The position numbers and the translations under genes were made by a program. The notes under the pieces were generated by a model that saw only the letters and a program-made list of their open reading frames with translations, ran no database searches and was not told the origin of the DNA. From an uncultured Planctomycetota bacterium (GTDB lineage: Bacteria; Planctomycetota; Planctomycetia; Isosphaerales; Isosphaeraceae), in the NCBI GenBank assembly GCA_963737655.1, contig CAVTTN010000002.1, positions 2,368,001-2,432,000 of the forward strand: a stretch of DNA of 64,000 nt. The letters run 5' to 3'. Each line of letters opens with the position of its first letter. Positions within the stretch are counted from its first letter, which is position 1. Shown here in pieces: positions 1 to 64,000 of the stretch.

Positions 1-531
1 GCCGAAGGGCAGGGGGGCGTCGGAGGGGTTCGAAACGGTCGCCTCCAGAGTCAACGACCGCCCCGAGAGCGTGTACCGGACCTCCAAAACCCCGTTCGCC
101 GGCCATCGGGCGAGCGAATCCGGCGCATTCTTCGCGATCTCGAACCGGCCGAGGACGCTCGCGCCGGACGGCCCTCCGCCGTGTTCGATCACGTCCCAGG
201 CGGCATCGAGCGCGAACCCGTGGATGGCGTGAGGGGGCTTGTTCGGCACGAGTTCATACGTCCTGCCCTCGAAGTCGAACCGGGCGTCGCGGATGCGGTT
301 CGGGAACGGGAAGAGGAGCGGGAACCCGCTCCGGGCCGGCTTGCTCGGCGACTCGGCGAACGTCGGGTCGGCCGCGACGACCGGCCGGACCTCGCCCGAG
401 ATCGGCAATTGGAGGTCGAAGAGGTTGAACCCATAGCCTGGCAGGATCGCCGCCGACGCCCCCGAGTCGTCATCGATCAGGCGGAGGACCCGGTGGTTGC
501 CGAGGGTCTCGATCGTCGTCCGGCTGGCCAT
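1..531 (-). CDS. Aldose 1-epimerase family protein (3' end outside window)
   Basis: Not in the ORF track. Manual translation from ATG 531 (AAGGAG SD upstream) gives MASRTTIETLGNHRVLRLIDDDSGASAAILPGYGFNLF...GFPLLFPFPNRIRDARFDFEGRTYEL...HAIHGF...WP...LEVRYTL, with the PxxNRI and HG motifs of GalM-like proteins. Confidence 0.85.
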   Translation of the reverse strand, partial: MASRTTIETLGNHRVLRLIDDDSGASAAILPGYGFNLFDLQLPISGEVRPVVAADPTFAESPSKPARSGFPLLFPFPNRIRDARFDFEGRTYELVPNKPPHAIHGFALDAAWDVIEHGGGPSGASVLGRFEIAKNAPDSLARWPANGVLEVRYTLSGRSLTLEATVSNPSDAPLPFG

Positions 532-733
532 GTCGTTGCTCCTTGACCCTTCGGCGAGATCGATCCCGAACCGTGAGGACCGCCAGCCCGAGCGCCACGA
601 CCGCGCCGAAGAGGGGCCAGGCGAACGGGGACGGACGCGCACGAAACGAAACGTCGTGAACGAAAAGATCCGGCCTCAGCGTCAGGATGGCCCAGCGGGC
701 CGCCCCGAAGAGGAGGCCGAACCCGATGATCAT
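470..733 (-). CDS. Possible small two-helix membrane protein
   Basis: Two hydrophobic segments and co-oriented between rbsD and the epimerase. The 3' end overlaps the epimerase start by about 60 nt, so the boundaries are doubtful. Confidence 0.3.
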   Translation of the reverse strand: MIIGFGLLFGAARWAILTLRPDLFVHDVSFRARPSPFAWPLFGAVVALGLAVLTVRDRSRRRVKEQRHGQPDDDRDPRQPPGPPPDR

Positions 734-784
734 CCTCAGGATCGTTCGGATTCGGACTTTCGTGGCGCTTCGCCTCCCGGCCGG

Positions 785-1180
785 TCAGAACGCCGAGCCG
801 CAGGTGATCCTCACGTTGGCATACGGGGTGAACTCGGCCGATCGGATGATGCCCTTGACGCCCTCGGACTGCTCGCGGAACTCGTGGTGGGGGACCTCGT
901 CCACGTCCACATCGCCGACGATCCTCAGCACTTCCTGGTACAGCTTGGTACTGTATTCGGACATCTCCGAGGCCACGGTGATGGACTCGATGACCAGCTC
1001 CTCGGCCACGGCGCGGAGGACGTCGAGGAACCGGGGGATTCCGGGGATCAGGGTCAGGTCGATCACGTGGCCGTCGGGCGGGAGCGGGTAGCCGGCATCG
1101 ACGATCAGGAGCTCGTCTTGCTGGCCGAGCTCGGCCAGCAGGGAGCAGATCGCCGGGTTGAGAATTCCACCTTTTTTCAT
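785..1180 (-). CDS. rbsD: D-ribose pyranase (RbsD/FucU family)
   Basis: MKKGGILN...LGQQDELLIVDAGYPLP...IDL...GIPRFLDVL...HHEF...IRSAEFTPYANV aligns with RbsD. The true start is ATG 1180. Confidence 0.9.
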   Translation of the reverse strand: MKKGGILNPAICSLLAELGQQDELLIVDAGYPLPPDGHVIDLTLIPGIPRFLDVLRAVAEELVIESITVASEMSEYSTKLYQEVLRIVGDVDVDEVPHHEFREQSEGVKGIIRSAEFTPYANVRITCGSAF

Positions 1181-1362
1181 GACACCCTCTCTCGCCGGGA
1201 CTCGCTCGCGGGTTCCGGGCCCGGGGCCTGGGCGCGACGTCCCGAGGCCCCGATGCGGGCCGGTCGGCCCTCTCGGACCCGGATCGACCCAGTATACCGC
1301 CGAAGGCCCCGAGGCTCTATCCCCGGACGGACCGACGGGCGATCGTCGGGGCTCGGCGGGTG

Positions 1363-1437
1363 TCGCTCTGGAACCTGGAGTTCTTGGGTGCCCCCGGTTC
1401 AAGAACCGGGGGCACGCTCGTGGGAAGATCCAGGTTC
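1363..1437. repeat. Nested palindromic intergenic element (family A, copy 1)
   Basis: Perfect 13-bp arms GTGCCCCCGGTTC-aa-GAACCGGGGGCAC (1388-1415) inside outer arms GAACCTGGA/TCCAGGTTC. A related copy lies at 10588-10660. Confidence 0.75.
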
Positions 1438-1566
1438 GAGAGCGACATCCGGGCGCGGATTGGCGGGTGGTTCCGCGATCGGACCGGCCCGGGTTATGCT
1501 GGGGAGGGCCGTCCGGGCGGGACCGGCGGGCCCGCCGAGTCCGGCATTCCCCGCGATGAGGCTTCG

Positions 1567-3723
1567 ATGCGACCTTCCCCCCGGTTCCTCGCGATGGCGA
1601 TCCTGGCCCTCGCCCCCCCGGCCTGCGCGGGACCGATCCCCCCGGCGACGCCTCCCCAGGGGAACGCCCGGCCCCCGGCCAGCCTGTATGACCCGAGGCT
1701 CGACGAGCTCCGCCGCGCCTCGGTCTTCTGGGATTTCCACCTGGGACCGAAGCGCCGGGTGGTGGATCAGGTCTGCCTGGTCGCGGACCTCCCCTCGTTC
1801 CTCGAGGCCCTCTCGGCGTGGGACGGCGACCACATCTTCCCGATCCTCCTGGACGACGCGATCTACGCGCCGAAGTTCCTCCGGGCCTTTCGGCCGGCGA
1901 AGATCGTCAGGCTTCCCTACAAGCCGGGCCCGATCGAGCCCGGCAGGCTCTGGGCGGCGACGGTCAAGGCGGTCGAGAAGTCCTGGGCGGCCGAGCCGGT
2001 GGGCCCGCCCCTGGAGGCGATCCCCAGCCCCGTGATCGACGAGGATTTCGGGGCGGGAGGCCGGTTTCCGGCGTCTCGGAGGCCGGCGAGGGTGCCGGAA
2101 GAACTGGGCCGGACGCCTCCCGGGGTGGTCCTCTCCTCGCCGGACGCCCCGGGCCTGGCCGCCGCCGCCGCCCTGGCCGCCGGCCACATCCAGCCCCTGG
2201 TCCGGCTCGATCCGCCCGGGAAGGCCGGGGTGATGAGCCAGGAAGAGGCCCTGGCCTTCGGCCTGAGTATCGAGACGGCGGTGTCCTCGGTCGCCCCGCG
2301 TTACGCCGGGCTGGCCGACTCCTGCGACTTCCTCACCGTGGTCGGCCCCTATCCCGACCGCTACACCATCGCCGCCGGGAGCAAGGCCGGGCCCGCCGCC
2401 CTGGACGACCTGATCGGCCGGGACCGCGACACCGGCCGCCGATGGGCCTATACCGGGCGGATCGTCGGCGACCCGGTCGCCAGCGTCTATCGCGCGATGT
2501 GCTCGCTGTTCCTCCAGCCGGATTCGGCTTTGCTCTTCGACGGCTACGACCCGAAAGACCCGGGCTTCGCCCACCACCTGATGAAGAACGTCCCGGAACG
2601 CATGCCGAAGCGGCTGGCGGTCACGGCCGTGCCCCATCCGACCTCGGACCTCGACGCCTGGCACCGGGCGCTCGACCCCCTGAACCGCTTCGGCCTGGTT
2701 TACGTCAACACCAGCGGGCCGCCCTCGACGTTCAACCTGCCCGGAGGCCGCCCCGCGACGGCCGCCGACGTCCCCGAGAGCGTCCCGACCATCGTCCTGA
2801 TGAATCACAGCTTCTCCGCCGCCTCGCCCGGAGACCCCCGGACGCTCGCCGGCCGGTGGCTGGAGAACGGCGCGTTCTATTTCTTCGGGTCGATGAACGA
2901 GCCGTACATCGTCGGGTTCCGGCCGCCGTCCCTGGTGGCGTCGATCCTGTTCGAGGGCTTGCCGGTGTCGGCGGCGGTGCGGATCACGCCCGACGAGAGC
3001 CGGGAATTCGGCACTCCGTGGCGGCTCCACCTGCTGGGCGACCCTCTGTATCGGATCTCTCCCGAGGCGGGGGCCGACCGCCGGCTCGCGTCGTCGCCCG
3101 TCACGCCTCACTGGCCGCCCTACGTCGAGGACGGGCCGAGGGCGGCCCCGGCCCGGGGCTCGAACCCGGCGGCGAAGGTCGCCTGGGCCTTGAAGGCCAC
3201 CCTGATCGACGCCTCGAAGGGGGACCGCCCGCCCGATCCGGTCGTCGTCGAGACGATCCTGGCCGTCCGCCGAGAGGAGCTCCCGCCGGGGTTCCGCGCG
3301 GCCCTGGACGGGATGCGGATCGACCTGGTTCCCCGGGTCCGCTCCGCCCGCGCCGAGGCCCTCGGCCTGCTCGTCGCCATCCCTCCCGCCGAGCGGTCGC
3401 AGGCCGTGAGCCTGGCGATCGAGACGTTCCGGGTGGGAGACCTCCAGGCGGCCCTCCTCCGCAAGGACTGGCCCGGGGCCTGCTCGTCGTGGGACGCCCT
3501 GATCCGCTCCGACTCGCCCCGGGACGTGAAATCCGAAGTCACCGCCCGGACGGCCCGGCTCGCCGAGGCGCTCGGGTCGCTCCGGCCGTGGAAGGACCGG
3601 CTCGACAGGGCGAGGCGGGAGCTCGCCGGCTCGCCCGACGCCGAGATCCTCCGCGCCGAGATCGCCCGGGTCGAGAAGGCGATCGAGGACGCGGGAGGAG
3701 GCCCCTCGGTCCGTCGCCGATGA
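1567..3723 (+). CDS. Secreted hypothetical protein; central region resembles TIGR03790/C25-like fold
   Basis: Signal-peptide-like N-terminus MRPSPRFLAMAILALAPPACA and typical GC3 codon bias. Contains the motif GAFYFFGSMNEPY...F...LLGDPLY. Confidence 0.7.
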   Translation: MRPSPRFLAMAILALAPPACAGPIPPATPPQGNARPPASLYDPRLDELRRASVFWDFHLGPKRRVVDQVCLVADLPSFLEALSAWDGDHIFPILLDDAIYAPKFLRAFRPAKIVRLPYKPGPIEPGRLWAATVKAVEKSWAAEPVGPPLEAIPSPVIDEDFGAGGRFPASRRPARVPEELGRTPPGVVLSSPDAPGLAAAAALAAGHIQPLVRLDPPGKAGVMSQEEALAFGLSIETAVSSVAPRYAGLADSCDFLTVVGPYPDRYTIAAGSKAGPAALDDLIGRDRDTGRRWAYTGRIVGDPVASVYRAMCSLFLQPDSALLFDGYDPKDPGFAHHLMKNVPERMPKRLAVTAVPHPTSDLDAWHRALDPLNRFGLVYVNTSGPPSTFNLPGGRPATAADVPESVPTIVLMNHSFSAASPGDPRTLAGRWLENGAFYFFGSMNEPYIVGFRPPSLVASILFEGLPVSAAVRITPDESREFGTPWRLHLLGDPLYRISPEAGADRRLASSPVTPHWPPYVEDGPRAAPARGSNPAAKVAWALKATLIDASKGDRPPDPVVVETILAVRREELPPGFRAALDGMRIDLVPRVRSARAEALGLLVAIPPAERSQAVSLAIETFRVGDLQAALLRKDWPGACSSWDALIRSDSPRDVKSEVTARTARLAEALGSLRPWKDRLDRARRELAGSPDAEILRAEIARVEKAIEDAGGGPSVRRR

Positions 3724-3730
3724 GCCTCAC

Positions 3731-4694
3731 TCAGCCCCCGGCGACGAGCTGCCGGGCCGCCGGGGCCCGCAGGGCCTGGAGGAACCCGTCGGCGATCAGC
3801 CGGTTCATCCCCTCGGAGTAGAGCAACGGGCGGAAGAAGCCGGGATAGTGCTTGCAGACGAGGTCGCCGTCCAGGCCCGGATGGATGCTCACCCGATAGG
3901 TCGGCGGCAGGAGCGCCACCCCGTCGATCGCCGAGCACATCGCGTGGAGCGTCTGCTCGGTCACCCAGCGGTTGCCGAAGAGGGTCGGGTGGTGGAGCCA
4001 GCCATCGATCGCCTCGAAGTCGATCGTCGTCCGGCGGATCAGGGCCAGCCCGCTGTTGATCCGAGGCGGAGGGCGGACGCCGAAGGCGGCCTCCAGCTCC
4101 TCGGGCGTCATGCTGTAGGCGTCGATCGAGTCGAGGTTGTACAGGTTCGGGCTGGTCGTCGGCGAGAAATCCACGAGCTCGTCGGGCCGTCGGAAGAAGA
4201 CGATGTCCGAGTCGATCGTGAGGATGTGATCGGCCGAGGACAGGGCGTAGAAATCGAACAGCTTGAGGGTCGTCGGGTTGAGGAGGCGGTACTCCAGGCA
4301 CTTCGCCAGCCCCCTCCTCGCGAGCCTCGGCCTCGGTCCGCGACCCGGTTTCCTCCCGGGTCAGGATCGTGGCGTCGGGGAAGTGGTGCTGGAGCTTCTC
4401 GGCCTGGCCCGGCGCGAGCCCGCCGTCGTGGATGAACAGCGGGTAATCGACCCCCGAGAAGTGGTAGAAGCTCTTCAACGCCCAGATCAGGTTGACCCAG
4501 TCGCGCCTCCAGGTCAGGACGCGGATCTCGGTCGGCCCGGATCGCGAGGTGCGCATCGGAGGGGTCGGCAGGATCTGCTTCTGGACGGCCCACCGGCGAT
4601 GCGCGGCCCTCCAGCCCTCGCGGTTCCATTCCTGGAACGTCATCCAGTGCCGACGGCTCCTCAGCCAGTTCCGGACCCTCGCCCGAAGCGCCAT
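3731..4694 (-). CDS. GT-A fold glycosyltransferase-like protein (frameshift ~4326)
   Basis: N-terminal half (ALKSFYHF...IHDGGL) is in ORF 3120..4694. C-terminal half (KLFDF...TIDSDIVFF...INSGL...TEQTL) is in the frame of 3731..4174. Has a DxD motif; one extra G joins the halves. Confidence 0.7.
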
Positions 4695-4851
4695 CGACTT
4701 ACCTCCGCGCAGCCTCTCCGAACGACCGCCGGGCTGCGGGCCCGGGAAACGGCCGCTTCCGAGGATACCGAAAGAGGCCCCGGCATCGCCACCGACGTTG
4801 CCGGGAATCGCCGAGATGCCGGAGAGACGCGGCCGGGGGCCGGGCCGGTCC

Positions 4852-5624
4852 TCAGTGGGACGGCGCCTCGACGGCCGGGGCGTCCTCGGACGAGACGTCC
4901 CCGGTCAGCAACGCCCGCTTGACCTCCTGGATCGCCTGGGTGACCTTGATGTCCCGGGGGCAGGCGCTGGTGCAGTTGAAGACGGTCCGGCACCGCCAGA
5001 CGCCCTCGGCGTCGTTGAGGATCTCCAGGCGCTCGGCCGCCGCCCGGTCCCTCGAATCGAAGATGAACCGATGGGCGTTGACGATCGCCGCCGGCCCCAC
5101 GTACTTCCGGTCCCCCCAGAACGGCGGGCACGCCGTGGTGCAGCAGGCGCACAGGATGCACTTGGTCGTGTCGTCGAACCGCGCCCGGTCGGCCGGCGAC
5201 TGGAGCCTCTCGGTCGTCGGCGCCGGGTCGTCGTTGACGAGGAACGGCATGACCGACTTGTAATGGTCGAAGAACGGCTTCATGTCGACGATCAAATCCT
5301 TGATCACCGGCAGGCCGAGGATCGGCTCCAGGGTCAGGGTGTCGGACTTCAGGCTCTTGACCAGGACCTTGCACGCCAGGGCGTTCACCCCGTTGATCCT
5401 CATGGCGTCGGAGCCGCAGACGCCGTGGCGCAGGAGCGCCGCAGCGCCAGCGACTCGTCATGATACCACTTGACCTTCTGGACGACGTCCAGGACGCGGT
5501 CCAGGGGGTCGGCCTCGACGTCATACTGCTCCCACCTCGGGGCGTCGTCCGCCTCGGGGTTGTAGCGCTTGACCTTGACGGTCAGCTTGCGGACGTGGGA
5601 TTCGGTGGTTGCGGCAGTGGCCAT
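4852..5624 (-). CDS. sdhB: Succinate dehydrogenase iron-sulfur subunit (frameshift ~5427)
   Basis: RRSC(AH)GVCGSDAMRING, CILCACCTTACP and CRTVFNCTSACP Cys clusters. One missing C splits ORFs 5400..5624 and 4852..5403. Confidence 0.95.
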
Positions 5625-5664
5625 GATAGGTCGCGGACCCCGAAAGGGCGATCGGGCGGGAAAA

Positions 5665-5937
5665 TCAACGCGTTCTCTCGGACCATTCGGCGGGCGTGTC
5701 GGTGTAGACGAACTCGACGCGGGACTGATCGTCGGGGCTCATCGCGTCGAGCAGGTGGCCCCAGACTCGGGCCTGCCTCTGCCCCTCGTATTGCCCCTCG
5801 AAGCTCCGGGAGATGACCCGGCCGAAGTACTTGTAACCGCCGAAGTCGGCGGGGTAGACCCGGATCTCGGGCGCGTCGAGGCCCAGGCCCCGGAGGCTCT
5901 CCCGGAATCGCGTCTCGAACGGGTCGTTCGATGTCAT
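5665..5937 (-). CDS. BolA/IbaG-like small protein
   Basis: VISRSFEG...RQARVWGHL and C-terminal TPAEW resemble BolA/IbaG motifs. ATGA overlap with the upstream HEPN gene. Confidence 0.6.
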   Translation of the reverse strand: MTSNDPFETRFRESLRGLGLDAPEIRVYPADFGGYKYFGRVISRSFEGQYEGQRQARVWGHLLDAMSPDDQSRVEFVYTDTPAEWSERTR

Positions 5938-6560
5938 CGGGCACCTCCTTCCGGGCCTGGCGGCCCGCCGGAGACTTGCGAGATCAGGGACTCGCCAAAT
6001 TGCTTCGCGGCCGAGAACCAGTCGAGAACGGTCTGCGAATCGATGGGTCGAAGGCCATCGTCGGTCGCGGGAGCCTCGTCACGGTCGGCGCGATGAGCGA
6101 TCAAGTGCCGTCTCTGGATCATCGACGCGAGCTGCCCCCTGAGTTCATGGTCCGCGATCTCGTCCATGCGAACCCCCATCTTATCCAGGAGCGTCGCGAC
6201 CTGGCCTACGTTATTGTACGTCGCTCCTTCAAGGGAGGCGGCGACCGACTTATTAATGAAGTCGGCTATGGAAAGATCGCTATGGTCGCGGAGGACGGCG
6301 AGCGTGAATTTGGATCGCTCGGGAGTGAACGGATCGATCCCGGCCAGGACGTCTCGCCTGGCGTTCGGCAGTTTCAGCCCCGCCAGGCTCCTCAGGAGGT
6401 GTTCGAGGGTCGAGTGGAGAAGTACTACCGATAGCCGGAGGAGATCAGCCGCTAACACCCGAGCGTGCTCGCCCGGCACGACCCCGACCGGCAGGCTCAG
6501 GAGGATGAGGTTCCGGACGCGGTCCAGGTTCGACCGAAAGTGGGTCGCGACAGGTTCCAT
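5934..6560 (-). CDS. HEPN-domain protein (putative RNase)
   Basis: N-terminal helix DLLRLSVVLLHSTLEHLLR and C-terminal RRHLIAH (RxxxxH). ATG overlaps the sdhA stop (TGATG). Visibly more AT-rich than its neighbours. Confidence 0.75.
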   Translation of the reverse strand: MEPVATHFRSNLDRVRNLILLSLPVGVVPGEHARVLAADLLRLSVVLLHSTLEHLLRSLAGLKLPNARRDVLAGIDPFTPERSKFTLAVLRDHSDLSIADFINKSVAASLEGATYNNVGQVATLLDKMGVRMDEIADHELRGQLASMIQRRHLIAHRADRDEAPATDDGLRPIDSQTVLDWFSAAKQFGESLISQVSGGPPGPEGGAR

Positions 6561-8407
6561 CAATACTTCCGGATCTCCAGCGGATACTTCGTCGTGACCT
6601 CCCCGTTTTTCTCCACGGTGATCACGTCCACGTCTTTATACTCGACGCGGGTCCCGCCTTCGCCTTCCTTGTAGACCAGCGAGTGCTTGAAGAAGTCGCG
6701 GTCGTTGCGGTCGGGGAAGTCTTCTCGCGAGTGGGCGCCTCGGGACTCCTTCCTCGCCAGGGCCGAGGCCACCGTCGCCTCGGCGACGTCGAGCAGGCAG
6801 CCGAGCTCGAGGACTTCCAGGAGGCCCGTGTTGAACACGCTCCCCTTGTCCTGGACGCCCACCGTCTGGTACTGCCTCTTGAGCATGGCGATGTCGTCGC
6901 GGGCCCGGGTCAGGGTCTCCTCGGTCCGGTAGACCCCGCAGTCGTCCATCATGGTCCTCTGCATCTCGTCGCGGAGCTTGACCCAGGGGAAGCTCCGGGG
7001 GCGGGCGAGCAGCGCCTTGATCGCCGCCTCGGTCGGCGCCTCGGGCTTCGGCGGGATCGGCTCGAACGGCTTGTCGAGGGCGTATCTCGCCATGTCCCGG
7101 CCCGAGCGGCGGCCGTAGACGATCAGGTCCACCAGGCTGTTCGTCCCCAGCCGGTTCGCGCCGTGGACGCTCACGCAGGCCGATTCGCCGGCCGAGTACA
7201 GCCCGGGGACGATCGAATGGCTGGCGTCGCGGATCACCCGGCCGTGGACGTCCGTCGGGATGCCGCCCATCCCGTAGTGGGCCGTCGGCTGGATCGGCAT
7301 CGGCTCCTTGATCGGGTCCACGCCGAGGTACGTCCGGGCGAACTCGATGATGTCCGGCAGCCGTTTCTCGACCCAGAGGCTATCGACGGTCTGCCCGGTG
7401 GGGCTGGTGCCGTACTTGTTGATCGTCTCGGCGCGGATGTCCAGGTAGACGTAGTCCTTGCCGCCGATGCCCCGGCCGGCGCGGACTTCCTGGTAGATCG
7501 ACCGCGAGCAGACGTCCCGGGAGGCCAGGTCCTTGAGGTTCGGGGCGTAGCGCTCCATGAAGCGCTCGCCCTTGTCGTTGAACATGATCCCGCCGTCCCC
7601 CCGGCAGGCCTCGGAGAGCAAGATGCCCAGCCGATAGATGCCCGTGGGGTGGAACTGGTAGAACTCCAGGTCTTCCAGCGGCAATCCGTGGCGATAGGCG
7701 ATCGCCGGGCCGTCGCCCGTCAGGGCGTAGGCGTTGGAGCTGACCTTGAACATCCGGCCGAACCCGCCGGTGGCGATCAACACGCTCTTGGCGTGGAACA
7801 CGTGCAATTCGCCGGTGGCGATCTCGATCGCGACGACCCCCCGGCACTCCCCGTCGACCATGATCAGGTCGAGCATGTGGAATTCGTCGAAGAACGTGAC
7901 GCCCTGCTTGATGCACTGCTGATACAGCGTCTGCAAGATCATGTGGCCGGTGCGGTCGGCGGCGTGGCAGGCCCTCATCACCGGGATTCTGGGTCGGGCG
8001 TTGGGCGTGCCGGGCTTGGCCGAGGGGTCGTAATCGGGGTTGGGCTTGGTGTGGCCGCCGAACCGCCTCTGGGAGATCCGGCCGTCGGCCGTGCGGTCGA
8101 ACGGCAGGCCCATGTGCTCGAGGTCATAGATGCATTCGATGGCCTCTCGGCAGAGGATCTCCGCCGGGGTCTGATCGACGAGGAAGTCGCCGCCCTTGAT
8201 GGTGTCGTAGGCGTGGTTCTCCCACGAGTCGCTCTCCAGGTTGGACAGGGCGGCGGCGATCCCGCCCTGGGCGGCCCCGGTGTGCGACCTCGTCGGGTAC
8301 AGCTTGCTGACGACGGCGGTGCCGGCCTTCTTGCTGGCCTCCAGGGCCGCCATCAGCCCCGCCCCGCCCGAACCGACGATGATGCAATCGAAGCGATGAT
8401 AGTTCAT
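6560..8407 (-). CDS. sdhA: Succinate dehydrogenase flavoprotein subunit
   Basis: GSGGAG FAD motif, [41 protein letters not shown]. Start placed at ATG 8407; the ORF track extends to GTG 8425. Confidence 0.97.
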
Positions 8408-8469
8408 GTTGGGATTTTCACACACGCGGACGGCCCCGAGACGGGCGGACCCGGGGCGGACAGGTCACG

Positions 8470-9618
8470 TCACTTCCCGGGCGCCGGCAGGGGGTTCGCC
8501 CCGCGGACCGGCTGCGGCTTCGGCGGGGGGCCGGGGTTAGGCTCGGCCGGCGACTGGTTCTTCAACGGATGCTTGGCGATGTAGGCGTCGTCCTTCTGGA
8601 ACATGAAGATCGCGTACGACCCCACGCCCGTCAGGCCGATCATCCCGAGCCAGATCAGCGTCGAGGCGATCACCCGCCGGGACGGCCGGGCGATGTATTC
8701 GTAGAGGACCTGGCGGAGCCCGTTGAACCCGTGCCCCAGCGCCAGGACGATCAGCGAGAAGTCCCAGATCCGCCACAGGGCCCCGGTCCCGGGCGCCGCC
8801 CAGCGGCTGGCCACGAAGGCGTAGTTGATCGTCTCCACATTGTTCAAGATATGCATGATGAACAGGTGGCCGACCGCCAGGAAGATCAGGAGCAAGCCCG
8901 AGATCCGCATCAGGTACCAGGCGCGGAGCTCGAAGCCGGACGACGGCCGGACCCGCGTCCCGGCCGGCGGCACCAGCCCGATCACGCTGATCCAGACGAA
9001 CCCGACGCCGGCCATCGCCAGCATCAGGGCGACGGTCCTCGGCGCCCTCAAAGGCGATCCGGCGGGCCGATCGGCCTGCGCCACCGGGGCGGGCGGGGTC
9101 GCGGGCGCCTCGGCGGCGGCGTTCGGCCGGATGTCGGTCTGGATGTCCTGCATGTGACCGGGGGGCTGCGTCAACGGGTACAGCACGAACAGGGTCGTCG
9201 GCACCATGATCAGGACGAAGACCCACTGGACCCCTCGGAGGATCTCCTTGCGGTAGAGCGTCCCCCGGTTCCAGAAGTCGTACAAGATCACCCCGGTGCC
9301 GTTGACCGCGTGGAAGACCACCGAGGCGATCAACCCGAGCTCGGCCACGCGGAACCCCCAGCGGAGGGCGACGTAATATTTGCCGTCGAACCAGATCCCG
9401 CCGTAGAGCGCCACGGTGTGGTCGTACCACTCGGGCACGACGACGACGAAGAACGTGTCCAGGACGTGGAAGAACAGGAAGAAGAGGATGCCCAGGCCGG
9501 TCAGTCGATGGATCAACCACGACCACTGGCCGATGCCTCCCCCGTAGCGGAGGCCGTCGGCCAGGCGGGCGAAGAGGCCGGGGCGGTAGGCCCTCGGCGA
9601 GCGGGGCGAAGGTGCCAT
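8470..9618 (-). CDS. sdhC/sdhD: Fused succinate dehydrogenase cytochrome b556 (SdhC) and hydrophobic anchor (SdhD)
   Basis: SdhC motifs (WLIHRLTG, FHVLDT, FHAVNG) followed in frame by SdhD motifs (MRISG, GHL, HGFNGLR). Located at the head of the sdh operon. Confidence 0.85.
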   Translation of the reverse strand: MAPSPRSPRAYRPGLFARLADGLRYGGGIGQWSWLIHRLTGLGILFFLFFHVLDTFFVVVVPEWYDHTVALYGGIWFDGKYYVALRWGFRVAELGLIASVVFHAVNGTGVILYDFWNRGTLYRKEILRGVQWVFVLIMVPTTLFVLYPLTQPPGHMQDIQTDIRPNAAAEAPATPPAPVAQADRPAGSPLRAPRTVALMLAMAGVGFVWISVIGLVPPAGTRVRPSSGFELRAWYLMRISGLLLIFLAVGHLFIMHILNNVETINYAFVASRWAAPGTGALWRIWDFSLIVLALGHGFNGLRQVLYEYIARPSRRVIASTLIWLGMIGLTGVGSYAIFMFQKDDAYIAKHPLKNQSPAEPNPGPPPKPQPVRGANPLPAPGK

Positions 9619-9807
9619 GAAAGTCGGCGTCTCGTGGGCGGGTTCGGGGCGGGGCGGGACGTCGGCCGCATCCGCCCGACGGCGAATCGGCCCGTCCTCT
9701 CGGTCTGGAGGCCCCCGCGACACGTTTCTTGTAGAGCCGACGGGCGGGGGGGTCAAGGGGGCAGCGGCCCCGGTTCGCGAGATCGCCGGCCCGAGCGGCT
9801 CCCGCTT

Positions 9808-9898
9808 CGGGTGGCGTGCTCACGTCCTCGTGAGCATGTCTTCCCGGAGGCCGGGCGCAACCGAACCCATGCTCACGAGGACGTGAGCATGCCGCCCG
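9808..9898. repeat. REPIN-like doublet (GGGTGGC-tagged, family B)
   Basis: 31-nt inverted arms (2 mismatches), CGGGTGGCGTGCTCACGTCCTCGTGAGCATG / CATGCTCACGAGGACGTGAGCATGCCGCCCG. Each arm is itself a hairpin. Confidence 0.85.
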
Positions 9899-9899
9899 A

Positions 9900-10174
9900 T
9901 CAGCGGTCCAGCTCGATCTGGGTGGCCCGGAACTGGCCCCGGAGGTTCATCCGCCCCACGGCCGCCACCGGGCTCCCGTGGCAGAGGTTCGCGCCTAGGT
10001 CTTCCAGCCAGCCCGAATCCGGGACGAGCGAGGAATCCGCCTCGACGATCAGCAGGTCGCCGGGGCGTCCTCGGGCGCGACCTGGAGGACCAGCCGGCGG
10101 GCGTCCCGGATCGGGCCCGAGGGCTCGACCCAGGAATCGACCAGGAAGCCCCTGACGCTCGTGACCGTATCCAT
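9900..10174 (-). CDS. Small OB-fold/SSB-like hypothetical protein (frameshift ~10063)
   Basis: Manual join across a C-run gives MDTVTSVRGFLVDSWVEPSGPIRDARRLVLQVAPEDAP(G)DLLIVEADSSLVPDSGWLEDLGANLCHGSPVAAVGRMNLRGQFRATQIELDR. GAGG SD before the ATG. Confidence 0.5.
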
Positions 10175-10466
10175 GTCCTCGCCCTCGTCCGCCATCGGCA
10201 ACGTCCCGCCGCCGGCCCCCGGGAGGGCCAATGCATCCATCATGGCAGTCCCGGCGAAAATATCAAGAGGGAATCCGCCGGATCGCGGCAACCCGCGCCC
10301 TCGCGAGGCGTTCCGTCCCGACATTCCGACCCCCGAACCGGCCTCCCTCGGCCGGACGATTCCTCTCTTGCACGCAAAATAGCGACTGTCGGGAGGTTGA
10401 GCAAGCGTTCCGGACCGACCCCCCGGGCCGTTCCCGTCTCGGCGGACGATTCTCCCGAAGGGTCTG

Positions 10467-10540
10467 GGGTGGCACGGGTTCCGTCCCCGGAACCCATGAG
10501 GGTTGCCCCACGGGTTCCGGGGACGGAACCCGTGCCACCC
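10467..10540. repeat. REPIN-like doublet (GGGTGGC-tagged, family C)
   Basis: 32-nt inverted arms GGGTGGCACGGGTTCCGTCCCCGGAACCCRTG with 1 mismatch and a 10-nt spacer. Each arm is a hairpin. Confidence 0.85.
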
Positions 10541-10587
10541 AGTCGGAACGGCGACATCCATCACCCGGGCAGCCGGGTGTAGCTGCC

Positions 10588-10660
10588 GAATCTGGAGTTA
10601 TTTCGGGTGCCGCTGGTTCTCGAACCGGGGGCACCCTAGAAGTTCCAGATTCCAGAGCGA
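10588..10660. repeat. Nested palindromic element (family A, copy 2)
   Basis: GGGTGCCGCTGGTTC-tc-GAACCGGGGGCACCC inside GAATCTGGA/TCCAGATTC. The reverse complement of 10622-10660 closely matches 1363-1400. Confidence 0.75.
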
Positions 10661-10766
10661 TAACCCGGGGAGCCCCCGCCTCGGCCGGACAATTCCTCTC
10701 CCGGGAAAAAATCGCTACAGTCGGGAGCTTGAGCCCGCTTCCTTGCCCGACCCTCGGACGCCCTCG

Positions 10767-13546
10767 ATGCTCGCCGACCCGACCCCTCCGATCCGCCTCC
10801 GGGGCGTCCGCGTCCACAACCTGAAGGGGATCGACCTCGACCTCCCCCGCGACCGCCTCGTCGTCATCACCGGCCTCAGCGGATCGGGCAAGAGCTCCCT
10901 GGCCTTCGACACCCTTTATGCCGAGGGCCAGCGCCGCTACATCGAGACCTTTTCCGCCTACACCCGCCAGTTCCTCGAACGGCTGGACAAGCCCGACGCC
11001 GACCGGATCGACGGCCTCCCCCCGGCCATCGCCGTGGGCCAGAAAGTCGCCCGCCGATCGGCCCGGAGCACCGTCGCCACGGTCACCGAGATCCACGACG
11101 CCCTGGGCCTGCTGTTCGCCCGGGTCGGCGTCGTCCACTGCCGGAATTGCGGCGCCGAGGTCCGGCCGGCCGACCCGGAATCGGTCGTCGCGTACCTCGA
11201 CACCCTCCCGCCAGGGACGCGCTACCAGGTCGCCTTCCCGCTGGACCTCGGCCCCGAATCCGACCTCGCCGCCCTGGCCGACGGCCTCCGCGCCGAGGGA
11301 TTCACGCGCGTTCGCGTGAACGGGCGAATCGAATCGATCGACTCCGGGCCGTTGCCCGCCCCCCAATCGGGCGGGATCGACGTCGTCGTCGATCGCCTGG
11401 TGAGGGGCTCGGAGGCCGAGGGCCGGCGGCGCGACTCGATCGAGACCGCGATCGCCCGAGGGCTCGGCCGCTGTCGAATTTTGACCGACTCGGACGAGCG
11501 CACCTTCACCCGAGGCTGGCGATGCGCCCGCTGCGGGGCCGTCGCCACCCCCCCCGAGCCGCGATTGTTCCGCTTCAACAGCCCCCTGGGCGCCTGCCCG
11601 GCCTGCGAGGGGTTCGGCCGGGTGATCGACCTGGACCTCGCGAAGATCGTCGGCGACCCGAACCGGACGATCCGCGAGGGGGCCATCCTCCCGTGGACCA
11701 CCCCCAAATATCTGACCTGGAATCAGACGTTGATCGACTCGGCCCCATCGCTCGGCGTGCCGCTCGACGTGCCGTTCGCCAGCCTCTCGCCCGAACAGGT
11801 CGCCGCGATCGTCGAGGGCCGGGGCCCGTTCCCCGGCTCCGGGGGTTCTTCCGGACCCTGGAACGCAAGTCGTACAAGATGCATGTTCGGGTTTATTTAA
11901 GCCGATGGCGGGGCTATTCGCCGTGCCCGGCGTGCGGGGGGAAGAGGCTGAGGCCGGAGGCCCTGGCGGTCCAGGTCGGCGGGCGGGACATCGCCGAACT
12001 CTCGGCCCTGGGCGTCTCGGAGGCCCTCCGCGAGCTGGCCGCACTGCCGGCCGATCCCGCCGTCCGCCGCATCCTGGACGGCGTCCTGTCCCGGCTCGGC
12101 TACCTCGAACGGATCGGCCTGGGCTACCTCGAACTCGACCGCCCGGCGCGGACGCTCTCGGGCGGAGAGGCCCGCCGAGTGGCCCTCACGGCGGCCCTGG
12201 GATCGGGCCTCGTCAATACGTTATACGTCCTGGATGAACCCTCGATCGGCCTCCACCCGATCGACGTCGATCGCCTGATCGCCGCGATGTTCCGGCTCCG
12301 CGACTCGGGCAACGCGGTGGTCGTCGTCGAACATGACGAGGCGATCATGAGAGCCGCCGACCGGCTCGTCGAGATCGGCCCCGGGGCCGGCGAGTCGGGC
12401 GGCTCGGTCGTCTTCGAGGGGACGCCCGAGGGCATCGAGGCCGTCGAGGGTTCCCCCACCGGCGACTTCCTCTCCGGCCGCCGCCGGGTGGCGATCCCCG
12501 CGGTCCGCCGCCCGCCGGACAGGGGCCGGATCGAGCTGGTCGGCGCCTCGGGCCATAATCTCAAGGACGTGAACGCGAGCTTTCCTCTGGGCCTGATCTG
12601 CGCGATCTCGGGCGTGAGCGGGTCGGGCAAGAGCACGTTGATCGAGGACACCCTCCACCCGGCCCTCGCCCGGCTGCTCCGCGACGAGCCGTTGCCCGCC
12701 GCCCCGTTCCGCGAGATCCGGGGCGCCGAGGGGCTGGCCGACGTCGTCCTGATGGACCAATCGCCCATCGGCCGATCGGGCCGATCCAATCCCGTCACCT
12801 ATCTGAAGGCGTTCGACGAGATCCGCAAGACGTTCGCCGAGCAGCACGAGGCCAGGGCCCGGAATTACGGCGCCGGGCGGTTCAGCTTCAACGTCGAGGG
12901 GGGCCGGTGCGACCGCTGCGAGGGGGACGGCGAACTCACCATCGACATGCAATTCCTCGCCGACGTGACCATCCGTTGCCCCGAGTGCCACGGCACCCGC
13001 TACCGGCCCGAGACCCTGGAAATCGCCTATCGAGGCAAGAACATCGCCGAGGTCCTCGACCTCACGGCCCGCGAGGCGTTCGGGTTCTTCCGCCACAAGC
13101 CGAAGGTGCAAAGCCGGTTGCGCCCTTTGCTCGACGTCGGCCTCGAATACCTCCGGCTCGGCCAGCCGGCGCCCACGCTCTCCGGGGGCGAGGCCCAGCG
13201 CCTGAAGCTGGCCTCCCGGCTCGACTCCACCCCGGCGGCGATCACCCGGGCCGCCTCGAAGGGCAAGACCCTCTTCCTCCTCGACGAACCGACGACCGGC
13301 CTGCACCCCGCCGACGTCCGAAAGCTCCTGGAATGCCTGAATTCCCTGGCCGACCAGGGCCACTCCGTCCTCCTGGTCGAGCACAACCCCGAAATCCTCG
13401 TCGCCGCCGACTGGCTCGTGGACCTCGGGCCCGGGGCGGGGGCCGAGGGGGGCCGGATCGTCGCCCAGGGGACGCCCGAGGACGTCGCCCAGGGCGATTC
13501 GCCCACCGGCCGGGTCCTGCGGGCCATTTTGAACAAATATTCCTGA
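10767..13546 (+). CDS. uvrA: Excinuclease ABC subunit A (frameshift ~11837)
   Basis: HNLKGID, GLSGSGKSSLAFDTLYAEGQRRY, CxxC zinc modules, LSGGE, second Walker A GVSGSGKS, LDEPTTGLH. One missing C joins the two ORFs. Confidence 0.95.
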
Positions 13547-14056
13547 CAAAGATCCGTCAAGGCCGTCAACGCCCTCGACCCGAAAAAATCATGCCTTGTG
13601 TCTGGATGTCAATCACGTGAATCATCCTGGATGTCCAGGAAGTTGACTACACTTTGCACCGCAAACCGCATGGATCGGCTGGAAAACAAGCCATTTCGCG
13701 CGTGCCACTCGCTCGTGCGCACCGAGACCGATCAAAAGTGAGCAATCATCGAGAAAAATCGTCGAAATCCTTATTCCTTCGAGACTTGTGACGGGCGGTC
13801 CGTTCGCCCGGTCCTCCCCGGAGGGCCGGAAAACGCGCCCGATCGGCCGCGCGTCCGAGGGGCCTCGACGACCCTCCCGGGACGGGACCACGGCGCCTCG
13901 ATCCGACTGCGACGGCCGCCAACCTCGATTTTCGGTGATCGCCGGGGTCGGGCGGGGCGATGATGTCCCTCAAAGGCCCCCCGCGCGGGCCTCTGGTCCC
14001 ATACTTGCTCGACTCCCCAACGTCCGACCGCACCGCGGCTCGTGGAGAATCGTCCG

Positions 14057-14341
14057 ATGTCTCGATCTCAGACGACGTTCGGCATCCTCTGGGAGCACGC
14101 CTCCGCCTCGCCCGGACCGTTCGAGATCGACGAGGTCGCCCCCCGGGTCCAGGAGGCCATCGGGGGCGACGAGAAGTCCGCCTCCCAACGTGTCGCGTCC
14201 CTTCTCGATGAGCTTGCGAGGTTGCCCGAAGGGGAACGGTTCTTCCGGCTCGAAGGCAACGCCGTCGTCCCCCTGCCCGAGTTCGAGGAGGCCCGGTCGA
14301 AAGGGGTCACCGCCCAAATTGCTTATCCCTACGAGGATTAG
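14057..14341 (+). CDS. Small hypothetical protein
   Basis: GGAG SD, ATG and a plausible globular acidic sequence (MSRSQTTFGILWEH...AYPYED). Confidence 0.6.
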   Translation: MSRSQTTFGILWEHASASPGPFEIDEVAPRVQEAIGGDEKSASQRVASLLDELARLPEGERFFRLEGNAVVPLPEFEEARSKGVTAQIAYPYED

Positions 14342-14438
14342 GGCGAAACGCCTCGGCCCGAACAAGGGGTCAAGCCGGGAGTCGCCCCATCGTCGGGCAG
14401 GCCCTGGCCTGCCGGCTTCGCTGTCCGCGTCAGGTCCC

Positions 14439-15308
14439 TCACAACCAGACCTTCAACCGCGATTTCAGGCGATCGGGGAGCCGTCGCTCCACGATCCTCT
14501 GGATGGCGTCGGGCGGGAGCCGGGTGCTGAAGTGCGAGGCGATGATGAGTTCGTTCTCGAACCGATCCGCCCTGGCGATGAAGTCGTCCAGATGCGTATG
14601 ACCATATTTATGGATGCGGTCGGGCCGCTCGTTCGGGGCCACGAAGGTCATCTCCATGATCAGGATCTCGGCCCGATAGACGTCGGGGAAGGCATCGAGG
14701 CCGGCGGGGGCGGTGTCGCCTAGATAGGCAACCTTGGGGATGCGGACCTCGGCGGCGACCTCCACGCCGGAGAGCCTCAAATCGCGGATCTCCTCGCCGG
14801 AAAGCCCGTGGTAGGCGTCCTTGAGCTTCCGGCGACGCTCCCAGACCAGGAATCCGACCGAGGGCAGCGTGTGCTTGGTCGGGAAGATCGAGACGACGAG
14901 TTCCCGGGAGAGCTCGATTTCCTGGCCCGGCTCGATCCCGACGAGCTCGGCGGGCATCCGGCCGCGGTCGAGCCGTTGGAACGCCCTCAGGAGGTTGGCG
15001 ACGGGCTCGACGGCGTCGGCGGGCAGATAGATGGTCGGCGGCTCCATCTTCATCATCCGCCGACGGGCCACGTAGACGGGCAACGCGGCCAGATGGTCCA
15101 GGTGGGCATGGCTGACGAACCACGTGGGGGTGCTCATGAACGACCAGGGCTGACCCCCAAGGTCAAACCCCAGCTTCATTTCGGGAATCCGCCAGTACGT
15201 CTGCACGGCCGCCCGCGAATACCCCTCAACCGTCAGGCCCTTGTGGGTCAGCGACCTCACCGGCGCATTGTCCACGGGATGATCCAGCGACTCGACCGAC
15301 TCTTCCAA
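14439..15308 (-). CDS. MBL-fold metallohydrolase, short-form tRNase Z-like
   Basis: [35 protein letters not shown] and SHFS motifs. The start may be GTG 15275. Confidence 0.85.
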
Positions 15309-15415
15309 CGCCCACGCCCCTTCCCAACCGGCCTCGCGATCTCCCCGCCATCATAGTCGGACCTCACCACGGACACCAACCGCGAGCCCGCCGTTCTCGA
15401 AACGACGCACGATGT

Positions 15416-15504
15416 GGATCGAAACGCAAATTACGCAGATTACGCAGATTGGATTCTTTGGCTTGTTCTGATCTGCGTGATCTGCGCAATCTGCGTTTCG
15501 ATCC
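15416..15504. repeat. Palindrome built of 9-mer ACGCAGATT units (family D, copy 1)
   Basis: 35-nt arms with 3 units each: GGATCGAAACGCAAATTACGCAGATTACGCAGATT / GATCTGCGTGATCTGCGCAATCTGCGTTTCGATCC. Confidence 0.85.
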
Positions 15505-15524
15505 CATTCGGTTCCCGCAGATCC

Positions 15525-15971
15525 TTAGCGGCGGGCGGGGGCGGCGTGGTGGCCGAGTCCGGGTCCGGAGATGCCGAGGATGAAGAGGACGGCGAGGGCC
15601 GCGCCGGCGAACAGGGCGAACTCCGACCCGTACCAGGCGCACAGGGCGCCCGAGGCCCCCAGGGCGATCATCGCGACGACGAACAGGCGGCGGCCGGGGT
15701 CGGTCCAGGGGCCGGTCGGGGCGAGCCGGGCGAGGCTCAAGGTCAGCAGGCCGACGACCTGGGCGACCACGACCAAAAGCTCCATGTGGTTACGGAACCA
15801 CAGGTTGAGGAGGATCGAGGCGGACCGGCGATCGGCGGTCCCGGCCGCGGCGTCCCCCAGGGCGGCCGGGCTGGAAGCCAGGGCCACGGCGACGGCCCCA
15901 ATCAGGCCGATCGTCAGAGGGGCGGCGCGGCGCGAGGCGCCCCGGCGTCGGGGGAAGGGTCGAATCGTCAA
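15525..15971 (-). CDS. Hypothetical membrane protein
   Basis: C-terminal part of ORF 15525..17225 has a signal-like segment and 3 TM helices. Start inferred at TTG 15971 after GAGGG. Confidence 0.55.
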   Translation of the reverse strand: MTIRPFPRRRGASRRAAPLTIGLIGAVAVALASSPAALGDAAAGTADRRSASILLNLWFRNHMELLVVVAQVVGLLTLSLARLAPTGPWTDPGRRLFVVAMIALGASGALCAWYGSEFALFAGAALAVLFILGISGPGLGHHAAPARR

Positions 15972-16392
15972 AGGGTGTCCCTCTTGGTCGAGCGATGGGG
16001 CCGCGGCCAAACCGGCGGCGGGGACATCCGTTTCCCTCCCATCGCGCGACCGGCAAGCGACGCCCCTTCGAGAGGGATCATCGAGGGCCGGGCGGCCGGG
16101 ATCGTCGTCATTCTGGAGCTGGAGGGAGGGCGGACGTCGGAGCATCTCGAAGGCAGGCAGGCGGGAAGCCGGGCGGATCATCGGCCCGAGTCGGGGCCGC
16201 GGCGAGGCCAGCCCCTCTCGTTCTCTTCCCCGCCCGGGGTGACCCACTTTGACGAACTCCCCGCGCCGACGCAACCCGAAAAGTCGAGGGGTCTCGGCTC
16301 CCCTCGGCCCGACGATCCGGCTATCTTCGAAGGCCCGACCGGATCGGGCCGGCGTCTCGGCCCCCGGACGGGTTCCGATGCGGAGCCCTGGG

Positions 16393-17501
16393 ATGAGGCG
16401 GACCGTCGTCTTCGGCCCGGCGTATGTCGATCGCGTGATCCGCGTCGATCGCCCGTTGCTCGAATCCGGGCGGCTGGATGGCAGCATGGATGGCCGGGCC
16501 CTGGGAGACGGCGGGACGCTGGTCCTGGTCGATTGGGCCGGCAACAAGTTGGCGATCGACCGGCCGGGCGGGTGTTTCGACGACCCATCCGGCACGATTC
16601 TCCTCCTGGGCCTCCTGGGAGGCGCCCGATGACCGGGGCTCGGACCGTTGAGGCGGTCGAGGAGGCAATCGACCTCGGCGGGATGGGGGCTGGGTTCGCC
16701 TCGGCCCTGGACGGCGAGCTGGTCTCGGCCGTGGGAACTGGGGAAAATGGGGGCAGTGAGCCGGATCGTCTCGGCCGGGTCATCCTCGAACGGCTGGCAA
16801 GGCTCGGGGTGAAGGGCCGCCCGGTCATCGTCCCGGGGAAGGCGACTGACTGGACCCTGATCGTTTCGAGCGGTCCGTTCGGCGACAAGCTCGCCGTAGG
16901 GTTCCGGGGCTGTCACGCGGCCGTCGAGCGGTTCCCGGCCGAGGCTTTGGCCGATCGATGCGACCTCTGTGTCGTGGCCGGGTGGCCCAACCGTTTGCTG
17001 GATCAGGCGTTGCGACACGTCGAGGCGCCCGTGAAGTTCCTCGCGCCCGCGCTCCGAAACATGAAGGACGAAGAAATGCCCCTGGACCGGCTCGCCGGCC
17101 GGTTCCATATCCTGAGCTGCAACCGGGGGGAATGGGCAAGCCTGAGAAATCCGGAAACGGTGCTCCGCGAGACGCCCCTGGTGGCCATCACCGACGGCCC
17201 GGACGGCGCGACCATTCATTTCCACCGATCACCTTCAAACCCCGCATCTCTCGCCATCCCCGTCTTTCCCCGAGATCGCCCCCCTCGCGACACCAACCGG
17301 GCGGGCGAGGCGTTCGCCTCGGCCCTGGTGACGACCTTGCTCGACCGGGGATGGACGCCGGGGCCGACCGACCCGGCTTTGGTCCAAGCGGCGGCGCTCC
17401 GGGCGTCGGCCTCCGCGGCGTTAGTCCTGGACCGCGAAGACTTTGGGTTCCCGACGACCGAGGAAATCGACGAGGCCCTGAAGGTCGGTCGGGTGCTCTG
17501 A
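16393..17501 (+). CDS. PfkB/ribokinase family carbohydrate kinase (frameshift ~16626)
   Basis: N-terminal VVFGPAYVD, then LGGMGAG, CNRGEW, ITDGPDGA and the C-terminal signature variant DTNRAGEAFASAL. Confidence 0.75.
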
Positions 17502-17615
17502 CGGCCACAGGACGGTTTTCCTATCCCGGCCGCCGCCCCGTTCCCCGGCCCGCCCGACCCGCTACAATGGGCCGATCCGCTCCGCGATCGAGGGCGGGGC
17601 AGGGGAGGAGCCACG

Positions 17616-18281
17616 ATGAGGGGATTGCCGAAGGCGATGGCCGGGATCGGGCTGGCCGGCGTGGTCGTCGGGGCCGCCGGGCTGGTCCTCCGCGCCCAGG
17701 ACGAGGAACCGAGGCGCCCAGCTTCCGCCGAGCCGGCCCGAGCCGTCGGCCGGGGGCGGATCGACCTGGAAGAGGCGATGCTCCGGCCCTTCACCTGGCC
17801 GTTCGCCAAGGAAACGACACTCGATGAGGCGGTCCACCATCTGAAAACGACGCTCGGAGCGGCCGTGGTGCTCGACCTGGCCGCGCTGAAGCGGCGAGAC
17901 CTCACGCCCGAGGTCACGGTCCGGCTGGAACTCGACGGCGTGAGGCTCAAGACGGGCCTGAAGCTCCTGCTCGATCAGGTCGGGCTGACGTGGAAGATCG
18001 TTCCGGAAGACAACTTACTGATCTTGACCGACGCCGAGGGGGCCGACGACCCCTCGAACAAGATCCTCGCCGAGCTTCGCACCCTCCATCGCGAAATCCA
18101 CGAACTTCGCGACTTCGTGGACGAGCTCGCCCAGGAACTCGCCCCGATCGAGGAGCCGGGAGGGGCCGTGATCCGCAAGCCGACGATCATCGAGGAGATG
18201 CCGGGCGAAAAAGCCAAGGAAAACCCGAAGTCCCGGCCGCCCGAGGACGACCCGGCCGCTCGATCGAGGCCCGGATCGTGA
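17616..18281 (+). CDS. Exported hypothetical protein with STN/secretin-N-like domain and coiled coil
   Basis: Signal/TM N-terminus, then TTLDEAV...VVLD...VRLKTGLKLLLDQVGLTWKI...LILT pattern. TACAAT -10 upstream. Confidence 0.65.
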   Translation: MRGLPKAMAGIGLAGVVVGAAGLVLRAQDEEPRRPASAEPARAVGRGRIDLEEAMLRPFTWPFAKETTLDEAVHHLKTTLGAAVVLDLAALKRRDLTPEVTVRLELDGVRLKTGLKLLLDQVGLTWKIVPEDNLLILTDAEGADDPSNKILAELRTLHREIHELRDFVDELAQELAPIEEPGGAVIRKPTIIEEMPGEKAKENPKSRPPEDDPAARSRPGS

Positions 18282-19492
18282 CCGGACCCCTCGCCGCCGT
18301 GGTCGCGGCGATCGGGCAGGCCGCGGCCCGACGGCCGACGGTCCCCAAGGGGAACCCCGGCCTCGGCGGCTGGCTGACCGACTCGCGAAACGCCGTTTTG
18401 GTCGTCGTCGCCGCGGCCCTGGTGATCGGAGGAGGCCGGAAATGGCTCCAGGCGGTCCGGGCCCGCAAGCTCGTCGATCGCCTGGACCACCCAGAACCCC
18501 CTCTCGACGCCATCGCCGAGGCTCCCCGCCACCGGCGGGCCGCCGTGATCAGCCTGTTCCGCCTTCTGGGGACCTCCCCATCGGCCGAGGTCCGCCGGGC
18601 CGCCGGCCAGGCCCTGGCGGTGCTCTGGAAGGCCGATGAACTGATCGTCGAGGAGGAAAAGGCGATCGTCAGCCGGGGGTTCGTGGTCGATTGGGACGCC
18701 CGCCGCCGTTACCCTCGCGCCCTGACTCGCCCGATCCCCCTGGTTGTCCGATTTGGCCTGCCTTTCCTGGTCGAAAATCCCGAAGCCGTCGGCCCAACCG
18801 ACCTGGAATGGTCGTGGCGGGTCCTCGGGACGGAGAGGATGTCTCTGGAGACGTTCTCGGAATGGGCCCCGGGGCCGCCCCGGGCCGAGTTCGAACTCCT
18901 GCCCGGCGACTGGCGGACCAACGGCCCGCATCGGCTGGTGCTCCACGCCCGGGTCCGCACCCGAGGGTTGACGTCGCCGTGGGAGATGGATTTGCCGCAA
19001 GTGCCGTTCTCGTTTGAATTTGATCCGATCCTCGCGCTCGACTCTCTCTTCGCCGCGCCGGACGACTCGCGGGCCCCCGAGTTCGACCGGGCGGTTCGGC
19101 TCGAACCCCCGGCGAAGAAAGACGATCGGTCGATCTTCCGCCCGCTCAACGCCTCGCTGGCGATCCGCGACCCGGCCGACCTGGTCATCCGTCCGCCGTT
19201 GCCGAATGACCTGGCCCACCGGGCCGAGATCGAGGTCGAGGGGATCGAAGCTCGGCTCCCGGCCGGAGACGTCGTGACCATCGCGCGAGGAGGCGAGGCC
19301 GATCCGCCGTTAACCTTCCCCCTGCTTGCCGAGATCGCCCCGTTTGACGCCCTGGACGGCCCCGGAGACCTCATGATCCGCGTCCGCCTGATCCCCGACG
19401 CCGAGCTCGGCTGGTCGGCCCCGGGCGTCCGCTCGCTCTGGCCGGGAGAGATCGTCACGAACTGGTGCCCGGCCCGGGTCGTCCGGATCTGA
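18278..19492 (+). CDS. Membrane-anchored hypothetical protein with HEAT-like segment
   Basis: GTG overlapping the upstream stop (GTGA), a TM helix and EVRRAAGQAL. Confidence 0.65.
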   Translation: MTGPLAAVVAAIGQAAARRPTVPKGNPGLGGWLTDSRNAVLVVVAAALVIGGGRKWLQAVRARKLVDRLDHPEPPLDAIAEAPRHRRAAVISLFRLLGTSPSAEVRRAAGQALAVLWKADELIVEEEKAIVSRGFVVDWDARRRYPRALTRPIPLVVRFGLPFLVENPEAVGPTDLEWSWRVLGTERMSLETFSEWAPGPPRAEFELLPGDWRTNGPHRLVLHARVRTRGLTSPWEMDLPQVPFSFEFDPILALDSLFAAPDDSRAPEFDRAVRLEPPAKKDDRSIFRPLNASLAIRDPADLVIRPPLPNDLAHRAEIEVEGIEARLPAGDVVTIARGGEADPPLTFPLLAEIAPFDALDGPGDLMIRVRLIPDAELGWSAPGVRSLWPGEIVTNWCPARVVRI

Positions 19493-19565
19493 CCGCCCGA
19501 AAAAAATGGTGTCAGATCAATTTTCGATGTTCGAAATTTGATCTGACACCATGTTTTCGGGCGGT
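19492..19565. repeat. AT-rich palindrome with TGTCAGATCAATTTTCG core (family E, copy 1)
   Basis: About 35-nt near-perfect inverted arms directly after a stop codon. Core shared with 61687-61777. Confidence 0.85.
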
Positions 19566-19690
19566 ATCCTTGAAATCGCTCCGACGCGAGTCTATCTTCG
19601 GTCCTGCCGTCTCCGACGGATGGCGACGAGCGATCGGGGATTGGCCGGGCTTCGAAGCCGGGCGTCGCATCGAGACAAGAGGGCCGGAAC

Positions 19691-20908
19691 ATGTCGGGAT
19701 GCGTCGTGGGTCGTCCGGGGCCTGGCGGGACGCCCGGGCCGGGGCGCCGTCCTCGCCGATTCCGGGCCCTCGTGGAATGTCTCGAAGGCCGGGCCGTGCC
19801 CGCGGTGACGTTCCACGGCATCCCCGCGATCGCCCATCCGCTGGTTGAAAACGTGTACTGGGGTGCCGATTTCGCCGACCCGACGAAGCTGCAATCCTCG
19901 GTCGCGTATATGGATACGTTCACGAAGGACCTGATCGCCAGCCCGTTCCAGGACGAGATGGCGCAGTACGGCGTGGGGCACGGGACGTTTCTCGGCTCGG
20001 ACGTCCTGACCGCCGCGCCGACCTCCGGCGCCGTGAGCGTCGATCAGATCACCGCCGCGCTCCAGGCCGAGGTCGACGCCGGGCGGCTCCCGGCCTGGGG
20101 GTCGAGCACCGTTTTTCAGGTCGATTTCCCGCCCGCCGTGACGTTCGCCGATAGCCTCGGCGTGGGCTATCACACCGATCGGATCGAGCTCTCGCCCGGG
20201 AGCTTCCAGCCCCAGGACCGGATCTTCTGCTCCCTCTCGGCGCAGTACGGGACCGAAAACACCGTCCTGTCCTCGCACGAGCTGGCCGAGTCATTCACCG
20301 ACCCGAGCGGCGGCGGCTGGTTCGACGACGCGGCGATGGCGGCGAGCCTGCAAGGCGAGATCGCCGACCTTGCGGCCACCGATCCCGTCCACGGCCTGGG
20401 CTCGGTCGATGGCTATCAGGTCACGGGGCTCTGGTCCGACGCCGCGGGCGGGGTCGTGGTGCCCGAGCCCCTCTTTTCGCCGCCGGGCATTTCTCAGCCG
20501 CAAGGCTCCGCCGCGATGAGGGTCGAGAGTGTCTCGGTGCGACCGGCCCCGGCCCTGCCGGGCCAGCGCAAGGCGAAGGCCGGCAGCGAGATCGTCCTGA
20601 CGCTCAACACCGCCGCCAATGCCTCGACCGTCGGGAACCCCTACGCCTATCATCTCGCCAGTCTCCCCAAGGGCAGGCATGGCAAGGCGCAAGCCTTGAT
20701 CCTGACGAAAGTTTCCTACGACTCTAGCTCGATGACGATTACCCTGTTCACCTCCAAGCCGCTCACGTCCAAAACCCCCGTCCAACTCCGAATCGCGTCG
20801 TCCTCCCTGACCGACGCCTTGGGCCGACCCCTGGACGGCGACCACGACGGCCAGCCCGGCGGGGACTTCGTCGCCACGATCCACGGCTCTCAGGTCCAGA
20901 TCGGGTAG
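19691..20908 (+). CDS. Planctomycete secreted protein with HExxE..TDP motif and C-terminal Ig-like domain
   Basis: RRFRALVECLEGRAVPA leader, SHELAESFTDP...GEIADL, and C-terminal LTDALGRPLDGDHDGQPGGDF. Confidence 0.75.
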   Translation: MSGCVVGRPGPGGTPGPGRRPRRFRALVECLEGRAVPAVTFHGIPAIAHPLVENVYWGADFADPTKLQSSVAYMDTFTKDLIASPFQDEMAQYGVGHGTFLGSDVLTAAPTSGAVSVDQITAALQAEVDAGRLPAWGSSTVFQVDFPPAVTFADSLGVGYHTDRIELSPGSFQPQDRIFCSLSAQYGTENTVLSSHELAESFTDPSGGGWFDDAAMAASLQGEIADLAATDPVHGLGSVDGYQVTGLWSDAAGGVVVPEPLFSPPGISQPQGSAAMRVESVSVRPAPALPGQRKAKAGSEIVLTLNTAANASTVGNPYAYHLASLPKGRHGKAQALILTKVSYDSSSMTITLFTSKPLTSKTPVQLRIASSSLTDALGRPLDGDHDGQPGGDFVATIHGSQVQIG

Positions 20909-20933
20909 CCGCCCGGTCCTCGATGTCGGCACC

Positions 20934-20962
20934 TTGGCCCGCCCGTCCCGATGGGTTATAAC
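20934..20962 (+). promoter_or_regulatory. Putative sigma70 promoter of the LRR operon
   Basis: TTGGCC-17 nt-TATAAC, about 55 nt upstream of GTG 21016. Confidence 0.45.
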
Positions 20963-21015
20963 CGGCGGCATGGCCCGCGATCGGGCCTTCTGTCTCGGCC
21001 TTCGGAGGTCCGCCC

Positions 21016-21567
21016 GTGCGATTCCCTCTCCCTCTCCCGCTCTCCCTCGCCGCCCTCGGCCTGATGGCCCTGGTTTCTCCTTCGTTCGCCCAGGACAAGG
21101 ACAAGGTCCCGGATGACCCCGAAGTCGCCGCGATCCGCAAGGTCGGCGGCAAGGTCGAGCGCGACGACGCGGCTCCGGAGAAGCCCGTGGTCCTCGTGAA
21201 CCTCGGCGTGACCGCCGCCACCGATGACGATCTGAGCCATCTGAAGGGGTTTTCCAAGCTCAAGAAGGTCACTCTCAACGGTACGAAGATCACCGACGCC
21301 GGCCTGGACCACCTGAAAGACCTCAAAACGCTCGAAAAGCTCTACCTCGTCGATACCAAGATCGACGACGCCGGCCTGGAGAAGCTCAAGGAGCTCAAGG
21401 AGCTGAAGGTGCTGAGCCTCGTCGGCACCGGCGTCACGAATGCGGGCCTGGAACATTTGAAGGGGCTGGGCAAGCTCGAGCTCGTCTTCGTTCATGGGAC
21501 GAAGGTGGATGACGCCGGGGTGAAGGGGCTCCAGGAGGCGTTGCCGAAGCTCAAAATCGAGCGCTGA
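21016..21567 (+). CDS. Secreted leucine-rich repeat protein
   Basis: Signal peptide followed by 24-aa repeats LxxLxLxxTxITDAGLxxL. Confidence 0.9.
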   Translation: MRFPLPLPLSLAALGLMALVSPSFAQDKDKVPDDPEVAAIRKVGGKVERDDAAPEKPVVLVNLGVTAATDDDLSHLKGFSKLKKVTLNGTKITDAGLDHLKDLKTLEKLYLVDTKIDDAGLEKLKELKELKVLSLVGTGVTNAGLEHLKGLGKLELVFVHGTKVDDAGVKGLQEALPKLKIER

Positions 21568-21569
21568 CG

Positions 21570-22397
21570 ATGAAAAGGCGGCTTCCCCGAGGGGTCTCGG
21601 CCCTGGACCGCCCCCGAGGCGGGCGGGCCTTCCGCGCCGCGATCCGTCGGAAGGGGATCGAGGTCCACCTCGGCCTTTATGAGACGGCCTGGCTCGCCGG
21701 CTACGCCCATCACCTGGCCGCCGAGGCGATTGGTCGAAGGTCCGAGCCTCCCGAGGAGCCTCCGGGGGGCAAGAGGCCGTCCCCCGAGGCGATCCGCGAC
21801 CTCTCCGAGAGGGTTCGGAGACGGCTCGGGCTGGATCGGGCCGAGGGCGACCGCGAATTTCGCCATCCTCCGTCGCCCGAAGCCCTTCGGACGTTTTTCG
21901 AGATCACCGTCGTCGGCTTCTGGAGGCTCCAGGCCGCCGAGACCGCCGACTCGGCCGATTCGGCGGCCCTCCGGCTGGACGAGGCGAGCCGCTTCCTGTT
22001 CTGGGACGGCTCGCCGCTGGGCGTCCTGACCGATCTCCTCAACCTCCGCCTGAACCAGGAGTTCCGGCGATCGGAACTGACCCGCGAGGTCCTCGACGAC
22101 GATGGCGACGAGCCTCGGCGGGTGGCCCGATGGCTGGTCTTGCCCGATGGCGTCTTCCGAGAGACGGTCCGGCGGCTCTATCTCGAGTTCTTTGAAGGAG
22201 ATCCGCTCGGGACCTCATGGGCCGAGGTGCTCGGCCTGGCCCCTCCGTTCCGGGTCTCCGCGATCCGAGAGGCGTATCGAGAACGCTCCAAGGCCGCCCA
22301 CCCGGACCTCGGCGGGTCGTCGGCGGAGTTTGTCCGGTTGAAGAAAGCGTATGACGAGGCGATGGCGCACGTCGGGGGGAGGGGCAACCATGAGTGA
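21570..22397 (+). CDS. AP2-like N-terminal domain + C-terminal J-domain protein
   Basis: N-terminal PRGVS...FRAAIRRKGIEVHLGLYETAWLAGYAHHLAA (AP2 pattern). C-terminal VLGL...IREAYRERSKAAHPDLGG...LKKAYDEA (J-domain with HPD). Confidence 0.75.
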   Translation: MKRRLPRGVSALDRPRGGRAFRAAIRRKGIEVHLGLYETAWLAGYAHHLAAEAIGRRSEPPEEPPGGKRPSPEAIRDLSERVRRRLGLDRAEGDREFRHPPSPEALRTFFEITVVGFWRLQAAETADSADSAALRLDEASRFLFWDGSPLGVLTDLLNLRLNQEFRRSELTREVLDDDGDEPRRVARWLVLPDGVFRETVRRLYLEFFEGDPLGTSWAEVLGLAPPFRVSAIREAYRERSKAAHPDLGGSSAEFVRLKKAYDEAMAHVGGRGNHE

Positions 22398-23220
22398 CGA
22401 GATCCTGGACCTCGCCTCGGAGGCCATCGCCTCGGCCGAGGCCCTGGTGATCGGGGCGGGGGCGGGGATGGGGGATGATTCGGGGCTTCCGACCTTCCGG
22501 GGGGCGGAGGGGTTCTGGAACGCCTATCCGCCGTACCGCGCGCTCGGCCTCAGCTTCGTCGAAATGGCCAATCCCCGCCATTTCGCGGCCGACCCGGGCC
22601 TCGGTTGGGGATTTTATGGCCATCGGCGGAACCTTTACCGCCGGACTCCGCCCCACCGAGGGTTCGACCTCCTCCGAGGGTGGATGGAGAGGGCACCGCT
22701 CGGCGGGTTCGTGTTCACCTCGAACGTGGACGGCCACTTCTCGAAGGCCGGCTTCGACTCGTCGCGGATCGTCGAGGTCCACGGAGCCATCGACTTCCTC
22801 CAATGCCTGGATGACTGCGGGGCCGGGATCGTCCCGGCGGGCGAGGAGGCCGTGATCGTGGACGAATCGACCATGAGGGCCGGCGAGCCGCTGCCCAGAT
22901 GCCCCGCGTGCGGCTCGCTCGCTCGCCCGAACATCTTGATGTTCGGGGACTTCGGATGGGACGCCTCGCGGACTCAGCAGCAGGAGGCCCGATTCCGGCG
23001 CTGGCTTCGCTCGATCGGATCGGCGAGGCTGGTGATCGTCGAGATCGGGGCCGGTTCGGCGATCCCGACGGTCCGCCGGACGTGCGAGGCCCTGGGCGAA
23101 CTCCCCGGGGCGACCCTGATCCGGATCAACCCGGGGGAGCCGGAGGTGCCGTCCGGTCATCTTGGCCTGCTGCTCGGGGCCCTGGCCGCTTTGGAAGCCG
23201 TCTCGGCGAGGATGGTTTGA
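22390..23220 (+). CDS. Sir2 family NAD-dependent deacylase
   Basis: GAGAGMGDDSGLPTFRG, FTSNVDGH, EVHG, C..C/CPAC zinc site, RPNILMFGD and GAGSAIPT. Confidence 0.92.
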   Translation: MSDEILDLASEAIASAEALVIGAGAGMGDDSGLPTFRGAEGFWNAYPPYRALGLSFVEMANPRHFAADPGLGWGFYGHRRNLYRRTPPHRGFDLLRGWMERAPLGGFVFTSNVDGHFSKAGFDSSRIVEVHGAIDFLQCLDDCGAGIVPAGEEAVIVDESTMRAGEPLPRCPACGSLARPNILMFGDFGWDASRTQQQEARFRRWLRSIGSARLVIVEIGAGSAIPTVRRTCEALGELPGATLIRINPGEPEVPSGHLGLLLGALAALEAVSARMV

Positions 23221-23240
23221 TCCTTCGGGAGGGGCGGGGA

Positions 23241-23633
23241 TCAATCCGCCTCGTCGGCCTCGACGCCCAGGACCGTCTCGATCGACTTGACGAGCTTCTC
23301 CAGGGCGAAGGGCTTGCGGATATAATCCTTCACCCCGAGGAACTCGGCGTAGGCGCGGTGGCGGCTGCCCTCGTTGCCGGTGATCATGATGGTGGGGATC
23401 AGGCCGTGGGGTCGGCCCTTGAGCTTCTCCAGGACGAGGAAGCCGCTCTTCTTGGGCATCATCATGTCCAGGACGATCAGGTCCGGGTTCTCGCGTTCGG
23501 CGACGGTCAGGCCGGCGTTGCCGTCCCGGGCGACGAGGACTCGATAGCCCCGGCCTTCCAGGACGGTCCTCATGGATTCGATGATGTCGGTGTCGTCATC
23601 GACGAGCAGGATCGTCTTGTTCGGGGCGGGCAT
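23241..23633 (-). CDS. Single-domain response regulator
   Basis: ILLVDDD, PDLIVLDMMMP, MITG and YIRKPF. Confidence 0.9.
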   Translation of the reverse strand: MPAPNKTILLVDDDTDIIESMRTVLEGRGYRVLVARDGNAGLTVAERENPDLIVLDMMMPKKSGFLVLEKLKGRPHGLIPTIMITGNEGSRHRAYAEFLGVKDYIRKPFALEKLVKSIETVLGVEADEAD

Positions 23634-23848
23634 CGGGCGGGACTCCACTGCGTCTGCGGTCGGGCCGGGGCCGGGGCCGCCGGGCATGCCGCCCATGATA
23701 GCTTCGCCGATCGGCCCGGGGCAAGCGTCGCGCGATCGGCCCGGGGCCGAGGCGGCGGGCCCTTGATTTTTCGGCTCGAACCGACAGGATAGGCGGAGAG
23801 CCCCGGCTGCGAACCCGCCCCGTCCCCCACCCTCTGGAGCCTTCCCCG

Positions 23849-24424
23849 ATGATCCGCCGCCTGATCGCCCTGTCCGCGCCCGCCTTGCTGATCGGACTCG
23901 CCATGACCTCTCAGGCCGACGACAAGAAGACCTCCGTCCTGGAGTACAAGGTCAAGGACATCGACGGCAAGGACGTGGACCTCGCGAAGTACAAGGGGGA
24001 CGTCCTCCTCGTCGTCAACACGGCCAGCCAGTGCGGCCTGACCCCGCAGTACAAGGGCCTGGAAGCCCTCTACGAGAAGTACAAGGACAAGGGCTTCAAG
24101 GTCCTCGCCTTCCCCGCCAACGAGTTCGGCGGCCAGGAGCCGGGCAGCAACGCCGAGATCAAGACGTTCTGCGAGACCAAGTATAACGTCACGTTCCCGG
24201 TCTTCTCCAAGATCGTCGTCAAGGGCGACGGCATGGACCCGGTCTACCAGTACCTCACCGAGAAGGGGACCGACCCGAAGTTCGCCGGCGACATCAAGTG
24301 GAATTTCACCAAGTTCCTGGTGAACCGCAAGGGGGAGGTCATCGCCCGGTTCGAGCCGACGACCAAGCCGGAATCCGAGGCCGTGATCGCCGCCGTCGAG
24401 AAGGCCCTGGCCGAGACCAAGTGA
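23849..24424 (+). CDS. Glutathione peroxidase family protein, exported
   Basis: Signal peptide, VNTASQCGLTPQY, FPANEFGGQEPG and WNFTKFL. Confidence 0.95.
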   Translation: MIRRLIALSAPALLIGLAMTSQADDKKTSVLEYKVKDIDGKDVDLAKYKGDVLLVVNTASQCGLTPQYKGLEALYEKYKDKGFKVLAFPANEFGGQEPGSNAEIKTFCETKYNVTFPVFSKIVVKGDGMDPVYQYLTEKGTDPKFAGDIKWNFTKFLVNRKGEVIARFEPTTKPESEAVIAAVEKALAETK

Positions 24425-24491
24425 CCTGAGGACCTCGGGAGGGCGGGGCGCCTCGCGGTGGAATGGAGCCCGTCCTCCTCCGTCGAAAACC

Positions 24492-24593
24492 TCACCACGA
24501 AGCCACCAAGAGCACGGAGGAAGACACAAAGAAGACGGTCCATTCCCGGTCTTCTTTGTGTCTTCCTCCGTGCTCTTCGTGGCTTCGTGGTGA
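24492..24593. repeat. Long palindrome between convergent genes (family F); probable bidirectional terminator
   Basis: 45-nt arms with 1 mismatch and a 12-nt loop: TCACCACGAAGCCAC(C/G)AAGAGCACGGAGGAAGACACAAAGAAGAC. Confidence 0.85.
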
Positions 24594-24606
24594 ACCTGAG
24601 GTGGTA

Positions 24607-25500
24607 TCACTGCCAGGACCGGCCGAGCTTCCGCCCTCGCGAGACCGATCCGGGCGGCAGGTTCGAGTAATCGGCCTTCAATTCCTGCTGGATTCGCTCG
24701 ATCCGGGTCTCGGGCAGGGGGTGGGTGGAGACCCATTCGGGCTGGCGGTCTCCCTTGCTGGCGTCCTTGAGGATGTTCATGACGTCGAGCATGGCGCGGG
24801 GGTCGTAGCCGGCCTGGGTCATCAGCCGGAGGCCGTACTCGTCGGCCTGGGACTCGTCGGATCGCCCGTAGTGGAGCTGGAGCATCTGGTTGGCCATCGC
24901 GGCGGCCATCGCGGCCTGCTGGCCCCGGTTGTCCCGGCCGTCGCTGGCGCCGACGCCCACGGCCACCGTGAGGAGCTGCCCGAGCTGCCCCTTGGCCATC
25001 TGCTGGGCGCTGTGGCGGTGGATCACGTGGCCGATCTCGTGGCCGAGGACCCCGGCGAGCTCCGCCTCGTCGGCGAGCTTGTCATAGAGGGCCTCGGTGA
25101 TGAAGACCTGGCCGCCGGGCAGGGCGAAGGCGTTGATCGTCTTCGGGTCGTTCAGCAGGCGGAAGTGGAAGTTGTCGGCGTAAGGGCTTTTGCCCGCCTC
25201 GGTTTGCGAGACGAGCCGCCGGCCGACTTCCTGGACCATCGCCGCCCTCGGGTCGCGCCTGGGGTCGATCGCCCCTCCCATCTGCTGGGCCATCTCCGGG
25301 GCGGCCTGGAGGCCCAGTTGCTTCTCCTCGTCCACCGACATGGCGATATGCTGGCGCTCGCCCGTGACGGGGTTCACCTGGACCCGGAAGAAATACGTCG
25401 CGACCCCGAACAACGCGATCAACGCCGCGATAATCAACCGCGGATTGATCCGAATCGCCGGCCCCTGTTCCTCCTCGGCCGGACCGTACCCATAAGACAT
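24607..25500 (-). CDS. M48 family zinc metallopeptidase
   Basis: INAFALPGG, HEIGH, YGRSDESQAD and STHP, with an N-terminal TM helix. Confidence 0.93.
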   Translation of the reverse strand: MSYGYGPAEEEQGPAIRINPRLIIAALIALFGVATYFFRVQVNPVTGERQHIAMSVDEEKQLGLQAAPEMAQQMGGAIDPRRDPRAAMVQEVGRRLVSQTEAGKSPYADNFHFRLLNDPKTINAFALPGGQVFITEALYDKLADEAELAGVLGHEIGHVIHRHSAQQMAKGQLGQLLTVAVGVGASDGRDNRGQQAAMAAAMANQMLQLHYGRSDESQADEYGLRLMTQAGYDPRAMLDVMNILKDASKGDRQPEWVSTHPLPETRIERIQQELKADYSNLPPGSVSRGRKLGRSWQ

Positions 25501-25579
25501 CGTCGTTCTCCCGGGAAAGCGCCTGCGAATCTGGGGAGGGGCTGGGCAAAGCGTGCGCCGAGACAGACGGAAAGCGAAG

Positions 25580-25654
25580 TCGAAACGCAGATCGCACAGA
25601 TTACGCAGATTAAAAAATCTGAACTTCTAATCTGCGTAATTTGCGTTTCGATCC
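25580..25654. repeat. ACGCAGATT-unit palindrome (family D, copy 2)
   Basis: 3 units versus 2 units, immediately downstream of the aspS stop. 25628-25654 is the exact reverse complement of 15416-15442. Confidence 0.85.
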
Positions 25655-25659
25655 CCATC

Positions 25660-27424
25660 TTATTCGACCGTACGAATCCGAAGGTCGCGAAGCTGGCGGG
25701 GATCGACGGTGCCGGGGGCGCCCGTCATGAGGTCGGCCCCCTTGGCCGTCTTGGGGAAGGCGATGCAGTCGCGGATGTTCGTCAGGCCGGCATAGAGCAT
25801 GACCAGCCGGTCCATCCCCAGCGCGATCCCGCCGTGAGGCGGCGCCCCGAACTTCAGGGCGTTCAGGAGGAAGCCGAACTTCTCGTCCGCTTCTTCGGGC
25901 GTAAGTCCCAACAGGGCGAAGATTTTCGACTGGATGACCGGGTCGTGGACGCGGATCGTCCCGCCGCCGGCTTCCTCGCCGTTGATCACGAGGTCATATG
26001 CCTGGGCCCGGACCTTGGCCGGCTCGGTGTCGAGCAGGTGGAGGTCTTCGGGCAGCGGCATCGTGAAGGGGTGGTGCTCGGCCACGAACCGGCCTTCCTC
26101 GGGGTCGTGCGCCAGGAGGGGAAACTTGACGATCCACGAGTAATGGAACGATTTCGGATCATACTGCTTGAGCTCGGCCCCCAGGCGGATTCGCAGCGCG
26201 GAGAGGGCCTGGCTCGTCACGCTCTGGGAGTCGGCCACGATCAGGATCAGGTCGCCGGCCTTCGCCGCAAACTTTTGACGGACCTCGGCTTGCAGCTCGG
26301 GAGGGAAGAACTTCGCCGTCGGGCCGGTGAACGTCTCGGCCTCGACCTTGAGCCAGACCAATCCCTTGGCGCCGAAGGTCTTGATCGACTCGGTCATCTC
26401 GTCGAGCTCGCGGCGGGTGTACTTCTCGCCGCCTCCGGGGGCACACAGGCCGCGGACCCGCCCTCCGCTTTCCAGCGCCTGGGTGAAGACCTTGAAGTCG
26501 GTCTTCCGGGCGATCTCGGCCAGGTCCAGGAGCCTCCATCCCGAACCGATAGTCGGGCCGATCGACGCCGAACCGTTCCATCGCGTCGTGATATTCGACG
26601 CGGGGCAGGGGGAGCGCAACCGTTTCGCCCGTCATGGCTTCGGCGATGGCGGCGACGACGTGTTCCATCGTCCCGATCACGTCCTCGAACTCGACGAACG
26701 ACATCTCCACGTCGAGCTGGGTGAATTCGGGCTGGCGATTGGCGCGGAGGTCTTCATCGCGGAAGCATCGGGCGATCTGGAAATAGCGGTCGTAGCCGGC
26801 GACCATCAAGATCTGCTTGTAAAGCTGCGGAGACTGCGGGAGAGCGTAGAAATGGCCGGGATGGAGGCGGCTGGGGACGAGGAAATCGCGGGCGCCTTCG
26901 GGCGTGGAGCGGCCGAGCATGGGGGTCTCGACCTCGACGAACCCCAGGCCGCTCATGGTGTTGCGCATCACCTGGGCCATCTTGTGACGCATCAGCAAGA
27001 TGCGCTGCATCTCCGGCCGGCGGAGGTCCAGGTAGCGATAGGTGAGCCGCAGTTCCTCGTTCGGCTCGCCGCCTCCGGCGATCTCGAAGGGGGGCGTCTG
27101 AGTGCGGGTGAAGACTTCGAGCGAATCGGCCTTGACCTCGATGGCGCCGGTCTGAAGCTTCGGATTCTCCTTGCCGGAGAGGCGTTTGGAGACCGTGCCC
27201 TTCACGCCGATCACATATTCGGAGCGGAGGTCGTGGGCGGCCTCCATCAGATCGGCGCCGGCATCGGGGTCGAAGACGACCTGGGTCACGCCGTAGCGAT
27301 CCCTCAAATTGATGAAGACGAGGCCGCCGTGATCGCGGCGGGTGTCTACCCAACCGTTGAGGACCACGGGAGTTCCGGCATGGTCGGCGCCCAGCTCGCC
27401 GCAGGTGTGGGTCCGCTTCAGCAT
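25660..27424 (-). CDS. aspS: Aspartate-tRNA ligase, probably non-discriminating (frameshift ~26534)
   Basis: RTHTCGEL, RRDHGG (His typical of non-discriminating enzymes), STPEGARDF, LPQSPQ, CFRDEDLR, GAPPHGG. One extra G splits the ORFs. Confidence 0.96.
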
Positions 27425-27762
27425 GAAAGGTCTCGGGGCCGATCGGCCGGGGGTCAGGATCGCGATACGTCGTTCGGGCGCGAGGATTTACCTTATCCCG
27501 GGCGGCTCGGGAGCGTCAAGCCGCCGAGCGATCCGCCGCAGGGGCCGTCTCCTTCGAACGATGGGGGGCGAAGACCGTCGCCGGTTCTCCGGCAACACGA
27601 GCCCGAACCGGCCCGACCGGGCGAACCGGGCCGTGTCCTTCTTGCCGGAGCGTTCGTCGGAAGTATTCTGATGGGGACGAGTTCCGACGATGGTGCCCGT
27701 GCCAGCCGGAAGGATCGGGGTCTGCTGGCCACGAAACGGCCGAGCCGAGGGGGTCGGGCGGC

Positions 27763-27791
27763 TTCTCAGGTCTCCCCGCGCCCCTTATAAT
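27763..27791 (+). promoter_or_regulatory. Putative sigma70 promoter of prmC
   Basis: TTCTCA-17 nt-TATAAT upstream of prmC. Confidence 0.45.
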
Positions 27792-27853
27792 CGCCCCTTC
27801 GGCCGCTCCGATGGCCGGCTTTCCTGCGAATTGACGGGCCGGGACCCTGCGAG

Positions 27854-28732
27854 ATGCGGCGAGACGTGGACGGGCCCTGGACGGTGGGCCGCCTGCTGAC
27901 CTGGACGGCCGACTTTCTCAAGAAGAAAGGGGCCGAGAGCGCCCGGCTCGATGCCGAGGTCTTGCTCGCCCATGTCCTGGACTGGCCACGGGTTGCGCTT
28001 TACACGCACTTCGAGGACGAGATCGGCGAGCGGCCCCGATCGGCGTTCCGAGAGCTCGTCCGCAAGAGGTCCGAGGGGGCGCCTGTCGCCTATCTCGTGG
28101 GTCGGAAGGAATTCTTCTCGATCCCCCTGGCCGTCGGCCCGGCCGTGCTGATCCCCCGGCCTGACACCGAGACCGCCGTGGTCGAGGCCCTGGAACAGCT
28201 CAAGGGCCGCGAGGCGCCGGCGGTCGTCGATGTCGGCACCGGATCGGGCTGCATCGCCCTGGCGATCGCGAAGAACCACAAGACGGCCCGGGTGTTCGCC
28301 CTGGATCTCAGCCCCGAGGCCCTCGCCGTCGCCCGGACCAACGCCGAGACGCTCGGCCTGGCCGACCGCGTGGAGTTTCGGGAAGGCGACCTGCTCGCCC
28401 CCGTTTCGGTCGACGGCCCGTTCGACCTCATCGTGTCCAACCCGCCGTATATCCCCTCGGAAATCCTCCCGAGCCTGGAACCTGGGGTCCGGGACTTCGA
28501 GCCTCGGCTCGCCCTGGACGGCGGCCCCGACGGCCTCCGCGTCGTCGCCCGGCTGATCGCCGAGGCCCCGGGCCTCCTCCGGCCGGGAGGGTCCTTGATC
28601 CTGGAAATCGGCTCGGCCCAGGAAGGGCCGGTCCGCGACCTGATCGCCGCTCGGCCGGAATTCGCCCTCGCGCCCACCGTCCGCGACGCCGCCAACCACC
28701 CCCGGGTCGTCCGGGCCGTCCGCCTCGCCTGA
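27854..28732 (+). CDS. prmC: Release factor glutamine methyltransferase
   Basis: PVAYLVG, VLIPRPDTE, DVGTGSGCIA, SNPPY and EPRLALDGG. Confidence 0.95.
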   Translation: MRRDVDGPWTVGRLLTWTADFLKKKGAESARLDAEVLLAHVLDWPRVALYTHFEDEIGERPRSAFRELVRKRSEGAPVAYLVGRKEFFSIPLAVGPAVLIPRPDTETAVVEALEQLKGREAPAVVDVGTGSGCIALAIAKNHKTARVFALDLSPEALAVARTNAETLGLADRVEFREGDLLAPVSVDGPFDLIVSNPPYIPSEILPSLEPGVRDFEPRLALDGGPDGLRVVARLIAEAPGLLRPGGSLILEIGSAQEGPVRDLIAARPEFALAPTVRDAANHPRVVRAVRLA

Positions 28733-28805
28733 TCGCCCGGACGTTCGCGGGCCATCCGGCGAGCGATCGCCCAGAAATTGGATTTTGGTTGCCCAAAAAA
28801 TTCTA

Positions 28806-28834
28806 TTGGACAGCTTCCGGATTTCGGTTATGCT
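28806..28834 (+). promoter_or_regulatory. Putative sigma70 promoter of the DUF1559 gene
   Basis: TTGGAC-17 nt-TATGCT with an AT-rich upstream tract; AAGGAGG SD before ATG 28877. Confidence 0.5.
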
Positions 28835-28876
28835 CCCCAACGAGACGATTTTCGAGTCCTCGGAAGGAGGCGAGCG

Positions 28877-29959
28877 ATGGACCGAAAGCAGGGGAGAGGC
28901 TCCGGCCGACGCCGGAACCCGAAAACCGGTTTCACACTGATCGAATTGCTGGTCGTGATCGCGATCATCGGGCTGCTGGTGGGCCTCGTGTTGCCGGCGG
29001 TCCAGTCGGCGAGGGAGGCGGCCCGGCGGGCGCAATGCATCAACAACCTCAAGCAGATGGGCCTGGCCCTGGCCAGTTACGAGGCGGCCGTCGGGACGTT
29101 TCCGCCGGCCTATGTCGGCGACCCGAGGGTTTCGGGGTCCATGTTCGGGGTCTCGTACCCCGATGGAAACATGAACACGCTTTCCGGGTTCGCCTGGGGG
29201 TCGCTGATCCTGCCGTTCCTGGAGCAGGCCCCTCTGGCGGCGAGCCTCAATTTCGACCTGCCGTGCTGGGCCCCTCAGAATACGACCGGCGCCACGACGA
29301 AGGTGGCCGTCTTCCTCTGCCCGTCGTCGGCCGGGCCGTCCGACGGCTTCGCGGTCCATCGTTACGGCAATGGCGACGCGACCGCGCCCGACGACGCCGG
29401 GCCGTTTTCGCCCGAAATCCGCCTGGCGCATAGCCATTACATCACGAACGCCGGGACCGACCAGCCCTGGGGCCGGCCTCCCGCCTACTCGATCGACTTC
29501 GACGTGGCCGAGCCGATCCCGGGCGCCCCGAGGCCCTCGATCATCAACGGGCCGTTCTATCGGAATTCTCACACGAGAATCGCCGACGTGACCGACGGCC
29601 TCTCCCAGACCGTCTTCCTCGGCGAGAGGACCTCCCGACTCGCCGATGCGACGTGGGTGGGAGTGGTCCCGTTCGCCAGCGTCTGGCCGAAGCCGGGCTG
29701 GCCGTCCGACCCCAACAGCGGAGGGGACCTCGTCGGTTGCCACAGCGGGCCCGACATCCACGATCACCCGCAGGTCATCATCCACGCGCCCAATAACCCG
29801 TTTGGGCACACGGACGAGATGTATTCCGACCACGCCGGAGGCGGCCACGTCCTCCTGGGCGACGGCTCGGTGAAGTTCATCAAGGAGTCGATCTATCCCT
29901 GGGCCTGGGTCGGCCTCTCGACCCGGAACGGCGGGGAGGTCATCGATGGCAACTGGTGA
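28877..29959 (+). CDS. DUF1559 prepilin-like protein with H-X9-DG motif
   Basis: [14 protein letters not shown]...[27 protein letters not shown]...GE and [14 protein letters not shown]. Confidence 0.93.
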
Positions 29960-30269
29960 TTTGCGAAAGGTTTGCGGCGGACCGATTGCCCTCTCACTCG
30001 CGATCCTGATCGCCGGTTGCGGCCCGGCCCAGATCGGCCCCGACCGCGAGGCGTTCCGGGCCGTCGATGCCCTCTACACGGCCGTCTCCCTCCGAGAGGC
30101 GGCCCCCCTCGCCCGATCGGCGGCGACCCTCAAGAGATTGAACGAATCGGAACGGCTCCCCTCCCCGGCGTATCGAAGCCTGGAAGCGATCATCCAGGAG
30201 GCCGAATCCGGCCGATGGGAGGCCGCGCAGGCCCGGCTGGCCCGGTTCATGGAAGGGCAGAGGCGGTGA
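29946..30269 (+). CDS. Small putative lipoprotein
   Basis: Lipobox-like LIAGC; overlaps the DUF1559 gene end, a common pairing in planctomycetes. Confidence 0.7.
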
Positions 30270-30453
30270 GGGGAGGCCTCGTCACGAGTCTTCGCCGTCA
30301 TCCGCAATTCCAGGTCCGCCGTGGCCACGGGGCCACCATCCCGGTCAACCAGCGTCACGAGCGATCGCGGCACGGCGAGTCCTCCAGGATCTGGTCGACG
30401 AAGGCCCGAGCCCGCCGTGTTTCGGCCGGAAGCCAGACCCGTTGGAACCGGCC

Positions 30454-31365
30454 TCAACCCGCTTCGGGCAGGTCGCGGAGGGCCTGGGCCAGGGTGCTCA
30501 TCGAGGGCCAGCGGTCCTTGGGGGACTTCGTGAGCGTCTTACGGATCAGGGCCTTCAGACCTTCGGGGAGTTTGGGCGCGTAGTGGTTGATGTCGAGCGG
30601 CTCGGAGTTGATTCGCTGCCTCATCATCGCCATCGGTTCGACGGCGTCGTACGGCAGTTTGTTGGTGAGGAACTCGAAGGCCGTGACGCCGAAGCCGAAG
30701 ATGTCGAGCTTCTCGTCGGTCGGCTCGCGACGGATGACCTCCGGGGCCATGTACTGGATGGTGCCGGTGCGGTTGCCGGGGCGGCGGAACAGGGGGGTGT
30801 TGGGCACGGCCAGGCCGAAATCGATGATCTTGACCCGGTCCTCGCGATCGACCAGGACGTTCTTGGGCCCGAAGTCGTGGTGGATGAACCCGGCGGCGTG
30901 GACCGCGGCGAGCCCTTCGGCGGCCTGGGCGAGGAAGTCGATCTTCTGGGCCACGGTCAGCATCCGCGATTGCCTGGCGAAGTTCAGGCTCTGGCCGTCG
31001 ATGTACTCCATCACGATGTAATGGGCACCGTGGGTCGTGTCGCCGTGCTCGAAGGTGCGGACCACGTTGGGGTGGGTGATCCTCAGGCCGACGTCGCCCT
31101 CGCTGAGCCGCCCCTCGCGGGAGGCCCGGGCGTTGGCGGCCTGGGCCTTGGCCAGGTCCTGGACCTTCAGGCAGACCGACCGGCCCGACTGGTTGTCCAC
31201 CGCCCGGTAGACCTTGGACATGCTCCCCTGGCCGGTCTCCGCGACGATGCTGAACCTCTTCTCGATATTCACTTTACGGTTCTTGGTCGGCAGGGGGGCC
31301 GGGCCCGCCGCCTCGAACTCCGTCGAGCCGGATTTCTTCGCCTTCGGACCGAAGAGACCGAACAT
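30454..31365 (-). CDS. Hanks-type protein kinase (catalytic domain only)
   Basis: GQGSMSKVY, VCLK, HPNVV, HHDFGPKN, DFGLA and GTIQYMAPE. Confidence 0.92.
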   Translation of the reverse strand: MFGLFGPKAKKSGSTEFEAAGPAPLPTKNRKVNIEKRFSIVAETGQGSMSKVYRAVDNQSGRSVCLKVQDLAKAQAANARASREGRLSEGDVGLRITHPNVVRTFEHGDTTHGAHYIVMEYIDGQSLNFARQSRMLTVAQKIDFLAQAAEGLAAVHAAGFIHHDFGPKNVLVDREDRVKIIDFGLAVPNTPLFRRPGNRTGTIQYMAPEVIRREPTDEKLDIFGFGVTAFEFLTNKLPYDAVEPMAMMRQRINSEPLDINHYAPKLPEGLKALIRKTLTKSPKDRWPSMSTLAQALRDLPEAG

Positions 31366-31557
31366 GGATTGCACCCCCGATTCCGACGCCGACCGCCCGT
31401 CTCTCTCTCGCGTCCTTCATCGTACCCGTCCGGTCCGCCAACTTCCATGCATGGTCGCAGGCGAACGGGGAGGGGAATTCGAGGGGCGAGCTACCCCTAT
31501 ACTTCATACGAAGCTCAAGGGGCAGTGTGACCCGGGAATTCGGCGACGTTTTTCGAA

Positions 31558-32043
31558 TCAGGGCGGAGGGGCGGGGGAGGAGACATCGATTTGGCGGCCC
31601 TCGAGCTCGGCAATCTTCCGGCGGATCGGGTCCGGGACCGGCCGGGGGCTTTGGGCCGAATAGTCGAAGACGACCAGCGTGGACGTCCCGTCCAAAGCGA
31701 CGTCGCGGAGCTCCCGGCTGACGACCCGATGATCCATGGTCAGGCTCGTCCGGCCGATTCGAACAATCCGGGCGCCGACCAGGACGGAGTCGGGGAACCG
31801 CAGTTGGAGCCGGTAATCGCAGCGGATCGACGCCAGGATGGGCCCGATTTTCTGGGTCTCCAGGCTCTCCCAGAGGCCGATCTTGCCGGCGTAGGCGATC
31901 CTCGACGACTCGAACCACTTGAGCGGCACGGCGTTGTTGACGTGGCCGAAGGCGTCCTGATCTCCCCACCAGATCGGCACTTCGATCACGACGGGGAACT
32001 CGTGGAGGAGGGCGGCGAGGGTGGGGTCGAGGGAGTCTTTCAT
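31558..32043 (-). CDS. Acyl-CoA thioesterase (4HBT/YbgC-like)
   Basis: WGDQDAFGHVNN...WFESSR hotdog motif; ATGA overlap with the upstream gene. Confidence 0.9.
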   Translation of the reverse strand: MKDSLDPTLAALLHEFPVVIEVPIWWGDQDAFGHVNNAVPLKWFESSRIAYAGKIGLWESLETQKIGPILASIRCDYRLQLRFPDSVLVGARIVRIGRTSLTMDHRVVSRELRDVALDGTSTLVVFDYSAQSPRPVPDPIRRKIAELEGRQIDVSSPAPPP

Positions 32044-32456
32044 CGGTCGAGGTCCGACGCGGGGAGGAAGACCAGGGTGGCCGACCCGGTGGCGACCAGC
32101 TCTCCGCCTTCGGTGAAGACCTCGGCCACGGCCACGGCGGTCTTCCGGCCCGAGTGCTTCACGCGGGCCTCGGCCAGGAGCCGCTCGCCGTGGCGGGCCG
32201 GGCGGACGAAATTCGCGTTGAGCTGGGCCGTGACCACATCCAGGCCCGCCGGGGCCCGGGTGCTCGCCGCCAGGCCCAACGCCGTGTCGAGCAAGGTGGC
32301 CAGCACCCCGCCATGAACGACCCCCCGGGACCGAAGATGGTCCGGGCCGACGACATAGGCCACGCGGACATGGCCCGGCCCCACGACCTCGGGCCGCATG
32401 TCCAGGAGGTCCAGCAAGGGCCCTCGACGGTCCGTCGGCCCGGAATCCTCGGTCAT
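32040..32456 (-). CDS. PaaI family thioesterase
   Basis: GVVHGGVLATLLDTALG and TAQLNANFVRP. Confidence 0.9.
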   Translation of the reverse strand: MTEDSGPTDRRGPLLDLLDMRPEVVGPGHVRVAYVVGPDHLRSRGVVHGGVLATLLDTALGLAASTRAPAGLDVVTAQLNANFVRPARHGERLLAEARVKHSGRKTAVAVAEVFTEGGELVATGSATLVFLPASDLDR

Positions 32457-32622
32457 GATCGGTCGAGTCCCCGTCGCGAAGCCCGAGAGGCCCGATCGAA
32501 CATCGGCGCCCGCCCGGGACGATTGTAGCGACCCGAACCCGATCGCGGCAAACCAGGCCGCCGAGCGTCCCGTCAAAAACCTCCCAACGGATCGTCTCCA
32601 CCATCCCTCCCGGCGGTCGAAA

Positions 32623-33097
32623 GGGTGTGGCCGCGGAATCATGTAGAGTTTGCCGGTTCCGCCGGTTATCATGCGCGCTCGCCCGCCGCCACCCGGGAGC
32701 CCGCGCCATGCCCGCCGCCGTCGTCCGACGCACCGACACCTCGTTCGTCGTCCAGGTCGAGGTCCACTACCGCGACTCGATGCTCGAGGCCGAGGACGCC
32801 ATCCTCGACGCCCTGAACGAGGCGGGGGTCGCGGCCACCGAGGAGGCCCTCCGGCGGTTCGACGCCGACGGCCGCCCGATCCGCCTCGGGCCGATGAAGC
32901 TGACCTCCATGGGAAAGGTCCGCAAGGAGTACCAGACCCCCTACGGCGTCGCGGCGGCGGCGGCGGTGCTGTCGCTGCGTTGCCTGACGTACACGGCGGG
33001 GAGGTGGGACCAGTTCTGGTCGCGGATCGACCGCTCGGGATTCCCGATCGCGGCGTGACGATCGCGACGGTTACAACATGAATCCGCGGCCGCACCC
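32623..33097 (+). mobile_element. Non-autonomous, internally deleted ISKra4-family mini-element (475 bp)
   Basis: 22-bp IRs GGGTG(T/C)GGCCGCGGA(A/T)TCATGT. The ORF 32708-33058 joins the transposase N-terminus (..YQTPYGVA) to the C-terminus (AAVLSLRCLTYT...). TCGAAA on both sides. Confidence 0.85.
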
Positions 33098-33105
33098 CCT
33101 CGAAA

Positions 33106-34520
33106 GGGTGCGACCTCGGAATGATGTAGGATCTACCGGTCGTGACGGTTATTGTGCGGGCTCACCTCCACCCCGGGAGCCCGCGTCATGAACGCACAGA
33201 TCGTCGCCCGCACCGAGACCGGCTTCACCGTCCAGGTCGTCATCCCCTTCAAGGACTCGATGCTCGACGCCGAGGACGCCATCCAGGACGCCCTGAACGA
33301 GGCCGGCGTCGTCGCCACCGCCGAGGCCCTCGGCCGCTTCGACGCCGACGGCAAGCCGATCACCATCGACGGCGTCAAGCTCACCAGCAAGGGGCGGCTG
33401 CCCAAGGACTATCAGACCCCCTACGGCGTCGCCACCGTCGGCCGCCACGTCTACCAGCCATCTCGCGGCGGCAGGACCTTCTGCCCGCTGGACGACGCGG
33501 CCCGCATCGTCGTCAGCTCCACGCCCCGCTTCGCCAAGCAGGTGGCGCACAAGTACGCCGAGTTCGGCTCCGCCCGGGTCGCCACCGACCTGCAGGAGAA
33601 CCACGGCCGCGCCGTCGCCCGGTCGTTCGTCCAGAACGTCGCCGACGCGGTCGCGGCCGTGGCGCTGGCGCGGGAAGTCGACTGGGAGTACGACCTGCCG
33701 GAGTTCCGGGAGCCGGTGGCCACGGTGACCGTCGGGCTCGACGGGACGTGCTTGCTGATGGGCAAGGACTCCTGGCGCGAGGCGATGGTCGGGACCCTCG
33801 GCTTCTACAACGCGGAGGGCGAGAGGCTGCACACCGTCTACACGGCGGCGACGCCCGAGTACGGCAAGCTGACCTTCGCCGAGCGGTTCGACCGCGAGCT
33901 GGGCCGGGCCAAGGCGGCGTGCCCGGGGGCGCGGTACGTCGGGCTGGCCGACGGGGCGAAGGACAACTGGACGTACCTGGAGCTGGTGACCGAGGTGCAG
34001 GTCGTGGACTTCTACCACGTGACGCAGTACCTCTGGCCGGCGGCCGAGGCGCTGTTCGGGGGGCACGGGGGCGAGATGGTGGCCTGGTCCGACGGCTGGC
34101 GGCACCGGCTGCGACACGAGCCGGGTGCGGCCGCGGCGCTGATCGCGGACCTGGAGGCGCGGGCCGCGGCCCTCGGTAAGCCGCGGCCGCCCGAGGCGGT
34201 GGGGCGGGCGCTGACGTACCTGAAGAACCAGGCGGCCGGGGGCCGGCTGGACTACGCCGGGCTGGCCGAGCGGAAGATCCCGATCGGATCGGGTGTGACG
34301 GAGGCGGCGTGCAAGGTGCTGGTCAAGCAGAGGCTGTGCGGGTCGGGGATGCGGTGGAAGGACGCCGGCGCGGCGGCGGTGCTGTCGGTGCGCTGCCTGA
34401 CGTACACGACGGGGCGATGGTCACAGTTCTGGGGCCGGATCGACCGCGAGGGGTTCCCGTTGGCGGCATGATCACGGAGACCGGTCGTGCCGGTGGCCAC
34501 ATCATTCCGAGGTCACACCC
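33106..34520 (+). mobile_element. Complete ISKra4-family insertion sequence (1415 bp)
   Basis: 22-bp IRs GGGTG(C/T)GACCTCGGAATGATGT; flanking 8-bp direct repeat CCTCGAAA (33098-33105, 34521-34528). Confidence 0.9.
33188..34471 (+). CDS. DDE transposase, ISKra4/mutator-like
   Basis: LDGT, ADGA, DFYH (DxxH), IGSGVTEAACK and RL..SGMRW motifs. Confidence 0.9.
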   Translation: MNAQIVARTETGFTVQVVIPFKDSMLDAEDAIQDALNEAGVVATAEALGRFDADGKPITIDGVKLTSKGRLPKDYQTPYGVATVGRHVYQPSRGGRTFCPLDDAARIVVSSTPRFAKQVAHKYAEFGSARVATDLQENHGRAVARSFVQNVADAVAAVALAREVDWEYDLPEFREPVATVTVGLDGTCLLMGKDSWREAMVGTLGFYNAEGERLHTVYTAATPEYGKLTFAERFDRELGRAKAACPGARYVGLADGAKDNWTYLELVTEVQVVDFYHVTQYLWPAAEALFGGHGGEMVAWSDGWRHRLRHEPGAAAALIADLEARAAALGKPRPPEAVGRALTYLKNQAAGGRLDYAGLAERKIPIGSGVTEAACKVLVKQRLCGSGMRWKDAGAAAVLSVRCLTYTTGRWSQFWGRIDREGFPLAA

Positions 34521-34668
34521 CCTCGAAAGAAACATAACGCCCATTATCGGACCCAACGGACCGAGATTACCTGCACTCCGGAGAGGCGGCCGACGCGGCT
34601 GGCGGCCTACGATTTCTTCGATCCGGCCCTGGCCGTCGCCCTGGATTGCTCTCTTCCCGCCGTCGCGG

Positions 34669-35268
34669 TCATCGCGGGGGCTTGGCGTCGGGCTCTCCCA
34701 GGGCCTTTTCTCTTGCGAGCCAGACCTCGGCTTCCATCCGGGAGTATTCGACCTGGGCGAAGTCGAACGCGGAGAATTGCTGGGTCTCGTAGAGCCGGCG
34801 GTAGCGGGCTTCCAGGTCCTTCATCCGGGCCACGTGGCCTTCGAGGGCGGCCCGGCGGGCCGGGTCGGAGGGGCCTTTCGCCCGGTTCAGGTAGACCTCG
34901 ACGTCCTGCGTCCGGGGCTCGTCGGCTCGGAACGTGAGAAAAACCTCGCATTCCAGCTGCCGGCGCGACCAGGAGTACTGCTCCCGGCTGGAGGCCGCGA
35001 CCGGTGCGCCGATCTGCCGGGAATTGGCGAGCAGCGCCAGGGCTTTCTTCGCGAGCCTCAACTGGGTCTGGACCTGGGCGTTGATCTCCTCGGCCTGGGC
35101 CGTCGGGGTCGGTCCGGGCTTTGCGTTGGCGGAGACGCGGAGGGCCGGGCCGATCCACGAGGCGGCCAGGGCGATCGTCGCCGCCGCCAGGCCGAGGCGG
35201 AGGCGACGGATCGATCGGGCCAGACGATCGACGGAATCGGCGGGGGGGGTGAATCGAGGGACGTCCAC
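34669..35268 (-). CDS. Exported helical hypothetical protein
   Basis: Hydrophobic LGLAAATIALAASW segment followed by a helical domain. Start inferred at GTG 35268. Confidence 0.6.
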   Translation of the reverse strand: MDVPRFTPPADSVDRLARSIRRLRLGLAAATIALAASWIGPALRVSANAKPGPTPTAQAEEINAQVQTQLRLAKKALALLANSRQIGAPVAASSREQYSWSRRQLECEVFLTFRADEPRTQDVEVYLNRAKGPSDPARRAALEGHVARMKDLEARYRRLYETQQFSAFDFAQVEYSRMEAEVWLAREKALGEPDAKPPR

Positions 35269-35362
35269 GGCAGGTATCCTGGGCGGGAACGAGGTCCGAG
35301 CAGGTCCGCGAACCTCTATAAGTAACGTCACCTGTGCGAGCCCGCCAGCACATAAAGGAAAC

Positions 35363-36572
35363 ATGATGCGATGGATGGTGGCCTTGATCCTGATCCTCGG
35401 CCCCGGATCGGAGTCCGAGGAGGTCCGCGTGCCGATCGATCGGGCCGGGCGGGTCGATCTCGCGGAGGTCGTCCAGCGGCTGGCCGAGGGGGTTGCCGGG
35501 CGGGTCGAGCGGCCCGGGCCCTGCCTGTTGAAGGTCCGGGGGATTCCCGGCGCCTATGCCCGCGGCCTGATCTTGCGGTCGCTGGACGAAACGGCGAGCG
35601 TCTCCGTCGGCCTGACCGACCTCGTGGTGACGATGCCGAAGCGGCCGACCGCCGAGCAGGTCCGCGCCCTGGCCGATCGGGTCCGCGACGAGATTCCCGA
35701 GGGGCGACTGGGGATGACCGCCCGGCCGTCGTATCGGCCCAACGACCCGGACCGGCCGACGATCTGCCTGGTCCACGGGATCAACTCGACGGCCCACGTC
35801 TTCGCCCACCTCGTCCCGTCTCTGGAGAAGGCGGGTTTCGGGATTGTCCTGTATGAATATCCGACCGATCGGGGGCTGGAGGCGTCGTCGAAGGCGTTCG
35901 CGAAGGACTGGGCCGAGTTCCGCCGCGACCGGGGCGAGACGGCGAAATGGGCGGTCCTCACCCACTCGATGGGTGCCCTGCTCGCCCGTCGGTACGTCGA
36001 GGGCGACGCGTACGGAGGAGACGTTTCGCACCTCCTCCTGATCGGCCCGACGAACCACGGGGCGATGACGGCCAAGGTCCAACCGCTGATCCGCCTGGCC
36101 CGGGCCGTGGAGGGCGGAGGGCGGGTCGAGGCGGCGGTGGCGGACCTGGACGCCCCGGAAGGGGAAGCCTCGCGCGACCTCCTGCCCGATAGCGCATTCC
36201 TGGCGAAGCTGAACGCGAGGCCGCGACGGGCGGGGGTCCCGTATCACATCCTCGCCGGGAGCGGGGGCTTCCTCACCAGGGCGGCGAGGGGACGGGTCGA
36301 GGCGAGGGTGGCTCTCGCGACGAAGGCCGGTGGGCTACTCGGAGGGATCTCGAAGGTCGCGGCCGGGACGGTCGCCGCCGGTCTCGACGAGATGACCGAA
36401 GGGACCGGCGACGGCTGCGTGGCGGTCGCCTCGACGAGGCTCGACGGCGTGACCGACCACGAGACGTTGCCGGTGGATCACGTCGAGCTCGGTGAGGGGC
36501 CCCCTGCTCTACCCCGATCCCGGCCCGGTGGCGTGCGAGCCGTTCGTTCTGCGGAGGCTCAAGGCGAGGTAA
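35363..36572 (+). CDS. Exported alpha/beta hydrolase (lipase/esterase-like; frameshift ~36491)
   Basis: AAAGGA SD, signal peptide, LVHGIN, THSMG, GPTNHG, GDGCV and DH. Removing one G gives the C-terminus HVELVRGPLLYP...LKAR*. Confidence 0.8.
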
Positions 36573-36734
36573 GCCGGTCGTGAGCCGGGCGGCAACGGCT
36601 CCGTCACGGGCCGCTCCGGGAGGAGCGGGAAGGGACTTGGGGGCGGGGCCGGGATCGGGTACTCTTTCCGGGTCCGGGAACGGACCGGCCGGCCACGACG
36701 CGCATCCCCCATCTTCCTCGGAGCGTCCGTCCCC

Positions 36735-38327
36735 ATGTCGTCCATCTCTGATGCCCCCGAGGTCGCCCCCGGGCGATCCTCCGGCCTGCGATCGTTCCTC
36801 GATCATCCCCCGGGCCTCTATCCGCTCTTCTTCACGGAGATGTGGGAGCGGTTCAGCTTCTACACGATGATTGCCCTGCTCTCGCTCTACCTGAACGAGT
36901 ACCACGGGTACTCCGAGGGCGAGGCGTCGAACGTGACGACCTGGTACAACTCCCTGGTGTACTTCACGCCGTTCCTGGGCGGCCTGATCGCCGACCGGGT
37001 GATCGGCTACACCCGGGCGATCCTCATCGGCGGCGTCCTGATGATGGCCGGGCACCTGCTCCTGGGGTTCGACCGGGCGAGCGACCCGACCCATCTCTGC
37101 CTGTTCGGGGCCCTGGCGTTGCTGATCGCCGGAAACGGCCTGTTCAAGCCGAATATCTCGACGCTGGTCGGCTCTCTGTACTCGCAGAACGACCCGAGGC
37201 GCGACCAGGGTTACACGATCTTCTACATGGGAATCAACATCGGCGCGTTCATCGCGCCCTTGTCGGCGAACCTCCTCCGTCGCAAGGGGGTGGACCTGGC
37301 GAAGGCGCTCGGGTTCTCGGCGTCTCCGGAGATCGGCTGGCACCTCGCGTTCGGATCGGCCGGGGTGGGGATGCTCGTGAGCGTCCTGATCTTCTGGTTC
37401 GTGAAGGGCCGGTTCCGCGACAGCGCCGCCCGGTTGAACGAGGCGCCGACCGACGATAAGCACGGCCTGGCCACGACCTCCACGCCCGAGGGAGATCGCG
37501 CGATCTTCATCGGCCAGTGGTTCAACATGGCGGCGGTGGTCGCGGCCCTGGCCTGGCTGTTCGTCGGCCCCCTCGTCCCCTGGCCCGAGGCGATCAAGAC
37601 GGCCGCGCTCTGGCCCACGAACGTCGTCCACTTCGCCTACATCTGGCTGGCGATCGAGGCGATCACCATCGTGATCTTCCTCACCGGAGGGGATACGGTC
37701 TCGGCCAACGCGGCGAAGCTCAAGGCGGTCTTCGTGGTCGTGGCCCTGTTCTGGATGGCCTTCCATCAGAACTCGGTGACGCTCACCTTCTTCGCCCGGG
37801 ACAACACCGCCACGTCGTGGGACGCCGAGACGTTCCAGGCGATCAACCCGATCTGCATCGTCCTGTTCAGCCCGTTGATGGTCATGCTCTGGTCCTGGCT
37901 GGAGAAGAAGAAGGCCGAGCCGTCGATGACGACGAAGATCATGCTCGGGATGCTCGTCACGGGCCTCGCCTACGTGGTGATGTATGGCGCCAGCCGGGCC
38001 GGCGGCGACACGGGCAAGGTCTCCGCCGCGTGGCTCACGGGGACTTACGTGATCTTGACCGTGGCCGAGCTGCTGGTCAGCCCGATCGGCCTGTCGCTGA
38101 CGTCCAAGCTGGCGCCGCCGAAGTACAAGGCGTTGTGGATGGGGTTCTGGTTCACGGCCACGGCGATCGGCAACAAGCTCGTCCACGTGATCGGCCAGTA
38201 CTGGAAGGTCTATCCGCCGAGCCAGCTCTTCCTGATCCTGGTGGGGTCGTCGATCGCGGCGGCGGCCGTGTTGTATGTCCTCCTGCTGATCCTCAAACTC
38301 GTCGGCCCCCGGAGCACGGCCGCCTGA
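36735..38327 (+). CDS. POT/PTR family proton-dependent oligopeptide transporter
   Basis: EMWERFSFY, GNGLFKPNIST, FYMGINIG and ELLVSPIGLS. Confidence 0.95.
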   Translation: MSSISDAPEVAPGRSSGLRSFLDHPPGLYPLFFTEMWERFSFYTMIALLSLYLNEYHGYSEGEASNVTTWYNSLVYFTPFLGGLIADRVIGYTRAILIGGVLMMAGHLLLGFDRASDPTHLCLFGALALLIAGNGLFKPNISTLVGSLYSQNDPRRDQGYTIFYMGINIGAFIAPLSANLLRRKGVDLAKALGFSASPEIGWHLAFGSAGVGMLVSVLIFWFVKGRFRDSAARLNEAPTDDKHGLATTSTPEGDRAIFIGQWFNMAAVVAALAWLFVGPLVPWPEAIKTAALWPTNVVHFAYIWLAIEAITIVIFLTGGDTVSANAAKLKAVFVVVALFWMAFHQNSVTLTFFARDNTATSWDAETFQAINPICIVLFSPLMVMLWSWLEKKKAEPSMTTKIMLGMLVTGLAYVVMYGASRAGGDTGKVSAAWLTGTYVILTVAELLVSPIGLSLTSKLAPPKYKALWMGFWFTATAIGNKLVHVIGQYWKVYPPSQLFLILVGSSIAAAAVLYVLLLILKLVGPRSTAA

Positions 38328-38345
38328 AAGGGCGCCGGACGAACC

Positions 38346-40418
38346 ATGCGAATCGCCCTCGGGATCACAATTGCACTCATGACCGCCTCCGCCGCGATGG
38401 CCGCCGGACGGCCGATGACCGTGGACGACCTCCTCGCCGTCAAGAGCGTGTCCGACCCCCAGCTCTCGCCCGACGGCAAGCTCGTCGCCTACGTCGTCTC
38501 GGCCGTGGACGTCGAGAAGAATAAATCGAATTCCGACCTCTGGCTCGTGCCGGTCGAAGGCGGCGAGCCGAAGCGCCTGACGACCTCTCCGGGGGCCGAC
38601 AACCATCCCCGGTGGAGCCCCGACGGCAAGACGATCGCCTTCAACTCCGACCGCTCCGGCTCGACGCAAATCTGGCTGTTGCCGCTCGACGGCGGCGAGG
38701 CCCGGCCCCTCACGAAGCTGCCGATCGACGCCTCGGGGCCGATCTGGTCGCCCAAGGGGGACAAGATCGCCTTCGCCGCCGAGGTCTTCCCCGGCAAGTC
38801 CCCCGAGGAGACCGCGAAGATCGACAAGGAGAAGTCCGAGTCGAAGAGCAAGGCCCGGGTGTTCGACTCGCTGATGATCCGCCACTGGACGAGCTGGGAC
38901 GAGGGGAAGAAGTCGCACATCTTCGTCTGCGACGCGAAGACGGGCGAGGCGACGGACCTGATGCCCGACCTGAAGGTGAATACGCCCCCGGGTCCGTTCG
39001 GCGGGTCGGAGGAGTACGCCTGGTCGCCCGACGGGACCGAGATCGCCTTCACGGCGGAGCCCCTCGAAAACCACGCGTGGTCCACGAATACCGATATTTA
39101 CACGGTCCCGGCCTCGGGAGGGCCGAGGAAGAACGTGACCGAGGCCAACAAGGGGGCGGACGCGCAGCCTCAGTACCTGTTCGACGGCCGCCACCTCGCG
39201 TTCGTGAGCCAGGAGAGGGCCGGCTTCGAGGCCGATTCCTGGGTCGTGAAGGTCGCCGACCTGGACGATCGAAAGGGCCCGAAGCCCGCGGCCTTGACCG
39301 CGACGTGGGACCGGCCCGTCCAGTCCTTCCGGATCGAGGGCGCTCGGCCGCCCCTTCTCACGGCCGTGATCGACGACACGGGAGGGATGACGATCGCGTC
39401 CTCGGGGTTCACGGTCGTGAAGGACGGAGACTCGCTCAAGACGGCCCACGGTCCGGGCCTCCATCGGCTCGCGGCCGGAGGCGTGAACACCGCCTACGCC
39501 GGCCGGGCCGACGGCGACCGCCCCGTCTTCCTTCACGGCGACTCGGCCCACCCCAACGAGGTCTATACGATCAGTCGAGATCGAGCGAAACTCTCGCCAC
39601 TGACCCACCACAATGACGATCTCCTCGCGAAACTCGACGTGAACCGGGCCGAGGGCTTCGCCTTCAAGGGATCGGGAGGCGACGAGGTCGCGGGCTGGTT
39701 GGTGAAGCCGCCGGGGTTCGACCCGTCGAAGAAATATCCCGTCCTCTTCCTGATCCACGGAGGCCCGCAAGGCGCCTGGCACGACGAATGGCATGCCCGA
39801 TGGAATTATGGACTGTTCGCCGCGCCGGGATATGTCGTGGTGGCGATCAACCCGCGAGGATCGACCGGCTACGGCCAGAAGTTCACCGACGAGATCTCCA
39901 CCGACTGGAACGGCAAGGTCTATGAAGACCTGATGACGGGCCTCGACTTCGCCCTGACGACCTACCCGTTCCTCGACAAAACGAAGATGGCGGCGGCGGG
40001 AGGATCGTTCGGCGGGTACATGGTCAACTGGATCGCCGGCCAGACCGACCGCTTCAAGGCGCTCGTCTCCCACGCCGGGATCTTCGACCTGACGAGCATG
40101 AACGTGACCACGGAGGAACTCTGGTTCTCGCAATGGGAGTTCGGCGGGATGCCGTGGGAGACGCCCGAGCGTCACCTCAAGCAGTCGCCGAGCACCTTCG
40201 CGAAGAACTTCAAGACACCGACCCTGGTGATCCACGGGGCCCTGGATTTCCGCGTGCCGGACGGCCAGGGTCTCGGCATGTTCACGGCGTTGCAACGGCT
40301 CGGCGTGCCCAGCCGCTACGTCTACTTCCCGGACGAGGGGCACTGGATCCTCAAGCCGGCCAACCGCAAGGTCTGGTGGGACGAGGTCCACGGCTGGCTC
40401 GCGAAGTACCTGAAGTGA
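38346..40418 (+). CDS. S9 family dipeptidyl/aminoacyl peptidase, exported
   Basis: Signal peptide, PD40 repeats (WSPDG), IHGGPQ, GGSFGG, DFRV and DEGH. Confidence 0.95.
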   Translation: MRIALGITIALMTASAAMAAGRPMTVDDLLAVKSVSDPQLSPDGKLVAYVVSAVDVEKNKSNSDLWLVPVEGGEPKRLTTSPGADNHPRWSPDGKTIAFNSDRSGSTQIWLLPLDGGEARPLTKLPIDASGPIWSPKGDKIAFAAEVFPGKSPEETAKIDKEKSESKSKARVFDSLMIRHWTSWDEGKKSHIFVCDAKTGEATDLMPDLKVNTPPGPFGGSEEYAWSPDGTEIAFTAEPLENHAWSTNTDIYTVPASGGPRKNVTEANKGADAQPQYLFDGRHLAFVSQERAGFEADSWVVKVADLDDRKGPKPAALTATWDRPVQSFRIEGARPPLLTAVIDDTGGMTIASSGFTVVKDGDSLKTAHGPGLHRLAAGGVNTAYAGRADGDRPVFLHGDSAHPNEVYTISRDRAKLSPLTHHNDDLLAKLDVNRAEGFAFKGSGGDEVAGWLVKPPGFDPSKKYPVLFLIHGGPQGAWHDEWHARWNYGLFAAPGYVVVAINPRGSTGYGQKFTDEISTDWNGKVYEDLMTGLDFALTTYPFLDKTKMAAAGGSFGGYMVNWIAGQTDRFKALVSHAGIFDLTSMNVTTEELWFSQWEFGGMPWETPERHLKQSPSTFAKNFKTPTLVIHGALDFRVPDGQGLGMFTALQRLGVPSRYVYFPDEGHWILKPANRKVWWDEVHGWLAKYLK

Positions 40419-40807
40419 TCCCCAAAGGGAAGCGGACGGCGGCGATCTGGCGGCTCCGATGCCCCGTCTGCGGCGAGGGCCCGGTCTTCCGCGGCACCTG
40501 GGCGATGAACGAGCGATGCCCCCATTGCGGGCACGTCTTCGGCCGGGGGGAGCCGGGCTATTTCCTCGGGGCGATGTACTTCAGCTACGGGATCGGCGTC
40601 GTCCTGATCGGGGCGTTCGCGGGGATTTTGTACCTGGTTTTCCGCTCGTCGAAGCTCTGGCAACTCGTCCTGGCGGCGTGGGTGATCTTCCTGCCGCTGG
40701 TGCCGATCGTGTATCGTTATTCGCGGGTCCTCTGGCTCCACTTCGACCAGGTGATCGACTCGGACGACGGCGAAGGCCCGACCACGGGCGACACCCGATT
40801 GCCCTGA
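40415..40807 (+). CDS. DUF983-like zinc-ribbon membrane protein
   Basis: CPVC...CPHC, EPGYFLGAMY and two TM helices; GTGA overlap with the upstream gene. Confidence 0.75.
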   Translation: MIPKGKRTAAIWRLRCPVCGEGPVFRGTWAMNERCPHCGHVFGRGEPGYFLGAMYFSYGIGVVLIGAFAGILYLVFRSSKLWQLVLAAWVIFLPLVPIVYRYSRVLWLHFDQVIDSDDGEGPTTGDTRLP

Positions 40808-40815
40808 GGCGACCG

Positions 40816-41547
40816 ATGCCGCTGCTCGACCACTTCCACCCGCCGATCTACCCGGTTCGCCACTGGGAGTCGCTCCACGCCGTTTGGTTGACGTCGATCA
40901 TGGCCCGGCTCAACCAGGGCATCCTGCCGCCGAACTACTTCGCCGAGGCCCAGGTCCACGTGGGCAGTCGGTTCGAAGTGGATGTCGGGTCGTTCGAGGA
41001 GACGACGCAGGAATCTCTGGAGCTTCCGACCGGCGGAGGGACGGCCGTGGCCGTCGAGCCCCGGGTCTGGTTGGCGCCTCCGCCGGTGGGCACCCTCCCG
41101 GCCGTCTTCCCGGACAGCCTCGAAGGGCTGATCTACGCCGACGAGGGCGGGGCCATCCTCGCCGGGGCGATCGAGATGGTCAGCCCCGGCAACAAGGACC
41201 GAGCCGCGACCCGCGAGGCGTTCGTGGCCAAATGCGCGAGCTATCTCCAGCAGGGCGTGGGCGTGGTGATCGTCGATATCGTCACCAGCCGGCTGGCGAA
41301 CCTCCACGAAGAGCTTTCGAACGCGCTGGGCGGCTCGTGCCCTCTGCCCAAGGGTTCGAACCTTTATGCGACCGCCTATCGGCCCGTTCGTCGGCCCGAC
41401 ACCGATCATCACGAGGTCTGGACGTACCCCCTGGCGCTCGGCGAGGCCCTGCCGATCGTCCCGTTGGCTCTCCGACGAGGGCCGATCGTCCCGGTGGACC
41501 TCGAATCGGCGTATCGCGAGGCTTGCCAACGGAGCCGCCTGGGATAA
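40816..41547 (+). CDS. DUF4058-like protein (Uma2/PD-(D/E)XK-like)
   Basis: MPLLDHF...WESLHAVW, AIEMVSPGNK and LPIVPLAL...VDLESAY. Confidence 0.8.
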   Translation: MPLLDHFHPPIYPVRHWESLHAVWLTSIMARLNQGILPPNYFAEAQVHVGSRFEVDVGSFEETTQESLELPTGGGTAVAVEPRVWLAPPPVGTLPAVFPDSLEGLIYADEGGAILAGAIEMVSPGNKDRAATREAFVAKCASYLQQGVGVVIVDIVTSRLANLHEELSNALGGSCPLPKGSNLYATAYRPVRRPDTDHHEVWTYPLALGEALPIVPLALRRGPIVPVDLESAYREACQRSRLG

Positions 41548-41608
41548 AGTCTCCACGCATCGGATGCAGGACCGCCCCCTCCCTCCACGAACGACCGGCG
41601 CCCCTTCG

Positions 41609-43264
41609 ATGATGAACACGCCCCCCGGACTCCGACCGATCGCCGACGTGGCCCGAGACCTCGGGATCGCCCCCGATCACCTCGAACCGTTCGGCCGGGA
41701 CAAGGCCAAGGTCCGCCTGGAGGCGATCGCCGCCGCCTCCGGTCGCCGAGAGGGCGGCAAGCTGATCCTCGTGTCGGCCGTGACGCCCACACCGGCCGGC
41801 GAGGGGAAGACCACGACGTCGATCGGCCTGGCCCAGGGCCTCCAACGGATCGGCAAATCGGCGTGCCTTGCCTTGAGGCAGCCGTCGATGGGTCCGGTCT
41901 TCGGCCGGAAGGGCGGGGCGACCGGCGGAGGGGCGAGCCGTCTGGAGCCGTCCGACACGATCAACCTCCAGTTCACGGGCGATTTCCACGCGATCACCGC
42001 CGCGCATAACCTCCTGGCCGCGGCGATCGACAACCGCCTCCACTTCGGCGATACCGAGCTCGACCCCCGGCACGTCGTCTGGAAGCGCGCCCTGGACATG
42101 AACGATCGCGCCTTGAGAAAGATCGTGATCGGCCTGGGGGGGCCGGGCCAGGGCGTGCCTCGGGAGTCGGGCTTCGACATCACGGCCGCCAGCGAGATCA
42201 TGGCCATTCATGGACTCAGCGAGTCGCCGGGCGACCTCCGGGCGAGGATCGACCGGATCGTGGTCGGCTACGCGAAGGACGGCCGGCCCGTCCTGGCCGA
42301 GGAGATGAAGGTCTCGGGCTCGATGGCGGCGATTTTGAACGAGGCGATCTTGCCGAACCTGGTGCAGTCTCGCGAGGGGACGCCCGCATTCGTCCACGGG
42401 GGGCCGTTCGCGAACATCGCCCACGGCTGCAACTCGGTCCTCGCCACGAGGATGGCCCTGGCCCACGCCGATTATGCCGTCACGGAGGCCGGCTTCGCCT
42501 TCGACCTCGGCGCCGAGAAGTTCTTTGACATCAAGTGCCGAGGCGCGAACCTGAACCCGGCCGCCATCGTGATCGTGGCGACGGTTCGGGCCTTGAAGAT
42601 GCACGGCGGGACGGCCCTGGAAGACCTGACGACGCCGGATGCGTCGGCCGTGGAAAAGGGGCTGGAGAACCTGGCCGCGCATCTCGACGCCGCCAAGCAC
42701 TTCGACAAGCCCACGCTGGTGGCGATCAACCGTCGAGGCGAGGACACCGACGCCGAGCTCGCCGCGATCCACGCCTTCTGCCAGGCCCGAAACGTCCCCT
42801 CGGCCACGGCCGATGTTTACGGGCAAGGAGGCGCGGGGGCGATCGAGCTCGCCGAGAAGGTCGTCGAGGCCACCGAAGGCCCGATTTCGCCCTTCCGCCC
42901 GCTCTACTCGCTCGATCTGACGGCCGAGAAGAAGATCGAGGCGATCGCGAAGGGGATGTACGGGGCCGACGGGGTGGCGATCCTCCCGACGGCCCAGACG
43001 AAGCTCCGCAAGGCGAGGAAGATCGGCCTGGGCGGCTTGCCGATCTGCATGGCCAAGACCCAGGACTCGCTGTCGGACAACCCCAAGCTCCGGGGCCGGC
43101 CCAGGGGCTTCACGCTCACGGTCCGCGACGTGGAGATCGCCGCCGGGGCCGGATTCCTCGTGGCGTTGACCGGAGAGATCGTGCGGATGCCCGGGCTCCC
43201 CGAGCGACCGGCCGCCGAACGGATCTCGGTCGATGACTCGGGGACGATTCGAGGGTTGAGCTGA
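41609..43264 (+). CDS. fhs: Formate-tetrahydrofolate ligase
   Basis: TPTPAGEGKTT, LRQPSMGP, KGGATGGG, HGGPFANIAHG, TEAGF and MPGL. Confidence 0.97.
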   Translation: MMNTPPGLRPIADVARDLGIAPDHLEPFGRDKAKVRLEAIAAASGRREGGKLILVSAVTPTPAGEGKTTTSIGLAQGLQRIGKSACLALRQPSMGPVFGRKGGATGGGASRLEPSDTINLQFTGDFHAITAAHNLLAAAIDNRLHFGDTELDPRHVVWKRALDMNDRALRKIVIGLGGPGQGVPRESGFDITAASEIMAIHGLSESPGDLRARIDRIVVGYAKDGRPVLAEEMKVSGSMAAILNEAILPNLVQSREGTPAFVHGGPFANIAHGCNSVLATRMALAHADYAVTEAGFAFDLGAEKFFDIKCRGANLNPAAIVIVATVRALKMHGGTALEDLTTPDASAVEKGLENLAAHLDAAKHFDKPTLVAINRRGEDTDAELAAIHAFCQARNVPSATADVYGQGGAGAIELAEKVVEATEGPISPFRPLYSLDLTAEKKIEAIAKGMYGADGVAILPTAQTKLRKARKIGLGGLPICMAKTQDSLSDNPKLRGRPRGFTLTVRDVEIAAGAGFLVALTGEIVRMPGLPERPAAERISVDDSGTIRGLS

Positions 43265-43441
43265 CGTCGAAGGGCCGAACGCCGCAATCCGCTTGAGGGT
43301 CTTGAAGGGCTTGTCGGTGGTCGAGCGATCGAACCACCGGGTCGCCTCGGACGTACTCGATCGAAGGGGGCTGGGGGCGGGACGTCGGTCAAGGTTCCCG
43401 CGATGGCCCCCCCTGCCCTTCTTCGCCGAGGACCACCGATC

Positions 43442-44353
43442 ATGAGACCCTCGCGACCGGCCGCCGCATCCCGAGGCATCACCCTGGTCGAGGTGGCCGT
43501 GGTGATGGGAGTCGTGCTGGTCCTTCTCCTGCTCGTGGCCATGGTCCTTCCCCGAGGCCGCGAGACGGCACGGTTGGTGGGCTGCAAGAAGAACCTGATG
43601 GAGATCGGCCAGGCCGTCGCCTATTACGACGGTGCCCAGGGGCATTTGCCGACCGTTCCCGCAATCGGCCAGGCGGGCGAGGCCCCGTTGCCGGCGATGC
43701 TGGGCTTGCTGGGACTGGGCGACTTCGGGCCGTTGAACGACCCGAAGCGGAAGGGGTTCGGGCGCCCGTCCGAGGCCCCTCCCGAACATTACATCTCGGC
43801 CTTCACCTGCCCGAGCGACCGCAGCGCCACCCGGGGCCGGTTCCCCGCGCCGGTCAGCTATCGGGCGAACGCCGGAGCGGACGCGGGCGGGGTGGACGGG
43901 CCGTTTGCTCCGGGGAAGGTCGTGAGCCTGAAGCAGGTCGAAGCGGCCGACGGCCAGGACTTCACCGCCGGGTTCGCCGAACGGCTCGTCGGCTCCGAAT
44001 CGGGCGAGCCCGACCCGATTCGCGATTACCGGCTCGCCCGAGGCCCGGTGGGCGACGACGGCTGCCCCGACGATTCGGATTCCGCCTGGGGCCTGGACGC
44101 CGGGTCCTCCTGGGCGCGGGTCGGCTGGGCGTGGTCCGTGTACAATCACACGCTCCGGCCCAACGGCTCCCCTTCGTGCGTGGCCAGGGACGGCAAGACC
44201 GCCCGGATCGGGGCCTCCAGCGAGCACGAAGGGACGATCCACGTCCTGATGCTCGGCGGGTCGGTCCGGGCGTTCTCGCCGACCGTCGATCCCGGGGTCT
44301 GGCGGAAGTTTGGCGCGATCGACGACTCCGGAAGGCTCAAGGCTTCGCCTTGA
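43442..44353 (+). CDS. Divergent DUF1559-like prepilin protein
   Basis: GITLVEV leader, C..NL..IG.A, CPSD, DG...T....E and SSEHEGTIHVLMLGGSV. Confidence 0.8.
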   Translation: MRPSRPAAASRGITLVEVAVVMGVVLVLLLLVAMVLPRGRETARLVGCKKNLMEIGQAVAYYDGAQGHLPTVPAIGQAGEAPLPAMLGLLGLGDFGPLNDPKRKGFGRPSEAPPEHYISAFTCPSDRSATRGRFPAPVSYRANAGADAGGVDGPFAPGKVVSLKQVEAADGQDFTAGFAERLVGSESGEPDPIRDYRLARGPVGDDGCPDDSDSAWGLDAGSSWARVGWAWSVYNHTLRPNGSPSCVARDGKTARIGASSEHEGTIHVLMLGGSVRAFSPTVDPGVWRKFGAIDDSGRLKASP

Positions 44354-44816
44354 CCGCGGCCGGCTTCGGCATCCGGACGAGTTCCACGGCCTCGATGTTG
44401 CGGACCCAGCGGACGCGCATCGGGTCGCCCGGGATCAGGAGCTTGACCGGCCCCTGGTCCTTGTCCAGAGGCTTGCCGTTGCGTTCGAGGGCGAGAACGT
44501 ACCGCTCCCCCGAGTCGTCCATCGCCACGGAGGCGGCCGAGACGGCGGCCTGGTAGCCGTCGGTCCCCCGGATGATCAGGACGGCGTCGGACAGGGCGCG
44601 GAGGTCGCTCATGGCGGGCTTCGGCCCCTTCCACTGGTCCTCCAGGAGCGTGCGGAGCGGGACTCCTCGATACGAGGCCTCGCCGTCTCGCTCCTGGACC
44701 TTGATCTCGACTTTCTTCTCGATCTTCGCGAGGGCGGCGGGGTCGAACTTCAAGGGTTCGACCTGCGCGGGGGCGTCGGCCGAGAGCAGGGCCAGGGTCA
44801 TCGCGAAGGCGATCAT
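44337..44816 (-). CDS. Exported molybdopterin-oxidoreductase-like single-domain protein
   Basis: YRGVPLRTLL, DGY, LALERNGKPL...GPVKLLIPG...WVR pattern; no Moco Cys visible. Confidence 0.7.
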   Translation of the reverse strand: MIAFAMTLALLSADAPAQVEPLKFDPAALAKIEKKVEIKVQERDGEASYRGVPLRTLLEDQWKGPKPAMSDLRALSDAVLIIRGTDGYQAAVSAASVAMDDSGERYVLALERNGKPLDKDQGPVKLLIPGDPMRVRWVRNIEAVELVRMPKPAAVKAKP

Positions 44817-44927
44817 CAGCGGTTCCTTTCGCAGGGAGACAACGGGGTGGACAGGGGGATTGGGCTCGGCCTACGATCGTAGCCGCTCCGGCCCGAGGGC
44901 GGGGAGTGCCTCGGAGTGCTGAGCGTG

Positions 44928-44949
44928 GTTGGTGCGTTTCATGCACCCT
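44928..44949. repeat. Palindromic motif GGTGCRT-TTC-ATGCACC (copy 1)
   Basis: 21/22 identical to 59360-59381. Confidence 0.7.
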
Positions 44950-44972
44950 CGATTGGTTCCCTGGAGGCGGGG

Positions 44973-45629
44973 ATGGGACGACGACCGGCGTTGATCTTTG
45001 ATTTTGGGAATGTGATTGCCCATTTCGATTTCTCGATCGCCGGGGCCCGACTGGGCGAGCCTCTGGGCATGGCGGGATCGGCGTTCATTGAGCATGTTCG
45101 TGCGCTGGGACTTGCTCAAGTCCTCCGAAAGTTGGAGAGCGGCCAGATCACGGGGGAGGTCTTCAGTCGCGCGGTCCTGGATATGGCCGGGCTGGACCTT
45201 TCTCACGAGCAGTTTGTTGCCGCCTGGGTGGATATCTTCTCGTTGAACGAGCCGGTGGCCCGCTTGATCCGGGGGTTGAAGGCGAAGGGGTACCCGTTGG
45301 TGCTCGGGTCGAACACCAATGACCTCCACTTCACGTTCTTCCGGGAGAAGTTCGCCGAGGCCCTGTCGCCGTTCGATCGCCTGGTGGTTTCGTTCGAGGT
45401 CGGCCACGTCAAGCCCGCGAGGGAGTTCTACCTCGCCTGCGCCGAGGCTGCCGAGGTTCCTCACGGGGATTGCGTCTTCATCGACGACATGGAGGAAAAC
45501 GTGGAAGGGGCCCGCGCCGCGGGCCTGGGAGCGGTCCACTATCGCGACCTGCCGTCGTTGCGGGCGGATCTCCTGGCACTCGGCGTCGAATTGCCGGACG
45601 ACCACCAAGAATCCTGGGCGGCTCGGTAG
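44973..45629 (+). CDS. HAD family phosphatase (YihX-like)
   Basis: IFDFGNV, SNTN, KP and FIDD motifs. Confidence 0.9.
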   Translation: MGRRPALIFDFGNVIAHFDFSIAGARLGEPLGMAGSAFIEHVRALGLAQVLRKLESGQITGEVFSRAVLDMAGLDLSHEQFVAAWVDIFSLNEPVARLIRGLKAKGYPLVLGSNTNDLHFTFFREKFAEALSPFDRLVVSFEVGHVKPAREFYLACAEAAEVPHGDCVFIDDMEENVEGARAAGLGAVHYRDLPSLRADLLALGVELPDDHQESWAAR

Positions 45630-45647
45630 CCAATCCCTTCGGAGCAT

Positions 45648-45731
45648 CGAAACGAGTAGGTCCGACTTCAGTCGGGCCTCCAAGAATCCCCTTTTTTGTA
45701 GGCCCGACTGAAGTCGGACCTACTCGTTTCG
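45648..45731. repeat. GTAG-type REP doublet (REPIN, family G)
   Basis: Perfect 32-nt inverted arms CGAAACGAGTAGGTCCGACTTCAGTCGGGCCT, each with an internal hairpin, separated by a 20-nt spacer. Confidence 0.9.
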
Positions 45732-45915
45732 TCATTTTCAATGGGGTTTTCTACCGAGCAATCCTGGGCACTTCGGGGCACCGGCTCCTCTCGCGGTCGA
45801 GAGGAGCCGGTCCCCCAATTGTGCCCAGGATTCTTAAGGCCGGGGCGACCGGAGGGGTCGCCCGGGCCGTCGGAGTCGCGATGATTTCGCGGGACGCTTC
45901 GCGCCCGGCTCAGGC

Positions 45916-46710
45916 TCAGCGGAGGATCGGCTGGTAGACGCCGGACATGCTCACGACGTTGCTCGTCTGCGCGACCGCGAGGATTTGATTGATCGGGAGG
46001 AGTCCTTCGACCGTCCCGGTCGTCGCGTCGATGTTCTGGACCTGCATCCCCAGCGCCTCGAGCTGGGCGGCGAAGGCGTTCGGGTCGCCCGAGGACCGGA
46101 GGTCCACGCCCACGGAGCTTCCGACCACTTCCAGGCGGCTGCTGGCCGAGGCGATCGACGAGGAGCCGGTGGACTGGAGGTACAGGCTGGCGAGATCCTG
46201 CCCGGCCTTGGCGAGCGGCCCGTTCTTGAGGTCGGTCAGGTCGCTGGAAGTCGGCACGAAGGATGACCCTGCGGGAGTGGAGGAGGAGGCCGAATCGAGC
46301 GAGGAGGCGGTGGTCGAGGAGGTCAAGACGGTGGTGGCGGCCGGGGTGGTGGAAGTGGTCGTGGCGGCGGTCGTGGTCGGGCTGGTGGTCGGGGTCGTGG
46401 TCGGGGTCGTGCTCGGGCTGGTGGTCGGGGTCGAGGCGGCGGTCGGCCTCAGGGCGGCGAAGTGGGCGGCGTGGGCCTGCTGGCGGGCCGCCGTCAGGGC
46501 GAGCTGGTGAGCGTGGCGGGCCTGGGTGGCCTCCAGGCGATGCTCGCGCTGAGCCAGGGCCTTTTCGTGGGCGCGTTCGACGGCCTGCTGATGGGCCTCG
46601 ACGACCGCCTCATGATGGGCCGCCACCGCGGCGGCCGACGGCATCACGCGCTCATCGAGTCCTTCGAGGCCGGGGCGGAGCTGACGATCGGTGCGGTGGA
46701 GGCGAGTCAT
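45916..46710 (-). CDS. Secreted protein carrying a stand-alone subtilase-propeptide-like domain
   Basis: AAGGAG SD, LRPGLEGLDERVMPS leader, His/Ala helix and Thr/Ser linker. The C-terminal ~110 aa are homologous to the N-terminus of the adjacent giant protein (KNGPLAKAGQDL identical). Confidence 0.85.
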   Translation of the reverse strand: MTRLHRTDRQLRPGLEGLDERVMPSAAAVAAHHEAVVEAHQQAVERAHEKALAQREHRLEATQARHAHQLALTAARQQAHAAHFAALRPTAASTPTTSPSTTPTTTPTTSPTTTAATTTSTTPAATTVLTSSTTASSLDSASSSTPAGSSFVPTSSDLTDLKNGPLAKAGQDLASLYLQSTGSSSIASASSRLEVVGSSVGVDLRSSGDPNAFAAQLEALGMQVQNIDATTGTVEGLLPINQILAVAQTSNVVSMSGVYQPILR

Positions 46711-47451
46711 CGGGCCACTCCTTGTCGCAGAACAGGACGGTGAGGCCGAGAAGTTTCCTCGGGCGAGGTCCCGCGCCGGGGACACAATCCCTCAAGGGCG
46801 CGAACATCGTTAGATGCGAGAGCATAAGGCAATCGGCGTGCCAAGATTCCCGGGGCTTGCCGGGGTCGGTCCGTCCGTGAGATCGTGGTCGGGGGCCGGC
46901 CGGCCCGCCCGATGGGTTCGTCCCAGGCGGCAGGGATCGCGCAACCGGAGGGTCCACCGAGGTTTTCCCGGGCAGGCCGGTTGACATCGCCGCCCCAGGG
47001 GCGAAATTGGACTCGATGCACGGATCGCGCCCCGCGCCGAAAGGGAATTCGCCGACCCACCTCGCTGCCCTTCCCGCTCCGTCTCGAATTTCCCTTCGGA
47101 TTCCGCTTGACTGCGACCTGACCGCCCGTAATGATTGAGTGCATGCATGGAGCCAATCATCCTTGGTATCCATTCCCGGGCCGTTCCCGTCGTCGTACTC
47201 GTCCCTGAGAGGGAGGGGCGTCGAGGGGCCAGTCCGGGCCTGGGCCGGAGGTCGATGGCCGACGATCGCGATGCCCCGGGGTCGGGGCGGCCTCTCGGCG
47301 GAGGTCTGTCGAGGTCAGGTCGAGCACGATGAGGCGCCGATTCGGGATGGCTTGATTTTTCGAGAGAGAAGAGATCACCCTCGTCCTTCTGAGATGGCCC
47401 CGGCCCCCGCCGGGGCGGGCCTCGGGGCGGGGCTAACCGGGGAGCCTGTCG

Positions 47452-50400
47452 ATGGGCAGCTTCAATGACAAGGGACGGGACCGCCGCTCGCCTCGGCGAC
47501 GAGGCCCGAACGATCGCGATCGACGGCGGCAGGCCCTCCCCATCCTCGAGCCGCTCGAGAACCGCCGGTTGCTGGCGGCTCCGGGCTACGGTCCGCCGAC
47601 GTGGGTGCCCACCACCACCAACATCGCCGACGTCAAGAACGGGCCCCTGGCCAAGGCCGGGCAGGACCTGATCTCGCTGTATCAGGAGTATCAGACCTAC
47701 CTGGCCAACGACGGCGTGGCCGGTCAGTTCCACTCCAAGCAGGCCGGGCGCCTGGAGATCCAGGGCACCAACGTCGGCGTGGACGTGAACGTCTACGGCG
47801 ACCTGAACGCCTACGCCCTGGCGGCGGCCCGCCTGGGGATGAAGATCGGCGCCATCGACACGGCGACCGGGATCGTCGAGGGCGTCGTCCCGATCGCGCA
47901 GCTGCCGGCCCTGGTGAACGTGGCCGGGACCGTCGGCGTGGCGCCGATCTACATGCCGTTCACGCACTCCGTCGGCTCGGCGACCGACCAGGGCGAGGCG
48001 GTCATGCAGGCCAACACGGCCAAGACGACCTACGGGGTCGACGGCACGGGCCAGACCGTCGGCGTCCTGTCGGACTCGGTCAGCCAGGTCGGCGGAGGGA
48101 TCGCCGACTCGGTGAAGACCGGCGACCTGCCGGCGGGCGTGACGGTCCTCCAGGACGGCCCGGCCGGCTCGACCGACGAAGGCCGGGCGATGCTGGAGGA
48201 GGTCCACGACATCGCCCCGGGGGCCAAGCTCCAGTTCACCACGGCCGACGGCGGCGAGGTCGCCTTCGCCAACGGCATCCGCTCGCTGGCCTCGGCCGGC
48301 TCGACGATCATCGCCGACGACATCGGCTATCCCACCGAGCCGTTCTTCCAGGACGGCGTGGTCTCCCAGGCCGTGGACCAGGTGGCCGCGCAGAACATCA
48401 CCTACCTGAGCGCCGCGGGCAACACGGCCGACAGCGGCTACCAGTCGGTGTTCCGGGGGGCCAACGGCACGGTCACCGGCGTCGGCTCGGGCCGGTTCAT
48501 GAACTTCGATCCCAACGGCGGGACGGCGTTGACCATCGGGATCAACGTCTACCGGCCCAGCCAGATCACGTTCATGTACGACAACCCGTTCTACACCACC
48601 AACGGGGTGACCTCGGACCTGGACATCTACGTCCTGGACGCGAACAACAACGTGGTGGCGTCGGGGACGACCAATAACATCGCCACGCAGACCCCCTTCG
48701 AGATCCTCCAGCCGGTGCAGCCGGGCCTGTACAAGGTGGCGATCAAGGTCAACGCGGGCAGCCCGGACGTCGGCCGCGTGGCCTTCTACGAGCCGGGGGA
48801 CGGCGGGTTCTCGGTGGACCACCAGTACGGCTTCGCCGGGGGGACGAACTACCCGACGACCAACGGCCACCCGACGGCGAACGGGGCCCTGGGGATCGGG
48901 GCGGTCCCCTGGTTCAACGCGCCCCCGTTCGACACCCTGCCGAGCTACTCCAACGAGCCGTTCAGCTCGTTCGGTCCTTCCGAGATCGTCTTCAGCCCGA
49001 CCGGGGCGCCCCTGGGGACGACCCAGGTCCGGCAGAAGCCCGACGTCTCCGGCCCCGACGGGATCGACACCAGCTTCTTCCCGGTCCCGGCGGCCCAGAA
49101 CACGCTCTCGACGCTGAATCCGCCGTTCCCGCAGTCCTCGGCGCCTCCGTACCCCGGGGAGCCGGCGACGGTCACCGGCGAGCAGGCCACGACGACGGAG
49201 CTGGACGGCAACGCGCTGCCGAACTTCTTCGGCACCTCCGCCGCGACGCCCAACGTCGCGGGGGTCGTGGCCCTGATGAGGCAGTTCTCGCCCTCCACGA
49301 CCAACGCGGACATCTCCTCGGCCCTGAAGTCCACGACGATCCCCCTGGACGGCACCCCGGCCGGGTCGTGGGGGGCGCAGTCCGGCTACGGGCTGGTCCA
49401 GGCGACCCGGGCGATCGCCGCTTTGGACACCTTCCACGTCACGGCGACCGACCCGCCGAACCTCTACGCCGAGACCTCGGCCCCCAGCCAGATCGTCTTC
49501 GCCTTCAACGGCGCCGTGGACCCCGGGACGCTCCAGCCGGGCGACCTGACCTTCCTCGGCACCCCGGCCGGGGTGACCGTCACGGTCGGCCAGCCCTACC
49601 TCGACCCGGCCAACAACAACGTCGTCCACTTCCCCCTGACCTACAACATCGCCGCCGGCGCCAAGGCCAACGGCGGCTACTACTACCAGCTCAACGCCAA
49701 GTCGATCACCTCGGCCGCGAACAAGTCCGTCGCCCTGTATAGCGGGGCCTTCGGGATCGCCGACACGATCGCGCCGAAGGTCACCAACGTCACGATCAAC
49801 GGCCGGTACATCAACATCCAGTTCAGCGAGGCGATGAACCCGGCGACGATCAACAAGACCGACATCTACCTGGAGAGGACCGGTTCCTCGGGCGTCTTCG
49901 GCAGCCCGACGAACGTGAACCTGAACCTCGACCCCCGGGCGATCGTCGCCTACAACGCGGCCACGAACACCGCGGTCCTGGACCTCAGCCAGCTCGACCA
50001 GTCCGAGCTGCCGACGGACCATTACGCCCTGATCGTCACCGACGCGACGACCGACGTGGTGGGCAACCGGCTCGACGGCGAGTTCTCCGGCCTGTTCCCC
50101 TCGGGCAACGGCGTGGAGGGCGGGAACTTCGTCGATGACCTGGGCGTCCGCACGCTGACTCCCCCCCAGATCCTCAGCCTCCAGCTCGCCCCGGCGTACG
50201 ACAGCGGGATCAAGGGGGACCAGAACACCAACAACCAGCTCCCGGCGTTCGTCGGCCAGGTCCAGGCGAACTTCCCCGGGACGGCCGGCGGCCTGACCGT
50301 CGTGGCCGAGTTCAACGCGCTCCACCAGGGGACCTTCGACCTGGCCCAGGGGGCCGGCGGCCGGGGGTTCACCGGCAACTTCGACGTCCAGGTGACGACC

Positions 50401-53400
50401 GACGCCCAGGGCCGGTTCGCCTTCGTCGCCCCGACGGCCCTGCCCAACGGCTTCCAGACCGTCCGGGTGGTGGTCGTCGGCGCCAGCGATTCGCCCCCCC
50501 TGCCCGGCCTCTCCTCGCTCCTGGAGAACTCGTTCCGGATCGTCACGAACAGCCCCCTGATCACGACCGACGGCTCGTCGATCCAGCAGGGCCAGAAGGT
50601 CCCGACGCTGACCAACGTGACGCTCGACGTGCTCGACCCGGTCCTCCCCTCGGACCTGGGCAACCCCCTGGCGGTGCCCACGCAGTTCTCCGTGCCCGCG
50701 CTGGACCCGGCCACGGCGGACAACATCAGCAACTACTCGCTGGTGAACCTCGGCTCGGATAACGCGATCGGCGGGACCACGTCCGACACCGCCGACAAGG
50801 ACTATTCGAGCTACATCACGTCGGCGAACTTCGTGACGACCGGGCAGAGGACCGCGACGAACGACCCGTTCCTGGGCCAGATCAACCTGACGTTCGCCCC
50901 GGGCCTGCCCGCGGGGCGCTACCTGGTGATCGCCCACCGTCCTCAGCCGGGCTACCAGGGGATCACCGACGCGGCCGGCAACCAGATCGACGCCGACCTG
51001 AACACCCCGGGCGCCCAGGACTTCGTCCTCGTCGTGGACGTGAACCCAACGCCCGCCTACATCACCGGCTTCTACGCGGTGACGCCCGACAGCCTGGGCG
51101 GGGCGCCGACGCTGACCGGCCCCAAGTCGTACTACGAGATCCCGGTGCCCGGCAACACGCCCCGGGCCGTCGCCCCGCCGAACCAGTTCTACATCGACTT
51201 CTCCAGCCCGTTGAACACGGCGGCGGACTACACCAACGACGTCGAGCTGATCCGCTCGGCCAACTCCCCCACGGCCGCCTCCGACGGCGACTTCGGGACC
51301 GACCCGACCTACACCAGCGGAGTGGGCTACACCCGCGTCCCGGGCGTCACGGTCACCCTCGTCAACTCGATCCTGGGCGCCACCTTCGGGACGCCCGGGT
51401 ACAAGAACCGGCTGGTCGTCTCGATCGCGCCGGGGACGAGCCTCCCGGCCGACCACTATCGGTTCTTCATCCCCAATGCGGTCCTGTCCAACGGTCAGGA
51501 CACGAGGATCTTCGACCAGTTCGGCAACCAGCTCGACGGCGAGTTCCTCGGGACGCCCAGCATCTCGGGCAACGGGACGTATGAGGACCTGCTGCCGACC
51601 GGGCAGTACCGGCCCGACGACCTCTCGGGCGACGGGACGCCGGGCGGCTCGTTCGAGACGGGCTTCATCGTCGTGCCCAACGGCAACATCATCTATGCCC
51701 GGCCGGACTACGTGGACGACCCGTTCCTGACCTCCGACGACCCCGACGGCAGCCTCGCCCACCCCTACCCCGTCCTGGCGCCGGAGGCCGTGGCCAACGC
51801 GGCCAACGGCGGCGACCTGAACAGCGTGGCGAACTTCGGGACCGGGTTCAACTCGGTGTACGACCGCTCGGGCAACGGCCACTTCGACCGCTCGGCCCTG
51901 TACGCGGCCGACGTGCTCTCGGCCAAGGGCCCCGTGGTGGTCGTCGCCCTCCCGGCGCTGAACGACAAGAGCAAGACGTTCGTCCTCCAGGCCCCCTCGG
52001 GCAGCAACCCGGTGGCCAACGACGGCTCGGCGACCGTCCCGTTCAACACCGACCTGGTGTTCGCCCCGGGGTCGGTGCTGAAGCTGAGCAACGCGGCCCT
52101 GTTCGTCCAGAACCAGGGCAGCTCGATCCAGGTGATCGGCGGGCCGAACCCGGCCGATCAGGTCGTCTTCACCTCGTACGCCGACGATTCGGTCGGCGGC
52201 GACACCAACGGAGACGGCGCCGACAGCTCGCCCCTGGGCGGCGACTGGGGCGGGATCGTCCTGAGGAACTTCGACGACACCTCCAACGGAGGCCGTCCGA
52301 TCCCCGAGGCCCCGGGCCCCGTCGATCCCCTGAGGAATCACCTGGGCGTCTCGGGCGAGGACGACGCGCTGTCGTACTTCAACTTCGCGCAGGTCAAGTA
52401 CGCCGGAGGGGCGGTCCCGCAGACGATCGGGTTCCGGTTCGACGCGATCACCAACTTCAACTCGCGGCCGGCGATCTCGAACATCGTCATCTCGCAGACC
52501 GGCGGGACGAACTCGCCCCAGGGCGCGATCTCCGGCGACGTGGACTCGTTCCGCGAGGACAACCTCGCCCGGGGCATCCTGGTCCGCCGAGCCACCCTGA
52601 TCAACAACAGCCTCAACGGCATCTACGTCCGGGCCGAGCTGACCGGAGTGGCCGAGCCGACCGACGCGATGACCTACCCGGATAACCCGATCACCCTGGG
52701 CGGCCAGCAGAACTACTCGTTCTTCGCCCCGGTCCCCTACGTCCTGGTGGCCCGCCTCGTCCTCGGCGAGACGCTCCAGCAAGACACCAACGGCAAGACC
52801 GTCGCGAACACCGACCGCTACTATTTCCAGCCCGGCACGGTCTTCAAGTTCCAGAGGGGCGCGGGGATCGACGTCAACAACCCGGGCGCCAGCCTCAACA
52901 TCGGCGACCGGACGTACATCAACGAGTTCGACGCCAACCCCAACCTCGCGCCGACCGACGCCGGCTTCAAGGCCCCGACCGTCGGCGACGCCCAGGTGGT
53001 CTTCACCTCCCTGTTCGACGACAACGCCACGACCTCGTATACCGACCCGAACACCGGCGTGGCCTCGACGATCGTGGCGCCGATCGACACGGACAACGGC
53101 GGGGCGGTGAACCTGCCGACGCCCGGCAACGTGCCGGCCCTGGCCCGCTGGGGCGGCATCGCGATCATCTCCGGGGCGATCTCCGTGATCGACGAGGCGG
53201 ACTTCCGCTACGGGGGCGGCTCGGTCAACTCGGCCAACGGGACGATCCCCCAGCGCGACGTCCTGGACTTCGAGCAACCCGGAGGAGGCCAGCTCACCGG
53301 GACCGGGGCGGGCGGGCAAATCGGCCTCACGCTCTTCGGCCAGCAGATCATCAAGGCCCTGGGCACCACGGCCTACACCACGAACAACACGTTCGAGGAC

Positions 53401-56400
53401 AACGCCCAGGCGCCGATGTCGATCGACCCCAACGGCCTGCTCGCCGCCGACCCGCTCCGCCCGCTCAAGTCGGGCAACCCGTTCTTCCGCGGCAACGTCT
53501 TCCTCCGCAACGACCTCAACGGCCTGGAGGTCCTGCCGAGGTTCCAGGGCGTGACCGGCTACAACCCCAATCTGCGGGTGGACTCGGTCTGGGACGACAC
53601 CGACCTGACCTACATCCTCCGCGGCACGATCAGCCTGGCGGGCGCCGAAATCCGCAACATGTACCCCACGCCGGACTCCACCCAGTTCACCGACGAGCTG
53701 AAGCCGGCGATCACCCTGACGATCGAGTCCAGCCTGCCCGGGACGCTCCTGGCCAACGGCCAGACCATCGGCCTGCCCGGCGAGTCGAACATCGTCAAGC
53801 TCCTGAACACCACGGCGCCGGTGGGCGACGGCGTCAACGGCGGCCAGGGGATCACCTCCGACGAGCAGGGCGGGGCCGGGTTCCTCGTCGGCGTGGACGA
53901 CACGGTCGACCCGCCGGCCGACCCCTTGACCGACCCCGGCTTCTTCAGCCAGATCCGCATCCTCGGCATCGGCGGCAACGCGACGACCGGCCAGCAGAGG
54001 GTGCCGGTGATCATCACCTCGCTCCACGACAACACCGTGGGGAGGACCGTCCGGGGCGTGGACCAGTACGCCGCCATGTTCGGCAACTCCACCGCCCCGG
54101 CCGCGGGCGACGGCGGCGTGATCGAGTTCGGCGCCAACTCGCTGTCGGACTACAACCTGCTCGACCCCCGGGACGGCAGCCTGATCGACAACGCCGACAT
54201 CAAGTACATCACCCGGGTCGAGCAGCAGGGCGGCGGCTGGGTCTACACCAACACGGGGAACAACCGGGTCGACAAGATCGGCAACACGCCCGCCACTCAG
54301 TTCAACACGGCCAAGGCGATGACGATCTCCGACTCGAACTTCTCGAACTTCAGCCAGGTCGGGTTCATCGCCCACCCCTCCGGCGCCACCCAGATCGACC
54401 TGCTGGCCGCGCCGGTGGGCACCTTCCAGCTCCCGGCCCGGGATACGATCCTCCACGGCCAGCCGACGCTCACCTACTTCGTCAACGACACGTTCTCGAA
54501 CATGCCGGTGGGCGTGAGGATCAACGCCGACGGCGGCGCGGACCTCAACGGCCAGACGCCCTCCGAGGCCGTCTTCCTCAACAACACGTTCTACAACGAC
54601 CCGGTGTCCGTCCACCTCGACGCGCCGATCGCCACCGGGCTGAACAACTTCTCGCATAACAACGTCCTGTTCATGGACAACATCTTCGCCAACTCCTCGA
54701 CCGCGGCGATCCAGATCGTCGGCCAGGACTACGGCAGCCAGGGCCAGTACAACTTCTTCAGCGGGGACACCACCGACGTCTCGCTGACCAGCGACTCCGG
54801 CTTCTCCAACAACGAGCCGGTCACCGGCAACCCCGCGTTCCTCGACGCGGCCAACGGCAACTTCCAGCTCCTGCCCAACTCCGACGCGATCGACGCCTCG
54901 AGGTCGGAGCTCGGGCCGACGAACCTCGGCCTGTCGCTCCTGCCGATCGCCGACCAGCAGCTCAACTCCACCGGGGGCGTCCGCAACGCCACCGGCCGGA
55001 CGAACTTCTCCGGCGGCCTCCGCGACGTCTCCAAGCCCGGCGACATCGTCACCCTGCCCGGCTATCCGCTCCACTTCAACGACGGGGCCGGCAACTTCTA
55101 CGACCAGTGGGTCCCGGCCATCGCCGGGACGCCCGGCGCCATCCCCGGGCCGACGACCAACGCCGGCGGCGTGTTCAGCTACACCCCGATCACCGGCGAG
55201 CGCGACCAGGCCGGCTACCTCCGCGTCGACGACCCGAACGTGGCCAACGTCGGGTTCGGCAGCCGGCCGTTCTTCGACATCGGGGCGTATGAATACGTCC
55301 AGCTCAACCCGCCCCACATCACCAACGTGATCGCCACCCTGCCCAACCCGGCCGTCCCGGGCGGCGAGGCCGACACCCTGATCTACACCGCCGGCCAGGT
55401 CCTCGGCACGAACCAGACGCCCGACCAGCTCGTGCTCTTCTTCGACCAGAGGCTGGACCCGACGACCGTCAACAACATGACGATCCTGCTCCAGGCCTCC
55501 GGCGGCGACGGGATCTTCGACAACGGCAACGACAAGTTCATCTCGCTCTCGGGCAAGCTGGTCTACGACCCGGTGGCCAAGACGATCACCATCAACCTGG
55601 CCAGCAGCAACCTGACCCTGGCCAACGACACCTATCGCCTGATCGTCTACGGCTCGGGCTCCAACGTGATCCGCAATCCCCAGGGCCTCGCCCTGGACGG
55701 CGAGAACACCGTCGGCGACCAGCCGAACCAGCCGACCCTGCCGCTGCCCTCCGGCGACGGCTTCCCCGGCGGCAACTTCTTCCTGACCTTCACGGTGGAC
55801 AATCATCCCCCGGCGATCGTCGGGGGGACGTTCAACCTCGCCCCGTCCAGCGATACCGGCATCGGCGGCGACCGGATCACCGACCAGAACCGCCCGAACT
55901 TCGTCGGCCGGATCACCGACGTCGCCCCGCCGGTCAACCCCCTGCTGAACGAGACGGTGTATATCGACGTCTCGACCAAGGGGAACGGCGTCTTCGACCG
56001 CCTCGGCGTGGCCGTGGGCAAGACCGACGCCCTCGGCAACTTCATCGCCACCTACGTGCCGGGCCAGGCCCCCCTGCCCGACTCGGCCTATAGCGTCGGG
56101 CCCGACGGCATCCTCGGCACGGCCGACGACTCGGGGTACTCCGTGGCCCGGGTCCGCATCGTGGACCAGAGCGGCAACGTCTCCAGCCTCAGCGACGCCA
56201 ACGCCCTGCTGTCGTTCGTCGTCGATACGACCGGCCCGAGGGTCACCGGCAGCTCTCCCCTGCCGAACTCCCAGCCGCCGGTGACCGCCGGGACGATCCC
56301 GGTGGCCCTGGTCGTCAGCGAGAACATCAACCCGGCGACCTTCACGGCGCAGTCGGTCAAGGTGACCCGCTCCGGGCCCGACGGGGTCCTCGGCACGGCC

Positions 56401-58140
56401 GACGACGTCTCGGTGGCCGTCGATCCGGCGAGCTTCTCGATCGAGAACCTGCACTCGACCAGCGGCTCGGAGATCCTCCACTTCAACATCATCGGGGCCA
56501 CGGCCAGCGACCTCTACCAGGTCACCCTCCTGGGCACCGGCACCTCCGCGGTCCAGGACATCGCCGGCAACGACCTCGACGGCGAGTTCGGCGGGACGTT
56601 CCCCAGCGGCAACGGCACGCCGGGCGGGGACTTCAACCTCACGTTCATCGTCTACAACCCGGCCAGCACCCACCTGATCTTCGTCGGCCAGACCGCGACC
56701 ACGCCGACGGCCACCCCGGGCACCCGCGCCAACCCGTACCCGACGATCACCGCCGGCATGAACGCCGCCAACCCCGGCGACATCGTGGCCGTCCTGCCCG
56801 GCGTGTACACCGAGAACGTGACCCTGAAGTCGCTCGTCCGCCTGCTCTCGGCCGACAACTCCAGCACCGACTCCCATTTCGTCCCCGGCCTGGCCCTGCA
56901 GACCGTCATCCGCGCCCCGGCCAACAACGGGGCGCCGACCACGACGGTGACCGGGACGAACCTCTACAGCATCCCGGCCCTCTCGACCGAGATCGCCGGC
57001 TTCACCATCGCCAGCCCGCTCAACGGCGACACCGCCCACGGCCCGATCCTCGACGGCTCGGTCGGCCTGCTCCTGAGCAACTCCGACGTCCTGGTGGACA
57101 AGAACTACTTCGTCGACAGCTACATCGGCGCGGGCGTGGGCTTCAACGGGGCCAACGCCGCGGCCCCTCGCTTCGAGAGCGACGGGTTCATCGGCAACAT
57201 CACGGGCCTGGTCGTCAACGCCGGGGCCACCACGTCGTTCCGCAACAACCAGGACGTGGAGATCGCCAACAACGACTTCGCGTTCAACACGTACGGCTAC
57301 TTCCAGATCACCACGGCGACGACCGGGCCGATCCTGGCCGACGTCGTCAACAACATCTTCTGGCAGAACGCCGACCGCTCGGGATTCCGCAACGGCACGG
57401 CGATCCTCACCAACGTCCCGGGCCGGATGACGGTCCAGTACAACCTGTTCTCCGGCAACGGCCCGAGCGATTCCAGCCCGGCCGACGACACGGTGAACGT
57501 GGGCGGCGGGTTCGACCCGACGGTGCTGGGCACCACGCCCGACGCCTTCGGCAACATCACCGGGGCCCCGGCCTTCGCCCTGCCCGTGGACCCCAGGCCC
57601 GACGGCGACGGCCCCGGCAACTTCTTCCTCGCCGCCAACTACGACCTGACCGCCTCCTCGGCGGCCATCGACGAGGCCCTGAACGCGGACGCACCGATCG
57701 TGGACTTCCGCTATCGAGGCCGGATCGCCATCCCGGGCCACGGCCGCACGGGCACCGGCCCGGCGGACATCGGGGCGTTCGAGTACCTCGGCACCTACGG
57801 CGTCGGCTCCGGGACGGCCTTCAATGCCAGCTCGGTCCGGGTGATCGGCCCTCCGGGCGTGCCCAACCAGTCGGCCTCGTCCGGCTCGTCCTCGTCCGGC
57901 GGGACGACCAGCTCGGGCGGGACCGGGACGACCAGCGGCGCGGGCACGACCTCCGGCGGGACGACCAGCTCGGGCGGGACCACCACGGCCGGGGGACGAG
58001 GGCCGACCACGACGACCTCGCCCACCACGACAACCCCCAAGGTGGGCAAGAAGAAGGCCAAGGTGGTCAAGCACAAGGTCGCCAAGAAGAAGCCCAGCGG
58101 ACCCCTCGGCCTGATCAGCAAGTTCCACAAGAAGCACTGA
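47452..58140 (+). CDS. Giant (3562 aa) secreted S8-peptidase-like / Ig-like / beta-helix multidomain protein
   Basis: LEPLENRRLLA leader and prodomain. S8 motifs GVLSDS, DEGRAM...HDIAPGA, SAAGN and GTSAATPNVAG. Repeated DxxGNxLDGE modules, FTSxxDD motifs, two AID...DIGAxE modules, S/G/T linker and Lys-rich tail. Confidence 0.92.
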   Translation: MGSFNDKGRDRRSPRRRGPNDRDRRRQALPILEPLENRRLLAAPGYGPPTWVPTTTNIADVKNGPLAKAGQDLISLYQEYQTYLANDGVAGQFHSKQAGRLEIQGTNVGVDVNVYGDLNAYALAAARLGMKIGAIDTATGIVEGVVPIAQLPALVNVAGTVGVAPIYMPFTHSVGSATDQGEAVMQANTAKTTYGVDGTGQTVGVLSDSVSQVGGGIADSVKTGDLPAGVTVLQDGPAGSTDEGRAMLEEVHDIAPGAKLQFTTADGGEVAFANGIRSLASAGSTIIADDIGYPTEPFFQDGVVSQAVDQVAAQNITYLSAAGNTADSGYQSVFRGANGTVTGVGSGRFMNFDPNGGTALTIGINVYRPSQITFMYDNPFYTTNGVTSDLDIYVLDANNNVVASGTTNNIATQTPFEILQPVQPGLYKVAIKVNAGSPDVGRVAFYEPGDGGFSVDHQYGFAGGTNYPTTNGHPTANGALGIGAVPWFNAPPFDTLPSYSNEPFSSFGPSEIVFSPTGAPLGTTQVRQKPDVSGPDGIDTSFFPVPAAQNTLSTLNPPFPQSSAPPYPGEPATVTGEQATTTELDGNALPNFFGTSAATPNVAGVVALMRQFSPSTTNADISSALKSTTIPLDGTPAGSWGAQSGYGLVQATRAIAALDTFHVTATDPPNLYAETSAPSQIVFAFNGAVDPGTLQPGDLTFLGTPAGVTVTVGQPYLDPANNNVVHFPLTYNIAAGAKANGGYYYQLNAKSITSAANKSVALYSGAFGIADTIAPKVTNVTINGRYINIQFSEAMNPATINKTDIYLERTGSSGVFGSPTNVNLNLDPRAIVAYNAATNTAVLDLSQLDQSELPTDHYALIVTDATTDVVGNRLDGEFSGLFPSGNGVEGGNFVDDLGVRTLTPPQILSLQLAPAYDSGIKGDQNTNNQLPAFVGQVQANFPGTAGGLTVVAEFNALHQGTFDLAQGAGGRGFTGNFDVQVTTDAQGRFAFVAPTALPNGFQTVRVVVVGASDSPPLPGLSSLLENSFRIVTNSPLITTDGSSIQQGQKVPTLTNVTLDVLDPVLPSDLGNPLAVPTQFSVPALDPATADNISNYSLVNLGSDNAIGGTTSDTADKDYSSYITSANFVTTGQRTATNDPFLGQINLTFAPGLPAGRYLVIAHRPQPGYQGITDAAGNQIDADLNTPGAQDFVLVVDVNPTPAYITGFYAVTPDSLGGAPTLTGPKSYYEIPVPGNTPRAVAPPNQFYIDFSSPLNTAADYTNDVELIRSANSPTAASDGDFGTDPTYTSGVGYTRVPGVTVTLVNSILGATFGTPGYKNRLVVSIAPGTSLPADHYRFFIPNAVLSNGQDTRIFDQFGNQLDGEFLGTPSISGNGTYEDLLPTGQYRPDDLSGDGTPGGSFETGFIVVPNGNIIYARPDYVDDPFLTSDDPDGSLAHPYPVLAPEAVANAANGGDLNSVANFGTGFNSVYDRSGNGHFDRSALYAADVLSAKGPVVVVALPALNDKSKTFVLQAPSGSNPVANDGSATVPFNTDLVFAPGSVLKLSNAALFVQNQGSSIQVIGGPNPADQVVFTSYADDSVGGDTNGDGADSSPLGGDWGGIVLRNFDDTSNGGRPIPEAPGPVDPLRNHLGVSGEDDALSYFNFAQVKYAGGAVPQTIGFRFDAITNFNSRPAISNIVISQTGGTNSPQGAISGDVDSFREDNLARGILVRRATLINNSLNGIYVRAELTGVAEPTDAMTYPDNPITLGGQQNYSFFAPVPYVLVARLVLGETLQQDTNGKTVANTDRYYFQPGTVFKFQRGAGIDVNNPGASLNIGDRTYINEFDANPNLAPTDAGFKAPTVGDAQVVFTSLFDDNATTSYTDPNTGVASTIVAPIDTDNGGAVNLPTPGNVPALARWGGIAIISGAISVIDEADFRYGGGSVNSANGTIPQRDVLDFEQPGGGQLTGTGAGGQIGLTLFGQQIIKALGTTAYTTNNTFEDNAQAPMSIDPNGLLAADPLRPLKSGNPFFRGNVFLRNDLNGLEVLPRFQGVTGYNPNLRVDSVWDDTDLTYILRGTISLAGAEIRNMYPTPDSTQFTDELKPAITLTIESSLPGTLLANGQTIGLPGESNIVKLLNTTAPVGDGVNGGQGITSDEQGGAGFLVGVDDTVDPPADPLTDPGFFSQIRILGIGGNATTGQQRVPVIITSLHDNTVGRTVRGVDQYAAMFGNSTAPAAGDGGVIEFGANSLSDYNLLDPRDGSLIDNADIKYITRVEQQGGGWVYTNTGNNRVDKIGNTPATQFNTAKAMTISDSNFSNFSQVGFIAHPSGATQIDLLAAPVGTFQLPARDTILHGQPTLTYFVNDTFSNMPVGVRINADGGADLNGQTPSEAVFLNNTFYNDPVSVHLDAPIATGLNNFSHNNVLFMDNIFANSSTAAIQIVGQDYGSQGQYNFFSGDTTDVSLTSDSGFSNNEPVTGNPAFLDAANGNFQLLPNSDAIDASRSELGPTNLGLSLLPIADQQLNSTGGVRNATGRTNFSGGLRDVSKPGDIVTLPGYPLHFNDGAGNFYDQWVPAIAGTPGAIPGPTTNAGGVFSYTPITGERDQAGYLRVDDPNVANVGFGSRPFFDIGAYEYVQLNPPHITNVIATLPNPAVPGGEADTLIYTAGQVLGTNQTPDQLVLFFDQRLDPTTVNNMTILLQASGGDGIFDNGNDKFISLSGKLVYDPVAKTITINLASSNLTLANDTYRLIVYGSGSNVIRNPQGLALDGENTVGDQPNQPTLPLPSGDGFPGGNFFLTFTVDNHPPAIVGGTFNLAPSSDTGIGGDRITDQNRPNFVGRITDVAPPVNPLLNETVYIDVSTKGNGVFDRLGVAVGKTDALGNFIATYVPGQAPLPDSAYSVGPDGILGTADDSGYSVARVRIVDQSGNVSSLSDANALLSFVVDTTGPRVTGSSPLPNSQPPVTAGTIPVALVVSENINPATFTAQSVKVTRSGPDGVLGTADDVSVAVDPASFSIENLHSTSGSEILHFNIIGATASDLYQVTLLGTGTSAVQDIAGNDLDGEFGGTFPSGNGTPGGDFNLTFIVYNPASTHLIFVGQTATTPTATPGTRANPYPTITAGMNAANPGDIVAVLPGVYTENVTLKSLVRLLSADNSSTDSHFVPGLALQTVIRAPANNGAPTTTVTGTNLYSIPALSTEIAGFTIASPLNGDTAHGPILDGSVGLLLSNSDVLVDKNYFVDSYIGAGVGFNGANAAAPRFESDGFIGNITGLVVNAGATTSFRNNQDVEIANNDFAFNTYGYFQITTATTGPILADVVNNIFWQNADRSGFRNGTAILTNVPGRMTVQYNLFSGNGPSDSSPADDTVNVGGGFDPTVLGTTPDAFGNITGAPAFALPVDPRPDGDGPGNFFLAANYDLTASSAAIDEALNADAPIVDFRYRGRIAIPGHGRTGTGPADIGAFEYLGTYGVGSGTAFNASSVRVIGPPGVPNQSASSGSSSSGGTTSSGGTGTTSGAGTTSGGTTSSGGTTTAGGRGPTTTTSPTTTTPKVGKKKAKVVKHKVAKKKPSGPLGLISKFHKKH

Positions 58141-58177
58141 GGCCCCCGGCCTCGGTGATCCGATCCGAGCCGGCCTT

Positions 58178-58224
58178 CCGGGGCGGCCTTTCCCAGACCG
58201 GGGAAGGCCGCCCCGGGCCGTTTT
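58178..58224 (+). terminator. Putative intrinsic terminator of the giant gene
   Basis: Hairpin CCGGGGCGGCCTTTCCC-agacc-GGGGAAGGCCGCCCCGG followed by GCCGTTTT. Confidence 0.6.
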
Positions 58225-58326
58225 GTCGGGCGGGTAGCGAGGCCCGGATCGCCCGGGTAGGATGGCCAGGGCCCCCGAACGGGCCCTCTCGCCGACTCCC
58301 GGGCGAACGTCCAGGACGATTCCGAA

Positions 58327-59279
58327 ATGAACACGATCGATTACATCTATCGATTCGATCCCAAGAACCCGAGCATGAAGCCGCCGCCCCCCGATGCCGA
58401 GGCGGCCCGCAAGACCCTGGAGGCGGGCAACCGGATGTTCTCCCGGTGGATGGAGTCGTGCCGGACCGGCACCTTCTCCCAGGGCGAGCCGAGGTACGTG
58501 GTCCAGTGCAACGGCCTGGAAGTCGGCATGAACCGCACTCATGGATCGGTCCCCAAGCAGTCGCCGTTCGCCGTGGTGGTCGGATGCTCCGATGCCCGGG
58601 TCCCCACCGAGATGCTCTTTGGCCAGGGGTTCAATGACCTGTTCGTGATCCGGGTGGCCGGCAACGTGATGGGCGACGTCTGCCAGGGATCGATCGACTT
58701 CGCCCTGAACGCCCTGAGCGAGAGCGTGAAGGTCGTGGTGATGCTCGGCCACAGCGGATGCGGGGCCGTCACCGCGGCCGTCGATTCGTACCTGATGCCC
58801 CTGAAGTTCTGGTCCAAGTCCACCACGCCGATGCTCCGGAACATCCAGGAGAAGATCTTCGTCGCCGTCCGCGAGGCGGCCAACGGGATCGAGGACGCCT
58901 GGGGGCCGAGGCGCGAGAGGTTCCAGGTTACCGCGATGTCCTGATCGATGTCGGCGTGGCCGTGAATGCGGCCCAGGCGGCCTTCGACCTCCGGCAGGAA
59001 GTCGAGAGGGCGGCGAAGTGGGAGATCGAGGTCCTCCACGGCGTCTTCAACCTCCACAATCACCAGGTCAGCATGCCGCCCAACCCGATGGCCCCGGTCG
59101 CCGACGAGAACGTCCGCCTCGAGTACGCGCCGACCAATCCGCGAGACTTCCGGGCCCTGGCCGTCCGGATGGCCGAGATGCTCCGGCCCGAGTCGATCGG
59201 AGGGGCGCCGGCGGTCCCGATCTCCCCGCTCGCGCCCTCGCCCGAGCGAGTCCCGGCCAATGGTCCGGCGACGGGTTGA
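58327..59279 (+). CDS. Beta-class carbonic anhydrase (frameshift ~58905)
   Basis: GN..F, GCSDARVP, RVAGN and GHSGCGAV; the C-terminus continues in ORF 58758..59279. Confidence 0.88.
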
Positions 59280-59359
59280 GGGCGTCCTCGGAGTGCGGAG
59301 CGCGGAGTGCGGATTCGGAGAGGGAGACGGAGACGGTGGGCGGGTTTCTCCCGCCTCTT

Positions 59360-59381
59360 GTTGGTGCATTTCATGCACCCT
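59360..59381. repeat. Palindromic motif GGTGCAT-TTC-ATGCACC (copy 2)
   Basis: Perfect 7-bp arms, 14 nt upstream of the permease ATG; preceded by GGAGTGC-type heptamer repeats at about 59290-59320. Confidence 0.7.
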
Positions 59382-59395
59382 AAATTGGGGTTCCC

Positions 59396-60463
59396 ATGAG
59401 CGTCGAGGCGAGCGGTTCGGGGGCGGTGGGTCGTCCTCGGTGGCGAGGGACCCTGGGCTGGGTCTGGACCGCTTTTGGTCCGTTCCTGGGCCTGGTCCTG
59501 ATCTCCGGCCTCTTCATCGGGCTGACCCGCGACTCCGGGACGTTCCTCACCGCGTATACCTGGCGGACGATCGCCGTTCAGACGGTCGTCGTGGGGATCG
59601 CCGCGCTGGGGATGACGGCCGTGATGATCTCCGGGGGGATCGATCTGTCGGTCGGTTCGGTCGTGGCGCTGGTCACGGTGATCGTGGCCTCGGCCGCCTC
59701 GGGCTTCGACCTGATGTTGCCGTTTCGCTCGGCGCCGGTCCATGTTCCGGCGATCCCGGTGGTGCTGGCGATGCTCGTGGGGGTGATGGCCGGCGGGCTT
59801 TGCGGGTTGATGAACGGCGGGCTGATCACCCGGTTGGGGGTGGTGCCGTTCATCATCACTCTGGGTAGCCTGAAGGTCTTCCGCGGGATGGCGAAATGGC
59901 TGTCGGGGAGCACGCAAGTGTATGTGCCCGAGGCCGTGAAGCCGCGATGGATGGAGGGCGTACTCGCCGCCCAGCCCGATCCCCGGTGGCTGGTCGTCGC
60001 CCCGGGGGTCTGGGTCTTGCTCGGTTTGAGCGTTTTGCTCGCCTTGACCCTCAAATACAGCGTCCTGGGCCGTTATCTCTATGCGGTCGGTTCGAGCGAG
60101 CCGACGGCCCGGCTGTGCGGGATCGACGTGCCGGGCGTGAAGCTCGCGGTGTACGGCCTGGCGGGACTGGCCACGGGTTTGGCGGGCGTCATGCAGTTCC
60201 TGTTCATGAACGGCGAAGGGGACCCCGTGGCGGCCGACGGCCTGGAGCTCCAGGTGATCGCCGCCGTGGTGATCGGCGGGGGGAGCCTCTCGGGGGGCGA
60301 GGGCACGGTGCTCGGCACCCTGATCGGCTGCCTGATCATGAGCGTCCTGAACAGCGGATGCACCCAGGCCGGGATCTCCAACGCGAGCCAGGACGTCATG
60401 ATCGGGGCCATCATCGTCGCGGCCGTGGCCCTGGACGGCCTCCGCAGACGCCGTCGGGCCTGA
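59396..60463 (+). CDS. Monosaccharide ABC transporter permease (RbsC-like)
   Basis: GMTAVMISGGIDLSVGS, PFIITLG, GRYLYAVG and ELQVIAAVVIGG.SL.GG.G. Confidence 0.92.
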   Translation: MSVEASGSGAVGRPRWRGTLGWVWTAFGPFLGLVLISGLFIGLTRDSGTFLTAYTWRTIAVQTVVVGIAALGMTAVMISGGIDLSVGSVVALVTVIVASAASGFDLMLPFRSAPVHVPAIPVVLAMLVGVMAGGLCGLMNGGLITRLGVVPFIITLGSLKVFRGMAKWLSGSTQVYVPEAVKPRWMEGVLAAQPDPRWLVVAPGVWVLLGLSVLLALTLKYSVLGRYLYAVGSSEPTARLCGIDVPGVKLAVYGLAGLATGLAGVMQFLFMNGEGDPVAADGLELQVIAAVVIGGGSLSGGEGTVLGTLIGCLIMSVLNSGCTQAGISNASQDVMIGAIIVAAVALDGLRRRRRA

Positions 60464-60510
60464 CCGCCCGTTTCGAAACCTAGTTCCGTCCGGTCCCGGG
60501 AGCCATCGCC

Positions 60511-61250
60511 GTGAGAACGCCTCGATTCGCCCTGCTCGGCAGCCTCTTCCTCTCGCTCGGGAGTCTCCCCGTGAACGCACAGGACAAGCCCGAGGCCCGG
60601 ACGATCAGCGTGACCGGGACGGCCAGGGTCTCGGCGGCTCCGAACGTGGCGGAGGTCCACGCCGGCGTCGTCACCCACGGGACCACGGCCCGCGAGGCCC
60701 TGTCGGCCAACAACGAGAAGATGACGGCCCTTCACAATGCCCTGAAGGAGCGAGGGGTCGCCGCCAAGGACATCGAGACCACGCAGTTGAATATCACCCC
60801 CCAATACACCCAGCCTCCGGCGTACCAGCCCGGGCGCCTCCCCGGGAGTTCACGCCGAAGATCATCGGCTACCAGGTCAGCAACACGGTCGAGATCACCG
60901 GGAGGGACCTGGCGAAGCTCGGGCCCTTGCTGGATTCCGTGGTGGACGCCGGGGCCAACCAGATGCACGGCATCAGCTTCCGGATCGAGGGGGCCGAGTC
61001 GCTCCTGAACGACGCGAGGAAGCGCGCCATGGCCGACGCCCGAGCCAAGGCCGAGCTCCTGGCCGGAGAGGCCGGGATGGTCGTCGGCCATCCGATCACG
61101 ATCCGCGAAGAGGGGACGCCGACGGCGAGCAAGCCGATGATGGTCGGCTTCCGGGCCGCCGCGATGACGCCCAACGTCCCGGTCTCGCCCGGAGAGCAGG
61201 AGCTGGCGGTGTCGGTGTACGTGGTCTACGAGCTGAAGACCCCGAAGTGA
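60511..61250 (+). CDS. SIMPL (DUF541) domain protein (frameshift ~60843)
   Basis: Signal peptide, TISVTG.A.V...P, then GYQVSN, GAN..GISF and ARKRAMADARAKAE. Confidence 0.88.
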
Positions 61251-61382
61251 GGCGCCGGCGGAAGAGTGAAGTCCCGGAGGGCCGGCTCCGAATGAAGAAG
61301 AAGGGCGGGCCGGGCCCCTCGGGGAGCCGGCCCGCCCGCTGGACCGTTCCCCCCGACCGAGGCCGCACGGAGGCCCCTCGCC

Positions 61383-61682
61383 ATGGCCGTCCCCCACGAT
61401 CCCCCGACGATCGACATGATCCGCTGGACCTTCTCCGTCGATCCCCGGCGCCGACCGAGCATCGAGGCCCACCTCGCCGACCTCGGCCTGGACGTGTTCG
61501 TCCAGGGCGAGGGGCAATTCCACGTCTCCTGGGACGAGCCCGACCGCGACATGGACGAGCTGATCGTCGAGCTCTGGGACCTCGCCGGAAGCCCGTTCGA
61601 GATCACCCAGGAAGAGTTCCACCGGGTCAGCCTCTCGCTCCTCCAGCACCACGACGACGAGGCCGACGCCGTCGCGGCGTGA
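61383..61682 (+). CDS. Small acidic hypothetical protein
   Basis: GGAGG SD, typical codon usage, 99 aa. Confidence 0.7.
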   Translation: MAVPHDPPTIDMIRWTFSVDPRRRPSIEAHLADLGLDVFVQGEGQFHVSWDEPDRDMDELIVELWDLAGSPFEITQEEFHRVSLSLLQHHDDEADAVAA

Positions 61683-61686
61683 CGTC

Positions 61687-61777
61687 GGTAGGGGATGCAG
61701 AATCGAAAAATGATGTCAGATCAATTTTCGCGGCGAAAATTGATCTGACATCATTTTTCGATTCTGCATCCCCTACC
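61687..61777. repeat. Perfect 44-bp-arm palindrome (family E, copy 2) between convergent genes
   Basis: GGTAGGGGATGCAGAATCGAAAAATGATGTCAGATCAATTTTCG-cgg-reverse complement. The right end contains the TAG stop of the minus-strand gene. Confidence 0.9.
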
Positions 61778-63313
61778 TCCGGAGAGAATACCACCGCATG
61801 TGCTCCATCAGGTCCACGATCCAGGGGTGGCTCCAGGGGTGTCTCAGCGCGTAGCCGACGGAGAAGGCCGAGACCGCCAGGGCGATCAGGCTCAGCCCGC
61901 GATACCACGGCCGGGTTCCCCCGGCTCCAGCCCCGCCGGCAGGACGACCAGCCAGAACGGGATCAGCCAGAACAGCCACCGGAGGCCCTGGGTCGATCCC
62001 CCGTAGTTCCTCGCCTTCGGGTTCCAGTCGTAGAACGCGAGCATGGCGATGGTCAGGAGCAGCGTGAGACCGCCCGCGCGGACCATCCCCGGCGACCGGC
62101 TGAACAGGGCTCGCAAGGCCCCGATCATCGAAAAGGCGAAGATCGGCGAGAGCGAGAACACGCCGTGGTGCCCCACCGTCATGTGGACGAGATAGAGCCA
62201 CTTCGGCTCGGGTTCCTTGTTGAAGTAGTCGAATTCCAGGGGGGTGGCCCAGTAGCTGCCGGCGTATTCATAGGTCTTCGTGCCGAATTCCTCATACACC
62301 GGCTTGAACTGGCCCATCGCGGCGAACTGGGTGAGCAAAAACGCCAGGCACGGCACGATCGCCACCGGGACGAACCAGGCGAGCGTCCGTTTCGGCGACC
62401 GGAACAGCAGCAGCAGGAACAGCAAGATCCCGAACACGGCGGCCGGGAGCTCGTTGCAGGCGCAGAAGGCGCCGAAGAACCCCGAGGCCAGGTAATTCCC
62501 CCGCCCCGCGCCTTCGGGGTCGTCCCAGATCTTCATCGCCGGATAGAGCGCGAAGAAGGCCGAATAGGCCGCGACGGTGTGGTTGTTCAACGTCTGGTCG
62601 AACGAGAGCAAATACGTGCCGAACGCCGCGGCGAACAGGCTGCCCATCCAGGCCCAGTCATTGGCCGCCACGCGGTCGAGCAATCGGGCGAAGAGGATCA
62701 GGAACGCGAGCATCGGCACGATGTTGAACAGGACGACCACCGGCTTGAGGTAGTACACATACGCCGGCCACTTGATCGGCTCCTTGGGCGTCTCGAGGAC
62801 GTTGATGGTCTGGCCGGGGTGTTCGGGGTCGGGCTTCGAGACGTTCCTCTCGTGGCGGGGTTCGAGCCTTTCGAAGTCCAGGGGGATGGCCGTGGCCTTG
62901 CGGACCGGGTAGAGCATCCCGGCGATGATCGTGGGCAGGAGGGGCGGCTTGCTCGAATAGAAGTGCTCGGTCGGCTCCCCTTCCTTCCATTTCCTCGGGG
63001 CGATGGCGTATTCGAACCGGGCGAGAGAGCCGGTCGTGGCCGACGGGGCCTCCAGCTTGTCGGGCTTCCTGACCTTGTCCTGGGTCTTGGCCTGCCACGG
63101 GCAATCGTCGATGGCGTAGGTGCCCCGCTCCAGGAGCGACCAGACGGTGCACCATCGCGAGATGTCATTGGCTTCGAGCTGGGTGGGGGACTTCAGCGCG
63201 ATGCCCAGCGCCTGGGCCGTGGCCGTCCCGATCACCAGGAGCGCGACGACCTGGCGGCTGGAGGAGCGTCCGGCTCGTCCCGAGAGGTCGTGGGAGTCGT
63301 CCAGGGTCTTCAT
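61773..63313 (-). CDS. Polytopic membrane protein, GT-C-like (frameshift ~61920)
   Basis: ANDISRW, FYSSKPP, NNH and GLRW motifs with many TM helices. Coupled (ATGA) to the upstream GT2 gene; the C-terminus is in ORF 61773..62201. Confidence 0.7.
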
Positions 63314-64000
63314 CGGTGGAGGGCCCCTCGCGAGATGGCGTCCGAGGCGATCGAGTCATCCCTGGCGTCGATCGTCTCGGCCACGGTGAACGTTTTGTCC
63401 GGAGTCATGGTGGAATGCGTGACGAGCTCGGCCAGCAGCCCCACCAGGAGGCTCTGGGCCCCGAGGACCATCGCGGCCGACGAGCCGACGACCAGGGGCA
63501 AGGCCCCTCGCCCGCCCCAGATCCACGTGATCAGCAGGGCGATCAGGCCGAGGAGGCCGACGGCCATCAGCCCCAGCCCGAACGAGCCGAGGACGTGCAT
63601 CGGGCTCTGACGAAACCTCGTCAGGAACCGGACCGTCATGAGGTCCAGGAACCCCTTGATGAGTCGGCCAATGCCGTACTTCGAGTGCCCGAACCGCCGA
63701 GGCCGATGGTTCACGACGATCTCGCCGACGCGGAACCCCCGGGCCCCGGCCAGGACCGGCACGAACCGATGGAGCTCCCCGTAGATCGTCACCTCGTCCA
63801 GGACCTCGCGGCGGTACGCCTTGAAGCCGCAGTTGTGGTCGTGGAGTCTCGTCCCGGTCGAGGCGCTCACGGCCCAGTTGAACAGGCGGCTGGGCAAGAC
63901 CTTGTGCCAGGGGTCGTGCCGGGTCTTCTTCCAGCCGGAAACGACGTCGAGGCCGCCGTTCAGGGCGTCGAGGAACCGGGGGATCTCGGCCGGGTCGTCC
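63310..64000 (-). CDS. GT2 family polyprenol-phosphate glycosyltransferase (5' end outside window)
   Basis: DDPAEIPRF...DVVSGWK...RHDP, HDHNCGFKAYR, HRFVP, HRPRRFGHSKY and two C-terminal TM helices. Confidence 0.9.
   Translation of the reverse strand, partial: DDPAEIPRFLDALNGGLDVVSGWKKTRHDPWHKVLPSRLFNWAVSASTGTRLHDHNCGFKAYRREVLDEVTIYGELHRFVPVLAGARGFRVGEIVVNHRPRRFGHSKYGIGRLIKGFLDLMTVRFLTRFRQSPMHVLGSFGLGLMAVGLLGLIALLITWIWGGRGALPLVVGSSAAMVLGAQSLLVGLLAELVTHSTMTPDKTFTVAETIDARDDSIASDAISRGALHR

Follow-up and report, generated by a model that had tools for sequence, protein, structure and literature searches.

A gene for a HEPN-domain protein followed by a gene for a small BolA-like protein without the BolA histidines is, on sequence evidence, a real and general gene pair that is common in planctomycetes. 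It forms a conserved, patchily distributed two-gene unit of small proteins, as in type II toxin-antitoxin systems. One copy lies inside the succinate dehydrogenase (sdh) operon of an uncultured member of the Isosphaeraceae, in the window analyzed here, a stretch of 64,000 nucleotides. The pair probably works as a toxin-antitoxin module of a type II-like kind: binding of a BolA-fold partner would keep the predicted HEPN RNase inactive. The gene family is the interesting part of this locus; there is nothing unusual about its place in the sdh operon. Few toxins and immune effectors are as common as HEPN RNases. To our knowledge, the brakes known for them are adenylylation by MNT, RnlB-type binders, and ligand-gated sensors. 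A literature search without most subscription papers retrieved no paper on a standalone HEPN and BolA-like pair. The chances are about even that such pairs form a new class of toxin-antitoxin or immune modules, an abundant one, whose HEPN protein is inhibited not by MNT but by a BolA-fold protein without Fe-S ligands, and which comprises at least four HEPN lineages barely or not linked by profiles.

All genes of the locus are on the minus strand, in the order fused sdhCD, sdhA, HEPN gene, partner gene, and sdhB. The first host-operon gene is a fused sdhC-sdhD membrane anchor (8470..9756), matched by PF01127 in two stretches and by TIGR02970 and TIGR02968, both below cut-off; a Pro/Ala-rich linker joins the two parts in this single ORF. 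It is followed by sdhA (6560..8425, TIGR01816 above cut-off), the HEPN gene (5934..6560; 208 aa, P0001), the partner gene (5665..5937; 90 aa, P0002), and sdhB, which occupies two frames (4852..5624) and has Fer2_3, Fer4, and PRK05950 matches. The original prediction described two tightly coupled genes interrupting sdhA-sdhB, and the ORFs bear this out in every detail: the TGA of sdhA overlaps the ATG of the HEPN gene, the HEPN stop and the partner start overlap in ATGA, and 40 nt separate the partner gene from sdhB. A GGAGG resembling a ribosome-binding site (5944..5948) lies within the end of the HEPN gene, 6 nt upstream of the partner start. The HEPN gene has no intergenic space in front of it, a search of 4600-10200 found no sigma-70-type promoter (shuffles give 0.4), and no excess of promoters or terminators was detected at the cassette. 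The pair presumably has no promoter of its own and would be read from the host operon. Terminal repeats and a target duplication were searched for at the cassette and not found, and neither protein has a match in PADLOC or NCBIfam. The codons of the HEPN gene are more AT-rich, as had been noticed, with a GC3 of 0.755 against 0.94 in sdhA; the values are 0.90 for the partner gene and 0.98 for the 3' part of sdhB. The two frames of sdhB reflect a one-base loss near 5425-5429, where eight relatives carry the extra base, and the loss is likely an assembly error. Apparent single-base frameshifts are also seen at about 11880 in a uvrA-like gene and at about 4170-4200 in a glycosyltransferase-like gene (both named by reading translations), and the three together suggest indel errors in the assembly. 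The one DNA sequencing run that was searched contained distant sdh pieces only.

The first of the two genes had been proposed to encode a HEPN protein, and structural modeling supports this: the 208-aa protein is, by its model, a HEPN protein with the four-helix fold, and by its family matches probably one of the RiboL-PSP type. Its match to PF18735 (RiboL-PSP-HEPN) has an E-value of 2.4e-5 and 24.8 bits, below the Pfam cut-off of 28.4, and the homologue L024 passes that cut-off with 36.3 bits. In the ESM Atlas, PF18735 clusters are matched at 0.97 by the relative P0003. The HEPN profile gave no match to the PDB by sequence. In a model made from the homologue alignment (pLDDT 88), all VIA matches at ranks 1-13 are HEPN-domain proteins, with Z scores of 9.4-11.6, a range that the tool grades as middling for helical bundles; the best is HepT 5yep (Z 11.6, rmsd 3.4, 131 aligned residues). 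Foldseek returned HepT chains with probabilities of 0.91 and 0.87, and with weak E-values. The stretch RRHLIAH (6093..6113, residues 150-156), already recognized in the original prediction, corresponds to the R-x4-H RNase motif and ends a modeled helix at 138-155. Twenty homologues at 32-46% identity were aligned with the protein, and R150, R151, H152, I154, and H156 are invariant in 21 of 21. The 208-aa protein is accordingly named here a predicted RNase toxin. The wider PF18735 family is also present in other phyla. In PMC3710099, as far as its available text goes, RiboL-PSP-HEPN domains are described as fused to endoRNase L-PSP or placed in an operon with ParB, whereas the protein studied here stands alone with a BolA-fold partner; that paper never mentions BolA in its main text.

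The 90-aa protein is BolA-like by sequence profile and lacks all three BolA histidines. A word-index search with this protein alone found only itself, and a four-sequence profile from neighboring genomes reached 553 clusters at 50% identity. A 133-row profile of the family matched BolA proteins in the PDB (best E 5.5e-7). In hhalign, the partner profile matched 17 canonical BolAs at 96.6% (E 4.9e-10) and 30 MNTs at 0.3%, in keeping with the BolA/IbaG-like assignment first made from motifs. PF01722, the BolA/IbaG(YrbA) family, is matched by 18 of the 133 members at E 0.01 or better, and no Pfam MNT match was obtained among the 133. The partner shares with BolA/IbaG the fold and an S-x-x-F-x-G core (PMC7538681, in its available text), but it has R-Q-x-x-V-W in place of R-H, and its neighbor is a HEPN gene, not Grx4. 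One conserved histidine had been reported missing; the comparison extends this to all three, which are present in 17 of 17 canonical BolAs and replaced here by K36, Q55, and R73. Histidine is found at the beta3 position (R73) in 2 of 133 members versus 17 of 17 canonical proteins, and at the position in the beta1-beta2 loop (K36) in 7 of 133 versus 17 of 17. Tandem double-domain partners or tandem partner genes also occur in the family (P0055, P0074, P0110, P0112, P0117, P0147, P0148, P0154; L088, L145, L148, L154).

Fold searches were less discriminating than profiles. The single-sequence model of the partner has a pLDDT of 61, and with it BolA, MNT, and other type II KH-like folds were not separated: MNT 1ylq is matched with a Z of 6.4 (rmsd 2.8, 78 aligned), BolA 1ny8 with a Z of 5.6, and MNT 7ae2_B stands at rank 4 in Foldseek. 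These matches leave some room for a different module, a minimal relative of HINPO. According to the available text of a recent preprint (10.64898/2026.10.19.760177), in HINPO a HEPN gene precedes an inactive nucleotidyltransferase (iNTase) fused to ParA, which is linked to a downstream ORC/CDC6-STAND ATPase; all four mentions of iNTase in its main text fall in the HINPO section. A search of the iNTase literature without most subscription papers found no other relevant paper. In such a minimal immune module, a dead Pol-beta/MNT-like sensor, the iNTase, would perceive a nucleotide or a phage product and activate the HEPN RNase, leading to abortive infection. The likeness, compared by description with the available text, lies in the order of the genes, with HEPN before a small alpha/beta domain that evolves fast and is catalytically dead, and in the enrichment in multicellular bacteria; the identity among relatives is 35-45% for both HEPN and partner versus 80-90% for the sdh genes. 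Against this, all four partner subfamilies are assigned by profile to BolA (86-97%) over MNT (1% or less, with 30 planctomycete MNTs), and the 20 PDB matches of the joint partner profile are all BolA-family or uncharacterized proteins, none of them MNT. The small domain stands alone here, with a downstream ParA motif in 0 of 28 phylum matches, and sdhB directly follows the partner in place of the ORC/CDC6-STAND ATPase that the preprint's available text describes. The lack of a PADLOC match and the position of the examined copies, mostly among housekeeping genes, point the same way, and this alternative is judged fairly unlikely. The BolA-fold partner may nevertheless represent the HINPO iNTase in standalone form and link the BolA and MNT folds structurally. 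A simpler idea, that the partner is a dead MNT, came from a motif and failed in the profile comparison with the 30 planctomycete MNTs; by structure, the partner may still be remotely related to the Pol-beta fold.

The pairing of the two genes, whose co-occurrence elsewhere had been proposed as a check, was followed across genomes. This HEPN subfamily occurs in 16 of 121 family genomes, at two sites only. Wherever its downstream DNA is available, which is the case for 17 places including one remnant, the partner comes next. In metagenomes, 8 of 12 partner loci show a HEPN of this subfamily upstream. The partner itself is more widespread, with profile matches in 58 of the 121 genomes (108 rows). 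With the 11 weakest matches and two fragments of a single frameshifted cassette set aside, 95 rows gave 90 His-less loci in the Isosphaeraceae, and a HEPN gene ends within 350 nt upstream in 78 of them (69 of 81 when the nine loci used to seed the profiles are removed). The 78 comprise 16 of the present HEPN type, one a remnant, and 62 from three PF05168-like groups. The remaining 12 have no HEPN there, and in a few of them HEPN sequence is present in broken form or close by. The three PF05168-like groups have no profile similarity to the present type, only some of their members reach PF05168 itself, and the R-x4-H motif is absent from their alignments. Four partner subfamilies nevertheless match four HEPN subfamilies one to one: the nearest partner relative shares the HEPN class in 77 of 77 cases, and shuffles give a mean of 22 and a maximum of 38. 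This matching speaks for co-inheritance, not for binding, because kin share labels. In a 401-genome sample of the phylum, HEPN precedes 12 of 13 His-less loci, or 7 of 8 when the five that are seed loci or the query are set aside. One protein of 296 aa, seen in 5 contigs, is a HEPN-partner fusion; longer fusions of the partner were searched for and not found, which is weak evidence. Loss is polar: the HEPN gene is deleted in frame or broken while the partner stays intact (L065, L070; L058, L020; P0134). L024, a close HEPN relative in another family, has no partner. Two further candidates were set aside, L022 from Streptomyces, which proved to be a chance TetR match, and L044, which is a remnant. 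The source genome carries a second pair on the minus strand (G000:C2:6438634-6439349, L231 1190-1905), with a PF05168-like HEPN (E 3.5e-9) and a partner (profile E 3e-30), directly after a gene read from its translation as galactokinase-like.

The same surveys bear on a metal-related role. The partner could be a working BolA that delivers or senses Fe-S for SdhB, with the HEPN gene incidental, a function that the BolA fold would suit; moreover, this subfamily adjoins Fe-S or redox genes at both of its sites, one of which has a glutaredoxin-like neighbor. The Fe-S ligands of BolA are, in the available text of PMC7538681, an invariant histidine in beta3 and a histidine or cysteine in the beta1-beta2 loop. 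Those histidines are gone here, and P0002 has no cysteine at all. Canonical BolAs, used as a control, adjoin Grx4 in 13 of 17 loci and HEPN in none of 17 (13 of 15 and none of 15 in a partly overlapping phylum sample, in which L249 counts as canonical). Beside the His-less loci of the phylum sample, Grx4 was found in 0 of 13, and these members adjoin HEPN instead. Neither Grx4 nor a canonical BolA was found in the source genome (G000, 88% complete). An Fe-S delivery role is thus very unlikely.

An RNase control of the sdh transcript, cutting between sdhA and sdhB, had been offered as the other reading of the locus. Its appeal is in the location within the operon, the overlap with the sdhA stop, and the recurrence of the cassette at this junction in 9 family genomes (site 1). 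The junction was measurable in 55 of the 58 family genomes with this sdhB, and whether relatives keep sdhA and sdhB contiguous has a clear answer: 39 junctions span at most 200 nt, 3 span 200-500 nt, and 13 exceed that length. The 13 long junctions hold this cassette in 8 cases, Uma2 genes in 4, and a RES gene in 1; Uma2 is confirmed by Pfam in three, and two tandem copies in G479 are recognized by likeness. The cassette also lies between a molybdopterin oxidoreductase gene and a glutaredoxin-like gene in 8 genomes (site 2; L045-L049, L053, L058, L061, L036-L039, L065, L070). One genome has both sites occupied, and site 2 appears empty in the source genome. Related pairs adjoin ahcY-, ribA-, galK-, and moaA-like genes, as named from their translations. 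The empty junctions, the Uma2 and RES genes there in other genomes, and the second site indicate that the link with sdh is incidental. The transcript-regulator reading is largely refuted by these comparisons and is hardly credible; the sdhA-sdhB junction is, to judge from these genomes, a landing site for toxin-like accessory genes and not a target. The junctions concerned include those of G529, G527, G477, G479, G451, G458, and G526 (L217, L205, L225, L212, L228, L222, L218). At the G458 junction, only the last third of a partner gene is present (E 1.7e-8), and one junction has an apparent Uma2 tail. Of the 121 family genomes, 58 have this sdhB type, and none of the 14 in genus g17 does, which suggests that the family likely uses two sdh types.

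Eleven of the 39 rows in a tree of sdhB DNA carry the cassette; their placement takes 8 changes, and their grouping as one clade is rejected (AU p 0.0003). The clustering by site in the cassette trees (0 of 500 shuffles, weak branch supports) fits long residence rather than frequent hopping. Either the cassette was inserted early and then lost many times, or recombination in the flanking DNA may have spread it. No relative of the cassette was found in IMG/VR or PLSDB. Such site-linked lineages, with many losses and no mobility hallmarks, could also be expected of a non-addictive and mostly non-toxic accessory module, in which a HEPN-partner complex with a mild RNA-binding or stress role persists by drift in operon junctions. 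Three HEPN groups without R-x4-H agree with this idea, and the available text of PMC2701414 leaves the same option open for MNT-HEPN. The catalytic motif, however, is invariant in the present HEPN subfamily, HEPN is lost before its partner, and the junction is also used by Uma2 and RES genes, so that a non-toxic module is quite unlikely.

The toxin-antitoxin reading is likely in view of the folds, the R-x4-H motif, the tight coupling, the co-occurrence, the subfamily matching, and the dispensability at sdh. The presence of other toxin-like genes, Uma2 and RES, at the same junction also counts in its favor. The cassette of this kind first proposed for the housekeeping operon has thereby gained genomic context, from co-occurrence, subfamily matching, the contiguous sdhA-sdhB of relatives, and the order of decay, and its function is still a predicted one. 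Under this reading, the BolA-fold partner without metal ligands would bind HEPN directly and keep the RNase inactive. The missing nucleotidyltransferase motif of the partner and the missing Rx4HxY tyrosine of HEPN suggest neutralization by binding, not by AMPylation. The partner family has a mean charge of -7.7 and HEPN one of +2.6; since most relatives combine an acidic partner with a basic HEPN, the partner would plausibly shield the side of the HEPN dimer that binds RNA. Once stress or phage shut-off halts synthesis, the partner would decay and free the HEPN protein, which would then cut RNA and arrest growth. Precedents exist for both the position and the mechanism: an MNT-HEPN pair is inserted in a lysine operon in one Thermus strain only (PMC2701414, available text), and RnlA is held by the binding of RnlB (PMC3710099, available text).

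Several observations count against the toxin-antitoxin reading. The HEPN gene comes first in the pair, whereas the available text of PMC3710099 places MNT on the 5' side of nearly all MNT-HEPN dyads. R-x4-H is lacking in three of the four HEPN groups that have a partner, as in Class II HEPNs, whose toxicity is unvalidated in the available text of PMC7641770. The partnerless L024, the presence of the wider PF18735 family in other phyla, the clustering by site, and the lack of mobility hallmarks belong here too. The source copy, finally, may be weakened, considering that it forms a long branch in the cassette tree, no longer has the GxG[HQ]H stretch that follows the motif, and has pair charges of -4 and -2, with no charge contrast.

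One of the closest known systems, besides HINPO, is HEPN-MNT (HepT/MntA) type VII, which likewise joins a HEPN-fold toxin and a small alpha/beta partner in a two-gene unit (PMC7641770, available text), and which shares the patchy distribution and the insertion into housekeeping operons (PMC2701414, available text). HepT is also the best fold match of the present protein, and the distant HEPN groups are PF05168-like. In type VII, MntA adenylylates the tyrosine of Rx4HxY in the toxin, as the available text of PMC7641770 describes. Here, in contrast, that tyrosine is found in 0 of 21 homologues, with no Tyr two residues past the motif histidine. The MNT motif GSx10DxD is found in 0 of 77 census partners and in 1 of 133 family members, against 30 of 30 control MNTs with a relaxed motif. 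Judged by their sequences, the pair thus lacks both defining motifs of the type VII systems. RnlAB, a type II system active against T4, resembles the mechanism proposed here: its HEPN RNase is kept inactive by the binding of an unstable partner and released when host synthesis stops (PMC3710099, available text). It differs in belonging to another HEPN family and in its larger, multi-domain toxin, and no PADLOC match links it to the present pair.

If the proposed mechanism is true, a BolA-fold inhibitor would be a new brake on HEPN RNases and would give a fold known from iron-sulfur handling a task unrelated to metals; a function could also be assigned to the partner family, whose clusters, at least 553 in number, are now unnamed or labeled IbaG/BolA. 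The pair also offers a direct test of the toxicity of PF05168-like HEPNs without R-x4-H, as well as a test of the role of the HINPO iNTase, and the four matched subfamilies provide ready cognate and non-cognate controls.

Some loci have unusual surroundings. In L040, L041, and L043, a His-less partner without HEPN lies on contigs of 29% GC, among short unknown genes that look phage-like and have no Pfam matches; the partner there could be a virus-borne antitoxin mimic. In L035 (653-2713), the pair follows an ORF without a Pfam match that seems, by a motif, to resemble type I-G Cas8/Csx17, and it precedes a tRNA-like stretch.
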